Source of the DNA: Escherichia coli phage phiS
DNA: 64,000 bases
Direction: 5' to 3' (one strand)
Sequence record: PP449093.1
Shown: positions 1 to 64,000 of the stretch, in pieces
Layout: the number at the start of each line of letters is the position of its first letter
Position numbering within the stretch: the first letter of the stretch is position 1
Notes under the pieces: model-generated
Databases searched by the model: none
Seen by the model: the letters and a program-made list of their open reading frames with translations, nothing else
What the model was told of the DNA's origin: nothing
Translations under genes and position numbers: made by a program

Positions 1-426
1 ATAAAAACGACGATAAAACTATAAACGATGCATCTAACCTTGAGTGGGGAACTAACAGCGAAAACACGAAAGAAGGTTACGAAAACGGATGTTACAAGTT
101 CAAACGTCGATCATATAAGGTTACTGTTATCCATAAGGAAACCGGACAGGAACAGACATTTAAAAGCGTGAGAAGCCTTTCTGAAACATTGGGCTTACAT
201 CGTAAAAATGTATCTGCAATTCTTGATGGTCGGAAAACCAATACTTATGAATACGAGTTCCGCTATGAAATGCCTAACGACTAGCCGTGATGAATGTAGC
301 GGCGTAGGGTCAAGCGATCCGAAATGGTAGACTATCGAAAGATAGAAGATATAGTCTGATCTGCATGGCGACATGCAGCAGCCGAAAGGCGGGGGTAGAG
401 TAGCGACCTACCCTGAACAAATAATG
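1..426 (+). mobile_element. Group I intron, 3' portion, carrying a homing-endonuclease ORF and interrupting nrdD; 5' end lies outside the window
   Basis: After the ORF stop at 284 come GNRA-loop hairpins (ctatcGAAAgatag, ctgcatgGCGAcatgcag) and an S-element-like AAGATATAGTCT paired with upstream GACTAT (P7-like). The region ends in G just before the nrdD reading frame resumes. T4 nrdD is known to contain a group I intron. Confidence 0.55.
3..284 (+). CDS. Intron-encoded homing endonuclease, C-terminal fragment (start upstream of window)
   Basis: Open frame from the window edge to TAG at 282-284. The translation ...FKSVRSLSETLGLHRKNVSAILDGRKTNTYEYEF resembles the helix-turn-helix DNA-binding tail of GIY-YIG/HNH homing endonucleases. 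Confidence 0.45.
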   Translation, partial: KNDDKTINDASNLEWGTNSENTKEGYENGCYKFKRRSYKVTVIHKETGQEQTFKSVRSLSETLGLHRKNVSAILDGRKTNTYEYEFRYEMPND

Positions 427-1419
427 TGTAGAAGTTTCTTAGGTGTGTGGCATAATGAGAAAGGCGAGGAAGTATTAGACGGACGTAATAACTTAGGTGT
501 TGTGACTCTGAATCTTCCGCGTATTGCCCTTATTGCCGCTCGTCGTGCTGGTAAAGCGTCTGTAATGCGCAGAATTGAGCTATTCGAACAAGAGCTAGCT
601 AATCGTATGCCTATTTGCTTTGATGCTCTCATGAGTCGCGTAGACGCTTTAAAAGGCGCTAAAGCCAATGTTGCTCCGGTGCTGTATACAGAAGGTGCAT
701 TTTTCCGTATTCATCAAAACGATGAAATTTTGGAAGTGTTGAAAGATGGTCGCGCTAGTATCTCTCTTGGATATATTGGTTTACATGAGGTATTGAGCGT
801 CCTGTTTGGTGTTCATCCGTTTGATTCGGAAGATGCGCAGCGATACGGTAAACATATTCTTAAGATCTTGCGTCATTATACTGAAAAATGGAAGGATGAA
901 ACCGGACTTGGGTTTAGTCTTTACGGTACGCCAGCCGAGAGCCTTTGCTATCGATTTAATCGACTGGACCGAGAGCAATTTGGTATTGTTAAGGGTGCTA
1001 CCGATAAAGACTGGTACACCAACTCATTCCACCTTGACGTAGACCGGAAAGTCACACCATTTGAGAAAATCGACTTTGAGAAAGATTATCACTGGCTGGC
1101 GTCCGGTGGCATGATCTCTTATGTTGAGTTCCCAGACATGAAAAACAACCTGAAAGGGCTTGAAACTGTAGTAGACTATGCAATGGATAAATTGCACTAC
1201 TTCGGTGTTAATACTCCTTCTGATGTATGTCATGTATGCGGATCTACTAAGGAAATGAGAGCGACCGAGTCTGGCTTTGTTTGTCCTGATTGCGGCAATG
1301 ACAATCTGGAAAAGATGAATGTTATCCGTCGCGTTAGTGGATATCTTGGATCTGTTGATCTGCGTCCATTTAACCACGGGAAACACTCCGAGATGGTAAA
1401 CCGCGTTAAGCATATGTAA
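427..1419 (+). CDS. nrdD: Anaerobic ribonucleoside-triphosphate reductase NrdD, exon 2 (C-terminal part)
   Basis: Glycine-radical motif RVSGYLG near the C-terminus and a Zn-ribbon CHVCGSTKEM...CPDCG. Position is upstream of nrdG as in T4. The 5' boundary is an inferred splice site; the track ORF 373..1419 begins inside the intron. Confidence 0.85.
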   Translation, partial: CRSFLGVWHNEKGEEVLDGRNNLGVVTLNLPRIALIAARRAGKASVMRRIELFEQELANRMPICFDALMSRVDALKGAKANVAPVLYTEGAFFRIHQNDEILEVLKDGRASISLGYIGLHEVLSVLFGVHPFDSEDAQRYGKHILKILRHYTEKWKDETGLGFSLYGTPAESLCYRFNRLDREQFGIVKGATDKDWYTNSFHLDVDRKVTPFEKIDFEKDYHWLASGGMISYVEFPDMKNNLKGLETVVDYAMDKLHYFGVNTPSDVCHVCGSTKEMRATESGFVCPDCGNDNLEKMNVIRRVSGYLGSVDLRPFNHGKHSEMVNRVKHM

Positions 1420-1424
1420 TTTTC

Positions 1425-1451
1425 AGCCGATCCGAAAGGGTCGGCTTTTTC
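1425..1451 (+). terminator. Intrinsic terminator after nrdD
   Basis: Hairpin agccga-tccgaaaggg-tcggct followed by TTTTT. Confidence 0.6.
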
Positions 1452-1462
1452 GTTTTGGGGTG

Positions 1463-1490
1463 TTGACAACATGATTAGCTAATGTATAAT
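1463..1490 (+). promoter_or_regulatory. Sigma70-like early promoter (TTGACA, 16-nt spacer, TATAAT), followed by a conserved CATCGAAAACAA leader
   Basis: TTGACA at 1463-1468 and TATAAT at 1485-1490. The leader acatcgaaaacaacgagagga recurs at three other sites. Confidence 0.55.
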
Positions 1491-1519
1491 GCTCACATCG
1501 AAAACAACGAGAGGACAAC

Positions 1520-1705
1520 ATGATGATGTTTTGTGTACTGAACAAAGAAGTTAAACTTCGTAAACTGGAAATTGGCGATGGTGTTGTTGTTAAAATGCAC
1601 GCTAGCACATTGACTAGTTTTAATTTAAAGGAAAGTTTTTTATTAGAGGAACGGTGGTTAATATCTGCTGGAGTAAAGGCGAAGGAATCCGTAGCTTTTG
1701 CGTAA
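1520..1705 (+). CDS. Hypothetical protein (61 aa)
   Basis: ORF with RBS GAGAGG just downstream of the promoter. It overlaps the next ORF in another frame. Confidence 0.3.
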   Translation: MMMFCVLNKEVKLRKLEIGDGVVVKMHASTLTSFNLKESFLLEERWLISAGVKAKESVAFA

Positions 1706-2058
1706 TTGACGATGATAATAACCTGTATGTGATTCGCTATCATAATAATTCTGTATTGGTCTATACCGACAATTCACGAGAATTATATACTCTTGAATTT
1801 GTTAAGCGTACTGATTGCGACCGATTTGTTCGTGCTTATGAAGAAGATGGCTGTTTTGCGACTGAAACAGAAACAAATGAATATGTTCCTATGGAAGTAG
1901 GGGCAGAAATTAAACACAAGATCACGGATCGTATTTTTAAGGTTGTGGCGGTTGCTCATACTCAATTTGTAGCGCAAGCGCCGGATGAAGAATTTATTAT
2001 CTACAATATTGGTAATGCAAGTTCTCATTTTCATAATGTACTATATCGCGACCTTTGA
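1654..2058 (+). CDS. Hypothetical protein (134 aa)
   Basis: ORF from the track. Its start is unclear (non-ATG at 1654), so it may be joined to 1520..1705 by a frameshift. Confidence 0.4.
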   Translation: MVNICWSKGEGIRSFCVIDDDNNLYVIRYHNNSVLVYTDNSRELYTLEFVKRTDCDRFVRAYEEDGCFATETETNEYVPMEVGAEIKHKITDRIFKVVAVAHTQFVAQAPDEEFIIYNIGNASSHFHNVLYRDL

Positions 2059-2075
2059 TAATGTGTGAGGTGAAT

Positions 2076-2603
2076 ATGAAATCATTAAACCGTAAGCGTA
2101 AAGCACAACGACACAAAGAACGAGCTAAAAAGATTGCTATTGAACTGGTTGAGCGTGAGGATAGCTATTTGTCTACGGGTCGTTTGTATACATTCCATGC
2201 ATTGATTGATGGTAAGCCAGTGTTGCATAATCATGATTGTTTGGCACTCTTTCACGAAATCAAACCAATTCATCGTGAATGGGATGACAACAAAGCAAAA
2301 GGTCAATATTTCCTTACTTGTTCGTGTGGTCATGCTGGATGTGCTGGATATTGGGAACCTGTTACTATCCGTGAGAAAAATGATACCATTCAATGGGTCG
2401 CCCGTACCCGCGATGGTTATGATAAAGGTGCTGATGGTACTGGAGATAACGTAGTTTACTTTAATCGTGATTGGTATTATATGGCGCGATGTATGATCCT
2501 GTTTTATCTTGACTCGATGCCGTATGAATATTTCAGTTTCCAGAATGGGACCGAACTGACAGGGAAGGAATGGTCTGACTACATTCGAAAAAATTTAAAA
2601 TAA
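2076..2603 (+). CDS. Hypothetical Cys/His-rich protein (175 aa)
   Basis: ATG at 2076 preceded by GAGGTG. Contains CSCGHAGCAG and a basic N-terminus. Confidence 0.55.
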   Translation: MKSLNRKRKAQRHKERAKKIAIELVEREDSYLSTGRLYTFHALIDGKPVLHNHDCLALFHEIKPIHREWDDNKAKGQYFLTCSCGHAGCAGYWEPVTIREKNDTIQWVARTRDGYDKGADGTGDNVVYFNRDWYYMARCMILFYLDSMPYEYFSFQNGTELTGKEWSDYIRKNLK

Positions 2604-2607
2604 ATGC

Positions 2608-2636
2608 TTGACGGGGATCGCGAGATCCCCTATACT
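2608..2636 (+). promoter_or_regulatory. Early promoter with stem-loop in the spacer (TTGACG ... TATACT)
   Basis: TTGACG, then the 17-nt spacer ggggatcgcgagatcccc forming a hairpin, then TATACT. Confidence 0.5.
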
Positions 2637-2678
2637 ATATTCATCAAGACGAGATACAACTTTACAGGAGAATCAAAT

Positions 2679-2831
2679 ATGTGGACTTTACTGATTTGGG
2701 AAACTGAAAACGCACAAGTAGAAATCCGTGAATACGAATACCTAAGCCCAGCTTATCTATTAGCATCTCGCGGTGGTTACTATAAAGCGCAGATTGTAAA
2801 CGAGTTCGGGGTAATTGAATATGAGTTCTGA
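2679..2831 (+). CDS. Hypothetical small protein (50 aa)
   Basis: ATG at 2679 after RBS AGGAG. It overlaps the nrdG start. Confidence 0.35.
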   Translation: MWTLLIWETENAQVEIREYEYLSPAYLLASRGGYYKAQIVNEFGVIEYEF

Positions 2832-3324
2832 TACATACGGCAAACTACGCTATGCCGATATTAAAGATTGTGATATGGTTAACGGTGAGGGAGTGAGAGT
2901 CTCCCTTTACGTTACCGGATGTTCACACGCATGTGATGGTTGCTTTAATGCTAGCCTACTCAATCCTAAGAACGGGGAACCATTCACCGATGATACAATG
3001 GGATTGATTCTGGATCTGCTTAGACCTGATTTTATTCAGGGGCTAACATTCTTAGGTGGCGATCCACTGTATAAACGCAATTTAAAGGGTGTACAGCGGA
3101 TCATCGATGAAGTAAAATCATGGATGCCAAATAAAGATATTTGGCTATGGTCTGGTTATACCCTTGACCAATTGAATGATGAGCAAAGAAAAATTGTAGA
3201 ATCAGTTGACATGTTCATCGATGGGCGTTATATTAAAGATATGCCAACGAAGAAGCCGTGGCGGGGGTCTGACAATCAAGTACAATACAAGATTGTTAAT
3301 AGTATTCCAGTGAAAATTATTTGA
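2815..3324 (+). CDS. nrdG: Anaerobic ribonucleotide reductase activating protein NrdG (radical SAM)
   Basis: CxxxCxxC cluster GCSHACDGC, then KDIWLWSGY and IDGRYIKDMPTKKPWRGSDNQ, matching T4 NrdG as I recall it. Adjacent to nrdD. Confidence 0.85.
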   Translation: MNMSSDTYGKLRYADIKDCDMVNGEGVRVSLYVTGCSHACDGCFNASLLNPKNGEPFTDDTMGLILDLLRPDFIQGLTFLGGDPLYKRNLKGVQRIIDEVKSWMPNKDIWLWSGYTLDQLNDEQRKIVESVDMFIDGRYIKDMPTKKPWRGSDNQVQYKIVNSIPVKII

Positions 3325-3334
3325 GGTGATTATT

Positions 3335-3859
3335 ATGGAATGGGAAGTTGGTAAAACTTACAAGATTGAATGCGAAGCGTCGAAAGCCGAACTGACTAAA
3401 TTTTCGTCGTCTATTAACAGATGTATTGTTGACTTGTTGGCTGGTCGCCCGTTTAGGGTAGAAGACCTTGACGATGATGGTGATGTTAGAGAAATTACTA
3501 TTATTGGTAGTAATTTCGACTCTATGACGTTAAAAGAATCCCCTATTGGCTGTTCCGGTGTGTGGTTTTGGTCGGGTGAGCGTCGTTTCTTTACCGAAGT
3601 TACTATTGAACCTAAGATTCCAGATTCGGAAGAAAAAGAAGACCTAACTTTAGAACGCCTGGGTCTGCTTATGGAAGCCTACGACATTCAGTTGATCGAT
3701 AAGATGGGGTTACATAATAGCATTGCCAAAATTACTACCCTAGAAGGTATTAAGAGCGTACTGGATGGTATGCCTAGCCGGATCGGTGCTATCCGAGAAT
3801 ACAAACAAACGCGCGACCGTATGATCCAATTAGAATCACGTATCAAAAATGAGAGATGA
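3335..3859 (+). CDS. Paralog family member 1 (WExGKTY ... RRFFxEV domain), function unknown
   Basis: Starts MEWEVGKTYKIE and contains WFWSGERRFFTEV. RBS GAGGTGA. Shares its domain with the next three genes. Confidence 0.65.
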   Translation: MEWEVGKTYKIECEASKAELTKFSSSINRCIVDLLAGRPFRVEDLDDDGDVREITIIGSNFDSMTLKESPIGCSGVWFWSGERRFFTEVTIEPKIPDSEEKEDLTLERLGLLMEAYDIQLIDKMGLHNSIAKITTLEGIKSVLDGMPSRIGAIREYKQTRDRMIQLESRIKNER

Positions 3860-3863
3860 TATT

Positions 3864-4328
3864 ATGAAATGGGAAGCTGGTAAGACCTATGCGTGGAAAG
3901 ATGTAAAAGATGCAAACCAATTTTTTAAATGGTATGATGTTGATTATTTGAAATATCTGCGATTACCGTTTAAAGTTGCGTCGGTTGATGCGAAAAAAGG
4001 ATACGTGCGGTCTGTTTATCTTCATGATGGAACTTATATGAGTTCAACCGATGTAGGTCTATCTTGTTGGTTTCTGGATCATGACCGTAGCAGATTTGAA
4101 GAAATTATTATTCCAGAAGAATCTAAATTAATTGATCTTCTCAAGTTGGCGATGGATAATTATAAAATCCGCTTTGAATGCAAATCACATGCGGCTATCG
4201 GTGCTAACGCCTTGCGTCATATCTCCAGTTTTGAAGAGTTGAAAGATTTTCTTGACAAAATGCCGGAAAGGGTGCAAGCTATACAGGAAGCAGAGAAAGC
4301 ATTAAACGAACTTGATAAAATCGGTTAA
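3864..4328 (+). CDS. Paralog family member 2
   Basis: Starts MKWEAGKTYAWKD and contains CWFLDHDRSRFEEI. C-terminal helical tail FLDKMPERVQ. Confidence 0.65.
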   Translation: MKWEAGKTYAWKDVKDANQFFKWYDVDYLKYLRLPFKVASVDAKKGYVRSVYLHDGTYMSSTDVGLSCWFLDHDRSRFEEIIIPEESKLIDLLKLAMDNYKIRFECKSHAAIGANALRHISSFEELKDFLDKMPERVQAIQEAEKALNELDKIG

Positions 4329-4340
4329 GGGGAATATATT

Positions 4341-5165
4341 ATGAAATGGGAAATTGGTAAAACTTACACCTGGAAAGACGAAAACGCTAAAACTGAGTTT
4401 ATTACTAACGGAGAAGGTGTTCTTTCTCCACTTAACAGCGATATTAGTGCAGCTATTGGTGACACGCCATTTACCATCATCGAGATCGATGGCAACGGTT
4501 GGATTAATGCAATAGAGCTAGACGGTGTTTATCATACGGCGAAAACTGCTACAGGAAAAGACATTTGGACTGCAACATATTTCTTTAGTCCATTCGATAG
4601 AAAATTCTTTCGTGAAGTTGAAGAAGTTCCCCAGAAATGGGAAGTTGGTAAAACTTATACTTGGAAAGATGCGAATGCTATGACCGACTTCTGTCATTAT
4701 GCTGAAAACGTATCTAATCTTAATTATGTTATTGCACGAGCAATAAATTATAGACCTTTTACTGTTAAAAATGTTAGTCCATGTGGGCAAATTGATGTAA
4801 TTGAAATTGATGGTAAAGACCATACTCTAATGAGCGCAACCGAAGATAGAGACCATAAAGGAACTAGCTGGTTTATTGATTCTGATAGAAAATTCTTTCG
4901 TGAAGTAGAAGAATTGGAAGTTATAACCACTGATTCTAAAATCGTTGGACAGTTGAAACGTCTGTTTAGTAGTCGTTACGGCCTGACAATGGTTAAATTT
5001 GGCGAAGCAAATGAAGGTAAAACCTTTGAACGTTTCGATGACTTCATTACAGCACTTGACAAGATGGATGAAATCATGCAAGATCGCCAGAAGATTAAAG
5101 ACCTTCAAGAAGACATTAAACGTCGTGAAGTTGAATTTTTGATTGGTAAAGAGCGAGGTTGGTAA
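4341..5165 (+). CDS. Paralog family member 3, carrying two tandem copies of the domain
   Basis: MKWEIGKTYTWKD...FDRKFFREVEEV, then a second copy KWEVGKTYTWKD...SDRKFFREVEEL. Confidence 0.7.
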   Translation: MKWEIGKTYTWKDENAKTEFITNGEGVLSPLNSDISAAIGDTPFTIIEIDGNGWINAIELDGVYHTAKTATGKDIWTATYFFSPFDRKFFREVEEVPQKWEVGKTYTWKDANAMTDFCHYAENVSNLNYVIARAINYRPFTVKNVSPCGQIDVIEIDGKDHTLMSATEDRDHKGTSWFIDSDRKFFREVEELEVITTDSKIVGQLKRLFSSRYGLTMVKFGEANEGKTFERFDDFITALDKMDEIMQDRQKIKDLQEDIKRREVEFLIGKERGW

Positions 5166-5166
5166 T

Positions 5167-5664
5167 ATGTTTGTTGATGGTAATATGTTTGTTGTTGGTA
5201 TGACCTATCAGTGGAAAAACGAGCGAGCGCGGAAAGCCTTTGCAACCAGTGTTGCAAATGATGCAATAGCAGACTTTATCGGTGACCGTACATTTAAAGT
5301 TATCGCTTTTGAAAAAATTGCGTCAGATATCGAATATGTTTCTGCGATTGAAATTGATGGAAAAACATACACCTGTCGAGATGTTGATGATGTACGGGAA
5401 TACGCGCACAACTGGTTTTTGCAATCCGAAGAACGTTATTTTAAAGTGGTGTCGTCAGAACTGACTACTGATGCAATGTTGGAACAATTTTTCAACAACT
5501 ACGAAGTTTCTGTACGTCGCTATGGCGAAGAAGAAGTGTTTAAAATCGATGATTACAATCAGTTTAAACGAGTATTCGCCACTAAGTTACAGCGTGATTT
5601 TGAACGCGAGAATCGAATCAAGGAACTGGAAGAAGAACTAGAAAGATTAAAGGCTGAGAAATGA
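5167..5664 (+). CDS. Paralog family member 4 (divergent)
   Basis: MFVDGNMFVVGMTYQWKNE...NWFLQSEERYFKVV with a coiled-coil tail. The gene starts with an 18-nt near-tandem duplication. Confidence 0.6.
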   Translation: MFVDGNMFVVGMTYQWKNERARKAFATSVANDAIADFIGDRTFKVIAFEKIASDIEYVSAIEIDGKTYTCRDVDDVREYAHNWFLQSEERYFKVVSSELTTDAMLEQFFNNYEVSVRRYGEEEVFKIDDYNQFKRVFATKLQRDFERENRIKELEEELERLKAEK

Positions 5665-5930
5665 TCGAGATATACGGCATACCGAAAGAGGCTTATCATT
5701 GTTATGGTTGTATTAGTGCAATGAAGCTACTGGATGATCTGGGTATTCCGTATACACTTAAACCAGTATTCAAGCAGGTCGGGGTTGACATTATTCCCGA
5801 CCGTGATATGATTGAAGAACTGGCGGGGAGGCTGAACTCAAAGAGCCTCCGGTTTGTATACCCCCAGATATTCATTGACAACGAGCACATTGGAGGCTAT
5901 AAAGAACTGAGGGCGATTTATGATTATTGA
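5661..5930 (+). CDS. nrdC: Glutaredoxin/thioredoxin-like protein NrdC
   Basis: 89 aa with CYGC redox motif and glutaredoxin-like C-terminus ...IGGYKEL. T4-like position near the nrd genes. Confidence 0.75.
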   Translation: MIEIYGIPKEAYHCYGCISAMKLLDDLGIPYTLKPVFKQVGVDIIPDRDMIEELAGRLNSKSLRFVYPQIFIDNEHIGGYKELRAIYDY

Positions 5931-6078
5931 GAATTTAGTTTCGGTATTCATTATTGCTTTATTTGCTATAATGGCTTTACCGTTGAAGAAGTGTAAACAC
6001 TGTAACGGAACAGGATTGCGTGGTGATGGGTGTTGCGCTCATTGTCATGGATCTGGTAAAGTAAGTATCATTAAGTAA
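5920..6078 (+). CDS. Small membrane-anchored protein with DnaJ-type CxxCxGxG zinc-finger repeats (52 aa)
   Basis: My own translation, not in the track: hydrophobic N-terminus VSVFIIALFAIMALP, then CKHCNGTGLRGDGCCAHCHGSGK. Start overlaps the nrdC stop. Confidence 0.4.
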   Translation: MIIENLVSVFIIALFAIMALPLKKCKHCNGTGLRGDGCCAHCHGSGKVSIIK

Positions 6079-6099
6079 TTCTTGAGTGAGGAATATATT

Positions 6100-6387
6100 A
6101 TGTTAGTACACAATGCAATCGCACACATGGTTTATTCTCGATTTGGGCGCAGGGAAGAAATCAATATTACCGACGCAGATTTAGATCTGATGCAAGTCGA
6201 AGGCCAGACATATCTGAAAAATAACGGCGTGAATATCGGTAAAGCGCGTGTGCGTGAATTGTTGGTTGAATATATTCTCTCTGAATTTGGCATTAGTGCT
6301 TTCGGTGTGAAAGAGCTTGCACCTAAGCGCGAAATTTCTGATAAAATGATCAAGAAATGCCAGAAAGCACGACGTAAGGGTTTCTAA
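6100..6387 (+). CDS. Hypothetical protein (95 aa)
   Basis: ATG at 6100 after GAGGAA. Confidence 0.5.
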   Translation: MLVHNAIAHMVYSRFGRREEINITDADLDLMQVEGQTYLKNNGVNIGKARVRELLVEYILSEFGISAFGVKELAPKREISDKMIKKCQKARRKGF

Positions 6388-7856
6388 TGAAGATTGAAAC
6401 ATTAATCGCATTGCCAGCGGCGGGGAAAACTGATGCTATACTTTCCCACGTCCTAGAGACAAAAGAAAAAGCGGTTATTGCTTCGCCATCTCGTGTTTTA
6501 AGTGAACAATCTTACAATAAGTTTAAAAGAATGGGCGGTCGTGCTGTCTTGATCGATAGCACAAGACTAAGAAGCCTTAAGACAGTGCAAGCGTCGATAA
6601 TGCAATCAGTTAAAGACGGTGCTGATGTGATATTCATTACACATACAGCGTTATCTAATATGGAACGTTCAAAAATGTTTGGTGAATATGCTCTTTACAT
6701 TGATGAAGTTCCTCAACTGGTTGAATTTAATGAGTATCCGTTTAAGTCTAATCTTGAACTTATCACGAAGCATTGCGAACCAATCGCCGACGAATCGGAA
6801 TGCCTACAGAACTTAGTTCTAAAAGACTCTGAGAAGGCCGCTATCAAAGAAAAGATAGAAAGTGCAAAGGATGGTACTGATATGATCGATTCTTCTCTTA
6901 GAGGGCTTTATGAGGCGTTATTAGAGAAGAAAATCAACGTTATGGTAAAACATAACGAAGGACACCGGAAGAATGGGTCGAAAATTGTTTTCTTGAACGA
7001 TAACAAACACGGTACGTGGGGAGACTTTAAAAAGGTTACGATAGCATGTGCAAATCTCTTTGATACATATAGTGGGAAGTATCTACGATACTATGCAAAT
7101 TGCGATTTTGTTCCGAGTGCGCTAGAATCCAGACTATATTTCAAAGAGTATAAAAATACAGATAGAGTTAATATCATCCTTATGACGGACTCCGAACGAT
7201 GGTCGCGTCACCAGTCAGAAACAAACAATACCTTTGAACGTCTTGTTGATATGGTTAAAAATGAATGTGGTGATGACTTCATTTATACCGTTAATCGGGA
7301 CCGTGAAGCGTGTACAAATGGTATTGGTGAGCGGATACCTTACGGATCTTATGGTCTTAACTCTTACATTCATCATAAAAATGTTGCTGTGATGTTCAGC
7401 TTTAACCCTCAACGATGGGAGATTGATATTTTAAAAGGTCTTGCTAATAGTTGTGATCTCCCGACAAATGAGTTTTTGAAAGCGCGTCATGTGTCTGATT
7501 ATCTGGAACCAGCATTTCAATTATGTTTGCGTTGTAACCTGAGAGACAACGAGAGCAAGGAGAATGTTAATCTATATGTTCCTGATTGGGCGTTGGTGGA
7601 TTATCTAAAAACGTTTCTACCTAATGCCAATGTAATAACAGACCGAATGATTCCGCTAGAATGTGGTGAGCGTAAAGGGCGAAAATCATTTAAAAAGATG
7701 TTCGACTTTAACGAGCAAGAGAATGCAAGATTTAACGGATTTAAGTACCGCATGAAGAAAAAAGGAAAAACTCTTGATCCGTCTGACGGTGAATCAGTAG
7801 AGATGGTTAGAGTGTGGATAACTAAGCAAAGAAAGTATAATGGCAATGGGGAATAG
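6387..7856 (+). CDS. P-loop NTPase of unknown function (489 aa)
   Basis: Walker A-like LPAAGKT near the N-terminus and Walker B-like ALYIDEV. No assignable family. Confidence 0.65.
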   Translation: MKIETLIALPAAGKTDAILSHVLETKEKAVIASPSRVLSEQSYNKFKRMGGRAVLIDSTRLRSLKTVQASIMQSVKDGADVIFITHTALSNMERSKMFGEYALYIDEVPQLVEFNEYPFKSNLELITKHCEPIADESECLQNLVLKDSEKAAIKEKIESAKDGTDMIDSSLRGLYEALLEKKINVMVKHNEGHRKNGSKIVFLNDNKHGTWGDFKKVTIACANLFDTYSGKYLRYYANCDFVPSALESRLYFKEYKNTDRVNIILMTDSERWSRHQSETNNTFERLVDMVKNECGDDFIYTVNRDREACTNGIGERIPYGSYGLNSYIHHKNVAVMFSFNPQRWEIDILKGLANSCDLPTNEFLKARHVSDYLEPAFQLCLRCNLRDNESKENVNLYVPDWALVDYLKTFLPNANVITDRMIPLECGERKGRKSFKKMFDFNEQENARFNGFKYRMKKKGKTLDPSDGESVEMVRVWITKQRKYNGNGE

Positions 7857-7896
7857 CCCGAAAGGGTTATTTCCTAAATAATAGCGAGGGTGCGAA

Positions 7897-8430
7897 GTGT
7901 CTGATTATGTAAACAATAAAGAGCTTTACGAAGAAATTTGCCGTTGGAAACAACGAATTGCAGCCGAAGGTCGGCAAGTGCCAATGAGCGATCAAATTGG
8001 CCTAGCAATTATGCAAATCTCTAAAAATCTATCACGTCGTTTTAACTTTTCTGGTTATAGTCAAACATGGCGCGAAGAAATGATCGACGACGGAATCGAA
8101 GCGGCGGTCAAGGGTTTGATTAATTTTGACGAGACAAAGTATAAAAATCCTCATGCTTACATCACGCAAGCGTGCTTTAATGCTTTTGTACAGCGCATTA
8201 AAAAAGAGAGAACAGCGACAGCCGCAAAATACAAATATTTTGTGCATCATGTATATGACGAACGCGACGCTGATATGTGCCAGATTGCTGATGAGGCATT
8301 CATACAGGACATTTACGATAAAATCAACAACTACGAGGAATCGGTCAATAAACCGAAAGCGCCAAAGGTTGAAGATGTATTGACTGAGGAATTGCCTAGC
8401 CTGGACCAATTTTATGAGATTGAAAATTAA
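7897..8430 (+). CDS. 55: Late-transcription sigma factor gp55
   Basis: [29 protein letters not shown] and YVNNKEL match T4 gp55 as I recall it. GTG start after RBS GCGAGGG. Confidence 0.85.
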
Positions 8431-8647
8431 CATTTCCCGTTTGCTGGAAGAAGCAGAGTTTGAAACTGACCTCGTGCCGTATTTCGCCAAATTATTTTTG
8501 AGAGATTGCGGCGTTCCGGTGATTATCGATCCGTGCAATATCAAATCACCGGATCTTGAGGTCTTGACGGGTACAATCTCACATAGCTATAATGTATCAG
8601 AAGATGAATTTTCTTTAATAATTGATTATATCCCAGAGGTAAAATAA
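8414..8647 (+). CDS. Hypothetical protein (77 aa)
   Basis: ORF from the track, overlapping the end of gene 55. Confidence 0.45.
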
Positions 8648-8648
8648 C

Positions 8649-8936
8649 ATGACTTACGATGAACAGCATGACAAGATTGCAGTGAATGAAGTAGACAAAG
8701 TACAAGCAGAACTAGAGGCTAAAGCCGCTAAGAAAGCGGAAAAGATCTTGCGTAAGAACTCGCGAGAGATTGCACGCCTTAAGCGGTGGGCTGAACAAGC
8801 TATCATCGATGATAACCGTGATGCGTATATCTACGCTATCGGAAAGTTACGTGATATCTACAAACAGCCACACACGCCAGAACTGCTTTCTGCTATGTGG
8901 ATTAGTACACGGCAAACGGTATTAAGTATGCTGTAA
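8649..8936 (+). CDS. Hypothetical protein (95 aa)
   Basis: ORF from the track; charged, helical N-terminus. Confidence 0.5.
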   Translation: MTYDEQHDKIAVNEVDKVQAELEAKAAKKAEKILRKNSREIARLKRWAEQAIIDDNRDAYIYAIGKLRDIYKQPHTPELLSAMWISTRQTVLSML

Positions 8937-8945
8937 TGGCTTTAT

Positions 8946-8980
8946 AAGGGAGACTCCGAAAGGGGTTTCCCTTTTTATTT
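8946..8980 (+). terminator. Intrinsic terminator
   Basis: Hairpin aagggagactcc-GAAA-ggggtttccctt followed by TTTTTATTTTT. Confidence 0.55.
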
Positions 8981-9026
8981 TTCTATGATATAGTGAGAGC
9001 ATCGAAAACGAAGAGAGGAAGAGACT

Positions 9027-9581
9027 ATGACAAAATTTAAGTATTGGGATGAAGAACTACAGAGTGAAATAAGGGATCATTTTGCCCATGACGAGAACGG
9101 CATACTCTATCACAAAACTCATAGTATTCATAAGGGTAAATTTGCACCTGGCGATATTGTCAAAACTCATGTAGGGTCACAAAGAGGACATTTATCTATT
9201 TGGTTATATCTAGGAAATGGTGTAAAATATAAATTGTATGTGCATAGGGTTGTTTGGTTTCTTGAGCATGGGTATCAGGTTGCTATAATCGACCATATAG
9301 ACCAAAATGTATTAAACAATGCACCAAGAAATTTAAGAGAAGCCACTAACCAAGAAAATAAAAGAAATCAGGGAAAGATCAAGAATGTAGGCGGAAGATA
9401 TAAGGGCGCATATCGTGCAAGTTCAGCTATGAAGTCTAAACCGTGGATATGTAAAGTCAGAATAGATGGGAAAACAAAACATTTTGGATATTTCGCGACA
9501 GAAGAAGAAGCGGCAAGAAAATATGATGAGGTGGCTAAGACTCTGTATGGAGAGTTTGCCGTTTTAAATTTTCCAGAATAA
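9027..9581 (+). CDS. HNH homing endonuclease with C-terminal AP2 DNA-binding domain (copy A)
   Basis: HNH core HRVVWFLEHGY...IDHIDQN...NLREAT..EN, then AP2-like GKTKHFGYFATEEEAARKYDEVAKTLYGEFAVLNF. It sits where T4 has alpha-gt. Confidence 0.8.
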   Translation: MTKFKYWDEELQSEIRDHFAHDENGILYHKTHSIHKGKFAPGDIVKTHVGSQRGHLSIWLYLGNGVKYKLYVHRVVWFLEHGYQVAIIDHIDQNVLNNAPRNLREATNQENKRNQGKIKNVGGRYKGAYRASSAMKSKPWICKVRIDGKTKHFGYFATEEEAARKYDEVAKTLYGEFAVLNFPE

Positions 9582-9600
9582 CTTTTAAGAGGATAATATT

Positions 9601-10626
9601 ATGAAAATTTTGATGTTGGGTGATTTGCACACTGGTATTGGTAATGATGATCCGTGGGTACATGACTATATTCTTGATACCATTAAAAAAGCACTAGATT
9701 ATTCTAAAAAACACAATATTAAGGTATGGATTCAGACAGGGGATTGGTTTGATTGCCGTAAAGCTATTACTCATGCGACGATGAGTTTTAACCGTACTAA
9801 GGTCATCCCGTTACTGGAAGAAGCTGGAATCACCTGTTATGTGACCGTAGGGAACCACGATCTATTCAAACGTCATAAGATCCAGCCTAACGCGCCGCGT
9901 GAAGTGTTAAGCCAGTATGATTGCATTAAGGTTATCGATAAACCAGAAACAGTTACCTTTGATGGGGTATCATTCGACCTGTTCCCGTGGTTTTGTGATG
10001 ACAATAAATCCGAGGTTTTAGAGTTTATTCAAAATTCATTCAGCGAATATTGTGTAGGCCATTGGGAATTGTCCGGCTACTATTTCTATAAAGGGTTAAA
10101 ATCCGAAGGTTATAGCGCGGACTTCCTCAAGAAATACCGTGAAGTGTTTTCCGGTCACTTTCATACTATCAGTGATGGCGGTAACGTAACGTATATTGGC
10201 ACACCATACACACTAACGGCTGGCGACGAAAATGATCCGCGTGGTTTTTGGGTATTCGATACAGATACACACAAAAAGGAGTTTATCCAGAATGACAAAA
10301 CTTATCATGTGCGTATCACTTACCCGTCAGATGATAAAATCGATGTAGAACGCTTTAAAGGGCTTAGTGTGCGCCTAATTGCAACGGTCGCTGATAATGG
10401 GTTAACTAAGTTAGAAAGCGCGTTAGAGGCCGTTGTACACAAGCTAAAAGTGGTCCATAAGCTGGAGAGTAGCGCATCACAGGAAACAGGTGTTATTGAA
10501 GTTAAAAGCACTATTCAGATGGTCTATGAATATCTGGAAGAACAAAACCTAGAACCGGAAGAACTTGCGGCAGTTAAGCGTATCTCCGATGAGCTTTTAG
10601 CCGAAGTAAATAGCGCAAAAAGTTAG
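9601..10626 (+). CDS. 47: Recombination endonuclease subunit gp47 (Mre11-like)
   Basis: MKILMLGDLHTG... and GNHD phosphoesterase motifs; upstream of gene 46 as in T4. Confidence 0.9.
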   Translation: MKILMLGDLHTGIGNDDPWVHDYILDTIKKALDYSKKHNIKVWIQTGDWFDCRKAITHATMSFNRTKVIPLLEEAGITCYVTVGNHDLFKRHKIQPNAPREVLSQYDCIKVIDKPETVTFDGVSFDLFPWFCDDNKSEVLEFIQNSFSEYCVGHWELSGYYFYKGLKSEGYSADFLKKYREVFSGHFHTISDGGNVTYIGTPYTLTAGDENDPRGFWVFDTDTHKKEFIQNDKTYHVRITYPSDDKIDVERFKGLSVRLIATVADNGLTKLESALEAVVHKLKVVHKLESSASQETGVIEVKSTIQMVYEYLEEQNLEPEELAAVKRISDELLAEVNSAKS

Positions 10627-10655
10627 TTGACGCGGGGAGAAATCCCCGTTATACT
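10627..10655 (+). promoter_or_regulatory. Early promoter with stem-loop in the spacer (TTGACG ... TATACT)
   Basis: TTGACG, the hairpin cggggagaaatccccg in a 17-nt spacer, then TATACT. Confidence 0.5.
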
Positions 10656-10681
10656 CTCTAAAAAATTGATGGGAGGTTATT

Positions 10682-10933
10682 ATGATTACTGACACACTGA
10701 AAGAATTTAACGCAAGTTTAGAGAAGTTTACTAAGATCCGAGTTTTTGAGGTTGTTCGGAATGGTCAACATATGCTATCCTTCCGTTCTAATTACGGGAT
10801 GTGGACACATGATGAAATTCCTTTCGACCGAGACAATATCACTAGACTGGAACTAGCAACCATCGTATCCCGTAAGGTTGCTGATATTACCCAGAATGTT
10901 ATTGCTCGTGGGTCTATGGAGTCTGTACGATGA
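10682..10933 (+). CDS. Hypothetical protein (83 aa)
   Basis: RBS GGGAGG; the N-terminus LKEFNASLEKF resembles that of the next ORF. Confidence 0.5.
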   Translation: MITDTLKEFNASLEKFTKIRVFEVVRNGQHMLSFRSNYGMWTHDEIPFDRDNITRLELATIVSRKVADITQNVIARGSMESVR

Positions 10934-11247
10934 AAACACTTGCACAAAAAGTAATGGAATTTAATGCAGCGTTGCCTATGTTTGCTCGCCGTAAGGGGAT
11001 CTCCGTTGATGTATGGTATTCCAAAGAGCATGAAGAAGTTCGGATGATGCTCGAAAAGCGACTCACTGACACTACCGTTAAGTGTAAGTTTCGCTCTATT
11101 CCTCGCGATGAAATAGAATTTGATGAAAGCTATTACTTTACGCTGCGTCATGTGCTGAAACAAGCAATGGATGAACTTTTAGAAGACCTGAAACAATATG
11201 AGATTGAATGGGGAACATATTATGAATACGACTATGGTCGCGGCTGA
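10930..11247 (+). CDS. Hypothetical protein (105 aa), weak paralog of the previous ORF
   Basis: N-terminus VMEFNAALPMF. Confidence 0.5.
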   Translation: MKTLAQKVMEFNAALPMFARRKGISVDVWYSKEHEEVRMMLEKRLTDTTVKCKFRSIPRDEIEFDESYYFTLRHVLKQAMDELLEDLKQYEIEWGTYYEYDYGRG

Positions 11248-11794
11248 TCCAGATAAATTGGTAATGCAACATTTTATTACGCTGTTGCATAACTACACGA
11301 TAAAACAATCACATTACAAGAATCCGATTTATGGTTATCTGAAAGCGAATATTTCATCTACGTGGGGTCAGCCAGTGGTTAAGCTGTATTATGATGATGG
11401 TTATCATCGTTATCTTAAAGTGATACATCCACAAGAATTGATGATCAATATGGATATGGGCGTATTTGTAAAAGACAAAGTAGAAGCTATTATTAAGAGT
11501 GTGGTTGGTGAATATAATCCGATTGTATATGGTGCTTTCGTCCAGTGGAAACAATCCAGCAAATATTATTTTCCGAATACTCCATTGACTCTAACAGGTT
11601 GGATCTCTGTCATGCATAGCGGGGTATTCCTGGAAGCGTCAGAGACAATGTACAAGGGGTATATTCTCCCGCATAGACTGGTGAAATGTGATCACCGCTT
11701 GACTGTAGGTGAATTTCGCGATATTCTGGAACAGCAAGCGGAAGACCTGCAAGGTGAAATTGAAGAATTTTTAGAGGAACATAAACTAAAATGA
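11222..11794 (+). CDS. Hypothetical protein (191 aa)
   Basis: ORF from the track; start moved to the internal ATG at 11222. Confidence 0.5.
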   Translation: MNTTMVAADPDKLVMQHFITLLHNYTIKQSHYKNPIYGYLKANISSTWGQPVVKLYYDDGYHRYLKVIHPQELMINMDMGVFVKDKVEAIIKSVVGEYNPIVYGAFVQWKQSSKYYFPNTPLTLTGWISVMHSGVFLEASETMYKGYILPHRLVKCDHRLTVGEFRDILEQQAEDLQGEIEEFLEEHKLK

Positions 11795-12054
11795 TTCTAT
11801 CGATGACCTACCTTAGACACAGGGTTATAGAAGGTCTTCGCGAATATCTGGCATTGAATAAAGGGATTTATGTTGATCCCTTTATGACATATGATCCTGC
11901 GACACTGGATTATGTGATCATGTTGCCAGATCGCAGAGACACATTAGTTAAAGTGAAGGCGGCAAGTGTTTACAACATTGATGAAGATGTGTTAGCATTT
12001 AATATTATGGAATGTGTGATTGCGGAGTGGTTTAATGGCAAAGTTAAATTTTAA
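11791..12054 (+). CDS. Hypothetical protein (87 aa)
   Basis: ORF from the track; overlaps the gene 46 start. Confidence 0.45.
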   Translation: MILSMTYLRHRVIEGLREYLALNKGIYVDPFMTYDPATLDYVIMLPDRRDTLVKVKAASVYNIDEDVLAFNIMECVIAEWFNGKVKF

Positions 12055-13717
12055 AACCTTGCGCTATCAAAATATAATGAGCGTGGGTGCTGAACCTGTT
12101 GAGATTCAGCTAGACGGATTCAAAAAGACACTGATCACTGGTGTTAACGGTGCTGGTAAATCAACAATGATCGAGGCGCTTTGCTTTGTATTGTTTGGTA
12201 AACCGTTTCGTAGTATCAAGAAAGGCCAATTGATTAACAGCGTCAACAAAAAGAAACTGTTAGTCGAAGTCTGGTTTGAACTGGACGGGAAAGAGTTTTA
12301 TATCAAACGTGGTCAAAAGCCGGAAGTATTCGAAGTGCATCGCGACGGTCAAAAGATCGACGAGAGCGCAAGCACCAAAGACTTTCAGGAATATTTTGAA
12401 GGTATCATAGGAATGAACCTAGCCAGCTTTAAACAGATCGTTGTTTTAGGCACTGCTGGTTATGTTCCGTTTATGAGTCTTCCGGCAGCGGGTCGCCGTA
12501 AACTGGTCGAGGATTTGCTTGATATTGCTACGCTAGGCGAAATGGATAAACTGAATAAAGCGTATGTGCGCGAGATTACCCAGAATATCCAAATGCAGGA
12601 AATGAAAGCTAATCACGTTCAGCAACAAATCAACACTCATAAAAAGTACATAGAGGACGCGAGCAAGGCGAGTGCCGAGAATCTCCAGCGTTTACAGAAT
12701 ATGTATGATAAAGAGGTGGAATCGGCTAAAGCATTTAAAGCCGAAGAAACGCGCTTGACCGATGAGCTATTGGCTGTTGTTATGCCGGAAGATCCTAGCG
12801 CGGCATTGGCTAAAATTAATACGGCAATCGCACAGATTGGTGCGCAGATCCAGAACTTTGACCGTGTTATCCATATGCACGAGAAAGGCGGGATCTGTCC
12901 TACGTGCACACAACCGATCATTCAGGGTAATGATCAGGCTGTACGCGAACAAAAAGCACAAGCAGAACATAAACTGTCTCTTATTGACGAGAAACGCGTA
13001 GAATACGCAGAGAAAGCCAATTCTTTCCAGACAGCACAAACTAAGGTCTTGGAAATTAAACGCGCTATAGAGTCACAGAGAGCGAATTTAACGGCATCTG
13101 TAGGTCGTGCTAAACAGATCCAGAAAGCAATGCAGGAATTGCAAAAAGAAAGGGTTGACAATTCCGAAGAACTTGCTAAACTGGAACACGAACTGGTAGA
13201 GATTACTAATGAAAAATCAAAACTAGTTCTTGAAAAATATCACCGTGGATTTGTAACAGAAATGTTGAAGGATTCCGGTGTTAAGGCGTCTATCGTCAAG
13301 AAATATATTCCATATTTCAATGATCGGATTGCATATTATCTTGATATCATGGAAGCGGATTATATCTTTACGCTAGATGAAGAGTTTAACGAAACAATCA
13401 AATCACGGGGGCGTGAATCGTTTTCGTATACATCATTCAGTCAAGGCGAAAAAGCACGTATTGACCTTGCGATGCTCTTTACATGGCGTGATGTTGCTGG
13501 TAAAGTATCTGGTACTAATATTTCTTTGTTGGTACTCGACGAAATTTATGATGGGGCTACGGACGTTCAAGGCGTAAAAGCACTTGATTCCATCATTGAC
13601 AAGTTAGATGATAACGTGTATATTATCAGCCATCGTGACCATAACCCTGATGATTTTAGCCGTCATCTCAAGATGGTTAAACGTGGGCGATTCACTGAAA
13701 TGAATGTTAACATTTGA
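12035..13717 (+). CDS. 46: Recombination endonuclease subunit gp46 (Rad50/SbcC-like ATPase)
   Basis: Walker A GVNGAGKST, central coiled coil with CPTC zinc hook, C-terminal LLVLDEIYDG. N-terminus matches T4 gp46 as I recall it. Confidence 0.9.
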   Translation: MAKLNFKTLRYQNIMSVGAEPVEIQLDGFKKTLITGVNGAGKSTMIEALCFVLFGKPFRSIKKGQLINSVNKKKLLVEVWFELDGKEFYIKRGQKPEVFEVHRDGQKIDESASTKDFQEYFEGIIGMNLASFKQIVVLGTAGYVPFMSLPAAGRRKLVEDLLDIATLGEMDKLNKAYVREITQNIQMQEMKANHVQQQINTHKKYIEDASKASAENLQRLQNMYDKEVESAKAFKAEETRLTDELLAVVMPEDPSAALAKINTAIAQIGAQIQNFDRVIHMHEKGGICPTCTQPIIQGNDQAVREQKAQAEHKLSLIDEKRVEYAEKANSFQTAQTKVLEIKRAIESQRANLTASVGRAKQIQKAMQELQKERVDNSEELAKLEHELVEITNEKSKLVLEKYHRGFVTEMLKDSGVKASIVKKYIPYFNDRIAYYLDIMEADYIFTLDEEFNETIKSRGRESFSYTSFSQGEKARIDLAMLFTWRDVAGKVSGTNISLLVLDEIYDGATDVQGVKALDSIIDKLDDNVYIISHRDHNPDDFSRHLKMVKRGRFTEMNVNI

Positions 13718-13934
13718 CAGAGTAACGCAGCCGGAGTTAGAATTGTATACATTAATCAATCTATATTCCGGTGAAGAATATGTAGTTAGTATGGGGGATA
13801 TGAAAAACAGCATATACAGCGATGAAGACATAACAAAAATGTTGTCTTGTCGTCATCATGGGTTTATGCTGGTCCCCAAATTTGATAAACTTGATTACCC
13901 TGATGCTGGGGTTGCAACAAACTTTAGAACGTGA
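13704..13934 (+). CDS. Hypothetical protein (76 aa)
   Basis: ORF from the track. Confidence 0.45.
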   Translation: MLTFDRVTQPELELYTLINLYSGEEYVVSMGDMKNSIYSDEDITKMLSCRHHGFMLVPKFDKLDYPDAGVATNFRT

Positions 13935-13964
13935 TATACTGATTTTATTTTGGAGATTAATATT

Positions 13965-14342
13965 ATGACTACTTCCGCAAACCTGGCTAAAATTACTGTA
14001 GCAGACATTCAGAACAAGAAAACCAGTCTCGAATTTGACCGAGCAATGAACAAGATCCGTAAAGCGTGGGTACTACAAATGCCAGAAAGCGAGAAAGCTA
14101 AAATGAAGGTTATCCCGCAGCAAGCACGCTTTGAACTGTACGCGCATATTGATGATATGGTGCAAAAAGAATGGATCGCTGCAATGCGCAAGTATTACGA
14201 TGATTCAATTGCTAAAGGCGCTAAAACTATTCGAGGTAAAGATATTCTCGAAAAGGGTTATCAGATTGACACTGATGAACTGCTGATTGAAGCCGCTAGC
14301 GTAGTAGTAACTCGTCTGATCGCAATTGCTGATGGGAAGTGA
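13965..14342 (+). CDS. Hypothetical protein (125 aa)
   Basis: ATG at 13965 after GGAGA. Lies in the 45.2/rpbA region by synteny. Confidence 0.5.
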   Translation: MTTSANLAKITVADIQNKKTSLEFDRAMNKIRKAWVLQMPESEKAKMKVIPQQARFELYAHIDDMVQKEWIAAMRKYYDDSIAKGAKTIRGKDILEKGYQIDTDELLIEAASVVVTRLIAIADGK

Positions 14343-14346
14343 TAGA

Positions 14347-14724
14347 ATGAAACGTATGAGCTTAAAAGAACAATTAATGTTTATCGAACTTGACTATAAA
14401 CTATTTCCGATACCGTTTGATTATGTCAAACGAGGATGTGTGGTTAATTTTGATATTGGAACCGATAGCAACATTTGGCATTTTGTTGTTGATGAGTTTG
14501 TTGATAATGTGATTCGTCGTAAACTTGCGTTTGATGTTCGTGGTGATCTGATATATCTCGAAGGCAAGAAGACCGCAAAGAATCCTGTTACTGTCTATGC
14601 TCTGCAACAATACTTGACAGCATACATTGGATTTAAGTATACTCATGCTATTGATGAGCAAGCTGCGGAAAACTTCCAAAACAAAATGCTCAAGATTCGT
14701 AACGAACACGCAGTAAACCCATAA
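14347..14724 (+). CDS. Hypothetical protein (125 aa); possible rpbA counterpart by position only
   Basis: ORF immediately upstream of gene 45; no sequence-level identification. Confidence 0.4.
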   Translation: MKRMSLKEQLMFIELDYKLFPIPFDYVKRGCVVNFDIGTDSNIWHFVVDEFVDNVIRRKLAFDVRGDLIYLEGKKTAKNPVTVYALQQYLTAYIGFKYTHAIDEQAAENFQNKMLKIRNEHAVNP

Positions 14725-14754
14725 TTAATTGATTAACATGATAAAGGTGATTTG

Positions 14755-15441
14755 ATGAAACTGACTAAAGAAACCATTGCTACCCTGAAAAACTTTTCCG
14801 CTATTAACCCAGGTATCATCCTGAAAAAAGGAAACGTCCTAATCACCAAAAACATGACAAACGTTGTATATGGTGAAGCGACTCTGAATCAAGAACTGGA
14901 ACACGAAATCGGGATCTATGATCTTAACTCTTTCCTGGGCATTCTGAATCTGGTGGGCGATGAAGCAGATATTACGGTTGATAACCGAACCGGAAACATT
15001 CGTGTGTCTAATGATCGTCTGAAAATTAATTATCCTGGTGCTAGTGCTGCCGCTATCGTATCACCGAAAGGCCGAGTTACTCCACCTGCAAGCGATGTAG
15101 ATTACGAACTGAGCAACGACGATCTGAAACAGCTTATGAAAATGAGCAATCAGCTTAAAGTGGATCGCCTTGAATTTCTTCCGATTGATGGTCGTCTGAT
15201 GATCAAAGGTTGGGAAGAGATTGACAAAAATAATCCTAATGAGATGTTTTGTCTTGACATGGGCGAATATGCCGGAACCGCCGACTTCCATTTCTTTATT
15301 CGTAAAGATAACATGAAACTGGTTGCTACTGACTTCGGCGATTATAAATTGAGCTTCACTCGCCGCAAGGCTGTATGGTTGGCAAGTGAAACCGTGTCTT
15401 ACATGATCGCGTGTGACCTTGACTCCAGCTACACCGACTAA
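14755..15441 (+). CDS. 45: Sliding clamp gp45
   Basis: MKLTKETIATLKNFSAINPGI..., close to the T4 gp45 N-terminus, and about 228 aa. Confidence 0.9.
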   Translation: MKLTKETIATLKNFSAINPGIILKKGNVLITKNMTNVVYGEATLNQELEHEIGIYDLNSFLGILNLVGDEADITVDNRTGNIRVSNDRLKINYPGASAAAIVSPKGRVTPPASDVDYELSNDDLKQLMKMSNQLKVDRLEFLPIDGRLMIKGWEEIDKNNPNEMFCLDMGEYAGTADFHFFIRKDNMKLVATDFGDYKLSFTRRKAVWLASETVSYMIACDLDSSYTD

Positions 15442-15505
15442 TATAATGATTATGGGGAGTATAAAACTCCCCTTTTTAATGATGTAACTTGTGAGAGGTG
15501 ATTAT

Positions 15506-16480
15506 ATGCTGAGTGTTAATGAAAATGAGTTTCAGTGGGAACAGAAATACCGTCCTAAATCAATTTCTGAATGTATTCTGCCGGAAGCAGATAAAAAGAT
15601 CTTCGCGCAGATCGTGAAACAAGGCCGAATCCCTTCAATGATTCTGCATAGCCCATCGCCGGGTACTGGTAAAACAACCGTTGCTAAGGCGCTTTGTGAA
15701 GATGTGGGTGTTGATTATCTGTTTGTTAACGGCGCAGATTGTAAGATTGATTTTATCCGCGATGAGATTACACGCTTTGCGCAGAGTGTATCACTCGATG
15801 AAGAAAAACGAGAAAAAGGCAAAGTTGTTATTATCGATGAGTATGACCGAGCGGGGCTGGCTGATGCTCAAAGACACTTGCGTAGTTTCTCTGAGGCATA
15901 CTCAAACAATGTGACCTTCATTATCACAGCAAACGATCTAGAAGGTATTATCCCAGCGTTGAGATCTCGATTTGATCCAATCACGTTTGGATCTCCGACT
16001 AAAGATGATCAGCTTCGCATGATGAAAGAAATGATCGTCCGGTGTAAAGCAATTCTTGATAAAGAAGGTGTACCGGTAGAAGAAATGCGCGTATTGGCGG
16101 AACTGGTTAAGCAGAACTTCCCAGATTTCCGGCGCGTAATGAAACTTTTGGACCGTTACGCAAAACACGGTAAAATTGATGCTGGCGTATTGAGTATGGT
16201 TATCGAAAGTAGCAATACCGAAGTAACCGATGTAGTGGAAGCACTTAAAACTAAACAGTTTGCTAATGTGCGTAAACTTGCGCCACGATATACCAATACA
16301 TACGCTCAATTTGTCAAGAAACTTTATAATGAGTTGTATACTCAAGTTAAGCCAGCTTCTATTATTCGTCTCACTGAGATTATCGGTGAAAATAATCAGA
16401 TGTTTGCGCACGCGGCTGATAAAGAGATTCACATTGTCTTTTTGTTAATGCAATTAATGGTTGAATTGGAGTTCGTATAA
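15506..16480 (+). CDS. 44: Clamp loader large subunit gp44 (AAA+)
   Basis: EQKYRP...HSPSPGTGKTTVAKALC...VIIDEYDR...NFPDFR match T4 gp44 as I recall it. Confidence 0.9.
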   Translation: MLSVNENEFQWEQKYRPKSISECILPEADKKIFAQIVKQGRIPSMILHSPSPGTGKTTVAKALCEDVGVDYLFVNGADCKIDFIRDEITRFAQSVSLDEEKREKGKVVIIDEYDRAGLADAQRHLRSFSEAYSNNVTFIITANDLEGIIPALRSRFDPITFGSPTKDDQLRMMKEMIVRCKAILDKEGVPVEEMRVLAELVKQNFPDFRRVMKLLDRYAKHGKIDAGVLSMVIESSNTEVTDVVEALKTKQFANVRKLAPRYTNTYAQFVKKLYNELYTQVKPASIIRLTEIIGENNQMFAHAADKEIHIVFLLMQLMVELEFV

Positions 16481-17058
16481 TGTTAGGTCAATTTTTCGGT
16501 GAAGATGATACACAATTAAACGAGCATGAAATTGCATGGCGTTCTCGTGATTGGGAAAAGGTGTCTGAATTAGCGGATACATTCACCGAGAAAACCGACA
16601 ATGCATTATTTGCTCTGATGGATCATATCACCTTAGATAAACAGCGCGTTAATGTGGGAAACAATTCTGCATATAACCAGAGATGGATTAACACCGCTCT
16701 TTCCCAGCACGCAGATTGCCTATATAGCGCGTATGTGATGAATTTAATCGGTCATGGCCTCCCAGATCAAATGCATTTTGATTATCTCTTACAGAGTATT
16801 TCTAAGGGGAAACGATACGGTAAATGGGCTAAACTAACAGAAGAATTGGACCAAAAATTGGTTTTAACGGCAGTGGCGAAAGCATATTGTGTAAATATGG
16901 ATGACGCCCGGTTTTATCTCGATTTGGCTAATGAAAAGGGATATATGGACAAGTTATTGAAGCACATTAAACCGTATGCGACCGATGAACTTTTGGCGGG
17001 TGTTACTAAGAATAAGACAGAAAGGAAACGACTTAAAAAGATTATAGAAAGGTGGTAA
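16480..17058 (+). CDS. 62: Clamp loader small subunit gp62
   Basis: LNEHEIAWRSRDW and KRYGKWAKL resemble T4 gp62; position between 44 and regA. Confidence 0.8.
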   Translation: MLGQFFGEDDTQLNEHEIAWRSRDWEKVSELADTFTEKTDNALFALMDHITLDKQRVNVGNNSAYNQRWINTALSQHADCLYSAYVMNLIGHGLPDQMHFDYLLQSISKGKRYGKWAKLTEELDQKLVLTAVAKAYCVNMDDARFYLDLANEKGYMDKLLKHIKPYATDELLAGVTKNKTERKRLKKIIERW

Positions 17059-17059
17059 A

Positions 17060-17422
17060 ATGATTGAAATTAATTTGATTAGTCCTGAAAACTTCCTTAA
17101 AATTAAGGAGACTTTAACCCGCTGCGGCATTGCCAACAATCGAGACAAGACACTGTATCAGTCTTGTCATATTCTCCAGAAGAAAGGGCGCTATTACATC
17201 GTTCATTTCAAGGAGTTGTTGAAATTAGATGGTCGTAGTGTTAAAATGACGTGGGAAGATGAATTACGCCGCAATAACATTGCAAAACTTCTGGCGCAGT
17301 GGAATCTGTGTACCCTGATTGATAGTGATTTTGAAACTACCGAAGTTAATAATTTCCGTGTACTGTCTTTTAAACAGAAAGAAGAGTGGACGCTGATCGA
17401 GAAATATCAGATCGGACGCTAA
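17060..17422 (+). CDS. regA: Translational repressor RegA
   Basis: LYQSCHILQKKGRYYIVHFKE...NNFRVLSFKQKEEW is near-identical to T4 RegA as I recall it. Confidence 0.9.
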   Translation: MIEINLISPENFLKIKETLTRCGIANNRDKTLYQSCHILQKKGRYYIVHFKELLKLDGRSVKMTWEDELRRNNIAKLLAQWNLCTLIDSDFETTEVNNFRVLSFKQKEEWTLIEKYQIGR

Positions 17423-17443
17423 GATACTGATGGGATAGGGGTA

Positions 17444-17472
17444 TTGACAAACTAGGTCGATTCCCCTATAAT
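17444..17472 (+). promoter_or_regulatory. Sigma70-like promoter upstream of gene 43 (TTGACA, 17 nt, TATAAT)
   Basis: TTGACA and TATAAT in the regA-43 intergenic region. Confidence 0.5.
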
Positions 17473-17504
17473 GAGTGTCTTTCGTAAGTGAAGGAGTTTA
17501 TATT

Positions 17505-20183
17505 ATGTATTTTCTGTCATGTGAGCGAGTAGGTGATAAGATCTACGAGCGTTATATTGATGATGCTGGACAAGAGCAAGAGCGTTACGTTGAATATACG
17601 CCAACTTTATTTCATCATGCCGCGCCTGGTATGGTTACGAATTATAAAGATATCTATGGCAAGCCTTGCATTGCTAAAAAATTCCCATCTATGAACGAGG
17701 CCAACAAATGGCGTAAAAAGATGGGGGAGATGGGGCAAGAGGCACTAGGGATGGATGATTTTATCATCTCCTATCTGTCCGATACGTATAAAGGAGAGAT
17801 TCGATATGACCGAAATAAAATCCGTGTAGCATGGGTTGATATTGAGGTCACTGCACCTGAATTTCCTAAACCAGAAGAAGCGAAATATCCTATCGATGCA
17901 ATTACGCATTATGATTCCGTACATGATCGTTTCTTTGTATTTGATTTGAAAGGAAAGAACGGTGAAATCTGGGAAGCAAGCAAATCTATTCTTCGACCTG
18001 ATATTGTAGAGCGCGTTGTTTATAACGTCTATGATACAGAAGATGAATTGCTATTAGAATACATCCGATTCTTTGAGGAAAACCGACCAGTTGGCTTCAC
18101 TGGCTGGAACACAGAAACATTCGATATTCCATATATCATTAAGCGTATCAGTAATAAGTTTGGAAGTCGAACGGCAAACCGATTAAGCCCGTGCGGTAAG
18201 ATTAAATCCCGAATCTCACAGGATGATTTTGGCAACGAGCGTGAAGCATTTACGATCATGGGGATCGAAAGCCTTGATTATATTGACCTGTACAAGAAAT
18301 TTAGCTTTACGACTCAACCAACATATGCATTAGATTATGTTGCTGAATATGAGACAGGAATCGGTAAGGTTGATTATGATGGTCCATTAAAGAAATTGCG
18401 TGATGACAACCATCAACTTTACATCGATTATAACATCGGCGACGTTGACCGTGTGCTGGCGATTGATAAAAAGCGTGGTTTTATTGATCTGGTGTATAGC
18501 CTATGTTTCTATGCAAAGATTAAATTTAACCATGTTTATAATCCGATGAAAGTATGGGATGCTATTATCTTCGGATCTCTGAAAGCAGAGGGTAAAGTAG
18601 TACCGGAAAATAAGATACAGCCTAAGCAGACGTATCCAGGCGCATTTGTAAAAGAACCTGTGCCGAATGCTTACCGTTGGATGATGAGCTTCGATCTCAC
18701 GAGTTTGTATCCTTCAATAATTAGGCAGGTAAATATTTCACCCGAAACTATCGCTGGGTCTTTTGATGCTGCACCGATGCACGAGTATATCAATAAAACT
18801 GCACCACGTCCGAGTGATGAGTATTCTTGCTCGCCTAACGGATGGATGTATAGAAAAGATATTCATGGTATCGTACCGATTGAGATTAAAAAGGTATTCG
18901 ATCAGCGTAAGCAGTACAAAAACATGATGTTGGCATGTGATCGCAATGCTGAACTATGTAAAGCGATTCTACACGATGAAAATCATGTTTATGGGGGAAC
19001 CATTAGCTATAGCGTTGAAGTGCGTCACGACTTCGATGAAGCGTTTAAATCGATGCTTTCTGAATTAAGCAAAGATACCTTAGAGAAATTGCTGGAAGAA
19101 TGTAAAGACGAGTCGATCTTGTGCAATACAAACCAGCTTTCTCGAAAAGTTTTGATCAACTCCCTTTATGGTGCGTTGGGGAATCCTAAATTCCGTTTTT
19201 ATGATCTCCGTAACGCTAGTGCGATCACCTTGTTCGGTCAGCTTGCAATTCAGTGGATTGAGCGTAAGATTAACGAATACTTAAACGAGCTTTGCGGAAC
19301 AACCGATTTTGCATATGTTCGTTATTGTGATACTGACTCCGTTTATGTGCTGGTTAACAATGTTGTTGATAAGGTTGGCGGGGAAGATCGTTTCGACGAT
19401 ACCGAAAAACTTGTTGACTTCCTTGATAATTTCGGTAAACATCGGATGGAACCTATTATCGACAAGGGATATCGCGAGTTATGCGAGTACATGAATAACT
19501 ATGAGCACTTGATGTTTATGGACCGCGAGGCAATTGCTGGTCCTCCGTTGAAATCTGCGGGTATCGGTGGATTCTGGACTGGTAAAAAGCGTTATGCTCT
19601 TAATGTTTGGGATATGGAAGGAACGCGCTTTGCTGAACCTAAGCTAAAAATCATGGGCTTGGAAACGCAACGTAGCTCCACCCCGAAAGCATGTCAGAAA
19701 TCACTGAAAGAATGTATTCGCCGTATGTTGCAGGAAGGTGAAGAGTCATTGCAGGAATACTACGGTATTTTTGAGCAAGAATTTAGAAAACTTGACTATC
19801 TTGATGTTGCTGCGGTATCATCTGCAAACAACCTACAGAAATACAGCGATTCAAACGGGTATCCGATTAAGGGTTGTCCGTATGCGGTTAAGAGTGTATT
19901 GTGTTATAATCGTAATGCTCGAAAATTCGGACTAGATCCGATTCGTGAAGGCGAGAAGGTTATGATTGTACCGCTTAAAGATCGAAATCCGTTTGGAGAA
20001 ATCTGTTTTGGTTGGTTGTCCGGTACTCGTATTCCTCCAGAAATTGAATCAGAGGTGTTAAAGTGGTTAGACTGGCCTTTGTTGTTTAATAAGACTTTCG
20101 TCAAACCACTGGAGAACATTACAACGGCTGCAAAGCTGCAATATGAAAAAGTGGCATCTCTTACAGACCTGTTTGACATTTAA
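17505..20183 (+). CDS. 43: DNA polymerase gp43 (family B)
   Basis: ERYIDD...VEY.PT.F, exonuclease motifs and the YCDTDS polymerase motif. Start moved to ATG 17505 after RBS AAGGAG. Confidence 0.95.
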   Translation: MYFLSCERVGDKIYERYIDDAGQEQERYVEYTPTLFHHAAPGMVTNYKDIYGKPCIAKKFPSMNEANKWRKKMGEMGQEALGMDDFIISYLSDTYKGEIRYDRNKIRVAWVDIEVTAPEFPKPEEAKYPIDAITHYDSVHDRFFVFDLKGKNGEIWEASKSILRPDIVERVVYNVYDTEDELLLEYIRFFEENRPVGFTGWNTETFDIPYIIKRISNKFGSRTANRLSPCGKIKSRISQDDFGNEREAFTIMGIESLDYIDLYKKFSFTTQPTYALDYVAEYETGIGKVDYDGPLKKLRDDNHQLYIDYNIGDVDRVLAIDKKRGFIDLVYSLCFYAKIKFNHVYNPMKVWDAIIFGSLKAEGKVVPENKIQPKQTYPGAFVKEPVPNAYRWMMSFDLTSLYPSIIRQVNISPETIAGSFDAAPMHEYINKTAPRPSDEYSCSPNGWMYRKDIHGIVPIEIKKVFDQRKQYKNMMLACDRNAELCKAILHDENHVYGGTISYSVEVRHDFDEAFKSMLSELSKDTLEKLLEECKDESILCNTNQLSRKVLINSLYGALGNPKFRFYDLRNASAITLFGQLAIQWIERKINEYLNELCGTTDFAYVRYCDTDSVYVLVNNVVDKVGGEDRFDDTEKLVDFLDNFGKHRMEPIIDKGYRELCEYMNNYEHLMFMDREAIAGPPLKSAGIGGFWTGKKRYALNVWDMEGTRFAEPKLKIMGLETQRSSTPKACQKSLKECIRRMLQEGEESLQEYYGIFEQEFRKLDYLDVAAVSSANNLQKYSDSNGYPIKGCPYAVKSVLCYNRNARKFGLDPIREGEKVMIVPLKDRNPFGEICFGWLSGTRIPPEIESEVLKWLDWPLLFNKTFVKPLENITTAAKLQYEKVASLTDLFDI

Positions 20184-20244
20184 GATAAAGTGTGTATAAT
20201 GGCGGGTGTTGGGTGACGATACCCGCCAATGTGAGAAATATATT

Positions 20245-20433
20245 ATGAGAGACATTGAAAAGATTAAACGTGAACGTGAGGAAGGCATAGAGTATTTCAA
20301 GAAAGTTCACGGAAATCACAGCAACGAAGTATTTGTGACGATCAATGTTGATGCGATGAAAAAGTTAATTCAAGAGCACTACAAAGATCGAATAACAATG
20401 AAGCAATTAAAGTATTACGGATTAACTGAATAG
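20245..20433 (+). CDS. Hypothetical protein (62 aa)
   Basis: The only ORF between 43 and uvsX. It is not membrane-like, so it is not an Imm homolog. Confidence 0.4.
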   Translation: MRDIEKIKREREEGIEYFKKVHGNHSNEVFVTINVDAMKKLIQEHYKDRITMKQLKYYGLTE

Positions 20434-20444
20434 AGGTATTAATA

Positions 20445-21515
20445 ATGTCTGTACTGGAAAAACTGAAAAAGAACTCTACCCTGAAAACTACTGCGGTACT
20501 GTCTAAATCCAGCTTCTTTAACGAAAAAACAAATACTCGCACTAAGATCCCGATGCTGAATATTGCGTTTTCAGGTGATCTTAAAAAGGGCTTTCAATCT
20601 GGTCTGATTTTCTTTGCTGGTCCGTCTAAGCACTTTAAATCAAACATGGGATTAACTTGTGTTAGTGCATACATGAAACAGAATCCTGATGCGGCGTGTT
20701 TGTTCTTTGATTCTGAGTTCGGTATTACACCAGCTTATCTGGAATCTATGGGCGTAGATCCTGATCGCGTAGTGCATGTTCCAATCAAGAACATCGAAGA
20801 ACTTAAATTTGAAATCATGAACCAGCTTGAGCAAATTACCCGTGAAGATAAAGTGATCATCTTTATTGACTCAATTGGTAACTTAGCAAGTAAAAAAGAA
20901 GTTGAAGACGCGATTAATGAGAAATCCGCACAGGATATGACGCGAGCGAAAGCACTTAAAGGCTTGTTCCGTATGGTTACGCCGTATCTGACTATGAATG
21001 ATATCCCGTGCATCGCTATTAACCACACTTACGAAACGCAAGAAATGTTTAGTAAGACCGTTATGTCCGGCGGTACGGGCGCGATGTACAGCGCGAATGA
21101 AGTTTTTATTATCGGTCGTCGCCAGCAGAAAGAAGGTACAGAGTTGACTGGTTATGAGTTTATATTGAAGGCCGATAAGTCACGAACTGTTAAAGAAGGG
21201 TCGAAGTTCCCGATTGATGTAACGTTTAGCGGTGGTATTAACCCATATTCCGGTTTACTGGATCTCGCAATCGAGCTTGGGTGGGTCGTCAGCCCGTCGA
21301 AAGGTTGGTATTCTCGTTCCATTCTGAATACTGAAACAGGAGAAATGGAAACAGAAGAACGCAAGTTCCGTGCTAAAGAAACTAATAGTGTTGATTTTTG
21401 GAGACCGCTTCTGACTAATGATAAGTTTAACGAAGCGATTAACGAACACTATCAGCTGGGTCAAGTTATAAGCGATGAGGCAGTTGACAAAGAAGTCGAA
21501 GATATGTTAGCATAA
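20445..21515 (+). CDS. uvsX: Recombinase UvsX (RecA-like)
   Basis: KIPMLNIAFSGD...AGPSKHFKSN...CLFFDSEFGITPAY...INHTYETQEMFSKTVM match T4 UvsX as I recall it. Confidence 0.95.
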   Translation: MSVLEKLKKNSTLKTTAVLSKSSFFNEKTNTRTKIPMLNIAFSGDLKKGFQSGLIFFAGPSKHFKSNMGLTCVSAYMKQNPDAACLFFDSEFGITPAYLESMGVDPDRVVHVPIKNIEELKFEIMNQLEQITREDKVIIFIDSIGNLASKKEVEDAINEKSAQDMTRAKALKGLFRMVTPYLTMNDIPCIAINHTYETQEMFSKTVMSGGTGAMYSANEVFIIGRRQQKEGTELTGYEFILKADKSRTVKEGSKFPIDVTFSGGINPYSGLLDLAIELGWVVSPSKGWYSRSILNTETGEMETEERKFRAKETNSVDFWRPLLTNDKFNEAINEHYQLGQVISDEAVDKEVEDMLA

Positions 21516-21570
21516 CAATGGTAGTAAAGGGGCTACGTGCCCCTTTTTCATATCTAGAGAGGATTATATT

Positions 21571-21888
21571 ATGGATAAGAAACCAACAAGTTTAGAAGAA
21601 GCACACAGCTTGATTCAAGAAGCAATGAAGACAGTTATCCAGGAACTGATAATTGTTGATGAAGAGGGAGAACATCATATTGTCTATATTCATAATGTTG
21701 AATACGATCCAGACACTAAAGGTATTGTGGTCGACTACTCCACGCCGTCAGATCGTGATGTGGTATATCCACACGTCATTAAGGCGTTAACCGCGCAGAT
21801 CAAAGAAGCAGAAGAAAAGTTGAAAAAAGAAACTTTCTGGTATAAACTCAAGACCTTTGTTATGCGTGTAGTTGGGGGCTATGTATGA
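21571..21888 (+). CDS. Hypothetical protein in the gene-40 position
   Basis: 105-aa ORF between uvsX and 41, identified by synteny only. Confidence 0.4.
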   Translation: MDKKPTSLEEAHSLIQEAMKTVIQELIIVDEEGEHHIVYIHNVEYDPDTKGIVVDYSTPSDRDVVYPHVIKALTAQIKEAEEKLKKETFWYKLKTFVMRVVGGYV

Positions 21889-23297
21889 TTAAAACTATCT
21901 TTTCACAGTTGATTTACAATGGCGCATTCTTTACGAATGTATGGCCTCACCTTAAAGCGGACTACTTCACCGAAGACGAAGAAAAACTGATTTATAAGCT
22001 GATTAAAAAGCACGTAGACGAATATTCCAATATTCCTACGCCAACTGCATTACAGATTGCTTTAGACAAGGAGAGAGGCAATCAGAAAACATATGAAGGG
22101 GCTAAAACTCTTCTTGATTCGCTTGAGAATACACCGGAAGACCTTGATTGGTTAATGAAGGAAACCGAAAAATTTATTCGTGACCGTGCCATGTATAATG
22201 CAATGTCACGGGCGCTAGAGATTCAGGCGAACGCACAACTACCAAAAGAGAAACAGAATAAGAAATTGCCGAGTGAGGGAGCTATTCCTGAGATCATGCA
22301 GGAAGCACTATCCATTACGTTTGATTCTGATGTAGGTCATGACTGGTTTAATGACTTTGAAAAACGATTCCTGTTATATCAGACTAAGGCGAATAAGATC
22401 CCATTTAAGCTGCCGATGTTGAATAAAATCACGAAAGGAGGGGCGGAAAGAAAAACGCTAAATGTGTTGCTTGCTGGTGTAAACGTTGGCAAATCGCTTG
22501 GACTGTGTTCTCTTGCTGCGGATTATATGGAATGTGGTTATGATGTATTGTATATCTCAATGGAGATGGCAGAGCATGTAGTAGCAAAACGTATCGACGC
22601 AAACTTGCTTGACATTACATTAGATGAATTGGATAATGGTAATGTTTCTTTTGCGGAATATTCCGCACGCATGAAGCGTGTTAAGAATAAGAAGATCGGA
22701 GATCGTCCGGTTGGAAAATTGATGATCAAGCAGTATCCGACTGGTGGCGCGAACTCCAATCACTTTGAGGCGCTAATGAATGAATTGCGCCTCAAGAAAC
22801 AGTTTAAACCTGATGTTGTGATTGTTGACTATCTGGGGATTTGCGCATCGTCTCGCTTGCGTGTATACTCTGAGAATAGCTATACTCTAGTTAAAGCGAT
22901 TGCGGAAGAACTGCGAGGATTTTTTGTTAAGTGGGATGTTGTTGGTTGGACTGCGGCACAGACTACCCGCGCGGGTTGGGACGCTTCCGACCTTAACATG
23001 AGTGATACCGCTGAATCAGCAGGTCTTCCGGCTACTGCCGACTTTATGTTGGGTGTTATCGAAACCGAAGACCTGGCTAAAATGGGCGTCCAACTCATGA
23101 AGCAGATCAAGTCTCGTTACGGTGATAAGAACTATTATTCACGGTTTAACGTTGGTGTGAAGAAAGGCAATCAGCGTTGGTATGAAGTACCAAACCAGAT
23201 CGCAGATCAGGAGAATGCACAAGTTAAACCACAAAGCGCACAGCAAGCCGAGAAACGAGAAAAACTCGACGAGCTAGCAAATAACATGACTTTCTAA
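21885..23297 (+). CDS. 41: Replicative DNA helicase gp41 (DnaB-like)
   Basis: The N-terminus resembles T4 gp41; Walker A GVNVGKS; RecA-like C-terminal domain. Confidence 0.9.
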   Translation: MIKTIFSQLIYNGAFFTNVWPHLKADYFTEDEEKLIYKLIKKHVDEYSNIPTPTALQIALDKERGNQKTYEGAKTLLDSLENTPEDLDWLMKETEKFIRDRAMYNAMSRALEIQANAQLPKEKQNKKLPSEGAIPEIMQEALSITFDSDVGHDWFNDFEKRFLLYQTKANKIPFKLPMLNKITKGGAERKTLNVLLAGVNVGKSLGLCSLAADYMECGYDVLYISMEMAEHVVAKRIDANLLDITLDELDNGNVSFAEYSARMKRVKNKKIGDRPVGKLMIKQYPTGGANSNHFEALMNELRLKKQFKPDVVIVDYLGICASSRLRVYSENSYTLVKAIAEELRGFFVKWDVVGWTAAQTTRAGWDASDLNMSDTAESAGLPATADFMLGVIETEDLAKMGVQLMKQIKSRYGDKNYYSRFNVGVKKGNQRWYEVPNQIADQENAQVKPQSAQQAEKREKLDELANNMTF

Positions 23298-23347
23298 TAA
23301 AATGCGCCCTGCGGGGCGCTGGTGAATGATTTGATAGGAGATATAAC

Positions 23348-23983
23348 ATGATCGCTAATGCTTTACCGCCAAAATGGATCGTAAGTCGCTTTTATACTCT
23401 CAAGGAAGGTAACGCACCTGATGGTCGTCCGATCCGAGATCTGTTTCTGGAGATGACTACAGCCGAAGCACAGTTTTATAATGATCTGACAGACGATAAG
23501 CCATTTCTCGTAAATTCGGTGGACCTTGATGGGAATGTCACATCAATTATCACGCATGATGGAACACTGAAAAATATTACTTCTCTGCGTGATCACGGTT
23601 GGGAAATTGCTTGTGTATTTCCTGCGGATGTACGCGGATTCTTTGATGAGGTATCTGACATTAAAGTAAATGCACTGGAACCATATGACGAGATCCCACC
23701 ACTGAAAGAAGAAAAAGAGTTGACACCGGAAGATGTAGATAGTACACTACACCCCGACCAATTTAAGAAGATTAGCGGTTTATGGACTGTTACCTTGTAT
23801 CCAACCGCATTAGGTCTAGAATTGGGTATGTCAACTTATTCTGATATTGATAACTGGAATAAGAGTATTGATAAAGATGTTGAAAAACAGCGAAATAATG
23901 CTAAAATGCAACTTAAAGAGAAACGCAAAGATCTTGAACGACAACTGAAAGAAACAAAACATTTGCTTTCTACATTCGCTTGA
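23348..23983 (+). CDS. Hypothetical protein (211 aa)
   Basis: ORF from the track, preceded by a GC hairpin gcgccctgcggggcgc. Confidence 0.55.
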   Translation: MIANALPPKWIVSRFYTLKEGNAPDGRPIRDLFLEMTTAEAQFYNDLTDDKPFLVNSVDLDGNVTSIITHDGTLKNITSLRDHGWEIACVFPADVRGFFDEVSDIKVNALEPYDEIPPLKEEKELTPEDVDSTLHPDQFKKISGLWTVTLYPTALGLELGMSTYSDIDNWNKSIDKDVEKQRNNAKMQLKEKRKDLERQLKETKHLLSTFA

Positions 23984-24013
23984 TCTATAATGAAACTCTA
24001 AGGAGACTATATT

Positions 24014-24391
24014 ATGAAAAATATGATTACGCCGGAAGATGTAGCATTCAAAACCGCATTCAACGGAGATATTCTTATTTTTATCGACGGTAAACACGCC
24101 GGAATGATTGAACCGGAAGGTCGCTGGGGTGTTGCTGAACTATATAACGTGGCGGGTGTAGAAGGTCATAAAACAGCACTTGTTTTCTTGTCAGATAAAG
24201 ATCAAATGCGTCGAAAAATTGCTGCGCTCTATAATGAAGCAGTATATTTCTACGAACCGTTTCATCGTATTAAAACGATCTCCCGCGTGACTCGAAAAGA
24301 TGTTAATGCTTGTGTTATCAAGATTGTAGAGAATCAGGATAAACTGACGAAAGACCAGATTGTTGACTTACTGAAAGAGATTATTCTATGA
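24014..24391 (+). CDS. Hypothetical protein (125 aa)
   Basis: RBS AAGGAG. Confidence 0.55.
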   Translation: MKNMITPEDVAFKTAFNGDILIFIDGKHAGMIEPEGRWGVAELYNVAGVEGHKTALVFLSDKDQMRRKIAALYNEAVYFYEPFHRIKTISRVTRKDVNACVIKIVENQDKLTKDQIVDLLKEIIL

Positions 24392-24564
24392 TTGGATTTA
24401 AACAGTTTGTTGAAGAAAATAAACTCAAAGAAGATATGACCGCTGGCGATGCTGGCGGCAATCCTGAGAAGATCGCAGCAGGTGAAACGAGCGGATCTAT
24501 TACCAATCGTGGACCTAGTGTAGCGGGTAAAGAAAAACGCAAAAAGGAGAAAGACGGTGCTTAG
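24388..24564 (+). CDS. Hypothetical small protein (58 aa)
   Basis: My own translation; start overlaps the upstream stop (ATGA). Confidence 0.3.
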   Translation: MIGFKQFVEENKLKEDMTAGDAGGNPEKIAAGETSGSITNRGPSVAGKEKRKKEKDGA

Positions 24565-24715
24565 TATCATCATGTTTATCGTTGGCTTGCTGTCCGCTAT
24601 TATCGGTGTTGTTGTTTTCGGATTATCTGGACACAAAACAAAAACAGAAAAGTTATCCGAGATCACAATGTATGTTGGTGTAGTTCTCATTCTGTTGTCG
24701 GTGGCGCTTAAATGA
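24557..24715 (+). CDS. Small two-helix membrane protein (52 aa)
   Basis: GTG after AAGGAGA. Two hydrophobic segments, IIMFIVGLLSAIIGVVVFGL and MYVGVVLILLSVAL. Confidence 0.35.
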   Translation: MLSIIMFIVGLLSAIIGVVVFGLSGHKTKTEKLSEITMYVGVVLILLSVALK

Positions 24716-24915
24716 TTACGATGAAATGTCTTAAAAGCACATATGCACTTTTTGAAGCCGGAAAAGAATATGAATTTACAGAACTTGATTCGGTAGGCCG
24801 TTTTCGTGTATTCTCTTACACATCGCCAGATGGTAGTGTCTACAAATTTGGCTTAGATGAAAACGGAGAGAATGCAAATGAAAGTGTGGGAACTTTCATG
24901 AAATTTGAGCTATAA
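24712..24915 (+). CDS. Hypothetical protein (67 aa)
   Basis: ORF from the track. Confidence 0.45.
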   Translation: MITMKCLKSTYALFEAGKEYEFTELDSVGRFRVFSYTSPDGSVYKFGLDENGENANESVGTFMKFEL

Positions 24916-24924
24916 GAGGTTATT

Positions 24925-25953
24925 ATGATTTACTACGCAGATTATGAAATAGCGGAAAAAGCCATATATGGCGAACGAAATTTTAAACGGTTGCATACTA
25001 GCTCATTTACGCTGGTCTGTAGTTGTCCGATCTGCGGTGACTCAAAGAAAAATCATACTCAAGCGCGATTCCGTATCTATACCTATAAGGATAGTTTGCG
25101 AGCCGGATGTTTCAACTGTAACTACAATCAGCCGTTAGGTGAATTTCTTAAACAATATAAGCCGGACCTATTCAGGGAATGGCTTATGGAACGACGGAAG
25201 GAACAAGGAGATCACAAGAACACTACGTTCAAGCCACTGAAAAAGGTAGAAAAGCCGGAGATTAAGAAAGTGCAAACATTGCCTTTCTGCGAGAGGTTAG
25301 ATACTCTTCCGGCTAATCATCCTATAATAAAGTATGTCAGTGATCGTTGCATCCCTCACGATAAATGGGATCTTCTGTATTTCACGAGAGAATGGCAAAA
25401 GGTAGCAAATCACATTAAGGCTGATACTTTCAAGAATCCACAACCTGAACCGCGTTTAGTGATTCCTATCTTTAACCGCGAGAACAAGATAGAATCCATT
25501 CAGGGGCGAGCATTGAGAAAGGATTACGGAAAGACCAAATATATGACGATTAAAACTCACGAGTTAGCGAGTAAGGTCTATGGTCTTGAACGCGCCGATC
25601 CGAGTAAACCAGTGTATTTCTTAGAAGGTCCGATCGATTCATTGTTTATTGATAACGGGTGTGCAATTACTGGCGGTACGTTGGGATTAGATGAAATCCC
25701 TTTCCCAGACCAGCGAGTGTTTGTACTTGATGCGGAACCACGGTCTGCCGATACAATGCACCGACTGGAAAAGTTTATCAATGCAGGGGAAAAGATTGTA
25801 TTGTGGGACCGTTGCCCGTGGCATTCTAAAGACGTTAACGCCATGATTCAGGACGAGGGCGCTACACGCGACCAGATCATGGAATACATCAAAGAGAACA
25901 CCGTACAAGGTCTGATGGCTAAAATGCGGTTTATGAAATATTGTAAATTTTAA
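24925..25953 (+). CDS. 61: DNA primase gp61
   Basis: Zn-ribbon CSCPICGDSKKN...CFNCNYN and toprim-like C-terminus; ...EGATRDQIMEYIKENTVQGLMAKMR matches T4 gp61 as I recall it. Confidence 0.9.
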   Translation: MIYYADYEIAEKAIYGERNFKRLHTSSFTLVCSCPICGDSKKNHTQARFRIYTYKDSLRAGCFNCNYNQPLGEFLKQYKPDLFREWLMERRKEQGDHKNTTFKPLKKVEKPEIKKVQTLPFCERLDTLPANHPIIKYVSDRCIPHDKWDLLYFTREWQKVANHIKADTFKNPQPEPRLVIPIFNRENKIESIQGRALRKDYGKTKYMTIKTHELASKVYGLERADPSKPVYFLEGPIDSLFIDNGCAITGGTLGLDEIPFPDQRVFVLDAEPRSADTMHRLEKFINAGEKIVLWDRCPWHSKDVNAMIQDEGATRDQIMEYIKENTVQGLMAKMRFMKYCKF

Positions 25954-25970
25954 TTAATGAGGGTTGTATT

Positions 25971-26534
25971 GTGAGGGTAAGGAAAGCCAAAGAATGGAGA
26001 GATGAATTAAAGGATGAAATACGTCGAAGATATAGACACGAAAGGGGTATATTGATTCATAAAACAAACAGCAAAGCAAGCCGAACGACGAAAGAAGGCC
26101 AGTTTTATAAGGTTGGTGATATAGTAAAGGTATCTAAAGTCACAGCCGGACACCTAAAAGTCTCATTTTCTTTTGAAGGAAAACAATATTTTGAGCTTGT
26201 GCATAGAATAGTATTCTTCTTAGAGCATGGGTATTGCCCACCTGTCATTGACCATATTGACGGGAATCCAGAAAACAACGATCCTCCAAACTTAAGAGAG
26301 GCGACACAAAAACAGAATACCCAAAATATGAGAAGAAATAACCAAACTAAAACTAGCAATTTTAAAGGAGTGCATTATAATAGTCGTTCGGGTAAATGGG
26401 TCGCCCAGATAAGGGACAATGAAGGAAATAAAGTCTATATAGGACAATTTGACCTAGAAATAGACGCCGCAATAGTATATAATGACTATGCGTATAAGTA
26501 TCACGGTGAATTTGCAGTGTTTAATGTTATTTGA
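25971..26534 (+). CDS. HNH homing endonuclease with AP2 domain (copy B)
   Basis: VHRIVFFLEHGY...IDHIDGNPENN...NLREAT, then AP2-like KGVHYN...GKWVAQI...YIGQFDLEIDAAIVYNDYAYKYHGEFA. GTG start. Confidence 0.8.
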   Translation: MRVRKAKEWRDELKDEIRRRYRHERGILIHKTNSKASRTTKEGQFYKVGDIVKVSKVTAGHLKVSFSFEGKQYFELVHRIVFFLEHGYCPPVIDHIDGNPENNDPPNLREATQKQNTQNMRRNNQTKTSNFKGVHYNSRSGKWVAQIRDNEGNKVYIGQFDLEIDAAIVYNDYAYKYHGEFAVFNVI

Positions 26535-26544
26535 GAGGTTTATT

Positions 26545-27063
26545 ATGAGTGAATTTAATTCTTGTGCTGGTCTTGTTAATGATGAAACTATGTCTAAAGC
26601 TGGTATTGCGTATTCCGAGGCAATCACTAGCGGTAAAGATCCGCTGCAAGTAATGTTAGATATGCAAAAAGGATTGCAGGTCGCACTAGCTGATAAATTT
26701 GAGTGGGTAATGCATCCTGATAAGCTGGAAACTTGCGGGGAGATCCTTGACTGGATGAAGTTGTGGGATGACGCAATCGACGACGAGACACGAGAACTTT
26801 ATGTTGCCCTGGGTGGCATGTCAAATGGCAAAGATGCAAGCGCAATTACTAAAGTGTGGAAGAAGAACCACGGCGAAGCACGAGCGCGTAAATTTGCTGA
26901 TCTGTCAGATGACGATAAAACCGAAATTGCGATGGAATTGATCGATATCTGGCATTTTGTGCTGATTAAAATGCTGGGCTTAGGTTTAACCGCTAAGGAT
27001 ATCTTCAAGCTGTACTATCTGAAAAATGCTGAAAACTTCGCCCGTCAAGAACGCGGCTACTAA
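26545..27063 (+). CDS. 56: MazG-like nucleotide pyrophosphohydrolase, probable gp56 dCTPase homolog
   Basis: PLQVMLDMQ...HPDKLET...FKLYYLKNAENFARQERGY fits my recollection of T4 gp56. Position between 61 and dda. Confidence 0.6.
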   Translation: MSEFNSCAGLVNDETMSKAGIAYSEAITSGKDPLQVMLDMQKGLQVALADKFEWVMHPDKLETCGEILDWMKLWDDAIDDETRELYVALGGMSNGKDASAITKVWKKNHGEARARKFADLSDDDKTEIAMELIDIWHFVLIKMLGLGLTAKDIFKLYYLKNAENFARQERGY

Positions 27064-27070
27064 AAATTAG

Positions 27071-27099
27071 TTGACACTACTCTATAATGGTTTTATTAT
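27071..27099 (+). promoter_or_regulatory. Early promoter (TTGACA, 17 nt, TATTAT) followed by a leader hairpin that includes the RBS
   Basis: TTGACA ... TATTAT. Downstream hairpin gcctcc-cgtcgaaagatt-ggaggc plus a T-run sits 8 nt before ATG 27133. Confidence 0.4.
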
Positions 27100-27132
27100 G
27101 CCTCCCGTCGAAAGATTGGAGGCTTTTTTATT

Positions 27133-27636
27133 ATGCAATTTACACCAGAAGAACTTAACATCATTGATCAGGTGATGAACTCTAAAGAAAATATCGATAT
27201 GTCGATCCTTAATGGATTGATTGAAAAGACTGAGCGGTTAGTGCATCATGAAGCCTTGTATCGCGGTGTGAGCAAAAGAGAAGGTCGTAAGCTGGATACC
27301 TTAATTGTAGGCGATTCTTTCGTTGTAGAGCGTCCTATGAGCTTTACGCCACTGCAATCAACAGCAGAGGACTTTGCAACCGATGTTTATGCAACGGGAA
27401 AGATTATTGCAATAAAACCTACCAAGCCTTGCATGAATTATTACGAACATGCTATTGACCGAGTGGTGTCTAAAGAGTATGACAATCCGACTACTCGACT
27501 GTCTTTGTATGCTATGTTGGCAGATGAGCGCGAGTGCATATACAAGACAGGGACGACCATGATCCTTGATGAGATCGAGGAAGTTTACGCGTGTAATGGC
27601 GATCTGATAGAGATTTACAAATTTTCTTTAATTTAA
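27133..27636 (+). CDS. Hypothetical protein (167 aa); possible ModA/ModB-like ADP-ribosyltransferase
   Basis: Ordered YRG ... SFT/QST ... EIEEV motifs resemble the R-S-ExE ART triad. It occupies the T4 modA/modB neighbourhood. The function call is weak. Confidence 0.45.
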   Translation: MQFTPEELNIIDQVMNSKENIDMSILNGLIEKTERLVHHEALYRGVSKREGRKLDTLIVGDSFVVERPMSFTPLQSTAEDFATDVYATGKIIAIKPTKPCMNYYEHAIDRVVSKEYDNPTTRLSLYAMLADERECIYKTGTTMILDEIEEVYACNGDLIEIYKFSLI

Positions 27637-27697
27637 GTGTTGACAGCACAAACCAGATAGACAATAATACACACATACCAACTAAGGAGAATCAATT

Positions 27698-28453
27698 ATG
27701 AAACTGTTTGCTTTTAAATCTAACGAAGAATTGGCGCTGGTTGTTTTCCGGCTGAACTCTATCATGGCTGGTGCTTCACGTCGCAACAAAGACTTCTCTA
27801 TGAGCTTAGTCACTGTGCGTAACATTTACCGACAGACTCATTGCGCCTATTCCGGTGAGGCTTTCGGTGAAGGTGATGATGGACTCTCCTTAGAGCGCAT
27901 TGATTGCAATCTGGGATATGTTGATGGCAATGTAATTCCGGTTAAACTGAAATACAATTCTTTCCGTGGCAATCACACTATCGAATCTCTTAAAGAGATC
28001 CAGGAACTAGGAACTAACGGTAAACTTTCTGATGATGAAATTGCCCTACGTGCGAAGTACATCGAGTGGATCGAACTTAACGAGAATCGCATCAAAAATC
28101 AGGAAATGGCAATCGAAGAAAAGAAATTAGCAATCGAGCGCCACAAAAAGCACAACGAACCGGAGAAAGCAGAGGCAGCCGAGCGAGCGATTAAAAATAC
28201 TCTCTTCCGTATGGAAGAACGTTATCAGAAAATTGCCGATCTCAAGCAAGCCCTTAGCGAAATCAACAAGAAAGAAGAAAAACTTAAGGCTATTGCAAAC
28301 AATACCGAAATCGTGCTAAAATATACCAGCGTTTTGATTGAATCTCTTTCTAAGTATGAGAACTTAACGCCAGCACAAAAAGAACGCGTGAAATACGGGA
28401 TTCCGATTGATGCGTCGTGGATTGAATTGATGAAAGCGAAGGTAGGTTTATAA
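27698..28453 (+). CDS. HNH-motif protein with C-terminal coiled coil (251 aa)
   Basis: CAYSGEAF...LSLERID...GYVDGNVIPV...NSFRGN (HNH-like); the C-terminal half is K/E-rich and helical. Confidence 0.55.
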   Translation: MKLFAFKSNEELALVVFRLNSIMAGASRRNKDFSMSLVTVRNIYRQTHCAYSGEAFGEGDDGLSLERIDCNLGYVDGNVIPVKLKYNSFRGNHTIESLKEIQELGTNGKLSDDEIALRAKYIEWIELNENRIKNQEMAIEEKKLAIERHKKHNEPEKAEAAERAIKNTLFRMEERYQKIADLKQALSEINKKEEKLKAIANNTEIVLKYTSVLIESLSKYENLTPAQKERVKYGIPIDASWIELMKAKVGL

Positions 28454-28767
28454 TGCATGTATTTGCTGTATGTTATCGTGATAAAGACGGATTCTTTCAA
28501 TACTCAGTGGACGCGAAAGGTCGAGTCCTAACTTGCGAAACACATGATGCTGCGTTAGCGTCAATGTGTGATCAGATAGATTATTGTGAGAGTCTATTGG
28601 CAGGTGAACCGAAATACAAGGTTGTACCTAAACGAAAATTTGGCATAATCCGGTCTTCTGAAATTGTTCGGGATGGTATCGAATATAAAATTCCTGAATA
28701 TGAAAAAGAACGGGTACGGCGAGAACTCAATACTATCTGTGTTCGCAAGGTGAGGATTTTAGGATAA
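28453..28767 (+). CDS. Hypothetical protein (104 aa)
   Basis: ORF from the track; start overlaps the upstream stop. Confidence 0.5.
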   Translation: MHVFAVCYRDKDGFFQYSVDAKGRVLTCETHDAALASMCDQIDYCESLLAGEPKYKVVPKRKFGIIRSSEIVRDGIEYKIPEYEKERVRRELNTICVRKVRILG

Positions 28768-30158
28768 TGAGCAGAGTATTAACTTTCGATATGTTAACAG
28801 ACGGGCAAAAACATGCTTTTGATGTTCTAATGAAACGCATTGAACAAAAGAAGCATACAACTGTCCGGGGTGCGGCGGGTACTGGTAAAACCGCAATGAT
28901 GAAATTCATTGTTCAGGAAATGGTCCGCCGTGGTGTAACTGGTGTGGTTTTGGCAACGCCTACCCACCAGGCTAAAAAAGTTTTGAGTAAAGCGGTAGGT
29001 CGTCAAGCATTTACTTTACATGCTTTATTGCGTCTTAATCCGACCAACTATGAAGATACTCAAGTATTTGAACAAAAAGATACTCCTAAGCTAGATGATG
29101 TTCAGATCATCATTGTTGATGAAGCGAGTATGGTCGATAAGAAGTTATTTGATATTCTCATGAAGAGTATCAACGGTCGAATTGTTGTTATTGCAGTTGG
29201 CGATCCTCACCAGTTACGACCAGTTGATCCGAGCGGTGCAACGTCAATTTCTCCTTTCTTCACGGATGAAAATTTTCAAAACGTGGAGTTGACAGAAATT
29301 AAACGATCTAATGCACCGATCATTGATGTGGCGACCGCTGTCCGTAACGGTAAATGGGTATTCGAAAAGCAGTGCGGTAACGAGGGTGTATTCCATAGCT
29401 CAACTCTGCCGGAGTTTATGAAGCATTATTTCGAAACCGTTAAAACGCCGGAAGACCTTCTAGAAAACCGTATTCTGGCTTACACTAACAAGAGCGTCGA
29501 AAAACTCAATGAAATTGTGCGTAAGCGCGTTTATAACACCGATGAACCCGTGATTGTAGATGAAATTCTTGTTACTCAGGAACCGTTGATCGAATATCTG
29601 CGAGATGAACGCGGGAAGAAAATTCCCAATGTTATTTTTAACAATGGTGAGATGATCCGGGTTAAAGAGGTTATACCGCGTGAATTTACATTACGTTGCA
29701 CGGGGGTAGATCCGCAACCAGTTTTAGGCTATACTCTGAAAGTGGAAAGCGTCGATGATGACGAAGACAAAGAAATCCTAAATCAGAAAGTCGGTTTAGA
29801 TGCAGTCGGAATCACTACAGATAAACCGGATTTGGTAGAAATCAACATTCTGACAGAACAACGTCAGAAGAACATTTTCTCTATCTATCTGAATACGGTC
29901 GCCGGACAATATCGCGAAATGAAGAAAGAGAATCCAAAATTTAAACCAGATTGGGATTCCTTCTGGACGATGAAGCGTATGTTCTTGAATGTAAAAGCAT
30001 TACCAGCTTGCACCATTCATAAGTCACAAGGGATCAGCGTAGACCGCGTGTTCCTGTATACTCCTTGTATGTGTACAGACAATGTTGACTTTGAATTGGC
30101 AATGCAGTTATTATATGTGGGTGTTACCCGTGCGAGGTATCGAGTAGACTATATTTGA
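28767..30158 (+). CDS. dda: DNA helicase Dda (SF1)
   Basis: GAAGTGKT, VDEASMV, TEIKRSNAPIIDVATAVRNGKW and LYVGVTRARY match T4 Dda as I recall it. Confidence 0.9.
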   Translation: MSRVLTFDMLTDGQKHAFDVLMKRIEQKKHTTVRGAAGTGKTAMMKFIVQEMVRRGVTGVVLATPTHQAKKVLSKAVGRQAFTLHALLRLNPTNYEDTQVFEQKDTPKLDDVQIIIVDEASMVDKKLFDILMKSINGRIVVIAVGDPHQLRPVDPSGATSISPFFTDENFQNVELTEIKRSNAPIIDVATAVRNGKWVFEKQCGNEGVFHSSTLPEFMKHYFETVKTPEDLLENRILAYTNKSVEKLNEIVRKRVYNTDEPVIVDEILVTQEPLIEYLRDERGKKIPNVIFNNGEMIRVKEVIPREFTLRCTGVDPQPVLGYTLKVESVDDDEDKEILNQKVGLDAVGITTDKPDLVEINILTEQRQKNIFSIYLNTVAGQYREMKKENPKFKPDWDSFWTMKRMFLNVKALPACTIHKSQGISVDRVFLYTPCMCTDNVDFELAMQLLYVGVTRARYRVDYI

Positions 30159-30168
30159 GGAAATTATT

Positions 30169-30336
30169 ATGATTATGCGAAGTATCCCAGAATTTAATGA
30201 TGTGACGGTAAGCCGTCACAATGGAACTGTTACCATGTGCTTTAGATGGGGTCTATACGGCTGGAACGTGTCCGGCGATAGTGAAGCTGCATGTATCAAT
30301 AAAATGATCGAGCATTTCACTAAGCGAGGTTTTTGA
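30169..30336 (+). CDS. Hypothetical small protein (55 aa)
   Basis: My own translation; ATG after GAGGAA. Confidence 0.35.
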   Translation: MIMRSIPEFNDVTVSRHNGTVTMCFRWGLYGWNVSGDSEAACINKMIEHFTKRGF

Positions 30337-30337
30337 T

Positions 30338-30580
30338 ATGGTTGTTATTAATGATATGGCTAATGTAATACATCTACAATCAATTGTCGCGTGGAACCGT
30401 CAAAAGATTCATTGTGACTATGCACAACATGTAATGAATTTTAACAACAAAGTACGCGCATACATGGCAACGGACCGACTGTTAACCGATAATTACGGTA
30501 ACGGGATTATTGATTGTAGCGGTTTCATTCTGGATAAAAACGATCTGGATTTGTTCCGGCATATCGCGGAGGATATTTAA
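30338..30580 (+). CDS. Hypothetical protein (80 aa)
   Basis: ORF from the track. Confidence 0.5.
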   Translation: MVVINDMANVIHLQSIVAWNRQKIHCDYAQHVMNFNNKVRAYMATDRLLTDNYGNGIIDCSGFILDKNDLDLFRHIAEDI

Positions 30581-30581
30581 A

Positions 30582-31250
30582 ATGCTTCCAGTGGATTTAA
30601 TGATTGACTTTGAAAGTTTAGGTTATCCGCCTGATGGGGCGGTGATCAATATGGCGGCAATCGGATTTAAAGAAGATCCGCACAATCCACCTACATTTAA
30701 AGAACTGGTTGACAATTCCTTTCTGGTAAAATTTGATATTCCTTCCCAGAAAGGTGTAAGGGTGTTTGATCATGGTGTGGTTGAATGGTGGAAGAATACC
30801 GCCTCAGAAGGCATGAGAAAGCAATTAATCACAAATGGTACGGAAGTATCAACTAAAGAAGGTTTAGCGCGTTTTAACGCATTCTGTGAAGCCGTAGGAG
30901 TAGATCCGGTTAAATCCGTAATGTGGTCACGCGGTAATGCGTTTGATATTCCGTTACTAGTTGATATGATCCGCCGTGCACACAATACACGAGATACGTT
31001 CAGCCTTGAACCTGTGCGATTCTGGAATATCCGAGATGTTCGCACCGCCATTGAGCGTACATTGATGCATCGCGGGATGTGTGAGTGTCCGTTACCAATG
31101 GGTACGCTAGATGGTTTTATCGCACATGATGCGATTCATGATTGCGCTCGCGATATTCTTATGCTAATCTATGCACAACGTTATGCTATGGGTCTGGAAG
31201 ACCTACCAGAAAATCCAGATCCAAATTCAGTTAAGAAACAAAGGGGATAA
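30582..31250 (+). CDS. dexA: Exonuclease A DexA (DnaQ-like 3'-5' exonuclease)
   Basis: DFE..G, WWKN, FWNIRDVRT and CPLPMGTLDGFIAHDAIHDCARDILM match T4 DexA as I recall it. Start moved to ATG 30582. Confidence 0.85.
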   Translation: MLPVDLMIDFESLGYPPDGAVINMAAIGFKEDPHNPPTFKELVDNSFLVKFDIPSQKGVRVFDHGVVEWWKNTASEGMRKQLITNGTEVSTKEGLARFNAFCEAVGVDPVKSVMWSRGNAFDIPLLVDMIRRAHNTRDTFSLEPVRFWNIRDVRTAIERTLMHRGMCECPLPMGTLDGFIAHDAIHDCARDILMLIYAQRYAMGLEDLPENPDPNSVKKQRG

Positions 31251-31251
31251 T

Positions 31252-31425
31252 ATGCCATTATACGATTATTCTTGTGAAGAACACGGTCAATTTCAGAAAA
31301 TCCGCAAAATTTCCGAGCGTGAAAAGGCAGAATGCCCTGAATGCGGTAAAGAATGCAAACAGGGATTGACTGCCCCGCGCGGGATTAATGGCGGGTACTA
31401 TGATAAAAATGTGCGCGTGTCATGA
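31252..31425 (+). CDS. Zinc-ribbon protein (57 aa)
   Basis: CEEHG ... CPECGKEC, two CxxC pairs (FmdB-like). Confidence 0.5.
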   Translation: MPLYDYSCEEHGQFQKIRKISEREKAECPECGKECKQGLTAPRGINGGYYDKNVRVS

Positions 31426-31531
31426 GTCATATACTTGACAATCACTCAATTTTTAATATGATTGTTGCAGCCGTCTTTGTGGCGGTTGCAGTAAGTTATG
31501 GTTATGTTATGAGCAAAATTAAGGTTTAGCT

Positions 31532-32071
31532 ATGGGCGATTTGGAATTATATGAATATCTCCACGAAAGATACTACTACGAAAACGGTAGGCTATTTTTC
31601 AAAAAGGATTTAAAGAATCAGATTAAAGCTGGCGATGAAGCCGGAAACCAATTGACAAAATATGCCGAGGATGGCAGTATCATGTGGAGTCGATGGGTCA
31701 TGAAGGTCAACCGAAAACATTTTTATCGGGCGACCGTTATATGGGTGATGTTTAACAAACAATTACCGCCTAAAGGTTTTGAGGTCGACCATATTGACAG
31801 AAACTCATTAAATGATAAAATAGAAAACCTTCGATTGGTGACTCGAACCAACAACGTAAGAAACCGAGGGAAGATGAGAAAGAATCCTTCGTCAAAATAT
31901 ATTGGCGTTTGTTGGAACAAGTCACATAAGAAATGGGTTGCTAGGATAGGTGGTTATAAGCGCGTATACTTAGGATCATTTAAAGACGAAAAAGAGGCTG
32001 CATTGGCCTATGATAAAGCCGTTAAAGAACTTCATGGAGAATTTGCGGTTTTAAATTTCCCAAATGACTGA
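31532..32071 (+). CDS. HNH homing endonuclease with AP2 domain (copy C)
   Basis: VDHIDRNSLNDKIENLRLVTRTNN, then AP2-like YIGVCWNKSHKKWVARIGG...YLGSFKDEKEAALAYDKAVKELHGEFAVLNF. Confidence 0.8.
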   Translation: MGDLELYEYLHERYYYENGRLFFKKDLKNQIKAGDEAGNQLTKYAEDGSIMWSRWVMKVNRKHFYRATVIWVMFNKQLPPKGFEVDHIDRNSLNDKIENLRLVTRTNNVRNRGKMRKNPSSKYIGVCWNKSHKKWVARIGGYKRVYLGSFKDEKEAALAYDKAVKELHGEFAVLNFPND

Positions 32072-32088
32072 TAAATGAGGAAAATATT

Positions 32089-33912
32089 ATGACAGATTTT
32101 TTGATCCTTTCAGATAGGGAACATGTGATTCGCAGACCTCATATGTACGTGGGGAGCACAACGTATGAGGCTCAAAAACGCTTTTTGTTTGGTAAATGGC
32201 AGTCTGTATCATACGTTCCCGGACTAGTTAAAATCATTGATGAGATCATCGACAACTCTGTAGACGAGGCGATTCGCACTAATTTTGAATTTGCCAATGT
32301 GATTAGCGTCGATATCCAAAACAATATTGTTACGGTAACAGACAACGGTCGCGGTATTCCTCAACATATGGTTACTACACCAGAGGGCACGCAGATTCCG
32401 CAACCTGTAGCCGCATGGACACGAACAAAAGCAGGGTCTAACTTTGATGATACCAATCGATTAACGCAAGGGATGAACGGTGTTGGGTCGTCGTTGTCAA
32501 ATTTCTTTAGCGATTGGTTTACTGGTGTGACCTGTGACGGTGAAACAGAAATGACCGTTCAATGCACAAACGGTGCTGAAAATATCACATGGTCATCAAA
32601 ACCATCAAAATTGAAGGGAACGAAGGTTACATTTTGTCCAGACTTCGACCACTTCGAAGGTTATATGATGGACAACTCTGTTTTAGATATTGTTCATGAT
32701 CGTCTGCAATCATTGAGCGTAATCTTTCCTAAGATCACGTTTAAGTTTAATGGTAAACGTATTGTTAGTAAGTTCAAGGATTATGCTAAACTATACAATG
32801 ATGATCCGTTTGTCATTGAAGATAAAAACTTCTCACTTGCCCTAGTTCCTGCGGTCGAGGGAGAAGGTTTTAAATCAGTATCCTTTGCTAATGGTCTGTT
32901 TACCAAAAACGGGGGAACACACGTAGACTACGTGACAGATGATCTTTGTGAAGAGATTGTAAAACGAATCAAGAAAGAATATAAGGTTGATGTTACTAAA
33001 GCTGCGGTTAAGTCTGGATTGACCTGTATTCTTATTGTTCGTGAATTGCCAAACCTCCGTTTTGATTCACAGACAAAAGAACGATTGACTAATCCAACTG
33101 GTGATATCAAGCGTCATATTGATCTTGATTTTAAAAAGCTGGCTAAAGTCATTGCGAAGAAAGAAAACATTATCATGCCTATTATTGCTGTAGTCCTGGC
33201 ACGCAAAGAGGCAGCAGATAAAGCGGCAGCGACTAAGGCAGCAAAGGCAGCAAAACGGGCTAAGGTAGCAAAACACGTTAAAGCTAACCTTATTGGAACT
33301 GACGCAGAAACTACCCTGTTTTTGACGGAAGGTGATTCCGCGATCAACTATCTGATCTCTGTACGTGATCAAGATTTACATGGAGGTTTCCCGTTGCGAG
33401 GCAAAACTCTTACAACGTGGGAACAACCGGAGGCAAAGATCGTTAAGAACGCCGAAATTTTTAACATCATGGCGATCACTGGCTTGCAATTTGGTGTTGA
33501 TGCATTGGAAGTTATGCAATACAAAAATATTGCGATTATGACCGACGCTGATACTGACGGGATCGGGTCTATTAAACCTAGTCTGATCTCTTTCTTTGCA
33601 CGTTGGCCTGAATTGTTCGAAGATGGACGAATCCGGTTTATCAAAACACCTATTATCATTGCTGAACCAAAGAAAGGTGATGATGTTCGATGGTATTATG
33701 ACCTAGAAGAGTTCGAGAACGACCGAGATAATATCAAAGGTTACAACATTCGATATATCAAAGGTTTAGCATCGCTCACAGAATCAGACTATCATCGCGT
33801 GATCAACGATCCTGTCATGGAGATCATCACGTTACCGGAAAACTATAAAGAGCTATTCGATTTGCTCTATAGTGAAGATGCAGATCAGCGCAAAATTTGG
33901 ATGCAATCATAA
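32089..33912 (+). CDS. 39: DNA topoisomerase II large subunit (GyrB-like), 39 and 60 fused in one ORF
   Basis: GHKL ATPase motifs (IDNSVDE, DNGRGIP, GMNGVGSS) and a C-terminal toprim region (TEGDSA, IMTDADTDG) in one 607-aa frame. Confidence 0.9.
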   Translation: MTDFLILSDREHVIRRPHMYVGSTTYEAQKRFLFGKWQSVSYVPGLVKIIDEIIDNSVDEAIRTNFEFANVISVDIQNNIVTVTDNGRGIPQHMVTTPEGTQIPQPVAAWTRTKAGSNFDDTNRLTQGMNGVGSSLSNFFSDWFTGVTCDGETEMTVQCTNGAENITWSSKPSKLKGTKVTFCPDFDHFEGYMMDNSVLDIVHDRLQSLSVIFPKITFKFNGKRIVSKFKDYAKLYNDDPFVIEDKNFSLALVPAVEGEGFKSVSFANGLFTKNGGTHVDYVTDDLCEEIVKRIKKEYKVDVTKAAVKSGLTCILIVRELPNLRFDSQTKERLTNPTGDIKRHIDLDFKKLAKVIAKKENIIMPIIAVVLARKEAADKAAATKAAKAAKRAKVAKHVKANLIGTDAETTLFLTEGDSAINYLISVRDQDLHGGFPLRGKTLTTWEQPEAKIVKNAEIFNIMAITGLQFGVDALEVMQYKNIAIMTDADTDGIGSIKPSLISFFARWPELFEDGRIRFIKTPIIIAEPKKGDDVRWYYDLEEFENDRDNIKGYNIRYIKGLASLTESDYHRVINDPVMEIITLPENYKELFDLLYSEDADQRKIWMQS

Positions 33913-33915
33913 CAC

Positions 33916-33963
33916 TTGACATACAAGGGAGATTCTCTATAATGGGAGTCTCCCTTTTCTTTT
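33916..33963 (+). promoter_or_regulatory. Promoter-stem-loop cassette: TTGACA, TATAAT inside a hairpin loop, then a T-run (terminator-like)
   Basis: cttgacatacaa-gggagattc-tctataatgg-gagtctccc-ttttctttt; the 9-bp stem encloses the -10. Confidence 0.5.
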
Positions 33964-33977
33964 ATGAGGATTTAATA

Positions 33978-34277
33978 ATGAGCAAAAAGAATAACATGAT
34001 GATGAGTATGGCAAAGTTCATGGAAGCAGACCTGATCAAAAATACAGTACAGCATGAACGCCAGCGCGAAGCCGCAGTGATTGCAGAACAAGGTTTTCAG
34101 GTTATCCGCAATCCACCTAAAGACACGGTTAAATCGAAATACAGAGACGATCTGAAAGACCATGAAGTACGGGAACTGGTTAATGATCTGCGTGACATTG
34201 CCATCAAATATCATGGTTATCAGTGCTTACGAGAACTGATCGCAGAGCGAGTAATGGACGCACTGAAAAAAGATTAA
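33978..34277 (+). CDS. Hypothetical protein (99 aa)
   Basis: ATG after GAGGA. Confidence 0.5.
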   Translation: MSKKNNMMMSMAKFMEADLIKNTVQHERQREAAVIAEQGFQVIRNPPKDTVKSKYRDDLKDHEVRELVNDLRDIAIKYHGYQCLRELIAERVMDALKKD

Positions 34278-34284
34278 AAATCTG

Positions 34285-34313
34285 TTGACACTGGATCGGG
34301 GATATATCATAAT
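34285..34313 (+). promoter_or_regulatory. Early promoter with hairpin spanning the -10 (TTGACA ... CATAAT)
   Basis: ttgaca-ctggatc-ggggatatatcataatgtcccc. Confidence 0.45.
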
Positions 34314-34343
34314 GTCCCCATCAAAAACAAAAGGTTGACTTAT

Positions 34344-34538
34344 ATGAAACCGTTTAAGAATGAAGAAACTCAAAAATTTTGTGAAAAAATTGCAGAAATC
34401 TACTTGACAGGGGATAAGGAAAAAGCTAATATTATGTTCAAAGAGTCGGTTTCCATGATGAAAGTAGCACGCTGGGAACTGATCGCAATGCAAGACCAAA
34501 TTCGTTATCTAGTAACAAAGGAGAATCAAAATGCGTAA
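34344..34538 (+). CDS. Hypothetical protein (64 aa)
   Basis: ORF from the track; its 3' end overlaps the start of the interrupted ORF. Confidence 0.4.
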   Translation: MKPFKNEETQKFCEKIAEIYLTGDKEKANIMFKESVSMMKVARWELIAMQDQIRYLVTKENQNA

Positions 34539-34725
34539 CCATTACATCTAACTGGCAAGCCGTAAAGTTTCAGACCTGAAAGGCGTAATTGCTTACTATG
34601 AAGAAGTCCTGAAAAACAAAATTGCTGATTGGGAACGTAAAGAATACAGCAAGTGCTTAGAGAAAAGCCGCGCTGAACTGGTTGACGCAGAAGCCCATCT
34701 GCAATGGGTGATTGAAAATGTATAA
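34531..34725 (+). pseudogene. ORF with strong RBS interrupted by an in-frame TAA at codon 7 (pseudogene or recoding candidate)
   Basis: AAGGAGA, then ATG CGT AAC CAT TAC ATC TAA, then 57 open codons (LASRKVSDLKGVIAYYEEV...QWVIENV) ending just before the next gene's RBS. Confidence 0.3.
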
Positions 34726-34735
34726 GGAGTAGAAA

Positions 34736-34993
34736 ATGAATAGAAGTTTTGATTTTATGTTCGCCAAGTATCATCGAGACAAGAAATCGATGGACCTGTT
34801 TATGAAATGTCTGAGGTATGAATATGCGCACCTTCGTAAACACAAAATTGACCCGCAAGTTTCCTACGAAAACATCAAGAAATATGCGAAAGAAGTGATT
34901 GACAACGATTGCACCGTGACATATAATGCGTTTATTGATTTATGGGCGTGGGATGTAATCTACGCAGAGATGGACAAAGAAGATTTTAATTAA
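34736..34993 (+). CDS. Hypothetical protein (85 aa)
   Basis: RBS AAGGAG. Confidence 0.5.
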   Translation: MNRSFDFMFAKYHRDKKSMDLFMKCLRYEYAHLRKHKIDPQVSYENIKKYAKEVIDNDCTVTYNAFIDLWAWDVIYAEMDKEDFN

Positions 34994-35007
34994 GTGAGGA
35001 TTATATT

Positions 35008-37116
35008 ATGAAAATGCATATTGATAATGAAGAAGTATTTGGTAGTGACCTGAGCGGTGCGGTTGATTTTTCACTGAAAGCAAGTAGCAAGGCTTTTATG
35101 GTGCTTTCTAAGAATACCTATCAATATTGTGAGCGTGCTTGCGTCCGTGAATATTCATGTAATGCTACCGACACTCACAAAGAAGCCGGAACCTTAGACC
35201 GTCCGTTTGATATTCATTTACCGACTGCAATCGAACCGTATTTTTCTGTGCGTGATTATGGTACTGGTATTCCGTCTAAGAAAGAATTAGAACAACTGTT
35301 TACGGTTTACTTTGAATCAACAAAAGACCAGACTAATGACTATATCGGATCTTTTGGTTTAGGTGCGAAGTCTGCGTATAGCTATACCGACACCTTTACA
35401 ATCGTAAACTATTACAATGGTCGCGCTTATGGCTTTACAGCATTTGTGCAAAACTCTATGCCGAAAATGGTGCAGATTTTCGACGAACCGACCTATGAAG
35501 ACAATGGTCTGAAAATCACTATTCCGGTGAAAGAAAAAGACATTCAGACATGGCATCGAGAAGCGCAATTTGTACTGCGTCATTTTGGGGAACACAAACC
35601 TAATATCAATGCAATCGAAATTAATTATTTCCCTAGCTTTGATAATTATTATGTGTGTAATGGGCGTGATAACGATTCCTATGTAGTATATGCAATCATG
35701 GGTAAGATTCAGTATCCGATCCCGTATGAATATGTTCGCGGAACATGGTTAGAAGCTGTAAACCGCCAGCACCAGACCATTTACATTAATTTTGAGTTGG
35801 GTGATCTGGACCTGATGCCATCGCGTGAAGAAGTTCACTTGTCAATTGAGACTAAAGCGAACATCGAAAAACGTATTGCAGAAATCAATGAAATGATGTT
35901 GGAAAAGGTCAAAGAGAAGATCGCCAACATTAAAACAGAGCGTAAACTTGCGCAATTTATGAGCGAGTATTCATCGACTCAACGCAATATTATTAGCAAG
36001 ATGGGTAAGATCGGACAATGGGATGATCCGGTAGCAATCTATAATAAGTTTGTGAATGCGGGTAAAGATTCGCCTAATGACGTAGAAGGTCAGGTGTATA
36101 CTCTGTATCGTACTCGTCACACAATCAGTAAATTGCGCCCTGCTTTCGTTAGAAGTCAATACAACATTACGCATTTTGTATGGATGCATAAAGAAGATAT
36201 TCTGTGTGTAATTGATGATACCGATAAACCGAAACTGCGTGCACTGACTCTTAACGGCATGGTCCAGGAATACGGAATCAATAAAAAGGTACTTGTGTTC
36301 CGTCAGCGCAACGAAAAACATATGGAGACTTTCGAGTACATCAAACAGTATTATGATGATTCTGAAATGACCGTGATTAAAGTGTCTGAGGCCGATGATC
36401 TGCGTGCTAAAGCAGTTAAACCGGAGAAGACCGAGCGTACACAACATGAAGCGACTCCTAAGCTGCCTAACGTGTATATCATGGAAAAGATTGGTGACAG
36501 TTGGCATAAAACCAGCCATCACATGAAAGCGGCAGAGATTCGCGAGTTATCAGGCTTGCACATGTTCCGCGTAGGTGATGCATTCGAAAGCCGTAGTCGT
36601 AAATCGATCCATAGTGAAAATACATTACACACGGCGCTTGACTACTTCGGGGTAACAAAGTATATTATTACCCGTAACGAGACACAAAAATATCTCGTTG
36701 ACGAACAATTGGAATGTGCGCTAGAATTTGTTCGCGGTAAGCTGGCTGGTCTGGCTAAGAAGGTTAAGACCAATCATCTGGGGTATGGCGAATATCTGGG
36801 TGTGATCACTATGTTGTTTCATGACGATGAACTAGAACGCTGTGTTCCAGAATTTATTGACAGACTGTACGGTCGTCATTATAATAAAGAGGTTTCCAAG
36901 TTACTCCTTCGCACCCGTTGGATTATGGACGAAGAAACTAAAAAGATTTGTGATGAAAAATTCACGGCAGCAAACGAACGAATTAAAGCAGTTTGTGCGA
37001 AGTTTAAAGAGAATAGCCCGTTACTGTATGATATTGTAGATAACTGGTATCGTATTCTGCATAACGACAAACGCGCACAAGACTTTATGAAACTGGTTAA
37101 GAATGTTAAATTTTAA
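35008..37116 (+). CDS. rIIA: rIIA protein (GHKL-ATPase-like)
   Basis: 702 aa with DYGTGIP and GSFGLGAKS motifs; sits between 39 and rIIB as in T4. Confidence 0.85.
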   Translation: MKMHIDNEEVFGSDLSGAVDFSLKASSKAFMVLSKNTYQYCERACVREYSCNATDTHKEAGTLDRPFDIHLPTAIEPYFSVRDYGTGIPSKKELEQLFTVYFESTKDQTNDYIGSFGLGAKSAYSYTDTFTIVNYYNGRAYGFTAFVQNSMPKMVQIFDEPTYEDNGLKITIPVKEKDIQTWHREAQFVLRHFGEHKPNINAIEINYFPSFDNYYVCNGRDNDSYVVYAIMGKIQYPIPYEYVRGTWLEAVNRQHQTIYINFELGDLDLMPSREEVHLSIETKANIEKRIAEINEMMLEKVKEKIANIKTERKLAQFMSEYSSTQRNIISKMGKIGQWDDPVAIYNKFVNAGKDSPNDVEGQVYTLYRTRHTISKLRPAFVRSQYNITHFVWMHKEDILCVIDDTDKPKLRALTLNGMVQEYGINKKVLVFRQRNEKHMETFEYIKQYYDDSEMTVIKVSEADDLRAKAVKPEKTERTQHEATPKLPNVYIMEKIGDSWHKTSHHMKAAEIRELSGLHMFRVGDAFESRSRKSIHSENTLHTALDYFGVTKYIITRNETQKYLVDEQLECALEFVRGKLAGLAKKVKTNHLGYGEYLGVITMLFHDDELERCVPEFIDRLYGRHYNKEVSKLLLRTRWIMDEETKKICDEKFTAANERIKAVCAKFKENSPLLYDIVDNWYRILHNDKRAQDFMKLVKNVKF

Positions 37117-37127
37117 GAGGTGATATT

Positions 37128-37259
37128 ATGACTAAACTGACCGCTATCCAGAAAGAAACCATCCGTAAACAATACGCTCGCGGCTTGACTAAAGGCGAAC
37201 TGGCACGAATCTATAATGTATCAGACCGCACAATCCGCAAGGTTGTAGAAGCAAAATAA
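37128..37259 (+). CDS. Small helix-turn-helix protein (43 aa)
   Basis: My own translation; RBS GAGGTGA. GLTKGELARIYNVSDRTIRKVV is a classic HTH. Confidence 0.4.
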   Translation: MTKLTAIQKETIRKQYARGLTKGELARIYNVSDRTIRKVVEAK

Positions 37260-37321
37260 TTCTGGTATAATGATGTGAATCGGGCGGCGATAGTCGCCCA
37301 ACTAATAGAGGAATGAATACT

Positions 37322-38314
37322 ATGACTAAAGCAAAAATCACCGTCTCTGACCGTAACGTTCAATGCCTGGATTCTGCGAAACAAATCAAACTGGCTAAAC
37401 AGTGGGGCGAAGGTAAGTTTACTACCCGCGAAGCACTTGCGGCAGCATTTGGTGTATCTCGTCGTACTGCTTCCCGTGTATTACTGATTCAGAAAGACGC
37501 AGTAGCGGAAGGTCGCAAGGCACTAGAAAAACGTAAAGCACGCCGTAAAACAAGTAAAGGAAAAGGCGGTGAACGCGCAAAAAAGCCCGTGACTACTACC
37601 TCAAAAATCGTAGCCATAGCCTCAACTAAGTTTATTACTATTACATGCGGTGACATTGTTTATATTGCTGATCCATCACATGTTAACTTTAAGGAAGCAC
37701 TGGAAGCAGTTAAGCAGAATGATTTTATTAAAGCAATTACGCTGATTGACATTAAGAAAGCGGTTGAAGTATATTATCACGGCGCTTTCCGTATCGAAAA
37801 TGGTATTGTGTATTATCATAATATTGTTCTTGATAATAATCTGACTCGTCGAGTTGTTGAGTCTATTAAAGAGAATAAGCCATATACGCACTATCTGAAC
37901 TTCTTTGAGAAGTGCAAGAAAAACCCTAGCCGTAAGGCGGTAGATCGTCTGTTTGACTTCTTAGAACACAACGACATTGAGATCGGGGAAGATGGTTGTT
38001 TCTATGCATGGAAACGTGTTGATGTTGATTATAAAGATTTCTTTACGCATACGTTTGATAATAGCCCAGGGCGCACGGTTAAAATGAAGCGTAAAGACGT
38101 TGGCCCAGATGATGATCGCACTTGCTCTAATGGCCTCCACGTTGCAGCGAAACACTATATTCCACACTATGGCGGTGGACGAGGCCGAATCATTAAATGT
38201 AAAGTTGATCCGCGTCACGTTGTAAGTATCCCGAAAGATTATGCGAATGCCAAAATGCGCTGTCATCGTTACTATGTGGTTGAAGATGTAACCGAAGGTT
38301 TTAGCCATTACTAA
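37322..38314 (+). CDS. rIIB: rIIB protein
   Basis: SRKAVDRLFDFLEHNDIEIGEDGCFYAWK...TCSNGLHVAAKHYIPHYG...DPRHVVSIPKDYANAKMRCHRYYVVEDVTE matches the T4 rIIB C-terminal region as I recall it. Confidence 0.85.
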   Translation: MTKAKITVSDRNVQCLDSAKQIKLAKQWGEGKFTTREALAAAFGVSRRTASRVLLIQKDAVAEGRKALEKRKARRKTSKGKGGERAKKPVTTTSKIVAIASTKFITITCGDIVYIADPSHVNFKEALEAVKQNDFIKAITLIDIKKAVEVYYHGAFRIENGIVYYHNIVLDNNLTRRVVESIKENKPYTHYLNFFEKCKKNPSRKAVDRLFDFLEHNDIEIGEDGCFYAWKRVDVDYKDFFTHTFDNSPGRTVKMKRKDVGPDDDRTCSNGLHVAAKHYIPHYGGGRGRIIKCKVDPRHVVSIPKDYANAKMRCHRYYVVEDVTEGFSHY

Positions 38315-38328
38315 CAGAGGAATTAATT

Positions 38329-38655
38329 ATGGTTGATATGAAAGTTACTTGCGAAAGTGCACATGTTGAAGTTGAAAGTAGCCAATATTCATTGCGTCCG
38401 TCCGGTCGCGTTACTGTGACTATGGATGATGTTGATTTGGTTAATAATGTTAGTGTTGAAGATATCGTTAATGAGTATGATCATAGCGAACTGCTAGACG
38501 CAATTCCTGAACATGTTGTGATCCAGCACGTAGTAAGCAATAATGATCCATCGACTTTCATTAAAGAATATGGCGCTGATGAAATGCTCGATGAAATTGG
38601 CGAAAAGATTGTTATTGCATGGCTTGAAAACAACGGCTATACTGTAGAACAATAA
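38329..38655 (+). CDS. Hypothetical highly acidic protein (108 aa)
   Basis: About 25 percent Asp/Glu and no Cys clusters; candidate DNA-mimic-type protein. Confidence 0.5.
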   Translation: MVDMKVTCESAHVEVESSQYSLRPSGRVTVTMDDVDLVNNVSVEDIVNEYDHSELLDAIPEHVVIQHVVSNNDPSTFIKEYGADEMLDEIGEKIVIAWLENNGYTVEQ

Positions 38656-38700
38656 TCAACATAGGCCGCTTTGCGCGGCCTTTCTTAGAGGGAATACATT

Positions 38701-38994
38701 ATGACGGTCACGGTTATTACCAAATACGACGACGAAAATGTGATTTACGGTGACGTGGTTGTTGTTCACGGTCGTAGCATGAAAGTTACTGGTAATTGTA
38801 AAGATGGTGCTATTATTTGCGGTGAATTGGTGAGAACAGTCAATCCTATCACCGACGAACAAAAGCGAGTTATTATCAGAAAACTTAAAGACAGTGGATA
38901 TTGTAACGTCGTGGTGATTCAAGAAAAAATTGAAGTAGGCCAGTTATACACAAACCAGAAAACAATTCCAGTATCAATGATAAAAGGCGGTTAA
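38701..38994 (+). CDS. Hypothetical protein (97 aa)
   Basis: ORF from the track; its 3' end lies inside a 30-bp tandem duplication. Confidence 0.5.
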   Translation: MTVTVITKYDDENVIYGDVVVVHGRSMKVTGNCKDGAIICGELVRTVNPITDEQKRVIIRKLKDSGYCNVVVIQEKIEVGQLYTNQKTIPVSMIKGG

Positions 38995-39025
38995 TTTCCA
39001 GTATCAATGATAAAAGGCGGTTAAT
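38966..39025. repeat. Perfect 30-bp tandem direct duplication (two copies)
   Basis: ttccagtatcaatgataaaaggcggttaat occurs twice back to back, spanning the stop codon of the 38701 ORF. Confidence 0.85.
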
Positions 39026-39026
39026 A

Positions 39027-39389
39027 ATGCTAGGTCATTCTAAAATAGAAGATTGCTCATTCAGAGCAATGAAAGATGATTTTTCAGTCCTGTACGCGTC
39101 TATCCGAGAGTTGTTTGTAGATTTTAAGCAATTCAGAGAATACAAAGGCGTTAAGATGCGGGAGTGGGTATTCTGGCCTTTCTATATCATTACTCTGTTT
39201 TCTATGGTATTTTGTTTTGTCGGGATCACGATCGCTAGCTTTGTTACTTGCGCTTTCCTGATTATCCGGTGTATCATGTTTGCTTTGATTGCTGCCCCGT
39301 TTATTGTTTCAATCCTTCCGTTAAAATGGCTATTGGATTGGGCTGATAAATCTGATAAAGTAAAGAATGTGATTTGTAAGCGTGTATGA
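39027..39389 (+). CDS. Integral membrane protein (120 aa); possible ac counterpart by position
   Basis: Two or three hydrophobic helices (FYIITLFSMVFCFVGITIASFVTCAFLII, ALIAAPFIVSILPL); directly upstream of gene 52. Confidence 0.5.
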   Translation: MLGHSKIEDCSFRAMKDDFSVLYASIRELFVDFKQFREYKGVKMREWVFWPFYIITLFSMVFCFVGITIASFVTCAFLIIRCIMFALIAAPFIVSILPLKWLLDWADKSDKVKNVICKRV

Positions 39390-39396
39390 GGTGAAG

Positions 39397-40743
39397 ATGA
39401 ATAAATCAGTTACTTACCGTAGCCTTGAAAGCATTGTACATAATGAAGCTAAGGAATATGCGATCTATTCTGCCGAGGAACGCGGGATTCCTCAATTAGT
39501 TGATGGTCTTAAACCAGTGCAACGCTTTGTTATGGAATGTGCTTTGCAAAAGAGTAAAGGCGACCGTAAGAAATTCCGTAAGATGGCAGATATTGGATCT
39601 GGTGTTGCTGAGTTGGGTTATCACCACGGGGAAACTAATGCCGTAGAAGCCGGATCACTCATGGCGAATACATGGAGCAATAATACTCCACTGCTTGATG
39701 GTCAAGGTAACTTCGGATCGCGTTTAGTCCAGAAAGCAGGTGCGGCACGTTATATCTTTGCTCGTGTGCATGAAAACTTCTTTAAAATCTATAAAGATAT
39801 GAATTGCGCACCTAAGCACGAAGATCTGGAACACATCCCGCCAGCGTTCTACTTGCCAGTTGTTCCAATGGTATTGGCTAACGGTATTAGTGGTATTGCT
39901 ACAGGGTATAAAACTGACATTTTACCGCATTCACTGGAAAGCCTTATTGAATGCACAGAGCTAGCACTTGCCGGAAAACTGGATAAAGAACCTAGTGTTC
40001 AATTCCCGAAATTCACGGGTAAAGTTATCCCACGAGATGATCGCGATGGTGTGATTCTTGAGGGTACATATGAACTAAACGGCAAGACTAAACTGACAAT
40101 ATCAGAAGTTCCTTATAAGTTCGACCGTGAAGAATATGTAGCGGTACTGGATGCACTGGAAGAAAAAGATCTGATTGTCTCATATAATGACCGTTGCTCT
40201 AAGGACGGATTCAGATTTGAAGTAACACTGAAACGCGATTATTTCAAAAGCGAAGATGAATCCGCTCGACATGAGCAGATCATGAAGGATTTTAAACTAA
40301 CGCAGTTAGTAGCACAGAATATCGTAGTGGTTAATGAACGTGGTTTAGTCGAAGTATTCGAGAAAGCGAGCGATCTGATCCGTCGATTCGTCGAAATCCG
40401 CTTAGGCTATATAGACAAACGCATTGAATTGATGCAAGCGGAAACGCTAGAAGCATACAATTATGCAATGGCTAAAGCCGAATTTATCGACCGCGTAATT
40501 AAGGGCGAAATCGAGCTACAGGGCAAGAAAAAGGCCGAGGTAATGCAATCCATCAATGGACATGAAAAACTGCGTCCATACGCCGATAAGCTAGTTTCTA
40601 TGCCATTGTATAGCGTTACTCAAGAAGAGTATGAACGACTGGTCAAAGATGCCGATAAACATCATAGTGAATATGAGTATTGGACAAAGACGACCGCAAT
40701 GAAGGAATATAAGAAAGATCTTAAAGAACTTAAGAAGGGTTGA
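39397..40743 (+). CDS. 52: DNA topoisomerase II medium subunit gp52 (GyrA-like)
   Basis: DGLKPVQRF, GYHHGE, LLDGQGNFGSR and RYIFARV match T4 gp52 as I recall it. Confidence 0.9.
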   Translation: MNKSVTYRSLESIVHNEAKEYAIYSAEERGIPQLVDGLKPVQRFVMECALQKSKGDRKKFRKMADIGSGVAELGYHHGETNAVEAGSLMANTWSNNTPLLDGQGNFGSRLVQKAGAARYIFARVHENFFKIYKDMNCAPKHEDLEHIPPAFYLPVVPMVLANGISGIATGYKTDILPHSLESLIECTELALAGKLDKEPSVQFPKFTGKVIPRDDRDGVILEGTYELNGKTKLTISEVPYKFDREEYVAVLDALEEKDLIVSYNDRCSKDGFRFEVTLKRDYFKSEDESARHEQIMKDFKLTQLVAQNIVVVNERGLVEVFEKASDLIRRFVEIRLGYIDKRIELMQAETLEAYNYAMAKAEFIDRVIKGEIELQGKKKAEVMQSINGHEKLRPYADKLVSMPLYSVTQEEYERLVKDADKHHSEYEYWTKTTAMKEYKKDLKELKKG

Positions 40744-40949
40744 TTATGAAAGAATATCCAGAAGGCGGTTATATTGCATTTGTGTACAACAATAAAAAGA
40801 TTGTGCCAATGGTCGTTGAGACTATGGAAGAAGCCAACCGGATCACTATTGAATCTCTGAATAAGTTAGCAGAGATAACAAACACACCAGAACACAGAGC
40901 AACGATAGACTATTTGATGAAAGAATTTTTGGAGGGAAAGTATGACTGA
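40740..40949 (+). CDS. Hypothetical protein (69 aa)
   Basis: ORF from the track. Confidence 0.5.
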   Translation: MIMKEYPEGGYIAFVYNNKKIVPMVVETMEEANRITIESLNKLAEITNTPEHRATIDYLMKEFLEGKYD

Positions 40950-41337
40950 ACGACGCATTACTTCAAGTAATTTAGGCAATCATCATGCATGGATGGTTGA
41001 TCCAGACAAAAATCCTTATAAACTGTACGACACAACAATTCAACCGTGGGATACTGGCGTATGGAAAACATCACCGACAACAGCACCTATTATGACCGAT
41101 CCGAAACCGATTAGCCCGATGGCGGAACCAGTACAGATTAAGCCGTTACCATACCAGATAACGACGAATAGCATCGCCAACAAGCAAGAAAATGATATTG
41201 ATATGATCTACGAGATGATCAAACTTTGGCGTGATGTTTATCTTGGTGTTCTTTGCAACACAGATAAAAGTGCACATGCGGCAGCGGTACTTGCATCTCA
41301 TGCGGTAGACGAAGCCAAAAAGAAATTTAGTAAGTAA
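40942..41337 (+). CDS. Hypothetical protein (131 aa)
   Basis: ORF from the track. Confidence 0.5.
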   Translation: MTERRITSSNLGNHHAWMVDPDKNPYKLYDTTIQPWDTGVWKTSPTTAPIMTDPKPISPMAEPVQIKPLPYQITTNSIANKQENDIDMIYEMIKLWRDVYLGVLCNTDKSAHAAAVLASHAVDEAKKKFSK

Positions 41338-41346
41338 CTGATTATT

Positions 41347-41378
41347 AAGCCGATCCTTGTGGTCGGCTTTTTTATTTT
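41347..41378 (+). terminator. Intrinsic terminator
   Basis: aagccgatcc-ttgt-ggtcggctt followed by TTTTATTTT. Confidence 0.65.
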
Positions 41379-41387
41379 AAAAAGTTG

Positions 41388-41416
41388 TTGACTTACAGAA
41401 TCCAACATCGCATAAT
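41388..41416 (+). promoter_or_regulatory. Early promoter (TTGACT, 17 nt, CATAAT) with conserved CCCATACCAAACAAAAGGAGAATCA leader
   Basis: Leader shared with promoters at about 27639, 41921 and 42234. Confidence 0.5.
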
Positions 41417-41447
41417 ACACCCATACCAAACAAAAGGAGAATCAAAG

Positions 41448-41720
41448 ATGTGCAACGAAAACAGCAAAGTGTTGGCAATTGCAGATAAAGTAGGTTACTG
41501 GAAATGCTGGGATGATATGGAGAAATTAGGCGGTCGCTATCTCGATAACTTAGAGTTGCATTATTGCCAAGCGCGTAATGCAGAAGTTGCGGGAGTAGCA
41601 ATCGAAGATATTCCGTCTAAAGTCTTCGGATTCTCTAAAGATGATACTCTAGAGTATGTTTTTAAGGCTGTAATGGATCAAGCATGGGAAGACGCAGAGA
41701 CACGCGCTCTTGATTGGTGA
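41448..41720 (+). CDS. Hypothetical protein (90 aa)
   Basis: ATG after AAGGAGAA. Confidence 0.5.
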   Translation: MCNENSKVLAIADKVGYWKCWDDMEKLGGRYLDNLELHYCQARNAEVAGVAIEDIPSKVFGFSKDDTLEYVFKAVMDQAWEDAETRALDW

Positions 41721-41724
41721 TAAT

Positions 41725-41943
41725 ATGAACTGGTATAAAATTTGGAAAAATCAGGTGGAGGCTTATCTAGGGTATAAGCCCACCGACGAAGAATTACTCG
41801 ATGCAATGTACGAAGACGGACTAAATCCGAAAGTAGCCGCGCAAGAATACGCGGAATGGATGAAGGTCGAAAAGAACCTAGAGGCAACGAAAAATTTTCA
41901 CGAAAATAATAAAAAAGCAGTTGACGCCAAAGGTCATCGGTAG
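41725..41943 (+). CDS. Hypothetical protein (72 aa)
   Basis: ORF from the track with adjusted start. Confidence 0.45.
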   Translation: MNWYKIWKNQVEAYLGYKPTDEELLDAMYEDGLNPKVAAQEYAEWMKVEKNLEATKNFHENNKKAVDAKGHR

Positions 41944-41949
41944 TATTAT
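41921..41949 (+). promoter_or_regulatory. Early promoter (TTGACG, 17 nt, TATTAT) with CCCATACCGAAACGAA leader
   Basis: Lies inside the 3' end of the upstream ORF. Confidence 0.4.
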
Positions 41950-41983
41950 ACCCCCATACCGAAACGAAGTGGAGGAAATAAAA

Positions 41984-42226
41984 ATGGTTAAAGTTAATGT
42001 TATCGAAGTTGCACTGTACGACGCTGGAATCTTCCTGAATGAAAAAGAAGCTGCCGTCCTCGACGAACTGAAAACTGTTTTTGTTCCTGTAGTAGAAGAC
42101 GTAGAAGCAATCAAAATCGCTTCTCGTAAACTGTCCCGTGAAGCATTTGACATGATTGATCCGGTTTTCAAAGTTATGCACGAATGCGCGGTTATGATGA
42201 CCGAAGAAGAAGCGAAAAATTTCTAA
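41984..42226 (+). CDS. Hypothetical acidic protein (80 aa)
   Basis: ATG after GTGGAGGAA. Confidence 0.5.
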   Translation: MVKVNVIEVALYDAGIFLNEKEAAVLDELKTVFVPVVEDVEAIKIASRKLSREAFDMIDPVFKVMHECAVMMTEEEAKNF

Positions 42227-42233
42227 AAACCAG

Positions 42234-42262
42234 TTGACGTAAAGAAACGGGAGTAGTAAGAT
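42234..42262 (+). promoter_or_regulatory. Early promoter (TTGACG ... TAAGAT) containing hairpin gggagtagtaagatactccc
   Basis: The same 20-nt palindromic element recurs in the promoter at 42512. Confidence 0.4.
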
Positions 42263-42291
42263 ACTCCCATACCAAACGAAAGGAGAATCAC

Positions 42292-42504
42292 ATGAAATCT
42301 ATCGAGCAAGTAGTAACAGAGTTTATGAGCTACGAAGGAAACCGCATCTTTGGACGTTCTCAAGTTCGCGAGATCGTGGAAGAGGTCTCTGGAGAGTTTG
42401 CGGAATCTGGTCACGTTACCACGCAAGAACGTAAAGAAGAAGCAGTAAACCAGATCATGGCTATGCAGAAAATGCGTATTAATGCACGAGCGGGTAAAAA
42501 TTAA
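42292..42504 (+). CDS. Hypothetical protein (70 aa)
   Basis: ATG after AAGGAGAA. Confidence 0.5.
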   Translation: MKSIEQVVTEFMSYEGNRIFGRSQVREIVEEVSGEFAESGHVTTQERKEEAVNQIMAMQKMRINARAGKN

Positions 42505-42511
42505 AAAGTAG

Positions 42512-42540
42512 TTGACACCGGATTAAGGGAGTAGTAAGAT
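42512..42540 (+). promoter_or_regulatory. Early promoter (TTGACA ... TAAGAT) containing hairpin gggagtagtaagatactccc
   Basis: Duplicate of the element at 42249. Confidence 0.4.
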
Positions 42541-42573
42541 ACTCCCATCAAGAAAAACATTGAGGAATATATT

Positions 42574-43332
42574 ATGAAAAACATTATCGCTGCTATCGTT
42601 CTTTCTGCTACTGCTTTCGGTGCTAACGCTGCGTCCTTTGATTGCGCTAAAGCGACTACCAAATCAGAGAAGTTTATTTGTGCTAACGAGTCTATCTCCG
42701 CGCTGGATTCGAAACTTCATGAAGTATATGTTAAGGCTGTTAAGATTGATCCGTCTCTTAAACAAGAGCAACGCAACTGGAATAAAACTGTTCGTGATAC
42801 AATGATCAATATCGGGCAGATTCAGCCACTGGAGGCTGTATACAACGCTCAAATCCAAAACTTGATGAATGCATTACCTAAAGAAGAAACCGCGTCAGAA
42901 AGCGATTCAGAGACTTCTGTGAAGGTTGACGAAGAACAACCGAAACAGGAAGAAAAAGTGGTGGAAGAACCGAAGGTCGAAACTTTTACCTATCAATGCA
43001 CCGTTCGTTATGAGTGGAGTATGAAAGATGGAATTTCCACAAAAATTAAAGAAGCGCCACTGTATGCCAAATATGGAAATCAACCAGGAGATCTTAAAGT
43101 AACCATTAAAAATGGGAAGATGGTTGATTTTGTATACATTGATGAATACAACGTACACAAAGCAAACGTACAAGAAACCGTTATGACTAAAGGCGGGTTT
43201 TATAAGAATGTTGGCAAGAAAGATCTATATGAATACTCCGTTTTCGAACCAAACGACGGAACTATTCGATTTGAAAAACGTCATCCTACATTCGGTGGCG
43301 CAATTGATGTAGATCAATACGTTTGCAAGTAA
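42574..43332 (+). CDS. Secreted protein with DUF1311/LprI-like (lysozyme-inhibitor-type) N-terminal domain (252 aa)
   Basis: Signal peptide MKNIIAAIVLSATAFGANA, then SFDCAKATTKSEKFICANESISALDSKLHEVY, the DUF1311 signature as I recall it. Acidic linker and a C-terminal domain follow. Confidence 0.65.
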   Translation: MKNIIAAIVLSATAFGANAASFDCAKATTKSEKFICANESISALDSKLHEVYVKAVKIDPSLKQEQRNWNKTVRDTMINIGQIQPLEAVYNAQIQNLMNALPKEETASESDSETSVKVDEEQPKQEEKVVEEPKVETFTYQCTVRYEWSMKDGISTKIKEAPLYAKYGNQPGDLKVTIKNGKMVDFVYIDEYNVHKANVQETVMTKGGFYKNVGKKDLYEYSVFEPNDGTIRFEKRHPTFGGAIDVDQYVCK

Positions 43333-43343
43333 GAGGTTAAATT

Positions 43344-43631
43344 ATGCAATTCAATAACATGAAGATTACAAAAGATTGGTGGAAGGCGATGCAAGATACT
43401 CCAGAAACCAAATTAAGCGAGACAACAACCACGATACAAGTTGATTACGAAGATCCGAAAGACATATACAGGGAAATTTTAATCAGAGAGCTTATAAAAG
43501 CTGGTAATTATCAAACACCGGACGGTCTTATTGACATGATGGTTAAAGGTCTGTATAGTGGTAAAAATCCAGATGTTTTACCGTGGTACGAGGGATATTT
43601 TAAAACATATCGTGACCACAACCGAAAATAA
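43344..43631 (+). CDS. Hypothetical protein (95 aa)
   Basis: ORF from the track. Confidence 0.5.
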   Translation: MQFNNMKITKDWWKAMQDTPETKLSETTTTIQVDYEDPKDIYREILIRELIKAGNYQTPDGLIDMMVKGLYSGKNPDVLPWYEGYFKTYRDHNRK

Positions 43632-43654
43632 GTTGTTGACGTGAGGATTATATT

Positions 43655-43846
43655 ATGGTAATTTTTAATCGCGATGGTATCATAGTTCGGCAACATCCAT
43701 TCCTTGAATACTATCAGGTTGAACAATGGGGATATGGGGATTGCTCGCGATCATACGGTCAAAGCTGGGGATACCGTACAGTTTTTGAATCAACTAATAT
43801 TGACAAAGTACGACAGAAAGTTTTAGAACTTCTTAACGATAAGTGA
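43655..43846 (+). CDS. Hypothetical protein (63 aa)
   Basis: Preceded by TTGACG and a GAGGA RBS. Confidence 0.45.
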   Translation: MVIFNRDGIIVRQHPFLEYYQVEQWGYGDCSRSYGQSWGYRTVFESTNIDKVRQKVLELLNDK

Positions 43847-43856
43847 GGATTACATC

Positions 43857-44225
43857 ATGGAAATTCAAAACAATTACGAAAAATGTGTTATTATCAATGA
43901 TTTGCAACGTCAATTGCATCATTACGAAACCGATTATAAAACATCAACAAAAACCGGAAAGTTGAAAGTGTGGGAAGTCTGGTATAACCGAAACTATCTG
44001 GGAAGCATCCACAAACTTGATCGCAGTGATGTTTATACAATGCATGTGGGCGCTTGTGGTGAATCGGATGTAGCATTTAATTTCATGGAAGCACTTGCAT
44101 TCTATGTAGAATATCTGGTAGACTATATCGAGTTGGAAGAGGAAGTGGTAGAATTGCTTCCTCCACCGGAAGAAGCGCCGGAAGCAACGATCCTGAAAGC
44201 ATTAAAGAAAATCTTTGTTAAGTGA
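43857..44225 (+). CDS. Hypothetical protein (122 aa)
   Basis: ORF from the track; acidic C-terminus. Confidence 0.5.
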   Translation: MEIQNNYEKCVIINDLQRQLHHYETDYKTSTKTGKLKVWEVWYNRNYLGSIHKLDRSDVYTMHVGACGESDVAFNFMEALAFYVEYLVDYIELEEEVVELLPPPEEAPEATILKALKKIFVK

Positions 44226-44233
44226 GGTGAACT

Positions 44234-44566
44234 ATGAAAAATGTACTGATTGTGTGGGAACTGATTCCAGAAACTACTGAATTATACATGGTACAGGTTG
44301 ACAATAAAGAATTTGAAATTCTGAAACGCGTCAACTGCAAATATATTAACATTGATGACATGACCCCAGAAATGGACTATGTAAACTATGCTCTCATGCA
44401 GCCTAGTTGGATTATGGATGAAACTAAAGCAGACGCCGAATCACTGGGTGTACCGGAAGAAGTATTAGCGAAATGGCATCAATTCAAAGTTGAAATAAAA
44501 GAGGGTGAACCGTTTATTCCTAGCGGTATGATCGATGCGGTGATTGTAACAGGTTTTCATCTGTAA
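44234..44566 (+). CDS. Hypothetical protein (110 aa)
   Basis: ORF from the track. Confidence 0.5.
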   Translation: MKNVLIVWELIPETTELYMVQVDNKEFEILKRVNCKYINIDDMTPEMDYVNYALMQPSWIMDETKADAESLGVPEEVLAKWHQFKVEIKEGEPFIPSGMIDAVIVTGFHL

Positions 44567-44578
44567 GGACATTATACA

Positions 44579-44911
44579 ATGTTTAATTATGACAAATATG
44601 AATCATGGAAAGCAACCGAATTGAAAGAGGCAGCGCGGTTAATCACACCGCGTCTTTATCCGGTGTTGTTTAGCGCCGATAAAGTAACAAGGGAAGTAAA
44701 CGAGGCGCTATCGGTTTTAGGCTATCTGATCGATAAAGTAGAGAAAACATCGGTATTCACAAATAGCGTAGAATATACCAGATATCGAGTGTTTTTAGAT
44801 TCCTTGCTCGTTGTCATTAAGGCACTAAATGATCATAACTACACCATGAACATGACGAAAATAATCGACGAAGCAAGAATTATGACAGAGAATATTTTCG
44901 GTAAATTTTGA
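44579..44911 (+). CDS. Hypothetical protein (110 aa), paralog of 45026..45349
   Basis: C-terminus IDEARIMTENIFGKF is paralogous to VKDARKLAENVYGKF. Confidence 0.5.
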   Translation: MFNYDKYESWKATELKEAARLITPRLYPVLFSADKVTREVNEALSVLGYLIDKVEKTSVFTNSVEYTRYRVFLDSLLVVIKALNDHNYTMNMTKIIDEARIMTENIFGKF

Positions 44912-45025
44912 TTATGAAAGATGATGAATCATTGAAAATTGCACTGGTTATGCTATTACAAGGTATAGAATTAGCAAACCACGAAAAAATGTTGAAACAA
45001 CAGCGTGAAATTATGAGAGGTGATT

Positions 45026-45349
45026 ATGATCGAGTTTGAAATTGACAACTTTCACGAAAAAGCAGAAGACCTAACCAAAATTTTGATTAGTCGAGGTGCA
45101 TATAATACGAAAGATATTATAAAAGAAGTTAATGTAGCGATGGACGCGATCCGAAAGGAATTTAAACACATTTCAGCGATTGGAGAAAATGGTCATCTTG
45201 AAGATGTTGAGCTGGTAGCACTGCGACGCTATTACTTCTTTGTTGATTGTATCATTGATCTAGCTAAAAATTATAGTCATTACATGAAAGATATTGTAAA
45301 AGATGCACGTAAGCTGGCAGAGAATGTTTACGGGAAGTTTCCAGAATGA
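45026..45349 (+). CDS. Hypothetical protein (107 aa), paralog of 44579..44911
   Basis: As above; RBS GAGAGGTGA. Confidence 0.5.
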   Translation: MIEFEIDNFHEKAEDLTKILISRGAYNTKDIIKEVNVAMDAIRKEFKHISAIGENGHLEDVELVALRRYYFFVDCIIDLAKNYSHYMKDIVKDARKLAENVYGKFPE

Positions 45350-45594
45350 AATTAGAGCAAGCGATTGTATACTTTGAGATGGGCTATGATATTGCTCGTG
45401 TAGAGTGGGAAGATGGTGATTTTGTCCGATTGATTGATCTTCCAGAAACAGCTATTGCACTGGTCAAAGTAGAAAACGGCATACAACGAAATTACGCGTT
45501 CTCTGACGAAGACAAACAAGCAGATGACTGGTACGCTACATGTTTTCATCATACAGCGTCAAAATGTGATTCAGGGGCTTCTATGCGCCAATAA
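45346..45594 (+). CDS. Hypothetical protein (82 aa)
   Basis: ORF from the track. Confidence 0.5.
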   Translation: MKLEQAIVYFEMGYDIARVEWEDGDFVRLIDLPETAIALVKVENGIQRNYAFSDEDKQADDWYATCFHHTASKCDSGASMRQ

Positions 45595-45596
45595 AA

Positions 45597-45630
45597 AGAA
45601 GGGGAGGCCGAAAGGCTTCCCCTTTAAGTT
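45597..45630. terminator. Bidirectional terminator between convergent early (+) and late (-) transcription units
   Basis: aagggga-ggccgaaaggc-ttcccctt hairpin with flanking A/T runs. Confidence 0.55.
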
Positions 45631-46285
45631 ATCTAATCCTTCCGAGGATTCTGGCAGATTGATTGCAAAGAGTATCTAAATTCTCAATGTCAATATCCGG
45701 TTTATTCTTCCATGCAATGGAGATACTACCAGAATAGACATTATCGAGATTGAATATAGGACAAGAATACATAACCCCTATATCGATACTCTCTAATTTC
45801 TTTTCTCTTGATGGAATATACTGGAAATCTTTATCGGTAAAATAGGATTTACCTAAAAGATGTCTACGATATTCTTCACTCGTTTTATTGATAGGGAATC
45901 CGCCTAAATTTTTTTCATCGATTGTATGCGGTAGCTTTCCTTCATATGCCACCAAATCAACAAAATAGTTTAGGTTTTTCGGACGAAAACTAAAAACAGC
46001 AGAAAAATCGGCATCAGCCGACACATGAACTATCTGTAACTGCTCCTGTGCTGCATTATCAAAATTGCGGTCTTTCTCTACCTGGAGAACGTGAGCATAA
46101 GTCTCATAACGAGTCTCTTTATAAAGCGCAAATAACTCGTTTTTACTATAAACGACAAATGCTAATATAGACAACACGACGGCAGCAAAAACACGAAGTA
46201 CGAGCAACTCCGTGCTTTTAGTTGTGAAAATAGCGCGCAGGACATTTGAGATAGCAAAGTCTTTCCCTTTTTCAGAAACTTGCAT
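45629..46285 (-). CDS. t: Holin T
   Basis: 218 aa; LQIVHVSADADFSAVFSFRPKNLNYFVDLVAYEGKLP and CNQSARILGR match T4 holin T as I recall it. Confidence 0.9.
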   Translation of the reverse strand: MQVSEKGKDFAISNVLRAIFTTKSTELLVLRVFAAVVLSILAFVVYSKNELFALYKETRYETYAHVLQVEKDRNFDNAAQEQLQIVHVSADADFSAVFSFRPKNLNYFVDLVAYEGKLPHTIDEKNLGGFPINKTSEEYRRHLLGKSYFTDKDFQYIPSREKKLESIDIGVMYSCPIFNLDNVYSGSISIAWKNKPDIDIENLDTLCNQSARILGRIR

Positions 46286-46318
46286 ATAATGCCCTAAGAT
46301 AACTATGACAGTGTACTC

Positions 46319-46558
46319 TTATTTAGGTAGTTGACTATCACTAGGTTTATCTTGCTCGTTGCTATCTTCTGACTGATCTTTATTAAACTCCTTATAAAGT
46401 TCTTCCACAAAACGATCATCAATTGGCGTATTGGTATAAGCCGCAAGACGACGAGCGCAATAGAAGAAAATTTTAGTGAGCATTTTTTCACTAATTAACT
46501 TTGACAATAATTTCATTCCGAAATTAGACAAAGCACCAATGACGATATTATAGACCAT
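46319..46558 (-). CDS. Hypothetical protein (79 aa) inserted between gene 38 and t
   Basis: Strong RBS AAGGAGAA; hydrophobic N-terminal stretch IVIGALSNFGMKLL and acidic C-terminus. Confidence 0.5.
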   Translation of the reverse strand: MVYNIVIGALSNFGMKLLSKLISEKMLTKIFFYCARRLAAYTNTPIDDRFVEELYKEFNKDQSEDSNEQDKPSDSQLPK

Positions 46559-46622
46559 AGCCGTTTCTCCTTAGTAGTTTCCCTTCCGTGGGAGTTTTCC
46601 TTAATTCTTTTTATAATTAAGT

Positions 46623-47405
46623 CTAAACAGCCGGTCCGTAAATGGCTCCGCGATTTTGCCACGTTGGGGCAGACCCTATAACAGCATAACCGGCATCGCC
46701 GCCATTGTATTCATATCCTTGACCACGAATATTACATCTACCTCCTGCGGCGCCTACCTCACCACCGCTTCCGCCATTATAGACATCGTTCATGGACCCC
46801 GAACCAGGCGCATAAAGAGTACCAGCAGTTGCGCCTGATTGCATGTTGGCAGATCCACCAGCAGCACCAAACGGACGACCGCCGCCACCACCAAAAGTTA
46901 ATTTCATTGGTTTCGTAGGAGAATAATACCCACCACCTCCACCGCCACCGCCGCCAGCGATAGCACCGCCATTATTAATTCTTAGCCTCCCACCAATATC
47001 ATTTTGAATACAATGACCCCCAGCTGATCCAGGACTATTGCTACCGCCATTCCCTCCACGACCATACATCGTTACGCCATGTATATTCAACTGAACATAT
47101 TCATTCGGTGTATCTCCATACATAAAGAATAAAGGAACATCTTTAGAATATGATACTAAATCTCCAGTGATATTAAACACTATAGGTGTACTACCTGCCT
47201 CAAAGCATCTATCACGGAACCACTGACCATTGAAGTTATGGTCTGCTCCAAGTGTATGAATAATTTCTCGCGAGCGACCTGCAAATTGACTCATCCAGCA
47301 AGGAACACCCAATCTTAATTGACCAGCCGCTTGACTCATCCATCGTTGTCCTGTTTCATTTACGGATGAACTACCAATCCAACCAGGAACACCAACTACT
47401 GCCAT
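46623..47405 (-). CDS. 38: Receptor-recognising adhesin gp38 (T2-type, glycine-rich motifs)
   Basis: Poly-Gly segments [12 protein letters not shown] and [15 protein letters not shown] typical of T2-like gp38; follows gene 37. Confidence 0.8.
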
Positions 47406-47441
47406 AATTTATACTCCAAAGGGGGCATTGCCCCCTTGTTG

Positions 47442-50342
47442 TTAGAATTTAAAATATTTACTAATTTTGCGAGCAATTTTAGTGAAGAAAGGAGTTTTCA
47501 ATTCTTTAATTTCTTCACTCATTTCCTGAATAGCCTTAATTAAAAGAGCATTCACAGCAGAGTTAGAAATTGTCAGAACATCGTCTGGATTATCAAGATT
47601 GCCAACCTTTGAAGATTTTACAGCTTCCGGTAATATTTCTTGTAAATCCTGTGCGATAATGCCGATCTCGTGACCGATAATTTCACGGTCTTTAAGAGAT
47701 TTAACTTTATCGTAAGTTTTCACTTTCAGTTTGCCAATTAAACTTAACGCATTTCCTGTATAATCTTCTATATTGTCTTTAAGGCGACGATCTGAACGAA
47801 TATACACATCGTTAAAGCTACCGTTTCCGGTTGCGTTAAATTCACCGCTTGCGTGGAATTGGAACTCCCCAGCTTGAACATGAAGAACAGCGGCTGCGGT
47901 ATTATTACCATCACCGGGACAATGAACGTCCATAGCAGCGATATATTGACGCCCCCAATCAACCGCTTTCCAAACAGCATGAGCACTGTCAATACTTTTC
48001 TGGCAGTCAACCAACAAACCAGCAGGGCGGTCTCTCCATGAAACATATGCACCACCATCAACTTCACCACGGATAAGTCCTTGATCTGCGGCATAAGGAA
48101 CACGCCCTTCCAGTTGAATCATTGCGCCCTTAAAGTGATGACTAAATGGTCCACCGTGGTTATTGCGAATATGTAAAATACCCTCATCGGTCGCCCAAAT
48201 AACAGCCTTTTCTGTTTCGCTAGCATCTCTAAACCAGATATGGCGTGCACCAGTTGAGTTTTTGATGGTTATTCCATTAGGTCCACGCACGGTCAAAGCA
48301 CCGGATACATCAAATAAAACGGTGTCATCTGTTCTACGTTCCGTATAGAAGTGATAACCTTTGGAATCACCGATTTCCATTACTGCCGCGCGTCCAACTT
48401 CTGAATTTCCCCAATTGTTGATAGAGAATCGTTCAGAGCTATTATTCATCTGATTTAGGTATAATGTACCGTCAGTGAAGGTTTCGCCAAAGAATCTGGT
48501 TTTAACGCCGTTAGTACCCCCCACGCGTTCAAATTCAGCCAAGAAACCTTTGGAATCTCGCATACTCAAAACGTTATTGCGTCCTGTATTACTGTTACCC
48601 CAATGGATTAATTCAATATAGTCCATTGACTGACGAGACCCTGATCTAAACACCATATTATCTTCGATGCGGGTGCTACCATCAATTCCCAGATGTAAAC
48701 AGCGTGCGGTAGCTGTGCCACCTAGATCTAATCCACCTTCGGCGAAATCATAGCTGAATGGTCTACGAGTATTCCAATTTCCAAAAGAATCTTTTAAATC
48801 GGTAGTCAGTATATGGAAACTAGTACCATCATTTCTAAAAATTAAGCCATAATTGCCACCTTTAACAGCCAAACGAGCATTTTCAGATAATGCAACTTCG
48901 CTATTCATTACAATTTTCTGGCCTTTACCGCCAGTAATATGCAATTCACCGTTTTCGATCAAGTTTATTGAGTTTTGACCGTTATCGTTCCACCAAATAA
49001 AATCTTTGGTCGTCAAATCACCAAAACCAAACCAGCCATTACGAACATCTTGACCAGTGCGATAATCCATAAAATTAAAATGGCTTGCTTCGTTTGGTCC
49101 TCGACGAATATCAATACCAGCATTAGAACCGGAACCTAAGCCACCATCGATGGTCAATCTACGAATATGCAAACCGGTTACAGCCGAAAGCAATAATTGT
49201 TGGGTTACATCGGTATATCCAGTAGCAAGACGATAATTTTGGTCATCAACACTTTCGTGCCAGATAGTGGCAGGACCAGAGCTTCTAAACCGACGTAACA
49301 TCTTTTTAGCATTTGTCGGTTGTTCGTTCATATGCTCAATGTCATATTGTCCTTGATGGTTGCCAGCAAAATTTAATGTTCCACGGTTACTGAAACTGTT
49401 AAAAGAGCGTATTGTATATGCATCATAGATATGATCAGCTACAGGTTTTTCGCCTACATATTCAGGTCGATCAAGTACAGTTAAATTAACATCGCTGGAC
49501 GCTTGATATTCAGCCATTACCATATTAGTAAATTCGAAGTAACATGCATAGATATCATAAGTGTCATCACCTGTATTAATGGCACAAAATTGATTTTCGT
49601 AACCGGAAACATGATGATACGCAACAAAGTTAATTCCTTTAGGCGAACCGTTGCTAGTCCTTATAACAAGTTCAATAATATTACATTGTCCAGTTCGTCC
49701 TACGTTCCACCCATTTCCACCAATCAATCTAATTTTCAAGCCACGTCCGTCATTTTGCGGAATAAAGGCGGTAGCAATTTTAAACCATCCACTTTCTACA
49801 CCAAAGTTGATGGTCTTCTGGAACATCCGATCTACTTCTTGCTTGCTGTATACATTCAATTCCGACGGACTAGGCTTATCTCCTTCGTGATACATGCGAT
49901 ATGAATATGCTAATACACCATCGGCATTATAACCATAGGTTTTTACAGTAGGGACAATGCTAGAACCATAAGTAAAATCAAACCCACGAGCATGATTGAT
50001 ACCGCTAGGATGGGGAATATGCAAAGCAAGTGCTAGATGACCATCCATATCATTAGTGCGAAATGCCCCGAATTTGTCAAGATTTCGTGCGGTCGGATCA
50101 TCGAAATAGTTTGCGGTATTACTCCACACAAGGTCACCCACAACCACGCGACCGTTTACATTAAAGCCTTTGTCATAAACAGGAGGGCAGCTTAAATTAA
50201 CAATTTGCCCATCATCATTTTTTGTAAGCAGATATTGGTCTGCTAAGTTAATTGCCAACTCTCCCGGATTCATCGTACCAGCATCCGGTTTACGTCCGGC
50301 TGCGCTAGTGCGTTTAAACTGGATTCTGTTTAAATCTGCCAT
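47442..50342 (-). CDS. 37: Long tail fibre distal subunit gp37
   Basis: MADLNRIQFKRTSAAGRKP...GELAINL resembles the T4 gp37 N-terminus. The C-terminal ~120 aa look like an intramolecular chaperone domain. Confidence 0.9.
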   Translation of the reverse strand: MADLNRIQFKRTSAAGRKPDAGTMNPGELAINLADQYLLTKNDDGQIVNLSCPPVYDKGFNVNGRVVVGDLVWSNTANYFDDPTARNLDKFGAFRTNDMDGHLALALHIPHPSGINHARGFDFTYGSSIVPTVKTYGYNADGVLAYSYRMYHEGDKPSPSELNVYSKQEVDRMFQKTINFGVESGWFKIATAFIPQNDGRGLKIRLIGGNGWNVGRTGQCNIIELVIRTSNGSPKGINFVAYHHVSGYENQFCAINTGDDTYDIYACYFEFTNMVMAEYQASSDVNLTVLDRPEYVGEKPVADHIYDAYTIRSFNSFSNRGTLNFAGNHQGQYDIEHMNEQPTNAKKMLRRFRSSGPATIWHESVDDQNYRLATGYTDVTQQLLLSAVTGLHIRRLTIDGGLGSGSNAGIDIRRGPNEASHFNFMDYRTGQDVRNGWFGFGDLTTKDFIWWNDNGQNSINLIENGELHITGGKGQKIVMNSEVALSENARLAVKGGNYGLIFRNDGTSFHILTTDLKDSFGNWNTRRPFSYDFAEGGLDLGGTATARCLHLGIDGSTRIEDNMVFRSGSRQSMDYIELIHWGNSNTGRNNVLSMRDSKGFLAEFERVGGTNGVKTRFFGETFTDGTLYLNQMNNSSERFSINNWGNSEVGRAAVMEIGDSKGYHFYTERRTDDTVLFDVSGALTVRGPNGITIKNSTGARHIWFRDASETEKAVIWATDEGILHIRNNHGGPFSHHFKGAMIQLEGRVPYAADQGLIRGEVDGGAYVSWRDRPAGLLVDCQKSIDSAHAVWKAVDWGRQYIAAMDVHCPGDGNNTAAAVLHVQAGEFQFHASGEFNATGNGSFNDVYIRSDRRLKDNIEDYTGNALSLIGKLKVKTYDKVKSLKDREIIGHEIGIIAQDLQEILPEAVKSSKVGNLDNPDDVLTISNSAVNALLIKAIQEMSEEIKELKTPFFTKIARKISKYFKF

Positions 50343-50410
50343 TTTATAAAATCCTTAAACGGTTATTAGAATAATATTATTTAGAAAAGCGGGGATTCTC
50401 CCCGCTAGAA

Positions 50411-51901
50411 TTAGAAAGTACCAAAATCAATTACCGCATTGAGCGGAACAGCGCCAACCTCATCAGGAGTTGGTTTATGTCCTTCGTGGTATAATTCAAA
50501 GGTATCGGTGTCCTGAGTATTGCCACGAGATTTAACGAAAATAATTTTAGAATCATGTGTGATTCCTAGTTTCTCGTGCGCTTTAATATCGCTAACACGA
50601 TGAATCATTGCTGTACCATTTAAGCTATTAAGTCCAGCGTAGCAATTATCACCATTATAGTTAGCTTCGGCTGTATGAACGCCGTTTGCAGCAGGAACCG
50701 TCAACGCACCTGTCATGGTATCGCCAGTCACATTAACATAGCGAGCATCAGCCAATTTACGGTGATCTACATAGTTCCATGCGGTCCACGAGTTACCGGA
50801 ACAAGAACGCCAGCAAACAGGATGATTAATTGATTCAGGGTAATAGACCTGAACAACTCGAACAGTACCAACCGCATCTTCCGGTCGATATACCATCAAA
50901 ACACCGTTATAATAGCTATCAGATGGTTTATTTTGTCCGGCTTCGGCATTCTCCACCCTGAACATACCGCGATTAATAAGGGTATTCCAATCAACATTTC
51001 CAATGATAGTTGGACTAGCTACCATTGCTTTTTTCTCAAAGTAGCTCAATCTAACCAGATCATTAGGTCCAGATGGATCGGTTGTCACAAGCATTTTGGG
51101 CGCTTGCAAATTACCTTCCATAATGTCACCAGCACGCTTAACTTGCGCGTCATTGGTGACATTACCCAATCCTACGTCGGCTTTAGTAGGCTTGTTGTTG
51201 GTATGATAAAAATTACCTTCACTACCGTTAACAAAAATTTTAGGCTCGTTCTTGCTACGAAATACTAAAGTATCAAGAACGTTTCCATAATAAATGTTTT
51301 CAGCATCGAAAGTAATAAAATCCCGATCCCTCGCAACCAGCTTAGAATCAACCGACAATTTAAAATTAACCGTGTTTAAATTATAAGTTCCGGTGATTGT
51401 ATCGCCTTGTCTGGAAACCAAATCCAAATCATTGTTTGTTGGCTTATTAACAGGACTATAGACGCGTTGACCAGTGTCTTTAATGGTTGTCCCTTCGATG
51501 GTCCCTTTAGTTTTAAAATCACCTGTGGTAGTGTCAATATAAGCCATGATAACATCATCACGAGCATTAACAAAACCAATAGATTTCCACGAATGCAGAC
51601 CCCAACTTACGCCATCAAAGTTAGCCGCATCACTATTTCCTTTAAAGATCCCGTTCTTTTTGGTTTCTCCACCGGATGCGCTACCTACGCTTAAACCTTC
51701 CTCAAAATGGACCTGCTTTTGAAATGTGCCACCGTCTTTAGCACTAACAGCATCAAAATCGGCAGCCGAAGGTTTATCAAAAGCGGTATAGATTTTATGA
51801 CCTTTGTAGAAAAGCTGATCCCCCGCTGGCTGGATCGTCAAGTTTCCTTGCGTCCAAATGGGAGATCCGCCTACAGTAGATCCATGTTTCAAATCTGCCA
51901 T
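50411..51901 (-). CDS. 36: Long tail fibre subunit gp36 (enlarged, 496 aa)
   Basis: MADLKHGSTVGGSPIWTQGN resembles the T4 gp36 N-terminus; position between 35 and 37. Confidence 0.8.
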   Translation of the reverse strand: MADLKHGSTVGGSPIWTQGNLTIQPAGDQLFYKGHKIYTAFDKPSAADFDAVSAKDGGTFQKQVHFEEGLSVGSASGGETKKNGIFKGNSDAANFDGVSWGLHSWKSIGFVNARDDVIMAYIDTTTGDFKTKGTIEGTTIKDTGQRVYSPVNKPTNNDLDLVSRQGDTITGTYNLNTVNFKLSVDSKLVARDRDFITFDAENIYYGNVLDTLVFRSKNEPKIFVNGSEGNFYHTNNKPTKADVGLGNVTNDAQVKRAGDIMEGNLQAPKMLVTTDPSGPNDLVRLSYFEKKAMVASPTIIGNVDWNTLINRGMFRVENAEAGQNKPSDSYYNGVLMVYRPEDAVGTVRVVQVYYPESINHPVCWRSCSGNSWTAWNYVDHRKLADARYVNVTGDTMTGALTVPAANGVHTAEANYNGDNCYAGLNSLNGTAMIHRVSDIKAHEKLGITHDSKIIFVKSRGNTQDTDTFELYHEGHKPTPDEVGAVPLNAVIDFGTF

Positions 51902-51934
51902 AAAGTAACCTCAAAAATTAGTTATAGTTCCGAG

Positions 51935-51942
51935 TATTTATA
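51935..51942 (-). promoter_or_regulatory. T4-type late promoter TATAAATA upstream of gene 36
   Basis: Minus-strand TATAAATA about 35 nt upstream of the gene 36 start. Confidence 0.5.
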
Positions 51943-52057
51943 GAATGTTAACAAAATATCGCTTCGCGACGTGCCGTAGGCACTGACTATTTTTTAACCG
52001 AAACAAATTTTCTATTATTCTAAAGATCTTTCTTCGTTTTGGTTATGTTTTAACCAA

Positions 52058-52093
52058 CTGTATAAAAATAAAGCCGACCACGAGGATCGGCTT
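52058..52093 (-). terminator. Intrinsic terminator after gene 35
   Basis: Minus strand reads aagccgatcc-tcgt-ggtcggctt followed by a T-rich run. Same hairpin family as at 41347. Confidence 0.5.
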
Positions 52094-52103
52094 GTTAAAA
52101 ATG

Positions 52104-53243
52104 TTAATCAACATCGAACTCTTTAAAGTTGTTGGATGTGATGTGTTTATTATCTCTAGGCAGTTTAAGAAGACTCATTACAGGGTTAGTAAAATCACCG
52201 TTATCCTGAATGTGAGTTGTTCTAACACCATTAACACCAAATGAAGTAGGACCAGTAGTTTTGACTACTCCACTGATCGGCGTTATTAGTATGTTTCTAA
52301 TTTTAACAATACCTTCATTTGAGTTGGTTGGATATCTGATACAACCAGTGGCAACACTATCAACTCCTTCAGGTACGGTATAGACGGCTTCAAACTTTTC
52401 CCATTGATCTTTCTGGCTGGCATTATAACGAACGCCAGTTTGATATTGTCCATCAGTGAAGTAGTTGTGATAGAAACGCGCTGTTACGTTGGCTGCGGCT
52501 GCGGCACTATCACGGAACAATTCAAAGGATATTGATAGTTTGTCACCTGCCTTTATGTTAAAATATTCAAGTGGTGCGCTGATCTCATCATGAGGCCATT
52601 GTATTAGCTCGAAATGTTCGGCATCTTCGCTAACATATTCAACCGGATTATCTAAAAATCGTTGTGGTGTTCCTGTTATTGCAAGATCGTCTATAGTATC
52701 ATAAACTTTCTCGATCTGTATAGACGAATCTTGACCTTCCCCGTTCGTTGCTTGCATCCCTTCGCACACAATTTTGCCCATTTTAGTAGAATAAATTGCT
52801 GCATAGGATACACGAGGCATTTGCTGTAACAAAATGTGATTCGGGAATGATACAGATCCCAGCTTAGAAAATATATCATCACTTATCGGATCTGCAAACA
52901 ATTCTCCATGCGTTGCCATCGCAATGATATAGTCACCTTTCAGCAAATAAAGATAATCACGCATTGCCAATACAGCACCACGACCATAGAATACCTTTTC
53001 TTCGTGCAATTGTCCAGTTGGAGTAAGAACTTTAAAGTTTAGGCCAGTCTCATAGCCAGCGCCAACGATCTCCACTCCATTAAATCTAATTCTTGCTGGT
53101 TTGGTAGAATCCGCATTAGATCCGCGCACTTCCAGCTTATACATCACAGAGTTGTTTTCTGAAATGCTTGTAAATGTCGCGGAGTCTTCGTCGAAATGCG
53201 CAAACTTAATTCCAGTATTGCGTAATTCTATCTCTTGTGTCAT
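52104..53243 (-). CDS. 35: Long tail fibre hinge connector gp35
   Basis: 379 aa, immediately downstream of gene 34; FGVNGVR and RFYHNYF resemble my recollection of T4 gp35. Confidence 0.75.
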   Translation of the reverse strand: MTQEIELRNTGIKFAHFDEDSATFTSISENNSVMYKLEVRGSNADSTKPARIRFNGVEIVGAGYETGLNFKVLTPTGQLHEEKVFYGRGAVLAMRDYLYLLKGDYIIAMATHGELFADPISDDIFSKLGSVSFPNHILLQQMPRVSYAAIYSTKMGKIVCEGMQATNGEGQDSSIQIEKVYDTIDDLAITGTPQRFLDNPVEYVSEDAEHFELIQWPHDEISAPLEYFNIKAGDKLSISFELFRDSAAAAANVTARFYHNYFTDGQYQTGVRYNASQKDQWEKFEAVYTVPEGVDSVATGCIRYPTNSNEGIVKIRNILITPISGVVKTTGPTSFGVNGVRTTHIQDNGDFTNPVMSLLKLPRDNKHITSNNFKEFDVD

Positions 53244-53276
53244 AATAACCCCATAGGGGGCTTTCGCCCCCTTTAA

Positions 53277-56200
53277 TTAGTCTTCCCAGATAAAATCTAC
53301 GGTACGAGTCAGATTATTGGCAATAATTTTAACATTACCAACCTTGATCCAGTCACGAACCGTCATAGAGTTCATTAAACCACCTTCGGCAACCACTGCC
53401 CCGATTTCCTGAGCGGTAGGCTTGTTCTGTTTGGTGTAAATTTCGCCCCATGCGGTCCATTGACCATCTGTACCGGAACGGATATAATGCTTATGAGTAC
53501 CATCAGGCGACCAGATTTGGGTAAGGCCGTTTTCATCAGTACCCCATTGCATCAATGTACCATTTTTCTTTTCTGGGTAGGTTTCTTTGATGTTCTGGGT
53601 AGTAACTCGCATATTCCAGAAACCGATGTTACCGATTGCAGGAGCGGTTGCCGCGCTAGCTTCATGCTTAACAGAAACAATAGGCGCATTATCCATAGTC
53701 AGCTTACCGACCATTGTATCGCCAGCATTCTTAACAAACTGACGGTTAAGAACTTCGTCGGCGTTTCCTGCGTGTACGATCTGATATTTCTGTCCGGCGA
53801 TCTCTGTAGTTAACGTTTGATAACCTGCCTTGATGTTAACACTTCCACCGTGACCGATATTCAACATACCGTCTGGAGAGCGAGTCATTGCCGGATTGGA
53901 GTGGTCTACAATATATAAACCGCCTTGCTTCGCATACAGGTTACGACCTGCTATGAAGTCTCTATATGCTAACGCATCGCCGTCACGTTCCATAGCAAAG
54001 GCATAATGTTCAACAGATCCAGAATCGTCAATCTTACAGAAAGCGATAGCATCACTATTAACTGCTTGCGCCGTTCCAGTGCCACCAACGATAATAGACC
54101 ATGAGTTTTCCATACCTTCTGACAAGGTTGTGCCATGCAGAGTAATTCCGGTGTGACCGTCAACTCCACGCTCACCCAATACCAGATGACCATTACTCGG
54201 ATCGTCAGTCGAGTTCTTAGTCACAAACAGAGTTTCAAAGGAACCGGATTTTAAGCACTCTAAATCGCCCTTCACGTTAACGTTTTTATTAAACGTGTAA
54301 TTGCTCTCAATGGTCTGGTCAATGTCTCTACGCGCCCATTTAGCGGCCTCTACGTTACCCAATTTCAAACTATTCTGAGCGGTTGCCATTTTAGGTAAGA
54401 AATTAGCAAGTGCGTAGTTTAATCCTTTCGGAGTTACCGCAATCCCATCATGCTGATATTCATCAAGCTCTTGAGTAGAACCTTGCAGATTATCACCAAC
54501 AAAACAGTTTTCCTGAGTAGCAACTTTCAAGAATCCACGACGCGCTTCGGTTGCTTTCCATGTATCCTCTGTATGGACAACATATTTGAAATTCTTCGGA
54601 GAAATTGCTACATTGTCCAGTGCACCAGCGACGGTTTCGGCTTGAGTACCAACTCTGATAATACCTTCTTTACCTTCGGTGGCCTTTTTGCCTTGCAGCT
54701 TTTTAGGAGTAATGATCGTGGCGTCATCTTCTCCCACATCGGTAAGCTGACTAGTAGCAACTTTCGCGACACCTTTTGTATCTTCGGTTGCATCAAGACC
54801 GCTGATCGTGATACCTTGCCATAAATCACCCGTAAGGTTAAGCCCCTGATTCGGATCTACTCTCAAACGCTGTGCTTTCTCAAAGAAGGTTTTAATCTTC
54901 AATGGAGTAGAAATGCGAGCATCGTCACGACCTGCGTCAAATTCCGGCTGAGTTGCAATTTCTGCTAAACCATGTAAAGTTTCAGTTGCGCGGCGAGTAT
55001 GCAGCTTTTTAGGCGTGATGATATGGTTATCACTCTGGCCTAAGTTAGTTTCTTCCTGCGTAGCAATTTCAGCGATACCAGTACGCGATTCGGTAGCAGT
55101 ACGCTTGGTTAACGTGCGAGTAGTGATCAGCATTGCATCTTGCGGGGTTGCTTCTGTAGCCCCTTGCACTTCCGCGTCAGTTGCCAGATAACCAACACCA
55201 CGGGAAGTTTCGGTCGCCTTAACTTCGTTGATGTTTTGTGGTGTAACGATTTTAGCATGGTCATTGATGTTATAGACCCCTGTACCAGCTTCGCCACGTC
55301 GAGCGGCAGCACTACCACCCATCTGAACAATTTCAGCGATACCAGCAAGGTCTTCCGACGCGCGACGTTCCTCTAATTTCTTAGGGGTGATTGCGCGTGT
55401 ATCGTCTAAACCTACGTTGGTTTCTTCCTGAGTTGCAATCTCCAACACGCCTCGATGTTCTTCGGAAGCAACACACGCATTTAGTTTTTTAGGAGTTACG
55501 ATCACATCATCAAGAAAATTTGCCCCTGTATGTTGGTGCGTTTCTTCTTGAGTAGCGATTCTAGCAATACCTCGACGCGTTTCGTTTGCAGTCTTATTGG
55601 CAAGCATTTTTGGCGTTACTGCAACTTCGTCGCTAGGATTATCTTCATGGTTTTTGTTGGTTTCGTCCTGTGTTGCAAGCGCAATAACACCAACACGCTC
55701 TTTACGAGTCGGATCTACTCGTTCTACGATCGGGTGAGCATGTGCTACCAACCAGTGTTTCTTACCATCATCACCTTCTGAATAAGAGAACTCCAGATAA
55801 GGTACATAATCATTTGCAGCGTTGAAAGACAATTCAGACACTTCCTTCCATGTATCGGTCCCATTGAACGGGTACTCGCTACGCTTAGGAAACTGAACCA
55901 TGTTTTTCTGCATAAGGATTTTTGTATCCTCTTCTGCGGTAACGATTCGGCAATTCTGGTTTCCGTGCATATACTGCATAGAAATTTGGATACGATCACC
56001 ATGCTCGACGCTGGTCGGTAAAGTCAAGGTAACATCACGATCACCAAATACTGCAACATAGCTATTGGGGGACAAGCGAGTATCACTAATGATAGGATTC
56101 AAGCGAACAGACTGATCACCATCCCACAAACGCCATAAGTTTTCCGGTTTGTCAAATATGAATACACCATGACCGCTACGCTTACCAACAATTTCTTTTA

Positions 56201-57017
56201 CCCCGAAAGTACCGATCGATTGTTCTTGCGCACCTTCATGCACTTTTACCGTAACATGGTTGGTTGCAGTCAATCCGTCAAGATCGGTAGTCTGGATCAT
56301 ATCACCGTTATTAGCAAACTTAGGAAGCATCAAAACAATGTTACCCAAAGAACTACGGCGGAATACCTGATCACCGTTTTGCATCTGGATCGGGTCGATA
56401 GATGGTTGTGCATATACCCCGCGTGGCTCCGTTCCCGTCTGGTAAACGTGCCAGCGATTGCGAACAAAAATGAAGTAGTTCATTGCATAAGGGGTAGTAC
56501 AGTACCATTTGCGGTTGTTTACCACACCATTATGATAGAACTCATGACCAACCGAAAGGAACGATAACTCATTAACACCGCACTTGCCACCGATATCTTT
56601 TACTGTTATAGTGTCGCCCTCTACCGGATTTGTAGGCATTGAGAATGTCAAGTTTGCAAACTGACAGTCCGCTGCGATATAATCACCGGACTTTAAAGGA
56701 GTATCGCCGGAAGTTGCTGCAACATAATCCCAACGTGGGTCCGTGCGCAGTGCTTGCCATTTAGTCGGGTCAAAATCACCTGCTGGTTTTGTGATATCTT
56801 CTTTTGCATAATACGGACGGTTTTGATAGATTGTAGTGCCGTATTGATCATAACCGCGAGTTGCGTCATACTGAGTAATACCATTATGGTAATTGAAAAA
56901 TTCAACGTTGACCGCATCGGTGTTGACATTCTTATCAGCCAATGCTACATTGACGACCTTTTCATTACCAGCGTCAAAGCCAAATGTGGCCTTGAAATGT
57001 TGAGAAAAATCTGCCAT
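53277..57017 (-). CDS. 34: Long tail fibre proximal subunit gp34
   Basis: 1246 aa; N-terminus resembles T4 gp34; repeated ...GIAEIATQEETN... motifs. Confidence 0.9.
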   Translation of the reverse strand: MADFSQHFKATFGFDAGNEKVVNVALADKNVNTDAVNVEFFNYHNGITQYDATRGYDQYGTTIYQNRPYYAKEDITKPAGDFDPTKWQALRTDPRWDYVAATSGDTPLKSGDYIAADCQFANLTFSMPTNPVEGDTITVKDIGGKCGVNELSFLSVGHEFYHNGVVNNRKWYCTTPYAMNYFIFVRNRWHVYQTGTEPRGVYAQPSIDPIQMQNGDQVFRRSSLGNIVLMLPKFANNGDMIQTTDLDGLTATNHVTVKVHEGAQEQSIGTFGVKEIVGKRSGHGVFIFDKPENLWRLWDGDQSVRLNPIISDTRLSPNSYVAVFGDRDVTLTLPTSVEHGDRIQISMQYMHGNQNCRIVTAEEDTKILMQKNMVQFPKRSEYPFNGTDTWKEVSELSFNAANDYVPYLEFSYSEGDDGKKHWLVAHAHPIVERVDPTRKERVGVIALATQDETNKNHEDNPSDEVAVTPKMLANKTANETRRGIARIATQEETHQHTGANFLDDVIVTPKKLNACVASEEHRGVLEIATQEETNVGLDDTRAITPKKLEERRASEDLAGIAEIVQMGGSAAARRGEAGTGVYNINDHAKIVTPQNINEVKATETSRGVGYLATDAEVQGATEATPQDAMLITTRTLTKRTATESRTGIAEIATQEETNLGQSDNHIITPKKLHTRRATETLHGLAEIATQPEFDAGRDDARISTPLKIKTFFEKAQRLRVDPNQGLNLTGDLWQGITISGLDATEDTKGVAKVATSQLTDVGEDDATIITPKKLQGKKATEGKEGIIRVGTQAETVAGALDNVAISPKNFKYVVHTEDTWKATEARRGFLKVATQENCFVGDNLQGSTQELDEYQHDGIAVTPKGLNYALANFLPKMATAQNSLKLGNVEAAKWARRDIDQTIESNYTFNKNVNVKGDLECLKSGSFETLFVTKNSTDDPSNGHLVLGERGVDGHTGITLHGTTLSEGMENSWSIIVGGTGTAQAVNSDAIAFCKIDDSGSVEHYAFAMERDGDALAYRDFIAGRNLYAKQGGLYIVDHSNPAMTRSPDGMLNIGHGGSVNIKAGYQTLTTEIAGQKYQIVHAGNADEVLNRQFVKNAGDTMVGKLTMDNAPIVSVKHEASAATAPAIGNIGFWNMRVTTQNIKETYPEKKNGTLMQWGTDENGLTQIWSPDGTHKHYIRSGTDGQWTAWGEIYTKQNKPTAQEIGAVVAEGGLMNSMTVRDWIKVGNVKIIANNLTRTVDFIWED

Positions 57018-57045
57018 TATTGGGTCTCCTTTTATAGTATGTTCA

Positions 57046-57053
57046 TATTTATA
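57046..57053 (-). promoter_or_regulatory. T4-type late promoter TATAAATA upstream of gene 34
   Basis: Minus-strand TATAAATA about 30 nt upstream of the gene 34 ATG. Confidence 0.5.
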
Positions 57054-57091
57054 AAATAAGGCTTGATAGAAACAAAAGAGGATGATATATT

Positions 57092-57277
57092 ATGGTTAAA
57101 TTTGATTTGTCAGATGGTGCAAAATGGGTAGTTGACAGAATCCCTGATAAGGATTACAATTATTTCCGTGCCGAATTAAACAATGCAATTCTGCGAGTTA
57201 TGGAGAAATACGGGTATGATCGTGAAGTATCTAACTCGTTTGGCGAATATGTTGTTGTGAGAGTGGAGAGAACTTAA
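57092..57277 (+). CDS. Hypothetical protein (61 aa)
   Basis: RBS AAGAGGA; divergent from gene 34. Confidence 0.4.
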   Translation: MVKFDLSDGAKWVVDRIPDKDYNYFRAELNNAILRVMEKYGYDREVSNSFGEYVVVRVERT

Positions 57278-57279
57278 TT

Positions 57280-58227
57280 ATGACGTATAACCCGTTTACA
57301 AAAACTACCGCTACACTTAATGATTTCTTCGATGATCCAGAAGATAAACTACCGGAAGGTGTGCATTTGATTGATATGTCACAGCTTATGATTGCTACTA
57401 TCTCTCATACATTTAAACCGGAAGATCCTATTAATGAAGGCATGATCCGTCATCTTATTCTTGACACCATGCGTTATAATATGACAAAATTCAAAGAGCA
57501 ATACCCAATAACGGTACTTGCATTCGATTCAAGCAAAGGTTACTGGCGACGTGATATCGCCCCTTACTATAAACGCAACCGTAAGGAAAAACGAGACGCA
57601 GATCCGCGTGATTGGGAGATGATCTTTGCTGCGATCAATAAGATCACCGAAGAGTTTAAAGAGAACATGCCTTATCACGTTATTAAGGTTGACAAAGTTG
57701 AGGCAGATGATATAATCGCTGTGTTAACTAAAAAGTTTTCTGTAGAAGGTCGTCAGGTGCTAATCAACTCCGGCGATGGTGACTACACACAGTTACACAA
57801 ATACAAAAATGTGAAACAGTGGGCGCCAGTACAGAAAGCATGGAAGAAATGCAAATATGGTAGCCCTTACAAAGACCTTATGGTAAAATGTGTTAAGGGT
57901 GACGCAAAAGACGGTGTGGCTTCTGTCAAGTGTCGTAGTGATTTCATTATCTCTCGACTGGAAGGGGAACGAGCTAAACCAATTGCAACCAAATGGTTAG
58001 AGCAAATTTTCGATGCCGAAGATCCAAAGTCTTTGATGACAGAGGAAGAAGCACGACGTTTTGACGAAAACCGCGAACTTATTGATTTCGATTACATCCC
58101 AGACAATATTCAGAATCAGATTCTGGAGTCATGGGAAAAATCTAAACCAGCACCACGCGGTAAAATTTATAACTATTTTGTAACAAATGCGTTAGTTAAA
58201 ATGTTGCAGAAAATTGGTGAGTTCTAA
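57280..58227 (+). CDS. rnh: RNase H (5'-3' exonuclease / flap endonuclease)
   Basis: GYWRRD, YYKRNR, EADDIIAVL, ERAKPIATK and FDYIPDNI match T4 RNase H as I recall it. Confidence 0.9.
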   Translation: MTYNPFTKTTATLNDFFDDPEDKLPEGVHLIDMSQLMIATISHTFKPEDPINEGMIRHLILDTMRYNMTKFKEQYPITVLAFDSSKGYWRRDIAPYYKRNRKEKRDADPRDWEMIFAAINKITEEFKENMPYHVIKVDKVEADDIIAVLTKKFSVEGRQVLINSGDGDYTQLHKYKNVKQWAPVQKAWKKCKYGSPYKDLMVKCVKGDAKDGVASVKCRSDFIISRLEGERAKPIATKWLEQIFDAEDPKSLMTEEEARRFDENRELIDFDYIPDNIQNQILESWEKSKPAPRGKIYNYFVTNALVKMLQKIGEF

Positions 58228-58237
58228 GGGTTGACAT

Positions 58238-58834
58238 ATGAAAGAACTTGAATTAAAATACTATGCACACTCACAAATTGGCGTCGAAACCATCTGTGAT
58301 TTGTGGGTAGCAATGTATGACGGGTACAATCTCGTAGACCGAGATAACATTCTAAAACACGAATTTTATTATGATACCGAAGATCATGCACTGCGTCGAA
58401 AAGGAATTTATGCTCGACTTGACGTTAATAGATCATTGATCATGGTCAAAATAGGTGATGGTGAATCTGGACCATTCAACCGAGAAGAAATTACTTTTTC
58501 AACAATGGATGATTTCTATCATTATGTTGATAGTCTGGGTGTTAACTCCGACCTTATCGTTCCTTTACTGCAAGTAAAGACATATCGCAAGTCATTGACA
58601 CTTGACCTTGAGGGTGCTATAGTGGAAATGTGCAAAGACACTTTCTATTATTGCATAGTCGGCGAAAGAATGGGAGAGGCTCACTATGAACTTGAGTTCG
58701 AGTTAAAATCAGGTGATGAAAAAGCACTTGGCATTATCCGAGAAATGATGCTAGAATATGTGGGTGACGATTTAAGTCCTAGCGAAATCTCAAAAGCTGA
58801 ACGTGGTTTTCAATTAATGACGAAAGAGGGTTAA
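58238..58834 (+). CDS. CYTH-like (triphosphate tunnel metalloenzyme / class IV adenylyl cyclase-like) protein, 198 aa
   Basis: N-terminal ExExK (MKELELKY), paired Arg (ALRRKG), C-terminal acidic strand HYELEFELK; about 200 aa. An insertion relative to the T4 rnh-dsbA junction as I recall it. Confidence 0.5.
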   Translation: MKELELKYYAHSQIGVETICDLWVAMYDGYNLVDRDNILKHEFYYDTEDHALRRKGIYARLDVNRSLIMVKIGDGESGPFNREEITFSTMDDFYHYVDSLGVNSDLIVPLLQVKTYRKSLTLDLEGAIVEMCKDTFYYCIVGERMGEAHYELEFELKSGDEKALGIIREMMLEYVGDDLSPSEISKAERGFQLMTKEG

Positions 58835-58839
58835 ATATT

Positions 58840-59115
58840 ATGACTGAACAGAAAAAAGAAAAAGTAGTATTCGATGAAAATGTACACGGAAATACCCTGG
58901 CACAACTGATTAAAGAAGCCAGCGATCAGAAAACCATTCAAGAAGCATATGGCGATAAGATCAAAGAGATCAAACAGCGTGCTAAAGAAGAATTAGGCGT
59001 AGATGGTAAAATGTGGGGCATTCTGTTTAAACTGTATCACCAGCAACAGCGCGAAACCTTCGAAGCAGAACGCGATGAAGCAGTAGAACTCTATGATCGG
59101 GTGTTCAATGCTTAA
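58840..59115 (+). CDS. dsbA: Small protein in the dsbA position (91 aa)
   Basis: Right size and position between rnh and 33; sequence assignment is tentative. Confidence 0.45.
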   Translation: MTEQKKEKVVFDENVHGNTLAQLIKEASDQKTIQEAYGDKIKEIKQRAKEELGVDGKMWGILFKLYHQQQRETFEAERDEAVELYDRVFNA

Positions 59116-59362
59116 TGAACATGCGGTAAAAGCCGCGAACAAAACAGCAAACGGTCTTGCAATCGAAAAACTGGTTGTTGAAGAGGGATTGACTTATCTT
59201 GAAGCGACCACTCAGTTTGTAGAGGAAAACTCTATAGAATATGGTCACTATCAGAAGTATATTCCGGTGTCCATTATTGACAAGATCACACAAGAATGTA
59301 TAGTAAATAGAACACTCAGGAAGGGAGTGATCGACGAACCGACCAACACTCTCGATATTTAA
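59108..59362 (+). CDS. 33: Late transcription co-activator gp33
   Basis: EKLVVEEGLTYLEATTQFVEENSIEYG...KYIPVSIIDKI...NTLDI matches T4 gp33 as I recall it. The start could instead be 59093. Confidence 0.75.
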   Translation: MLNEHAVKAANKTANGLAIEKLVVEEGLTYLEATTQFVEENSIEYGHYQKYIPVSIIDKITQECIVNRTLRKGVIDEPTNTLDI

Positions 59363-59371
59363 GGGGTATGT

Positions 59372-60052
59372 ATGATCAGAAACCGTCTTCCTCCAGATCC
59401 AGATATGCGAATTAATGCTAAATCTGTGTATATGTTATATTGCATGATGAAAGCTCATATGAACGGGCGTTATGATTGCGTAAAATATAATTGGAGGATG
59501 CGGTTATCTGATGCCGCATTCAATAAACGCAGAGATAAGTATTATTTCGCGAAATTAGCGGAAAAATACAATCTAAGAGAATTATACTTTCTATTCCTAA
59601 GCAATCTGGTAGCCAATACCGATGCATGGGTAGGTGAAATCACTGATGTTGACGCATACGGCTTTTATATGGAATACATAGGAAAGATAACCGATGCAGC
59701 AACACGATTTGACGATGACATTAAAAGTCTGGTATACTTCTCCGAGAAACGCGGGGTTACTCTTAAAGAGCTAATTACATACAATCCCGCAACCGAAACT
59801 AGCGGTATCTTTAAACTACTGCAAAATCGGATTATATCGTTTGAGTCGTTTATGTTGTTAGATAGCTTTCTAAATATAATCGACGAACACGACAAGGTAG
59901 CCAAAGACTTGATTTGGCAAACTTATAGTGTTAAAATGAAGGCGTACAAGAAACTACTTGTTATTGACGCCGCAAAAGCAAGAGCATTATTTGTTAAAGT
60001 AGTTAAAGAGTGTAAAGAAATATCTCAATTAAAAGCCGAAACAAATAGTTGA
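59372..60052 (+). CDS. 59: Helicase loader gp59
   Basis: KSVYMLYCMMKAHMNGRYDCVKYNW, FLSNLVANTDAW and ISFESFMLLDSFLNIIDEHD match T4 gp59 as I recall it. Confidence 0.9.
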   Translation: MIRNRLPPDPDMRINAKSVYMLYCMMKAHMNGRYDCVKYNWRMRLSDAAFNKRRDKYYFAKLAEKYNLRELYFLFLSNLVANTDAWVGEITDVDAYGFYMEYIGKITDAATRFDDDIKSLVYFSEKRGVTLKELITYNPATETSGIFKLLQNRIISFESFMLLDSFLNIIDEHDKVAKDLIWQTYSVKMKAYKKLLVIDAAKARALFVKVVKECKEISQLKAETNS

Positions 60053-60076
60053 CAAGTAAACTTAAATCTGTATAAT
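60049..60076 (+). promoter_or_regulatory. Promoter upstream of gene 32 (TTGACA, 16 nt, TATAAT)
   Basis: Overlaps the gene 59 stop; an AT-rich unstructured leader follows. Confidence 0.45.
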
Positions 60077-60118
60077 AGTCTAGCAAATTAATAGTTAATG
60101 TATAAAAGAGGTATAATT

Positions 60119-61066
60119 ATGAACATTTTTCGTCGTCAAGATTCTTCCAAACTGCAAGCTCAACTGGCAGCACTGAAAGGTAGCAACGGCTTCTCCAAAG
60201 AAGATCCGAAAGAGTGGAAGATTAAGACTGATGCAGCAGGTAACGGTGAAGCCCTGATTCGCTTCCTGCCGTCTAAGACAGAAGACGGTCTGCCGATTGT
60301 GAAACTGGTAAACCATTCCTTCAAAGTTAATGGCAAATGGTATTGGGAAAACTGCTCCAGCACCCACGGTGATTTTGATTCTTGCCCTGTGTGCAAATAT
60401 ATTAACGAAAAAGATCTGTACAATACCGATAAAACAGAATGGCAACTGATTAAGCGTAAAGCCTCTTACTACGCAAATATTCTGGTACTGAAAGATCCTC
60501 AAGCACCAGAAAATGAAGGTAATGTATTCAAATTCCGCTTCGGTCAGAAAATTTATGATAAGATCGTTGCAATGGTGAACGTGAATACCGACATGGGCGA
60601 AGTTCCGGTAGATGTAACTTGTGTGTTCTCCGGTGCTAACTTCCTCCTGAAAGCTAAGAAGGTTGATAAACACCAGAACTATGATGATTCTCGTTTCATG
60701 CAGCAATCACAGCTTCCGAAAATTGAAGACGAAGCATATCAGAAATATCTGATGGAAAACATGGTTGACCTGAGTGAGATTGTAGCGCCTAGCCAGTTTA
60801 AACCGTTCGATGAACTGGAAACCAAATTTAAGAAAACTATGGGCGTTTCTATGGTAGCTGGTGCTGCGGCTTCCAGTGCTGCGGCAGCGATTAACAGCCA
60901 GCTTGACGATTTTGACGCACAGATGAATGCATTCGATTCTGGTATAACCGCAGCTAGCACGGCGTTAGATTCTTCCGCTGATGACCTGATGGCATCTCTG
61001 GACCTGGGTGGCGGTACTTCCTCCGCTTCTGATCTGGATGATCTTGACGCTCTGTTAGGGATGTAA
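60119..61066 (+). CDS. 32: Single-stranded DNA-binding protein gp32
   Basis: IRFLPSK, KWYWENCSSTHGDFDSCPVCKYI, NILVLKDPQAPENEGNVFKFRFG and acidic C-terminus DLDDLDALL match T4 gp32 as I recall it. Confidence 0.95.
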   Translation: MNIFRRQDSSKLQAQLAALKGSNGFSKEDPKEWKIKTDAAGNGEALIRFLPSKTEDGLPIVKLVNHSFKVNGKWYWENCSSTHGDFDSCPVCKYINEKDLYNTDKTEWQLIKRKASYYANILVLKDPQAPENEGNVFKFRFGQKIYDKIVAMVNVNTDMGEVPVDVTCVFSGANFLLKAKKVDKHQNYDDSRFMQQSQLPKIEDEAYQKYLMENMVDLSEIVAPSQFKPFDELETKFKKTMGVSMVAGAAASSAAAAINSQLDDFDAQMNAFDSGITAASTALDSSADDLMASLDLGGGTSSASDLDDLDALLGM

Positions 61067-61076
61067 TGAATTTTAA

Positions 61077-61104
61077 AGCCTTCCTTCGGGGAGGCTTTTT
61101 TATT
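61077..61104 (+). terminator. Intrinsic terminator after gene 32
   Basis: agccttcc-TTCG-gggaggct hairpin (UUCG loop) followed by TTTTTATT. Confidence 0.65.
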
Positions 61105-61128
61105 GCCTAAAATTTTATGAAAAAGGTG

Positions 61129-61156
61129 TTGACATGCTGATGTTAGGATGTATAAT
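61129..61156 (+). promoter_or_regulatory. Early promoter (TTGACA, 16 nt, TATAAT) with CATCGAAACAAAGGAGGA leader
   Basis: Near-identical cassette to the one at 62420. Confidence 0.5.
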
Positions 61157-61186
61157 ACAAACATCGAAACAAAGGAGGATAAAAAT

Positions 61187-62431
61187 ATGAAAACTTACTT
61201 TGCAAAAGATGTTTGTTATATTATCAAAAATAAATCCGTCTCAAAAACACCAGAACATTACGAGAATCTCTCAATAAGTTATGCATTGTCTCATGGTTTC
61301 GTTTATTTGGGGTTTATTGGAGAATATTCTGGATGCCAAACCCTGTCAAATTTTGAATGTAAAAGACATGGAACGTTTGCGGTCAGAGTAAAAAATCTAA
61401 ATCATGCTAAACATGGTTGCCCAAACTGTGCCCTTGAGAATAGGGCAGAAAAAAGAAAATTGAGTATAGAAAAGATTTATAACGACATAAATCGAATCTG
61501 TGATGAGAACGGAACCATAGAATTAACAGAAATTAAAGGTGGGTATAAAACAACAAAAACACGAAATTTATTTTTTAAATGTAAATTGTGTAATGGCATG
61601 TTTAATACATCACATGATCATTTAAAACGAGGTCAAGCATGTCCAAAATGTCGGTATAAAAAAATTTCTGTGTGTAATACTAGAAACCAACTTGATATTG
61701 AACTTGACATAAAAATAGAATGTAAAAAAAGAAAAACCGTTGAATTTGTAGAATTTGAAAATGGATATTGCAGATACAAGTCAAAAAATTTAATAATGAG
61801 ATGTTTGCGTGGACACGGAAATTACACAACAACAGCAAACGACTTTTTTAAGGGATGTGGTTGTCCTACATGCGGAGGAACGAAAAGACTAACAGAAAAA
61901 CAAGCATCTGAACAAATGATAAAAGAGTGTGAAATTAGAGGTTATGATTTTTTGGGATTTTTTAATGGGTATAAAAAGTCGGCAGAACCTAATGCAAAAT
62001 TAAAATGTAAACGCAGCGGGGTAAGTTTTTATACATCACACAACAATTTTATGAAAGGACAAAACTGTAAGTGTTGCTCTGAATTTGGATATAGAACAAC
62101 GAAATCTGGTGTTTTCTATGTACAGAAACTGTTAGAAAATAATATTTTTTGTGGTGTTAAATTTGGTGTAACCAATAGAACAACAAAAGAACGAATTGGA
62201 GGTCAATCTCGCCTTTCCAAATTCGACCACGAGATCTTTTATGAACTTACTTTACAAGACGGTCAAAAGATCTTAGACTTAGAGAACAAGATCAAGGAAG
62301 CGATGAAAGGTAAAACTTCCTATATCTCAAAAGAAGATATGCCGGATGGCTACACAGAGACAGTAGCACCGTCCGAATTGAGCACTATCATGTATATCGT
62401 AAAATCTTTTGAAAAAGAGTTGACAAAGTAA
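61187..62431 (+). CDS. Zinc-finger-repeat protein with C-terminal GIY-YIG / T5orf172-like motif; putative free-standing homing endonuclease
   Basis: Repeated CxxC modules (GCPNCA, CKLCNG, ACPKC, GCPTCGG) and C-terminal GVFYVQKLLENNIFCGVKFGVTNRTTKER. Inserted between 32 and frd. Confidence 0.55.
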   Translation: MKTYFAKDVCYIIKNKSVSKTPEHYENLSISYALSHGFVYLGFIGEYSGCQTLSNFECKRHGTFAVRVKNLNHAKHGCPNCALENRAEKRKLSIEKIYNDINRICDENGTIELTEIKGGYKTTKTRNLFFKCKLCNGMFNTSHDHLKRGQACPKCRYKKISVCNTRNQLDIELDIKIECKKRKTVEFVEFENGYCRYKSKNLIMRCLRGHGNYTTTANDFFKGCGCPTCGGTKRLTEKQASEQMIKECEIRGYDFLGFFNGYKKSAEPNAKLKCKRSGVSFYTSHNNFMKGQNCKCCSEFGYRTTKSGVFYVQKLLENNIFCGVKFGVTNRTTKERIGGQSRLSKFDHEIFYELTLQDGQKILDLENKIKEAMKGKTSYISKEDMPDGYTETVAPSELSTIMYIVKSFEKELTK

Positions 62432-62447
62432 CATAGTATTGTATAAT
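62420..62447 (+). promoter_or_regulatory. Early promoter (TTGACA, 16 nt, TATAAT) with CATCGAAACAAAGTGAGGA leader
   Basis: Lies within the 3' end of the preceding gene; paralogous to 61129. Confidence 0.5.
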
Positions 62448-62478
62448 ACGAACATCGAAACAAAGTGAGGATTACATT

Positions 62479-62808
62479 ATGTGGACTGTAGAACAAGAAG
62501 TTAACGGATCAATCGAAATTCTGTCTTGTGGTACTATTGAGGAATGTCTTAATACAGCCAACCGCAATTGTATTACAATTTATGAGTCTCGTCGCGGTGA
62601 TGGTAGTTTAATTCAAAGTGATTATCGTTACACTGCCGATAAAATTATCTTTCGTTTCTGGGAAAATGGTGTTAACGTTGGTGTCAGCCTACTGAAAAAG
62701 TATCGTGACTATTCAGAACGCTATTATGTTTGCCCTGATGATGGCACAGTGTTTAAAACAGAGATTAACGAAGAAAACGTTAACGAAAACTACCTTAAAA
62801 TGGTCTGA
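62479..62808 (+). CDS. Hypothetical protein (109 aa)
   Basis: ORF from the track. Confidence 0.5.
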   Translation: MWTVEQEVNGSIEILSCGTIEECLNTANRNCITIYESRRGDGSLIQSDYRYTADKIIFRFWENGVNVGVSLLKKYRDYSERYYVCPDDGTVFKTEINEENVNENYLKMV

Positions 62809-62821
62809 TAGGAGATATATT

Positions 62822-63403
62822 ATGATTCAATGTGTATTTGCGATTGGTGACACTAAAATGTCGGATGAAAATTGGGCGTTTGGTTTTAAAGGCGGCTTAC
62901 CGTGGGGTCGTCCAATCAAAAAGGATATGGAAAACTTTAAAATGCGCACTATGGGAGATGTTGATCTTGCGGCGGTGGTAATGGGACGTAATACCTTTGA
63001 AAGTCTCCCTAAAGCACTGGAAGGTCGTGTGAATGTGGTTGTTAGCACCGATACCAGTAAGCCAGCACCGAAAGCAAAAAACGGCGACCAACCAGATGTG
63101 TATACCGCGATTACTAATGATGGTGGATTGAAGGAATTATTAGAAGTCATAGAGAAATTGCAAGGTTTGGTAAGCGTTATTGGTGGACCTTCCCTGATTG
63201 AAAAAGCAGTTGACTTTGCGGACCGTATTGTGTTAACGTATGTTCAACGTTCAGGGATCAACGATCCATTTGAATATGATGTTGGTATATCTAAGGAAAT
63301 GATTCAGGAATTGTATTTTGACTTTGTAACCAAAGAAGAACATAATTACTTCCTTGATAATTACCTGATCAGCGAACAAATTTTAGAACGTAAGAAGGCG
63401 TAA
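62822..63403 (+). CDS. frd: Dihydrofolate reductase
   Basis: AFGFKGGLPWGRPIKKDMENFKMRT, VVMGRNTFESLP and VIGGPSL are DHFR hallmarks. Start moved to ATG 62822. Confidence 0.85.
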   Translation: MIQCVFAIGDTKMSDENWAFGFKGGLPWGRPIKKDMENFKMRTMGDVDLAAVVMGRNTFESLPKALEGRVNVVVSTDTSKPAPKAKNGDQPDVYTAITNDGGLKELLEVIEKLQGLVSVIGGPSLIEKAVDFADRIVLTYVQRSGINDPFEYDVGISKEMIQELYFDFVTKEEHNYFLDNYLISEQILERKKA

Positions 63404-63404
63404 C

Positions 63405-63497
63405 ATGAAAATTCTGACAGATTATGAGTGCAAACATTGTGGTGAATCTTTGATGTTTGCTGGTAGTCGGTGCTTACATTGCGGACGGGAGCAATAA
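63405..63497 (+). CDS. Small zinc-ribbon peptide (30 aa)
   Basis: My own translation: MKILTDYECKHCGESLMFAGSRCLHCGREQ. Confidence 0.3.
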   Translation: MKILTDYECKHCGESLMFAGSRCLHCGREQ

Positions 63498-63766
63498 TGA
63501 AAGTCGGTATTATTCAATTATGGACGGCTACCAGTGAAAACTACGCAGTAGCCGTAGATTATTACGGGTTACAATATCTCTATGATGAAGCTAAAGCGTC
63601 ATGGCTTCCAGTACAGGAAAATAGCGACATTTCAAGACCTGTTACTGTATTCGATCCTGGAGTTGTCTTTATCGATATTGACGAGACAGTAGCAAAACTG
63701 CGTAAGAAAGCAATCAACAAGAAAAAGGTGATGTGGGATGAAAGAATATTTGAAACTGTTGCGTGA
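63497..63766 (+). CDS. Hypothetical protein (89 aa)
   Basis: ATGA overlap with the upstream stop; start moved from the track's 63470. Confidence 0.45.
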   Translation: MKVGIIQLWTATSENYAVAVDYYGLQYLYDEAKASWLPVQENSDISRPVTVFDPGVVFIDIDETVAKLRKKAINKKKVMWDERIFETVA

Positions 63767-64000
63767 TGTTCTTGATAATGGCTGGCCTCGTGAAGACCGA
63801 ACTGGGGTAGGTACGCTCTCTAAATTCGGCGCAGAGATGCGAATTGATTTAAGCAAGGGTTTCCCATTACTGACCACTAAAAAGATGGCTACAGCCTCTG
63901 TAATTGGCGAATTGCTATGGTTTATGGAGGGATCACTTGACCGCCGTCGCTTACAGGAAATTACACGCGGCAAGTTTGACGAAGAAGCCTTCGACATTTG
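63738..64000 (+). CDS. td: Thymidylate synthase, N-terminal fragment (continues beyond window)
   Basis: MKEYLKLLRDVLDNGWPREDRTGVGTLSKFGAEMRIDLSKGFPLLTTKKM is a ThyA N-terminus; follows frd as in T4. Confidence 0.85.
   Translation, partial: MKEYLKLLRDVLDNGWPREDRTGVGTLSKFGAEMRIDLSKGFPLLTTKKMATASVIGELLWFMEGSLDRRRLQEITRGKFDEEAFDI

What the first reader, a model, noticed from the sequence alone, without database searches (positions are those of the whole stretch)
25971..26534. HNH-AP2 endonuclease copy B wedged between primase 61 and the dCTPase gene
It starts with GTG and lies immediately upstream of the 56-like gene, whose track ORF overlaps its 3' end. Insertion next to essential nucleotide-metabolism genes is typical of homing-endonuclease invasion at conserved target sequences.
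Basis: inference. Interest (0 to 1): 0.35.

Follow-up and report, generated by a model that had tools for sequence, protein, structure and literature searches.

The report
Free-standing HNH-AP2 homing endonuclease gene
This is an ordinary selfish "homing endonuclease" gene that has slipped into the 14-base gap between the primase and dCTPase genes of an RB49-like (Krischvirus) coliphage; it is already annotated as such in six deposited phages and belongs to a class catalogued in 2010.

Summary
The ORF is real: 25971-26534 (+), GTG start, 187 aa. Sequence and predicted fold both give an I-HmuI-like HNH nuclease domain followed by a C-terminal AP2 DNA-binding domain. The window is a Krischvirus (RB49-like T4 relative).

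- A 577-bp block (25963-26539) is present in 7 of 55 Krischvirus records and exactly absent from 48.
- Every empty site examined has the same junction, on three deeply diverged gene-56 alleles.
- The insert takes over the old gene-56 ribosome-binding site for its own GTG and supplies a new one for gene 56.
- All 8 fixed substitutions separating insert-bearing from insert-free genomes lie in the 44 bp just downstream (26541-26583). The six in the coding region are synonymous or conservative in gp56. This variant occurs only with the insert (7/7 vs 0/48).
- Among carriers, the insert plus gene 56 is far less diverged (0-0.9%, one exception) than their backgrounds (up to 8.8%).

One correction: gene 56 starts at 26545, not 26482, so the genes do not overlap.

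Cleavage and target site are inferred, not shown. The element is ordinary and already known; interest is low.

The parts
25971..26534 (+). Homing endonuclease ORF, 187 aa, GTG start. N-terminal HNH_3 (I-HmuI-like 'HNN') nuclease core at about residues 76-117, with D94-H95...N107...N116. C-terminal AP2 DNA-binding domain at about residues 128-185.
   Evidence: The ORF is intact in all six sequenced copies, with 5 synonymous and 3 non-synonymous polymorphic codons.
25963..26539 (+). The inserted block: 577 bp present or absent as a unit relative to insert-free relatives. G+C is 37.1% against 40.4% for the window.
   Evidence: Alignments; G+C; distribution. The borders are ambiguous by a few bases, because GAGG is repeated at both ends and the spacer to the ATG is re-written.
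25959..25963 (+). Shine-Dalgarno GAGG(G). In empty genomes it serves gene 56 (GAGG-TGAAT-ATG). Here it is captured by the endonuclease (GAGGG-TTGTATT-GTG).
   Evidence: Read directly from the sequence. The same site is annotated as the gene-56 ribosome-binding site in Ec_Makalu_001/003.
26533..26538 (+). Replacement Shine-Dalgarno GAGAGG for gene 56, brought in by the insert. It overlaps the endonuclease stop codon TGA (26532-26534) and lies 6 nt before ATG 26545.
26540..26583 (+). Insert-linked variant of the gene-56 translation start region. All 8 fixed substitutions against every insert-free genome fall here, plus a 1-nt spacer change. In coding terms these are TCA>AGT (Ser2), CTG>CTT (Leu10), AGC/AAC>AAT (codon 12) and GAC>GAT (Asp13). 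Inferred to be the disrupted recognition/cleavage region, the inner end of a co-conversion tract, or both.
   Evidence: The variant is 100% linked to the insert: 7 of 7 filled records and 0 of 48 empty records.
26584..26712 (+). Outer part of the co-conversion-like tract. Further differences from the closest insert-free phages (MIZ6, OZ035808) fall in gp56 codons 30-56 and are mostly synonymous. MIZ6 shows none after codon 56.
26545..27063 (+). Gene 56 (dCTPase / NTP pyrophosphohydrolase), 172 aa. It is the probable target gene and the hitch-hiking neighbour.
24925..25953 (+). Gene 61 (DNA primase), the upstream flank. Its last ~300 bp are nearly invariant in all relatives, and there are no insert-linked differences.

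Best explanation
This is a free-standing (intron-less) homing endonuclease gene of the HNH-AP2 class. It sits in the 14-nt spacer between gene 61 (primase) and gene 56 (dCTPase) of a Krischvirus phage. No convincing promoter of its own was found, so I take it to be a promoter-less cassette. It would be read from the 61-56 polycistronic message, starting at a GTG behind the ribosome-binding site that used to serve gene 56, and it supplies a new ribosome-binding site for gene 56.

Inferred mechanism: when a carrier phage and an insert-free relative infect the same cell, the protein docks through its AP2 domain on the insert-free 61/56 junction and gene-56 start region. Its I-HmuI-like HNH domain then nicks or cuts there. 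Phage recombination repair copies the carrier's sequence, namely the endonuclease gene plus a stretch of the adjoining gene 56, into the broken genome. The carrier's own copy is protected by the insertion and by the cluster of silent changes in the first 13 codons of gene 56.

Shown here: domain architecture and fold, intact catalytic residues, the exact presence/absence polymorphism, the private linked variant next to the insert, and the low divergence of the insert-plus-gene-56 block.

Inferred: that the protein cuts, where it cuts, and that it still spreads.
For: Protein:
- HNH_3 E 9e-14 plus AP2; phrog_99 E 6e-44.
- I-HmuI and plant AP2 hits by sequence and by fold.
- D94, H95, N99, N102, N107 and N116 are invariant among paralogues.

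Mobility:
- 7 filled against 48 empty records, with an exact 577-bp indel.
- The aligned empty sites are identical (one base aside) on three gene-56 alleles that differ by 27-43% in nucleotides.
- All 8 fixed differences lie at 26541-26583. The six coding ones are synonymous or conservative, including a three-base Ser recoding TCA>AGT. They are perfectly linked to the insert.
- Differences from the closest empty phages decay with distance: 11 in the first 100 bp, 5 in the next 100, then 0.
- Among carriers the insert is 0.2-0.9% diverged and gene 56 is 0-0.6% (KFS-EC 1.2-2.8%), while their flanks differ by 1.5-8.8% and are no closer to each other than to non-carriers.

Other support:
- Polymorphism within the ORF is 5 synonymous to 3 non-synonymous, with no stops.
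- The nearest relatives (48-49% identity) sit in other intergenic gaps beside replication genes, after gene 39 and between rpbA and gene 45.
- Literature: HNH-AP2 is a listed class of homing endonuclease genes in RB49, JSE, RB43 and RB16 (PMC2993671, Table 5). T4 free-standing endonucleases are often promoter-less cassettes, and SegF sits next to and cuts gene 56 (PMC2988022).
Against: - No cleavage, nicking or inheritance data exist for this protein, and the papers I read report none for a close relative.
- AP2 scores below Pfam's gathering cut-off (28.9 vs 33.3 bits).
- All carriers share one gene-56 allele type, so a single old insertion followed by ordinary recombination could give much of the pattern.
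- The linked substitutions could be donor sequence dragged in by co-conversion rather than changes selected for immunity. The two cannot be separated here.
- T4 free-standing endonucleases usually cut hundreds of bp from their gene (PMC2988022), so the true site may lie elsewhere in gene 56.
- Only 7 of 55 records carry the insert, so it is not sweeping.
Confidence: 0.8

Rival explanations
1. A spent or decaying homing endonuclease gene. It inserted once, no longer cuts anything, and is carried along passively. The presence/absence pattern would reflect vertical descent plus ordinary recombination.
For: - No activity data exist.
- Carriers are a minority, 7 of 55 records.
- All carriers share the same gene-56 allele type.
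- Decay after fixation is the pattern described for HNH-AP2 genes in Xanthomonas phages (PMC2248197).
Against: - The ORF is full-length in all six copies, with catalytic residues intact and a 5:3 ratio of synonymous to non-synonymous polymorphisms.
- The insert-plus-gene-56 block is much younger than the backgrounds it sits in.
Confidence: 0.12
2. The gene is ancestral to Krischvirus and was deleted in most lineages. The polymorphism would then be loss, not gain.
For: Presence/absence alone has no direction. Precise loss of homing endonuclease genes is part of their known life cycle.
Against: - The seven empty junctions aligned are the same on three gene-56 alleles that differ by 27-43%, and all 48 empty records share the ancestral-type start region.
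- The insert shows only 0.2-0.9% diversity against 1.5-8.8% in the flanks.
- The insert's G+C is lower than the window's.
- The gene-56 ribosome-binding site is duplicated in the filled state, as expected of an insertion that had to keep gene 56 translated.
Confidence: 0.04
3. A domesticated HNH-AP2 protein with a job for the phage. Examples would be an AP2-type DNA-binding regulator of gene 56, or a nuclease used mainly to cripple co-infecting relatives, rather than a purely selfish element.
For: - The position immediately upstream of gene 56 couples the two genes on one message and changes the gene-56 translation start region.
- AP2 domains and homing-endonuclease DNA-binding domains have been co-opted as regulators elsewhere (PMC10448857).
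- Intron endonucleases can serve inter-phage competition (my own recollection of recent work, not checked here).
Against: - Most close relatives do without it, including phages with nearly identical flanks (MIZ6 at about 98%).
- The nuclease motif is conserved rather than lost.
- No RNA structure or promoter suggests regulation.
Confidence: 0.04

Closest known systems
HNH-AP2 free-standing homing endonuclease genes of T4-related phages (e.g. RB49ORF040c; class tabulated by Petrov et al. 2010, PMC2993671; family defined by Magnani et al. 2004)
   Same: - Same two-domain architecture and about the same size: RB49ORF040c is 184 aa and is annotated 'HNH endonuclease; DNA-binding AP2 domain'.
- Same habit of sitting in intergenic gaps just upstream of replication or recombination genes.
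- Same phage genus.
   Different: - Only 35-49% identical to any other member found.
- It occupies a different site (61/56), which is empty in RB49, Phi1 and JSE.
- No member of this phage class had cleavage data in the papers I read.
I-HmuI (PDB 1u3e), the intron-encoded HNH endonuclease of Bacillus phage SPO1
   Same: - Best sequence and fold match for the nuclease half.
- Shared motif: ...vDHkDGNkdNN...NLRwvTQKiN aligned with IDHIDGNPENN..NLREATQKQN.
- No cysteine zinc dyads; elongated multi-domain layout.
   Different: - I-HmuI is intron-encoded and has a different C-terminal DNA-binding domain.
- It is a nicking enzyme (my own knowledge). Whether this protein nicks or makes a double-strand break is unknown.
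- Identity is only 21%.
T4 SegF (GIY-YIG/hybrid) at soc/56, and intron-less homing with localized marker exclusion (Belle et al. 2002, as summarised in PMC2988022)
   Same: - A free-standing endonuclease gene abutting gene 56, with gene 56 as the (here inferred) target.
- A promoter-less cassette inside an existing transcription unit.
- Co-conversion of flanking markers.
   Different: - Unrelated nuclease family.
- SegF lies on the other side of gene 56.
- SegF cleavage and preferential inheritance are experimentally shown; here they are inferred.
IPA-HNH genes and 'HEG islands' of vibriophage ICP1 (Barth, Dunham & Seed 2023, PMC10448857)
   Same: - N-terminal HNH plus C-terminal AP2.
- The nuclease gene sits at a boundary of genetic exchange. 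Here gene 56 is a swapped cassette bounded by conserved ends, with endonuclease genes beside it.
   Different: - ICP1 proteins are too divergent for the Pfam HNH_3 profile, whereas this one matches it strongly.
- Different phage family.

Membership tests
HNH / His-Me finger endonucleases, HNH_3 (I-HmuI-like 'HNN') subgroup | Profile match above the curated threshold | tested here: met
   PF13392 HNH_3 scores 51.3 bits against a cut-off of 24.8, E 9.2e-14, residues 76-117.
HNH / His-Me finger endonucleases, HNH_3 (I-HmuI-like 'HNN') subgroup | Catalytic Asp-His general base and the downstream Asn residues of the motif are present | tested here: met
   IDH(95)IDGNPENN...N(107)LREATQKQN(116) aligns with the I-HmuI motif. 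D94, H95, N99, N102, N107 and N116 are invariant among seven homologues.
HNH / His-Me finger endonucleases, HNH_3 (I-HmuI-like 'HNN') subgroup | Fold resembling a solved family member | tested here: met
   The AlphaFold2 model has pLDDT 85.1. The top Foldseek hit is 1u3e (I-HmuI), E 1.2e-4, probability 1.00. The global TM-score is low (0.40) because the domain arrangement differs.
HNH / His-Me finger endonucleases, HNH_3 (I-HmuI-like 'HNN') subgroup | Metal-dependent DNA nicking or cleavage | not testable with these tools
   This needs purified protein and substrate DNA.
AP2/ERF DNA-binding domain | Pfam AP2 profile above the gathering score | tested here: not met
   PF00847 scores 28.9 bits against a cut-off of 33.3 (E 1.4e-6), residues 130-179. 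Paralogue C in the window passes, at 44.8 bits.
AP2/ERF DNA-binding domain | Three-stranded sheet packed on a helix, superimposable on solved AP2 domains | tested here: met
   The model has strands 134-137, 142-148 and 154-160, then helix 163-181. It overlays 1gcc (AtERF1) at TM 0.79, rmsd 1.5 A, over 59 columns at 34% identity, and also matches TEM1 and ERF96. Sequence hits to WRI1, ERF096 and AtERF1 have E 1e-7 to 4e-4.
Free-standing homing endonuclease gene (intron-less homing) | Precise presence/absence polymorphism at one site among closely related genomes | tested here: met
   7 filled against 48 empty Krischvirus records. The indel is an exact 577 bp, with flanks up to 98% identical.
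Free-standing homing endonuclease gene (intron-less homing) | Not inside an intron or intein; has its own translation start | tested here: met
   It lies in the 61/56 intergenic spacer with a Shine-Dalgarno plus GTG. There is no Rfam match, group I introns included, in 24500-27700 at E<=1, apart from one chance-level hit elsewhere.
Free-standing homing endonuclease gene (intron-less homing) | The carrier allele differs from the empty alleles at or near the target (self-immunity), with flanking co-conversion | tested here: inconclusive
   A private, perfectly linked cluster of 8 substitutions lies at 26541-26583, and divergence decays over about 170 bp. This is as expected, but the cleavage site is unknown, so immunity is not demonstrated.
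Free-standing homing endonuclease gene (intron-less homing) | Site-specific cleavage of the empty allele and super-Mendelian inheritance in mixed infection | not testable with these tools
   This needs biochemistry and phage crosses.

The most novel reading that the evidence does not exclude
The endonuclease and the essential gene 56 next to it travel together as a small 'HEG island'.

The evidence that does not exclude this:
- Krischvirus gene 56 exists as three alleles differing by 27-43% in nucleotides. They are bounded by conserved ends, in genomes whose flanks differ by only 1-3%.
- Different endonuclease genes are attached to different alleles: the HNH-AP2 upstream of the MIZ6-type allele, and a phrog_655 endonuclease downstream of the JSE-type allele.
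- T4's SegF also sits beside gene 56.

On this reading, rival endonucleases drive allele replacement at the dCTPase gene, and the deep allelic divergence is maintained by this conflict.
Probability: 0.3. Interest if true: 0.45.

Novelty: already known. Interest (0 to 1): 0.15.

Why it matters
It matters little beyond correct annotation. It is a clean natural example of intron-less homing, with filled and empty alleles at about 98% flank identity and a sharply delimited linked variant that points to a candidate target of about 45 bp. That makes an easy cleavage and cross experiment possible for the HNH-AP2 class, for which I found no cleavage data in T4-like phages in the papers I read.

It also shows that gene 56 attracts endonuclease genes of unrelated families in different T4-like genera: SegF in T4, this HNH-AP2, and the JSE endonuclease. 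Practically, gene callers should start gene 56 at 26545.

Tried and rejected
- **Translational control by RNA structure.** Folding 25930-26030 as RNA gave -9.5 kcal/mol, z -0.25, which is no better than shuffles.
- **Own promoter or terminator.** No convincing sigma-70-like site lies upstream of the ORF. The scan found 13 sites against 8.9 expected, and the only internal site (26455-26483, 10 of 12) is unremarkable. No terminator lies near the ORF. The T4 late-promoter core TATAAATA is absent from the region.
- **Intron or other RNA family.** Nothing was found in 24500-27700.
- **Insert-free genomes carrying the 'immune' gene-56 variant, or a possible donor.** There were 0 exact matches in IMG/VR and none among the 48 empty phage records. 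The empty-site pattern occurs in only 3 IMG/VR contigs, so that collection adds little.
- **Closer relatives in the 5.8-billion-protein set.** Only 4 hits reached E<=1e-20, and the nearest non-identical one is 49% identical. No donor lineage was identified.
- **Packaging-associated HNH (terminase partner).** Rejected: the gene lies in the replication gene cluster, far from any terminase context, and has an AP2 domain.
- **Belle et al. 2002 (PMC155333)** is not held in the library, so SegF details are taken from the review PMC2988022.

Full report
**What is there.**
- It matches Pfam HNH_3 well above threshold (E 9.2e-14, 51.3 bits) and AP2 just below threshold (E 1.4e-6, 28.9 vs 33.3 bits).
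- It matches the large phage family phrog_99 'HNH endonuclease' at E 6e-44.
- Against solved structures by sequence, the nuclease half matches the homing endonuclease I-HmuI (1u3e, E 1.2e-5). The C-terminal third matches plant AP2/ERF domains (WRI1 1.3e-7, ERF096 1e-4, AtERF1 2e-4).
- An AlphaFold2 model from a seven-sequence alignment has pLDDT 85. Its best Foldseek match in the PDB is I-HmuI, and its C-terminal sheet-plus-helix overlays the AtERF1 GCC-box-binding domain at 1.5 A rmsd, TM 0.79.
- The motif IDHIDGNPENNDPPNLREATQKQN keeps the Asp-His and Asn residues of the I-HmuI-type ('HNN') active site. These are invariant among its homologues.
- There are no cysteine dyads, as described for HNN-AP2 proteins (PMC2248197).

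**Context.** The window is from an RB49-like T4 relative (genus Krischvirus). The local gene order is 41 helicase, dc2, dc1, 61.1, two small ORFs, 61 primase, this ORF, 56 dCTPase, modB-like, srd, dda. The best overall match is phage ELT3 at 97.8% over 95% of a 25-kb stretch, so the window is not an exact copy of any deposited genome. Two paralogues lie in the window, which justifies 'copy B':
- 9027..9581 (41% identity), upstream of gene 47.
- 31532..32071 (35% identity), upstream of gene 39.

**One correction.** The 'overlap' with the gene-56 ORF is an artefact of taking the longest ORF (26482..27063). In insert-free relatives gp56 begins MSEFNSC..., corresponding to ATG 26545. The two genes are 10 nt apart.

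- A megablast of 61 + ORF + 56 finds 76 phage records. Seven contain the whole stretch: G2494, KFS-EC (GenBank and RefSeq copies), ELT3, AV108, TB34 and SAP. In the other Krischvirus records the two flanks are adjacent and the ORF is missing.
- Alignment gives an exact 577-bp indel, 25963-26539. The empty site reads ...TTTTAATTAATGAGG|TGAATATGTCAGAATTT... The filled site reads ...TTTTAATTAATGAGG[GTTGTATTGTG...TTTGAGAGGT]TTATTATGAGTGAATTT....
- The insert therefore uses the old gene-56 Shine-Dalgarno for its own GTG. It brings a new one (GAGAGG, overlapping its stop codon) for gene 56.
- In six of the seven empty genomes I aligned, the junction and the first ~25 nt of gene 56 are identical; SSG23 differs at one base. 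This holds although the rest of gene 56 falls into three alleles (MIZ6-type, RB49-type, JSE-type) that differ from each other by 27-43% in nucleotides, in genomes whose flanks differ by about 1-3%.

**Signature next to the insert.**
- Comparing six carriers with seven non-carriers, every fixed difference (8 substitutions plus a 1-nt spacer change) lies at 26541-26583, immediately downstream of the insert. None lies in gene 61.
- In coding terms they are TCA>AGT (Ser2, a three-base recoding), CTG>CTT (Leu10), AGC/AAC>AAT (codon 12, Ser or Asn to Asn) and GAC>GAT (Asp13). They are silent or conservative.
- A 65-nt query of this segment is 100% identical only in the seven carrier records. All 48 insert-free Krischvirus records carry the other version.
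- Against the closest non-carriers (MIZ6, OZ035808), differences decay with distance: 11 in the first 100 bp, 5 in the next 100, then none for 300 bp. They end at gp56 codon 56.
- This is what is expected of a disrupted target, a co-conversion tract from the original donor, or both. I cannot separate the two.

**Age of the block.**
- Among carriers the insert differs by 0.2-0.9% and gene 56 by 0-0.6% (KFS-EC 1.2-2.8%).
- The same phages differ by 1.5-8.8% in gene 41, dc2-61.1, the 5' half of gene 61 and dda.
- In those segments they are no closer to one another than to non-carriers such as RB49 or Sf20.
- The insert-plus-gene-56 block is thus younger than the backgrounds it sits in. This favours lateral spread over old vertical inheritance or repeated loss.
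- Within the ORF there are 8 polymorphic codons, 5 synonymous and 3 non-synonymous. All three non-synonymous changes are N-terminal to the catalytic core, and there are no stops. This fits a gene still under constraint, on small numbers.

**Expression.**
- No convincing promoter lies in front of the ORF and no terminator lies near it.
- There is no late-promoter core, no RNA structure masking the start and no intron or other Rfam family.

**Mechanism (inferred).** In a mixed infection the protein recognises the insert-free junction and gene-56 start region and nicks or cuts it. Recombination repair then copies the insert and part of gene 56 from the carrier. I-HmuI, the closest solved relative, is a nicking enzyme (my own knowledge), so a nick converted to a break by replication is as likely as a direct double-strand break. 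T4 free-standing enzymes often cut hundreds of bp from their gene (PMC2988022), so the true site could be deeper in gene 56 than the linked variant suggests.

**Comparison with the known.**
- HNH-AP2 proteins were recognised as a homing-endonuclease family in cyanobacteria, ciliates and phages, including RB49 (Magnani et al. 2004, as cited in PMC2993671 and PMC10448857).
- Petrov et al. 2010 tabulate 'HNH-AP2' as a class: one in RB49, two in JSE, three in RB43 and six in RB16 (PMC2993671, Table 5).
- The very gene is annotated 'homing endonuclease' or 'putative HNH endonuclease' in ELT3, AV108, TB34, SAP and G2494.
- The nearest non-identical relatives (48-49% identity) occupy other intergenic gaps beside replication genes, after gene 39 and between rpbA and gene 45.
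- T4 SegF, an unrelated GIY-YIG-type enzyme, also sits beside gene 56 and cuts it (PMC2988022). JSE carries yet another endonuclease gene on the other side of gene 56.
- I found no paper dealing with this particular 61/56 insertion.

**Verdict.** This is an ordinary, already annotated member of a known class. Cleavage activity and target are inferred only.

The most novel reading left open is that the endonuclease and gene 56 move together as a small 'HEG island', and that competing endonucleases maintain the three deep gene-56 alleles. I put this at about 0.3 probability.

Noticed in passing
window 9027-9581 (+): HNH-AP2 'copy A' (184 aa) sits between a-gt.4 and gene 47. None of 58 Krischvirus records has this sequence at megablast level. 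Most are empty at the site, but RB49, MIZ4 and JK32 carry a gene there. RB49's (RB49ORF040c) is also an HNH-AP2 of 184 aa but only 47% identical. At least two diverged alleles of an endonuclease gene therefore occupy one site.
   Followed up: partly
window 31532-32071 (+): HNH-AP2 'copy C' (179 aa; its AP2 domain passes the Pfam threshold) lies immediately upstream of gene 39 (topoisomerase). No record in the phage collection contains it. Most records listed are empty at the site (some match only the upstream part of the query), and JK32 has an unrelated 242-aa endonuclease there.
   Followed up: partly
window 26570-27040 (gene 56 body): Gene 56 is a swapped cassette in Krischvirus. Three alleles (MIZ6-, RB49- and JSE-type) differ by 27-43% in nucleotides, while the first ~25 nt and the last ~25 nt of the gene, and both flanks, are 97-99% conserved.
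   Followed up: partly
L004 (phage JSE) 4087-5007, minus strand: A 306-aa homing endonuclease (phrog_655, NUMOD3 motif) lies between gene 56 and modB on the opposite strand and overlaps the 3' end of the JSE-type gene 56. It is a second, unrelated endonuclease gene adjacent to gene 56 in the same genus.
   Followed up: partly
L007 (phage TB34) 2430-2993 (+): TB34 carries a further 187-aa endonuclease gene (NUMOD4 + HNH_3 + weak HTH_7, no AP2) directly upstream of gene 61. In that phage the primase gene is therefore flanked by endonuclease genes on both sides.
   Followed up: no
window 27698-28453 (+): The Srd-like protein (phrog_1400, E 2e-73) also matches phage 'HNH endonuclease' and 'endonuclease VII' families more weakly through its N-terminal ~100-170 residues (phrog_3118 at 2e-12, phrog_3322 at 1e-10, phrog_1035 at 1e-4). 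Pfam finds nothing.
   Followed up: no
window 27071-27099 and 27640-27668 (+): Two near-consensus sigma-70-type promoter-like sites (TTGACA-17-TATTAT and TTGACA-17-AATAAT, 11 of 12 each) lie just upstream of the modB-like gene and of srd. By contrast, no such site precedes the endonuclease gene.
   Followed up: no
window 24941-25141 (5' part of gene 61): Carriers AV108 and TB34 differ from the window by 12-16% in the first ~200 bp of gene 61, but by 2% or less further on. This is a sharp mosaic boundary inside the primase gene, unrelated to the 61/56 insert.
   Followed up: no

Follow-up and report, generated by a model that had tools for sequence, protein, structure and literature searches.

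In the Escherichia coli phage phiS, the gene that follows gene 56 starts directly behind a strong hairpin that contains its Shine-Dalgarno (SD) sequence, which raises the question of what this gene encodes and which transcripts of it can be translated. We analyzed a 64,000-nucleotide (nt) stretch of phiS DNA (sequence record PP449093.1; the whole stretch is termed the window herein), which is that of a Krischvirus, an RB49-like coliphage of the T4 type. The gene order in the window is 56-mod-srd-dda.1-dda, and in T4 it is 56 ... modB-modA-srd-dda.1-dda, with the window carrying a single mod gene instead of the modB-modA pair; this shared order around 56, srd, dda.1, and dda bears out the suggestion of an earlier sequence-only reading that the open reading frame (ORF) lies where T4 has modB and modA. 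All features described here are on the plus strand. Gene 56 (positions 26545 to 27063; phrog_173, E = 1.8e-32; Pfam dUTPase_2/PRA-PH) encodes a dCTPase/NTP pyrophosphohydrolase, and its homologues in the relatives are 519 bp long and annotated as dCTP pyrophosphatase. It is separated by an intergenic region of 69 bp from mod, which extends from the ATG at 27133 to a stop codon ending at 27636 (167 amino acids), and srd follows at 27698 to 28453 (phrog_1400, E = 2.3e-73). The promoter scan also found a next early-type promoter upstream of srd (TTGACA-17-AATAAT, 27640 to 27668), which has no hairpin; the mod gene is bracketed by these two promoters, its own and that of srd.

By sequence and by modelled fold, the product of the ORF at 27133 to 27636 belongs to the Mod family of NAD-dependent ADP-ribosyltransferases (R-S-E clade), with an enzymatic activity and targets that we infer. 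It is 99.4% identical to the "ModB ADP-ribosylase" of RB49 and phi1 and matches phrog_832 (E = 5.8e-21) and, in BLASTP, T4 ModB (E = 2e-11) and T4 ModA (E = 1e-6). The identity of the gene was already known: it has been called modB in the GenBank entry of RB49 for years and is also annotated in phi1 and JSE. The family domain PF26816 (Mod_ADP_RT) is precomputed for the 98%-identical protein cluster P0001; in our own Pfam scan, the ORF matched only DUF5507, and that below threshold, the Pfam copy used apparently being one without PF26816. The protein family is small, with 3 and 9 relatives found by word-indexed searches and 10 by an exhaustive HMMER search. A sequence search of the PDB with the Mod protein gave no match at an E value of ≤10, and the comparison was therefore made at the level of the fold. 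With an AlphaFold2 model (pLDDT 93.3, pTM 0.86) as the query, the top 50 Foldseek matches listed from the PDB were all ADP-ribosyltransferases of the R-S-E type, as judged from the predicted structure (E values of about 1e-5 or better; query-normalized TM scores of 0.5 to 0.63), and the BFVD models of ModA and ModB matched it with TM scores of 0.8 to 0.93. The earlier call of an R-S-E-type ADP-ribosyltransferase is thus upheld by phrog_832, by the alignment to T4 ModA and ModB, and by AlphaFold/Foldseek, and the fold prediction and comparison with ModA/ModB that had been proposed beforehand returned ADP-ribosyltransferase matches only.

The predicted catalytic triad consists of R44, S70-F-T72, and E132-R-E134. 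R44-G45 is invariant in alignments of 13 and 15 sequences that include T4 ModA (R72) and ModB (R73), and R44 lies within the predicted strand 42-45, the first core strand with its Y/W-R-G motif. S70 is likewise invariant, and S70-F-T72, in the predicted strand 69-72, aligns with S99-F-T of ModB and S96-A-S of ModA. E132-R-E134 is invariant or nearly so, aligns with E163-Q-E165 of ModA and E171-Q-E173 of ModB, and immediately precedes the predicted strand 135-137, at the end of the ARTT loop. Of the ordered motifs YRG...S(F)T...E-I-E read from the sequence earlier, the first two are correct (R44, S70-T72) but the last is not: E147-I-E149 is unconserved and lies well inside a beta-strand (142-152), and it was rejected as the catalytic ExE. 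The phiS protein is closer to T4 ModB than to ModA (34% and 23% identity, respectively, over the aligned part), and it shares with both the R/S-x-T/E-x-E residues, the fold, and an early sigma-70-type promoter; R44 corresponds to ModB R73 and ModA R72, and E132/E134 to ModB E171/E173 and ModA E163/E165. It is shorter (167 amino acids versus 207 for ModB and 200 for ModA), without about 30 N-terminal residues and without the insertion that precedes the ExE motif in the T4 proteins. ModB R73 is essential by experiment (PMC10468400), and T4 ModA and ModB are toxic or lethal if expressed in E. coli (PMC2988021, PMC3014915). Certhrax, C3bot, CDTa, iota Ia, VIP2, HopU1, and ExoT, R-S-E enzymes of the C3-like and binary-toxin kind, have the ADP-ribosyltransferase fold in common with Mod, but their sequence identity to it is only 9 to 17%, Mod is smaller, and they are secreted toxins, whereas Mod is a phage host-takeover enzyme. 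Candidate targets of the phiS protein are the alpha subunit of RNA polymerase, as for ModA, or S1, EF-Tu, and trigger factor, together with RNAylation, as for ModB.

The 62 bp 5' of mod (27071 to 27132) consist of a promoter, a hairpin, and a T-run, which ends at the ATG. The promoter scan gave an early sigma-70-type promoter with a −35 box TTGACA (27071 to 27076) and, after a spacer of 17 nt, a −10 box TATTAT (27094 to 27099); it agrees with the consensus at 11 of 12 positions and is the joint-best promoter match within 24000 to 31500. The late-promoter motif TATAAATA (gp55) is absent from the element. A TATAAT at 27084 to 27089 was rejected as the real −10 box; it follows the −35 box by only 7 nt, no separate −35 element partners it, and neither JSE nor the related locus L007 conserves it. 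An AT-rich stretch read from the sequence, tactaaaaattag (27058 to 27070), includes the gene 56 stop codon and corresponds to the UP-like part of a promoter-early stem-loop (PeSL) (PMC2839356). The stem-loop itself, obtained by folding and by a scan for terminator-like hairpins, begins 0 nt after the −10 box and occupies 27100 to 27123 (GCCTCC-c-GTC-GAAA-GAT-t-GGAGGC, ((((((.(((....))).)))))) in bracket notation), with the 5' arm at 27100 to 27105 and 27107 to 27109, the GAAA loop at 27110 to 27113, and the 3' arm at 27114 to 27116 and 27118 to 27123. The SD sequence GGAGG (27118 to 27122) falls wholly within the 3' arm, 10 nt from the ATG, and the T-run TTTTTTATT (T6ATT, 27124 to 27132; read from the sequence and found in the scan) is both the U-tract of the terminator and the spacer between SD and AUG. 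The strong hairpin with the SD in its 3' arm and a T-run, as noticed from the sequence alone, is therefore confirmed, except that its stem ends 9 nt from the ATG, not 8.

The hairpin at 27100 to 27123 has a centroid energy of −15 kcal/mol (−13.8 kcal/mol if folded alone). A local segment of 57 nt folded better than 500 of 500 dinucleotide shuffles (z = −3.05), and the 111-nt segment that comprises the whole intergenic region with its AT-rich flanks was nonsignificant against shuffles (z = −0.74); the folding signal is local. Its anatomy is that of an intrinsic terminator, with six basal G-C/A-U pairs and a GAAA loop, the stem being followed at once by U6. [quoted passage not shown] Among the 19 terminator-like hairpins on the plus strand of the window, it alone joins a −10 box, an SD, and a start codon (scored as a stem that starts right after the −10 box, an SD in the 3' arm, and a start codon within about 10 nt), and it is the only one to hold an SD at all. 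The earlier proposal that it terminates read-through from gene 56 matches the published role of PeSL stem-loops (PMC2839356) and, by this analogy, appears to be correct. No known RNA family was found at the element, the search giving only a minus-strand match to DUF2800 that stayed below the threshold (23.5 versus 60.2 bits; E = 0.13).

Transcription from sigma-70 promoters normally starts 6 to 9 nt past the −10 box, which places the expected mod start at 27105 to 27108, with G27107 as the nearest purine. The 5' arm at 27100 to 27105 fills the gap between the −10 box and this start at about 27106 to 27107, so that by this rule of thumb the mRNA from mod's own promoter should lack that arm and have its SD open. 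No mapped transcript ends (5' or 3') were found in the searchable literature for T4 modB or for any gene of any Krischvirus. The probability of being unpaired, P(unpaired), was calculated for the SD core, since the mod SD lies at −15 to −11 and a −14 to +3 metric is uninformative here. For the 76 genes of the window whose start is preceded by an SD of 4 nt or more, the median was 0.52; the mod SD had a value of 0.000, and values below 0.01 were found at 3 of the 76. In simulated read-through RNA, the mod SD was closed in both the −60 and the −150 context (0.00), and in RNAs that start at 27105 to 27108, it rose to 0.39 to 0.47, with minimum free energies of just −2.6 to −4.5 kcal/mol; for starts at 27100 and 27102, the values were 0.00 and 0.09, respectively. 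Accessibility in the short RNA reaches only about 0.4. Translational repression of mod's own mRNA, which the sequence-only reading had implied, is unlikely, as the own-promoter RNA is predicted to lack the 5' arm, and occlusion would concern read-through RNA only.

Comparison with relatives showed that the stem, the T-run, and the 0-nt spacing between −10 box and stem are kept in six Krischvirus-type sequences with Mod proteins 43 to 100% identical to that of phiS and that the cassette is kept behind differing upstream genes (gene 56, a homing endonuclease gene, or a Mom-like gene). The −35 box TTGACA is invariant in JSE and in loci L006, L007, L010, L012, and L013; the spacer varies, the −10 boxes at 16 to 17 nt being TATGAT, TATAAT, and TATACT. 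The T-run is retained in L006, L007, L010, L012, L013, and L014. At the SD position, the relatives have GGGGG or GGTGG, each with the matching change in the 5' arm; in the six sequences, 93% of the cells are paired, and one pair, which includes the central base of the SD (A, G, or U), occurs as UA three times, CG twice, and AU once. These counts represent about four lineages and essentially one strongly covarying pair, and the shuffle controls are not probabilities. Further scans yielded few loci (only 99%-identical ones in metagenomes and two with the exact pattern in viral contigs), which limited the covariation analysis to the six sequences. In a seventh locus, L013 (Mod identity of 40%; methyltransferase gene upstream), the stem and T-run are kept at a distance of 2 nt downstream of the −10 box, and the SD lies outside the stem. 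In view of L013, the overlap of terminator and promoter is more conserved in the RB49 lineage than the occlusion of the SD, which could be a by-product of the very short intergenic region. In JSE, a homing endonuclease gene is inserted between gene 56 and modB, and the sequence becomes homologous to the window again precisely at the −35 box; L013 and L014 have retained the cassette behind upstream genes other than those of the window; these differences are consistent with exchange at a PeSL that may act as a module-exchange junction. The hairpin that covers the mod ribosome-binding site is genuine and belongs to a conserved cassette of promoter and terminator.

A corresponding arrangement was found in T4 modB and in eight other T4-like phages, in which the SD and/or AUG of mod forms a helix with the −10 box and discriminator of the same gene. 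The eight are Salmonella STP4-a, Erwinia COW86c, Citrobacter Ursula, Serratia X20, Klebsiella phi1_146055, JS98 (modB), Enterobacter Q7622, and Klebsiella K65, in the last of which the pairing is weak. In T4 modB, the helix arms are GAUGAUAUGAUAGCUUCUG and CGGAGGCUAUCAUGAUUAUU, and the positions of promoter and ribosome-binding site agree with the depositors' annotation in X98695. None of these helices, including that of T4, is followed by a U-run, and they therefore cannot be terminators. Their z-scores range from about −1.2 to −7.6, with values below −3 for T4, STP4-a, COW86c, Ursula, X20, and phi1_146055 and weaker ones for JS98, Q7622, and K65. In 11 of 14 loci, P(unpaired) of the SD was 0.00 to 0.01 in the long RNA versus 0.23 to 0.74 in the RNA from the predicted start. 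Folding showed no such hairpin at phiC120 mod, T4 modA, or JS98 modA. RNAalifold gave only a weak consensus for the T4-type mod leaders, although the single sequences fold strongly, because the MAFFT alignment was out of structural register. Occluding helices built from unrelated sequence in several genera point to selection on occlusion itself.

Taken together, we consider it fairly probable that the mod cassette is a PeSL-type promoter, terminator, and translational gate in one, a reading in which the start site, the termination, the occlusion in vivo, and the activity of the enzyme are deduced, and the cassette probably lets only RNA begun at mod's own early promoter be translated. In this mechanism, TTGACA-N17-TATTAT would drive immediate-early transcription of mod, and the GC-rich hairpin with its U-run would stop RNA arriving from gene 56, the presumed source of the read-through transcripts that reach it. 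The 5' arm GCCUCC would precede the start site and the 3' arm would be the SD, so that both arms would be present only in RNA made from upstream. Read-through RNA would be either terminated or left with its SD locked within the helix, and own-promoter RNA would begin inside the hairpin, without the 5' arm, and be translated; synthesis of Mod would thereby be tied to the firing of its own early promoter. Its extension to the ModB-type genes of T4-like phages in general, with the gene's own −10 box/discriminator acting as the anti-SD/anti-AUG strand in upstream transcripts and the helix doubling as a terminator in the RB49 lineage, is more tentative, and we judge its chances to be slightly short of even. 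No description of promoter-gated translation of modB was found in the searchable papers. An efficient terminator would leave scant read-through RNA, to which occlusion would add little.

In an alternative explanation, the hairpin is only an intrinsic terminator that insulates mod from gene 56 transcription, and it includes the SD merely by chance, owing to the 69-bp length of the intergenic region, without effect on translation. The canonical anatomy (GC stem, GAAA loop, U6), the terminator annotation in Ec_Makalu_001, the finding that PeSL stem-loops terminate on a par with rrnB T1 in a lacZ assay (PMC2839356), and the retention of hairpin and T-run in L013 with the SD outside all agree with it. 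We nevertheless regard it as unlikely, since the T4-type mod helices enclose SD or AUG in several genera with unrelated sequence and without a U-run, since the hairpin is the sole SD holder among the 19 terminator-like ones of the window, and since the central base of the SD changes (A, G, U) jointly with its partner in the stem.

Much less probable is that the hairpin functions within mod's own mRNA, either repressing its translation, constitutively or until a factor or temperature melts it, or attenuating its transcription. The stem does lie downstream of the −10 box, and a start at or before 27100 would put the whole hairpin into the mRNA and close the SD, as calculated above for 27100 and, nearly so, for 27102. 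The usual sigma-70 start, however, falls past the six GC-rich basal pairs, and the TATAAT at 27084 to 27089, a possible source of a start so far upstream, is unconserved. A full hairpin with a U-run at +1 to +33 would, moreover, terminate the gene's own transcript, which would be self-defeating, and the spacing of 0 nt in six sequences and 2 nt in L013, held despite sequence turnover, agrees with a layout in which the 5' arm stays outside the transcript. Slightest of all is the chance that the palindrome serves mainly as a recombination hot spot for PeSL-mediated shuffling of modules at the DNA level, in RNA processing or stability (as an RNase III site, by protecting the 3' end of the gene 56 message, or by presenting GGAG to RegB), or as a GC-rich discriminator that tunes the promoter. 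The different upstream insertion in JSE with homology resuming at the −35 box, the same cassette behind other genes in L013 and L014, and the documented PeSL-mediated recombination and mini-circles (PMC2839356) would suit a recombination role, but recombination needs sequence identity rather than pairing and does not predict compensatory changes that keep a helix, the break in JSE falls at the −35 box and not in the stem, and the present analysis gave no sign of processing sites. Such roles could in any case coexist with the promoter-terminator-gate reading and do not compete with it.

As a gene, mod is not new; it is the annotated RB49-type Mod ADP-ribosyltransferase. The element is a clean and very compact case in which one sequence is promoter discriminator, terminator stem, and anti-SD strand, and the comparative result with T4 modB and eight phages, most of them from different genera, is the part that deserves follow-up. 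It suggests a deliberate limitation, in which this toxic host-takeover enzyme is expressed only from transcripts that begin at its own immediate-early promoter. Early-promoter use changes in part through the ADP-ribosylation of RNA polymerase alpha by the phage, and the device would therefore confine Mod synthesis to a brief pulse after infection that ends once the early promoters are switched off. If this is true, the RB49 lineage combines promoter, terminator, and translational gate in a single element of about 60 nt, and such cassettes could serve as parts for insulated, promoter-specific expression. ModB is of renewed interest as an RNAylation enzyme.

Two known systems resemble the mod cassette. 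It is a PeSL, of the kind described for RB49 and phi1 in 2010 and present also in other T4-like phages, and it has the PeSL features of promoter, AT-rich region, stem-loop, and SD/ATG (Arbiol et al. 2010, PMC2839356; Comeau et al. 2014, PMC4122927). A PeSL is intergenic and comprises a near-consensus sigma-70 promoter, an AT-rich upstream region, a stable GC-rich stem-loop, an SD, and an ATG, and its stem-loop has been proposed to end upstream transcription, which was shown for one PeSL (PMC2839356). The mod cassette falls into a subclass already described, that in which the stem-loop follows the −10 box, and its upstream neighbors vary between relatives, as expected of a shuffling linker. It differs in that its stem-loop must straddle the start site, in that the SD itself forms the 3' arm (the words "translation" and "ribosome" occur 0 times in PMC2839356), and in that the gene behind it is conserved and of known function rather than an ORFan.

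The second system is that of T4 e, soc, 49, and I-TevI (and Aeh1 mobE), whose initiation regions are sequestered in helices on long early or middle transcripts; the transcripts from their nested promoters lack the 5' arm (PMC3014915). That review does not list modB among its cases of occlusion. The mod SD (in T4-type mod, also the AUG) is likewise predicted by folding to be paired in read-through RNA, and the mod promoter is so placed that its own transcripts are predicted to begin inside the helix and to be translatable. The temporal switch is not the same, however, the nested promoter of mod being an early sigma-70 promoter and theirs a late gp55-dependent one. In mod, moreover, the promoter discriminator provides the 5' arm, a part taken by the −10 box itself in T4-type phages, and in the RB49 lineage, the helix doubles as an intrinsic terminator. 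The mod cassette would thus extend the principle of T4 genes e, soc, 49, and I-TevI from late to early promoters.

The window comes from a Krischvirus, an RB49-like T4-type coliphage; across 26400-28800 it shares 99.2% identity with Escherichia phage vB_EcoM_G2494 and 93% with RB49. The open reading frame (ORF) that we call mod (27133-27636, plus strand, 167 amino acids) is preceded on the same strand by gene 61 primase (24925-25953), a free-standing HNH-AP2 homing endonuclease gene (25971-26534) and gene 56 dCTPase (26545-27063), and followed by srd (27698-28453), dda.1/Y01A (28453-28767) and the dda helicase gene (28767-30158). T4 has the same relative order (56 ... modB-modA-srd-dda.1-dda), and a previous sequence-only reading was therefore correct in placing the ORF at the position of T4 modA/modB; the window has one mod gene, whereas T4 has a modB-modA pair. 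The homing endonuclease gene is found in only some Krischviruses, and megablast matches from RB49-type genomes begin just past it, at query position 152. In three diverged RB49-type loci, unlike the window and T4, srd is absent and mod is directly followed by dda.1/Y01A (L012, 3031-3407; L013, 2986-3303; L014, 1316-1689).

The proposal that the ORF encodes an ADP-ribosyltransferase (ART) was borne out by family profile, BLASTP, invariant residues and fold. The product is 99.4% identical to the "ModB ADP-ribosylase" of RB49, phi1, ECD7 and others, matches PHROG 832 ("RNA polymerase ADP-ribosylase") with an E value of 5.8e-21, and is 98% identical to a cluster with a precomputed Pfam PF26816 (Mod_ADP_RT) assignment. 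BLASTP aligned it with T4 ModB (E = 2e-11, 34% identity) and T4 ModA (E = 1e-6, 23% identity); at 167 versus 200 to 207 amino acids, it has about 30 N-terminal residues fewer than the T4 proteins. In a 13-sequence alignment of ModA, ModB and metagenomic relatives, R44-G45, S70, E132 and E134 are among the invariant columns, and the catalytic positions align with ModA R72/ModB R73, ModB S99-F-T, ModA E163-Q-E165 and ModB E171-Q-E173. ModB R73 is needed experimentally for ADP-ribosylation and RNAylation, and the active site has been described as R-S-EXE (PMC10468400). The true ExE immediately precedes a predicted strand (135-137); the E-I-E originally taken for it is E147-I-E149, an unconserved motif within a predicted beta-strand. 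An AlphaFold2 model (15-sequence input; pLDDT 93.3, pTM 0.86) had R-S-E ARTs as all of its best 50 Foldseek PDB matches (Certhrax, C3, CDTa, iota Ia, VIP2, HopU1 and ExoT), and its best viral-model matches were ModA/ModB of T4-like phages (TM 0.8-0.93). The protein belongs securely to the Mod ART family, and its enzymology is putative; the gene is already known and annotated in relatives and is not new.

Ahead of mod, a -35 box (TTGACA, 27071-27076) and, after a 17-nt spacer, a -10 box (TATTAT, 27094-27099) are followed by the hairpin GCCTCC-c-GTC-GAAA-GAT-t-GGAGGC (27100-27123), TTTTTTATT (27124-27132) and the ATG at 27133, all on the plus strand. The GGAGG Shine-Dalgarno (SD) core (27118-27122, plus strand) lies 10 nt before the ATG. 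The SD in the 3' arm, the hairpin, the T-run and the ATG had thus been observed accurately; only the hairpin-ATG distance, given as 8 nt, needs correction to 9 nt. None of 500 dinucleotide shuffles folded as well as a 57-nt segment around the hairpin (z = -3.05), and a 111-nt segment including the AT-rich flanks did not fold better than shuffles. When window gene starts with an SD of at least 4 nt were each folded from -80 to +40, the mod SD had a P(unpaired) of 0.000, against a median of 0.52 for the 76 starts (3 of 76 below 0.01). Among 19 plus-strand terminator-like hairpins, mod's alone lies directly after a -10 box with the SD in its 3' arm and a start codon within 10 nt. The mod hairpin is more than chance. 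In the same survey, strongly paired SDs were also seen at 22776 (plus, 173 amino acids; 0.000), 47405 (minus, 260 amino acids; 0.013) and 30582 (plus, dexA; 0.037), and the start at 47405 is preceded by a GC hairpin and by a late-promoter motif resembling TATAAAT. An Rfam match to DUF2800 RNA at 27094-27190 on the minus strand scored 23.5 bits (E = 0.13), below the threshold of 60.2 bits, and was taken as chance.

Judged by its sequence, the element (27071-27132) is of a known kind. RB49 and phi1 each carry about 50 promoter-early stem-loop (PeSL) cassettes, in which a consensus sigma-70 early promoter, AT-rich on its upstream side, is combined with a stable stem-loop ahead of an SD and ATG (PMC2839356), and the mod element fits this definition in the subclass with the stem-loop downstream of the -10 box. 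PeSL stem-loops have been proposed to terminate or attenuate upstream-derived transcription, and one lowered lacZ expression as much as rrnB T1 (PMC2839356). Termination of gene 56 read-through, an option already raised for this hairpin, is thus the published PeSL role and would apply here as well. The PeSL paper never mentions translation (PMC2839356). [quoted passage not shown]

The hairpin is identical in all sequenced Krischviruses examined and hence uninformative there, and diverged Mod proteins with their DNA were gathered from protein databases and assemblies. Six loci were obtained, with Mod identities to the window of 74% (L006 and L010), 63% (L007), 49% (L012), 43% (L014) and 40% (L013). 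In all six, the -35 and -10 boxes stay 16 to 17 nt apart despite changing spacer sequence, and a T-run comes after a GC-rich hairpin that begins 0 to 2 nt beyond the -10 box. Their upstream neighbours differ: L006, L010 and L012 have gene 56, as L007 probably does, its coding tail aligning with the end of gene 56; L014 has a Mom-like gene and L013 a gene for a DNA methyltransferase. In phage JSE, gene 56 and modB are separated by an inserted homing endonuclease gene that differs from the window's and runs on the opposite strand (L002, 524-1444, minus), and similarity to the window restarts exactly at the -35 TTGACA (junction at ~1500), consistent with PeSLs as module junctions. At stem pair 4, the window has U-A, L007 and L012 have C-G and L014 has A-U, with SDs of GGAGG, GGGGG and GGUGG, respectively. 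In an alignment of six sequences, 93% of cells are paired, the covariation score is 0.307 versus 0.163 in shuffles (reached by 3 of 500), and sliding the partner columns abolishes pairing; this covariation, with few lineages behind it, supports selection on the helix. The exception is L013, whose hairpin and T-run lie 2 nt after the -10 box with a separate GGGAG SD downstream, outside the helix. Across these loci, the overlap of promoter and putative terminator is the most conserved feature of the RB49 lineage, and predicted SD occlusion is frequent, not universal.

The first stem base immediately adjoins the end of the -10 hexamer. Since sigma-70 promoters usually start 6 to 9 nt after the -10 box, we infer that mod transcription starts at ~27105-27108 (nearest purine, G27107), as we infer termination and occlusion in vivo; our literature search found no transcription start data for RB49 or T4 modB. 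With such a start, the six GC-rich basal pairs' 5' arm (27100-27105) would be promoter DNA outside mod's own transcript; the 24-nt stem is too long to fit before the start site and must straddle it. Predicted folds bear out this exclusion: the SD has a P(unpaired) of 0.00 in RNAs with the complete hairpin and of 0.39 to 0.47 in RNAs from 27105-27108, which are almost unstructured (minimum free energy, -2.6 to -4.5 kcal/mol). Translational repression, the other role suggested for the hairpin, would accordingly be expected only of read-through RNA. Its extension to mod's own mRNA would draw on the same complete-hairpin folds, but requires a start at or before 27100 and would give that transcript a complete terminator within its first 33 nt (+1 to +33). 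The earlier interpretation was largely right, its flaws being the misassigned ExE and a repression not limited to read-through RNA. In the most economical reading, the helix would form only in RNA coming from gene 56, which would be terminated at the U-run or, on read-through, be untranslatable, and RNA from mod's own promoter would have an open SD. The 5' arm GCCTCC (27100-27105) also makes the stretch from the -10 box to +1 a GC-rich discriminator. In E. coli promoters, such discriminators go with short-lived open complexes and with sensitivity to stringent control (ppGpp/DksA); that mod's confers either is pure speculation.

Similar helices were found at T4-type mod genes. The T4 modB leader (L011, from NC_000866 9000-16500; ~4120-4175, minus strand) forms a 19-pair helix (-22.3 kcal/mol, z = -4.6, 0 of 200 shuffles as good) with the -10 box TATGAT and discriminator as 5' arm and GGAGG and AUG as 3' arm; promoter and ribosome binding site positions match the depositors' annotation in X98695. 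In eight further T4-like phages (L015, L016, L018, L019 and L024 to L027), the first mod gene likewise has its SD and/or AUG paired with its own -10 box and discriminator, in different sequences: Erwinia COW86c (z = -7.6), Citrobacter Ursula (-6.3), Serratia X20 (-3.2), Klebsiella phi1_146055 (-7.0), Salmonella STP4-a, JS98 (modB), Enterobacter Q7622 and, weakly, Klebsiella K65. No U-run follows the helix in T4 modB or these eight phages, so these helices cannot be terminators. In 11 of 14 loci, P(unpaired) of the SD was 0.00 to 0.01 in long RNA versus 0.23 to 0.74 in RNA begun 7 to 8 nt after the -10 box. Such a helix is absent from T4 modA (translationally coupled to modB), JS98 modA and phiC120 mod. 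The annotated mod starts of COW86c (L015, 530) and Ursula (L025, 474) are an ATG within the -10 box TATGAT and are probably both wrong; an in-frame ATG with GGAGG 33 nt downstream (L015, 563; L025, ~507) is likely the true start.

[quoted passage not shown] The cross-genus conservation of promoter-gated translation that these loci suggest at ModB-type genes is of modest interest. A 2010 review does not list modB among sequestered start regions (PMC3014915), and the T4 modB helix may be noted elsewhere. By analogy, the mod element would work in vivo like known promoter-nested devices that occlude the translation initiation region. In T4 e, soc, 49 and I-TevI and Aeh1 mobE, long transcripts keep the SD and/or AUG sequestered, and those from a nested promoter lack the 5' arm (PMC3014915). 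The logic is the same, but mod has an early sigma-70 promoter as its nested promoter and those genes have a late one. In contrast to those genes, the anti-SD strand at mod genes is the promoter's own -10 box or discriminator, and in the RB49 lineage the helix would double as a terminator.

Follow-up and report, generated by a model that had tools for sequence, protein, structure and literature searches.

A free-standing HNH-AP2 endonuclease gene upstream of topoisomerase gene 39 in Escherichia coli phage phiS: a horizontally spread cassette with the features of intronless homing

The HNH-AP2 gene and its surroundings

The window analysed here is a stretch of 64,000 nt from Escherichia coli phage phiS (PP449093.1), and positions refer to it unless another record is named. 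Its plus strand carries at 31532..32071 an intact ORF of 179 amino acids, which starts with ATG, has an AAGG Shine-Dalgarno sequence 7 nt 5′ of the start codon and ends 17 nt upstream of the start codon of gene 39 (Table 1). A sequence-only reading of this DNA had placed an HNH-AP2 ORF directly upstream of gene 39; the coordinates, the domains and the 17-nt spacing all agree with this description. We refer to this ORF as copy C, and to two further ORFs of the same type in the window as copies A and B. Gene 39 (32089..33912) encodes the large subunit of topoisomerase II and has the same length as its RB49 counterpart, 1824 nt. The earlier description of gene 39 as intact holds as well: it is a single, unsplit ORF of 607 amino acids that covers both the gp39 and the gp60 parts, with a match of its product to phrog_543 (E 1e-251) and of residues 443–606 to the gp60-like phrog_7229 in the PHROGs database. 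The gene order, dda, dexA, the zinc-ribbon gene 39.2, a hydrophobic ORF of 35 amino acids, the HNH gene and gene 39, with rIIA farther on, follows the RB49-like arrangement.

Pfam profiles assign residues 69–110 of copy C to HNH_3 (PF13392; 48 bits against a cut-off of 24.8) and residues 121–169 to AP2 (44.8 bits against a cut-off of 33.3), and the best PHROGs assignment is phrog_99, 'HNH endonuclease' (E 1e-50). Residues D86, H87, N99, N108 and N111 show no variation in two alignments, of 17 and 26 homologues. Copy C thus has the arrangement by which His-Me finger nucleases are recognised, namely a general-base histidine preceded by aspartate, together with structural or metal-binding asparagines. 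The nuclease domain is predicted to adopt the beta-beta-alpha-metal fold, and the C-terminal domain combines the AP2 profile match with a predicted three-stranded sheet packed on a helix. The protein consists of an I-HmuI-like N-terminal sheet, a His-Me finger nuclease and a C-terminal AP2 DNA-binding domain, and it is presumably catalytically active. A terminase-associated HNH protein was considered and ruled out, as the gene lies in the early replication-gene cluster, away from the terminase genes.

Sequence searches set copy C apart from other members of its class. In a set of 5.8 billion proteins it had a single close cluster, at 98% identity; outside this cluster the best matches reached at most 57% identity in partial alignments and at most 43% over most of the length. 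Relatives outside Krischvirus in IMG/VR were at most 52% identical, barring one 28-residue fragment at 64%, and among 50,697 phage records tblastn found nothing above ~40% identity to the protein. Copy A (9027–9581, 184 aa) lies upstream of gene 47, and copy B (25971–26534, 187 aa, GTG start) is flanked by the primase gene 61 and the dCTPase gene 56. Each resembles copy C only in the C-terminal ~95–109 residues of the latter, with 47% and 35% identity, respectively, and the N-terminal 84 residues of copy C had no BLAST match in either. Copies A and B and an HNH_3+AP2 gene of phage W115 (see below) are mutually 41–49% identical over their full lengths. Copy C had been regarded as a third paralog; two more HNH_3+AP2 ORFs are indeed present in the window, but they resemble it in the C-terminal part only and, to judge by these alignments, are distant family members rather than recent duplicates. 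The free-standing AP2-HNH class reportedly goes back to Magnani et al. in 2004. By sequence comparison, copy C is a separate lineage within this known class of homing endonucleases, at a site that is vacant in the 58 Krischvirus isolates searched.

The sequence to the left of copy C is strongly conserved. Of the 58 isolates, 57 match the segment 31426–31512 at 100% identity, and the remaining one matches it at 95% or more. The segment includes TTGACA-16-TATGAT at 31435–31462, an 11/12 match to a sigma-70-like promoter, and a hairpin at 31457–31500 (−21 kcal/mol, z −5.4), which was equalled in stability by none of 200 shuffled sequences. The promoter-like site probably drives transcription of both copy C and gene 39. 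The 87-nt block falls within the annotated 35-aa ORF RB49p006.1, which may be a regulatory RNA or promoter element rather than, or besides, a gene. A search for a promoter belonging to copy C itself gave 12 promoter-like sites, against 12.1 expected from shuffled sequences. RNA folding at the start codons of copy C and gene 39 was unremarkable (z +0.9 and +0.2, respectively), and when terminators or regulatory hairpins were sought at these two starts, the hairpin in the conserved left flank was the sole standout. Another promoter-like sequence, TTGACA-16-TAAAAT with an upstream TG (11/12), lies inside copy C at 31794–31821, ~270 nt before gene 39. It is a consensus match, of a kind not enriched over shuffles in this region, and recalls T4 cassettes with a built-in promoter for the gene that they displace downstream.

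Table 1. Features of the gene 39 locus in the window and of nuclease genes adjoining gene 39 in related phages
Feature	Position	Strand	Basis or remark
Small hydrophobic ORF of 35 aa, homologue of RB49p006.1	31422..31529	+	Annotated in RB49 and called in carrier contigs; last 5 codons replaced by the insertion
87-nt left flank with promoter-like site and hairpin	31426..31512	+	Conservation, promoter scan, folding
Left end of cassette: new 5-codon tail and stop of the small ORF, AAGG ribosome-binding site of the HNH gene	31513..31531	+	Comparison with RB49; same junction in all carrier contigs
Copy C, free-standing HNH_3 + AP2 endonuclease gene	31532..32071	+	179 aa; stop codon within the coordinates
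Spacer with new GAGG ribosome-binding site for gene 39	32072..32088	+	Unlike the RB49 leader; conserved in all carriers
Donor-type 5′ end of gene 39 (co-conversion or immunity tract)	32089..32220	+	Divergence from RB49; linkage to the HNH gene
Rest of gene 39, RB49/ELT4 type, fused 39+60	32221..33912	+	Profile matches; comparison with RB49 and carriers
Endonuclease_7-type gene of MIZ4	L044 (Escherichia phage MIZ4, OR167180.1) 2423-3256; window equivalent 31512/31513		In the annotation, a fusion of 277 aa that includes the small ORF
HNH_3+AP2 gene downstream of gene 39	L002 (W115) 4351-4914; L003 (JSE) 4925-5488; L016 8383-8946; window equivalent just after 33912		

A cassette including the 5′ end of gene 39 and its distribution

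We compared the locus with the 58 records of Krischvirus (RB49-like, Straboviridae) in a phage collection (INPHARED, August 2025). A 4-kb region matched all of them at 90–99.3% identity, ELT4 being the closest (99.3%). The copy C gene was absent in 58 of 58, each of which had a precise empty site. RB49 is identical to the window through 31512 and unrelated from 31513 on, with similarity resuming within gene 39; the sequence from 31513 to the start of gene 39 had no match in any of the 58 isolates. The difference extends into the topoisomerase gene. Its first 120 nt have 50 mismatches to RB49 (58% identity), leading to 14 amino-acid changes in 40 codons, whereas the other 1704 nt have 36 mismatches and are ~98% identical. 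Donor alleles reach nt 132 of the gene, and RB49-type alleles are found from nt 135. The unit that distinguishes the window phage from its HNH-less relatives is thus a cassette of ~700 nt, from 31513 to ~32220, in which the tail of the small ORF is followed by the HNH gene and by the first ~120–132 nt of gene 39.

We searched for a donor of the gene 39 tract. When the first 52 amino acids were used in tblastn, the best match over the full query among the matches listed was a Krischvirus allele at 73% identity; two further records, beyond the matches listed, were scored at 80–90% identity. A blastn search of the 156-nt donor-type tract against the 50,697 phage records returned no match. Scanning for an exact 44-nt piece of the tract gave 0 matches in IMG/VR and one among metagenome contigs, a genome-length contig that is itself a carrier. 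Neither a donor nor an HNH-less genome with the donor-type tract was found in these collections.

Dozens of metagenomic Krischvirus contigs carry copy C at precisely this position. The exact protein is indexed in 35 blocks of an assembly collection, from which 23 contigs were read, and the variant at 98% identity was read on 15 more, giving 38 contigs. In all 20 of the matches listed, the contig is Krischvirus-like and copy C has the small ORF on one side and gene 39 on the other. The junction and the donor-type first ~130 nt of gene 39 are shared by 21 of 21 carrier loci read, the tract being absent in 58/58 isolates, so that in the ~80 genomes and contigs examined the linkage of copy C to the diverged 5′ allele is perfect. 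Loss of the gene from the isolates by simple deletion was rejected, because it would not restore the RB49-type 5′ end of gene 39 and because the cassette is younger than its flanks.

The donor tract has different right-hand ends in different carriers. We mapped it with the 277 sites that differ between RB49 and L008, the most divergent carrier. It ends at ~nt 132 of gene 39 in the window and in ten similar contigs and reaches ~nt 745 in L004; the truncated L005 retains at least ~700 nt of it, and in L008–L010 it spans the whole of gene 39. A comparison of L004 with L008 gave 1 difference in the 696 nt of the cassette, 4 in 600 at nt 121–720 of gene 39 and 126 in 1104 beyond. For L008 itself (ena:ERZ27268015 k141_18954), dexA was called as two ORFs of 127 and 94 aa at 756–1425, pointing to a frameshift or an assembly error; the contig represents a Krischvirus-like lineage with a gene 39 that is only ~87% identical to that of any isolate.

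The cassette is far more uniform than the genomes in which it resides. Between backbones with as many as 149 differences in 1547 nt of flanking sequence (up to 10%), it differs at 1–10 of 696 nt, with a Fisher p of 1e-7 to 1e-16 in 4 of 5 pairs. For the window, the p value was 9e-16 against L008, 5e-10 against L015 and 2e-7 against L017; that against L004 was 0.07 and not significant. A neighbour-joining tree built from 1.96 kb of the flanks shows backbones with and without the gene intermixed: the window lies nearest to the HNH-less ELT4 (0.41%), and L015 pairs with SSG23, L018 with Sf20 and L021 with RB49. These results show that the cassette spread horizontally and is younger than its genomic backgrounds.

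Probable intronless homing and its alternatives

Copy C displays three traits of a homing gene: it is present or absent at one homologous site, its co-conversion tract has variable ends, and it has moved horizontally. The nested tracts, the uniform cassette and the interspersion of carriers form, at the level of comparative genomics, the signature of intronless homing with co-conversion, and free-standing endonucleases associated with co-conversion are textbook biology of T4. We therefore consider it likely that copy C belongs to the free-standing homing endonuclease genes of the HNH-AP2 class and spreads in this manner. T4 free-standing homing endonuclease genes have been described as promoter-less cassettes with co-conversion, among them those of MobA and MobE, which nick their targets (PMC2988022), and the match of the copy C signatures to that description supports the homing interpretation. 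The signatures also agree with the report that nuclease genes mark boundaries of recombination and genetic exchange between phages (PMC10448857). An Endonuclease_7-type gene at the same junction in MIZ4, with a foreign gene 39 tract of its own, offers an independent parallel.

In the proposed mechanism, copy C, with no evident promoter of its own, would be transcribed from the early-type promoter in the 87-nt left flank, within the gene 39 message, much like the promoter-less seg and mob cassettes of T4 (PMC2988022). Upon mixed infection with a Krischvirus that lacks the gene, the enzyme would recognise an RB49-type sequence at the 5′ end of gene 39 or slightly within it, and nick or cut that allele there. 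T4-type recombination-dependent replication would then repair the break with the carrier genome as the template, installing the HNH gene together with the adjoining donor-type 5′ end of gene 39, which would shield the carrier from its own enzyme. The tract ends at ~132 and ~745 nt would be the points where single repair or recombination events were resolved. Since no carrier has less than the first ~130 nt of gene 39 in donor form, together with the new leader, the target is most economically placed between ~12 nt upstream of the gene 39 start and nt 135 in the naive genome. Carriers are presumably resistant, because their 5′ end differs at 50 of the first 120 positions and is perfectly linked to the HNH gene.

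Several observations count against homing. T4-like phages recombine very often, and mosaicism and interspersion could arise from this with no drive by a nuclease. Copy C is missing from all of the 58 cultured isolates, which is unexpected for a strong driver at high frequency. The contrast between cassette and flanks was not significant for the window against L004 (p 0.07), and the collections searched yielded no donor of the highly divergent first 120 nt. The common end at ~130 nt may reflect one ancestral event rather than many independent homings. Given that the shared ~132-nt end may go back to one event and that T4-type recombination can by itself shuffle flanks, what the data show is horizontal spread of the cassette, not nuclease drive; that the spread was driven by the nuclease of copy C itself, rather than being passive, we infer from the sequence patterns.

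The same observations bear on an account in which the nuclease gene is passive or decaying: it would have entered once from a diverged relative by illegitimate or homeologous recombination and then been shuffled by T4-type recombination without cleavage of its own. The tract end at ~nt 132 that is common to most carriers fits such a single origin followed by ordinary recombination in near-identical flanks, and so does the lack of copy C from all 58 isolates. A passive gene is, however, hard to reconcile with an ORF that is intact on dozens of contigs from many samples, with at most 6 differences in 540 nt, and with the invariance of the catalytic D-H…N…N residues. The cassette is also far less diverged than its flanks, pointing to recent spread that outpaced the divergence of the backbone, and a second, unrelated nuclease gene behaves alike at the same junction (see below). 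We consider this account unlikely.

Somewhat less probable still is that copy C is not primarily selfish and serves as a weapon of competition or exclusion, cutting the essential topoisomerase gene of co-infecting relatives to the advantage of the carrier (marker exclusion), or as a regulator whose AP2 domain would bind near the start of gene 39 and modulate its expression. Its location directly before an essential replication gene, inside the transcription unit of the latter, is compatible with both roles; AP2 is, by family, a bona fide sequence-specific DNA-binding domain, and the cleavage step is common to homing and interference competition. The sequence signatures expected of a weapon are the same as those of homing, and the data do not separate the two. 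A purely regulatory role is improbable, given the full conservation of the nuclease residues and the fact that most relatives do without the gene.

The sequence-only reading had further proposed that copy C may drive the split/unsplit polymorphism of the 39/60 topoisomerase in T4-like phages, a proposal that rests on analogy with T4 mobA, is contradicted by the present data and has next to no probability. T4 mobA does lie between genes 39 and 60, as the reading stated and as is seen in the T4 annotation, and it targets gene 39 (PMC2988022). Between copy C and T4 MobA, on the other hand, no similarity is detectable in sequence: when the T4 60.1-mobA region was searched with copy C by tblastn, a chance match of 7 residues (E 5.6) was the sole result, and the HNH motif of MobA, HHILPRSMGGSDDNENLV (HHILPRSMGG…NLV), has a pattern unlike that of copy C. 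Nor is copy C inserted within the topoisomerase gene at the 39/60 boundary; the position of the T4 split corresponds to residue ~443 of the 607-aa protein, ~1.3 kb downstream of copy C, which occupies the 5′ flank. Gene 39 is a fused gene of 1824 nt in every Krischvirus examined, whether the HNH gene is present or absent. The polymorphism that is linked to copy C consists of the presence or absence of the nuclease gene and the mosaic 5′ end of gene 39.

Known nucleases and other nuclease genes of Krischviruses

Among known systems, copy C is closest to the AP2-HNH homing endonuclease genes, which have been recognised as such in RB49 and RB43 (RB49ORF040c and RB43ORF027c; PMC1524935) and to which the 'IPA-HNH' genes of ICP1 are related (PMC10448857). 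It shares with them the order of HNH_3 followed by a C-terminal AP2 domain, occurrence in the same phage genus, a free-standing, intergenic position and a patchy distribution among close relatives. It differs in that it is at most 47% identical to the other HNH-AP2 genes of Krischvirus, and this in the C-terminal half only, and in that it occupies the 5′ flank of gene 39, which is empty in the 58 isolates.

The T4 enzymes SegF, SegG and MobE offer parallels in behaviour. Each is encoded by a promoter-less cassette between genes of a conserved operon, as is copy C, whose target would likewise be in the essential gene next to it. Further points of likeness are co-conversion tracts that are asymmetric and vary in length, and a carrier allele that is diverged and presumably resistant. 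In contrast to copy C, SegF and SegG belong to the GIY-YIG enzymes, and MobE, although an HNH enzyme, lacks AP2; moreover, their cleavage sites and exclusion have been measured, whereas those of copy C are deduced from population genomics only. T4 MobA, with the gene 60 bypass cassette, resembles copy C as a free-standing nuclease of the HNH superfamily tied to the gene for the large topoisomerase subunit, the target of copy C being a presumed one. MobA sits inside that gene, splitting 39 and 60, whereas copy C lies outside the 5′ end of a gene that is whole. I-HmuI, the HNH nicking endonuclease of Bacillus phage SPO1 (PDB 1U3E), differs from copy C in being intron-encoded and in having C-terminal helical and helix-turn-helix modules, copy C being free-standing with AP2.

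The general concepts are unchanged by these results. The locus provides a well-documented natural example of intronless homing, in the interpretation favoured here, in a T4-like genus outside T4, with a cassette of defined extent, donor tracts nested at three endpoints and an unambiguous allele of the empty site. It also leads to the testable prediction that an AP2-HNH enzyme cuts within the first ~130 nt of RB49-type gene 39. To our knowledge, no AP2-HNH phage nuclease with a mapped target has been described. A carrier paired with ELT4 or RB49, with flanks that are 99.3% identical, would make a convenient experimental system.

Other nuclease genes adjoin gene 39 in Krischviruses. In MIZ4 and MIZ5 a different gene, with a match to Pfam Endonuclease_7 (E 6.5e-16), is inserted directly after the nucleotide that also precedes the copy C cassette. 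Gene 39 of MIZ4 has a foreign tract of its own, from nt 1 to ~681, which is 20–50% diverged and is followed by near identity to RB49. The junction common to the copy C and MIZ4 insertions, GTTATGGTTATGTTATG, is a short TTATG repeat. At the other end, W115, JSE and L016 have another HNH_3+AP2 gene, encoding 187 aa, directly downstream of gene 39. This gene is absent in the window and is linked to distinctive alleles in the last ~40 nt of gene 39; in L016, nuclease genes flank gene 39 on both sides. The earlier designation of the gene 39 region as a nuclease hotspot in T4 thus extends to Krischvirus, where several nuclease genes are found at both ends of the gene; copy C itself has no tie to the T4 split.

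The topoisomerase gene is accordingly a probable recurrent nuclease target in Krischviruses, approached from both ends and by different families, and this would account for local mosaicism that could otherwise mislead the comparative genomics and taxonomy of therapeutic E. coli phages. The junction 5′ of gene 39 could even be a shared landing pad, at which unrelated nucleases swap, each with a private diverged module for the topoisomerase N-terminus, in an arms race that selects recoded 'immunity' versions. Under this extension, to which we give a small chance, the divergence of ~43% in the first 120 nt, against ~10% in the rest of the same donor gene, would reflect more than import from a distant donor.

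Copies A and B are both polymorphic for presence or absence among the isolates. Copy B is found at ~99% identity in 7 records from 6 distinct phages (G2494, AV108, TB34, SAP, KFS-EC and ELT3) and is absent in ~50; its flanks are ~88% identical in most HNH-less genomes and 98.5% identical in a few (MIZ2, MIZ3 and MIZ6). Copy A as such is found in no isolate; the HNH gene annotated at that site in RB49, MIZ4 and JK32 is a different one, and the flanks are only 91–95% identical to the window. The pattern suggests that the copy A site is another co-conversion mosaic.
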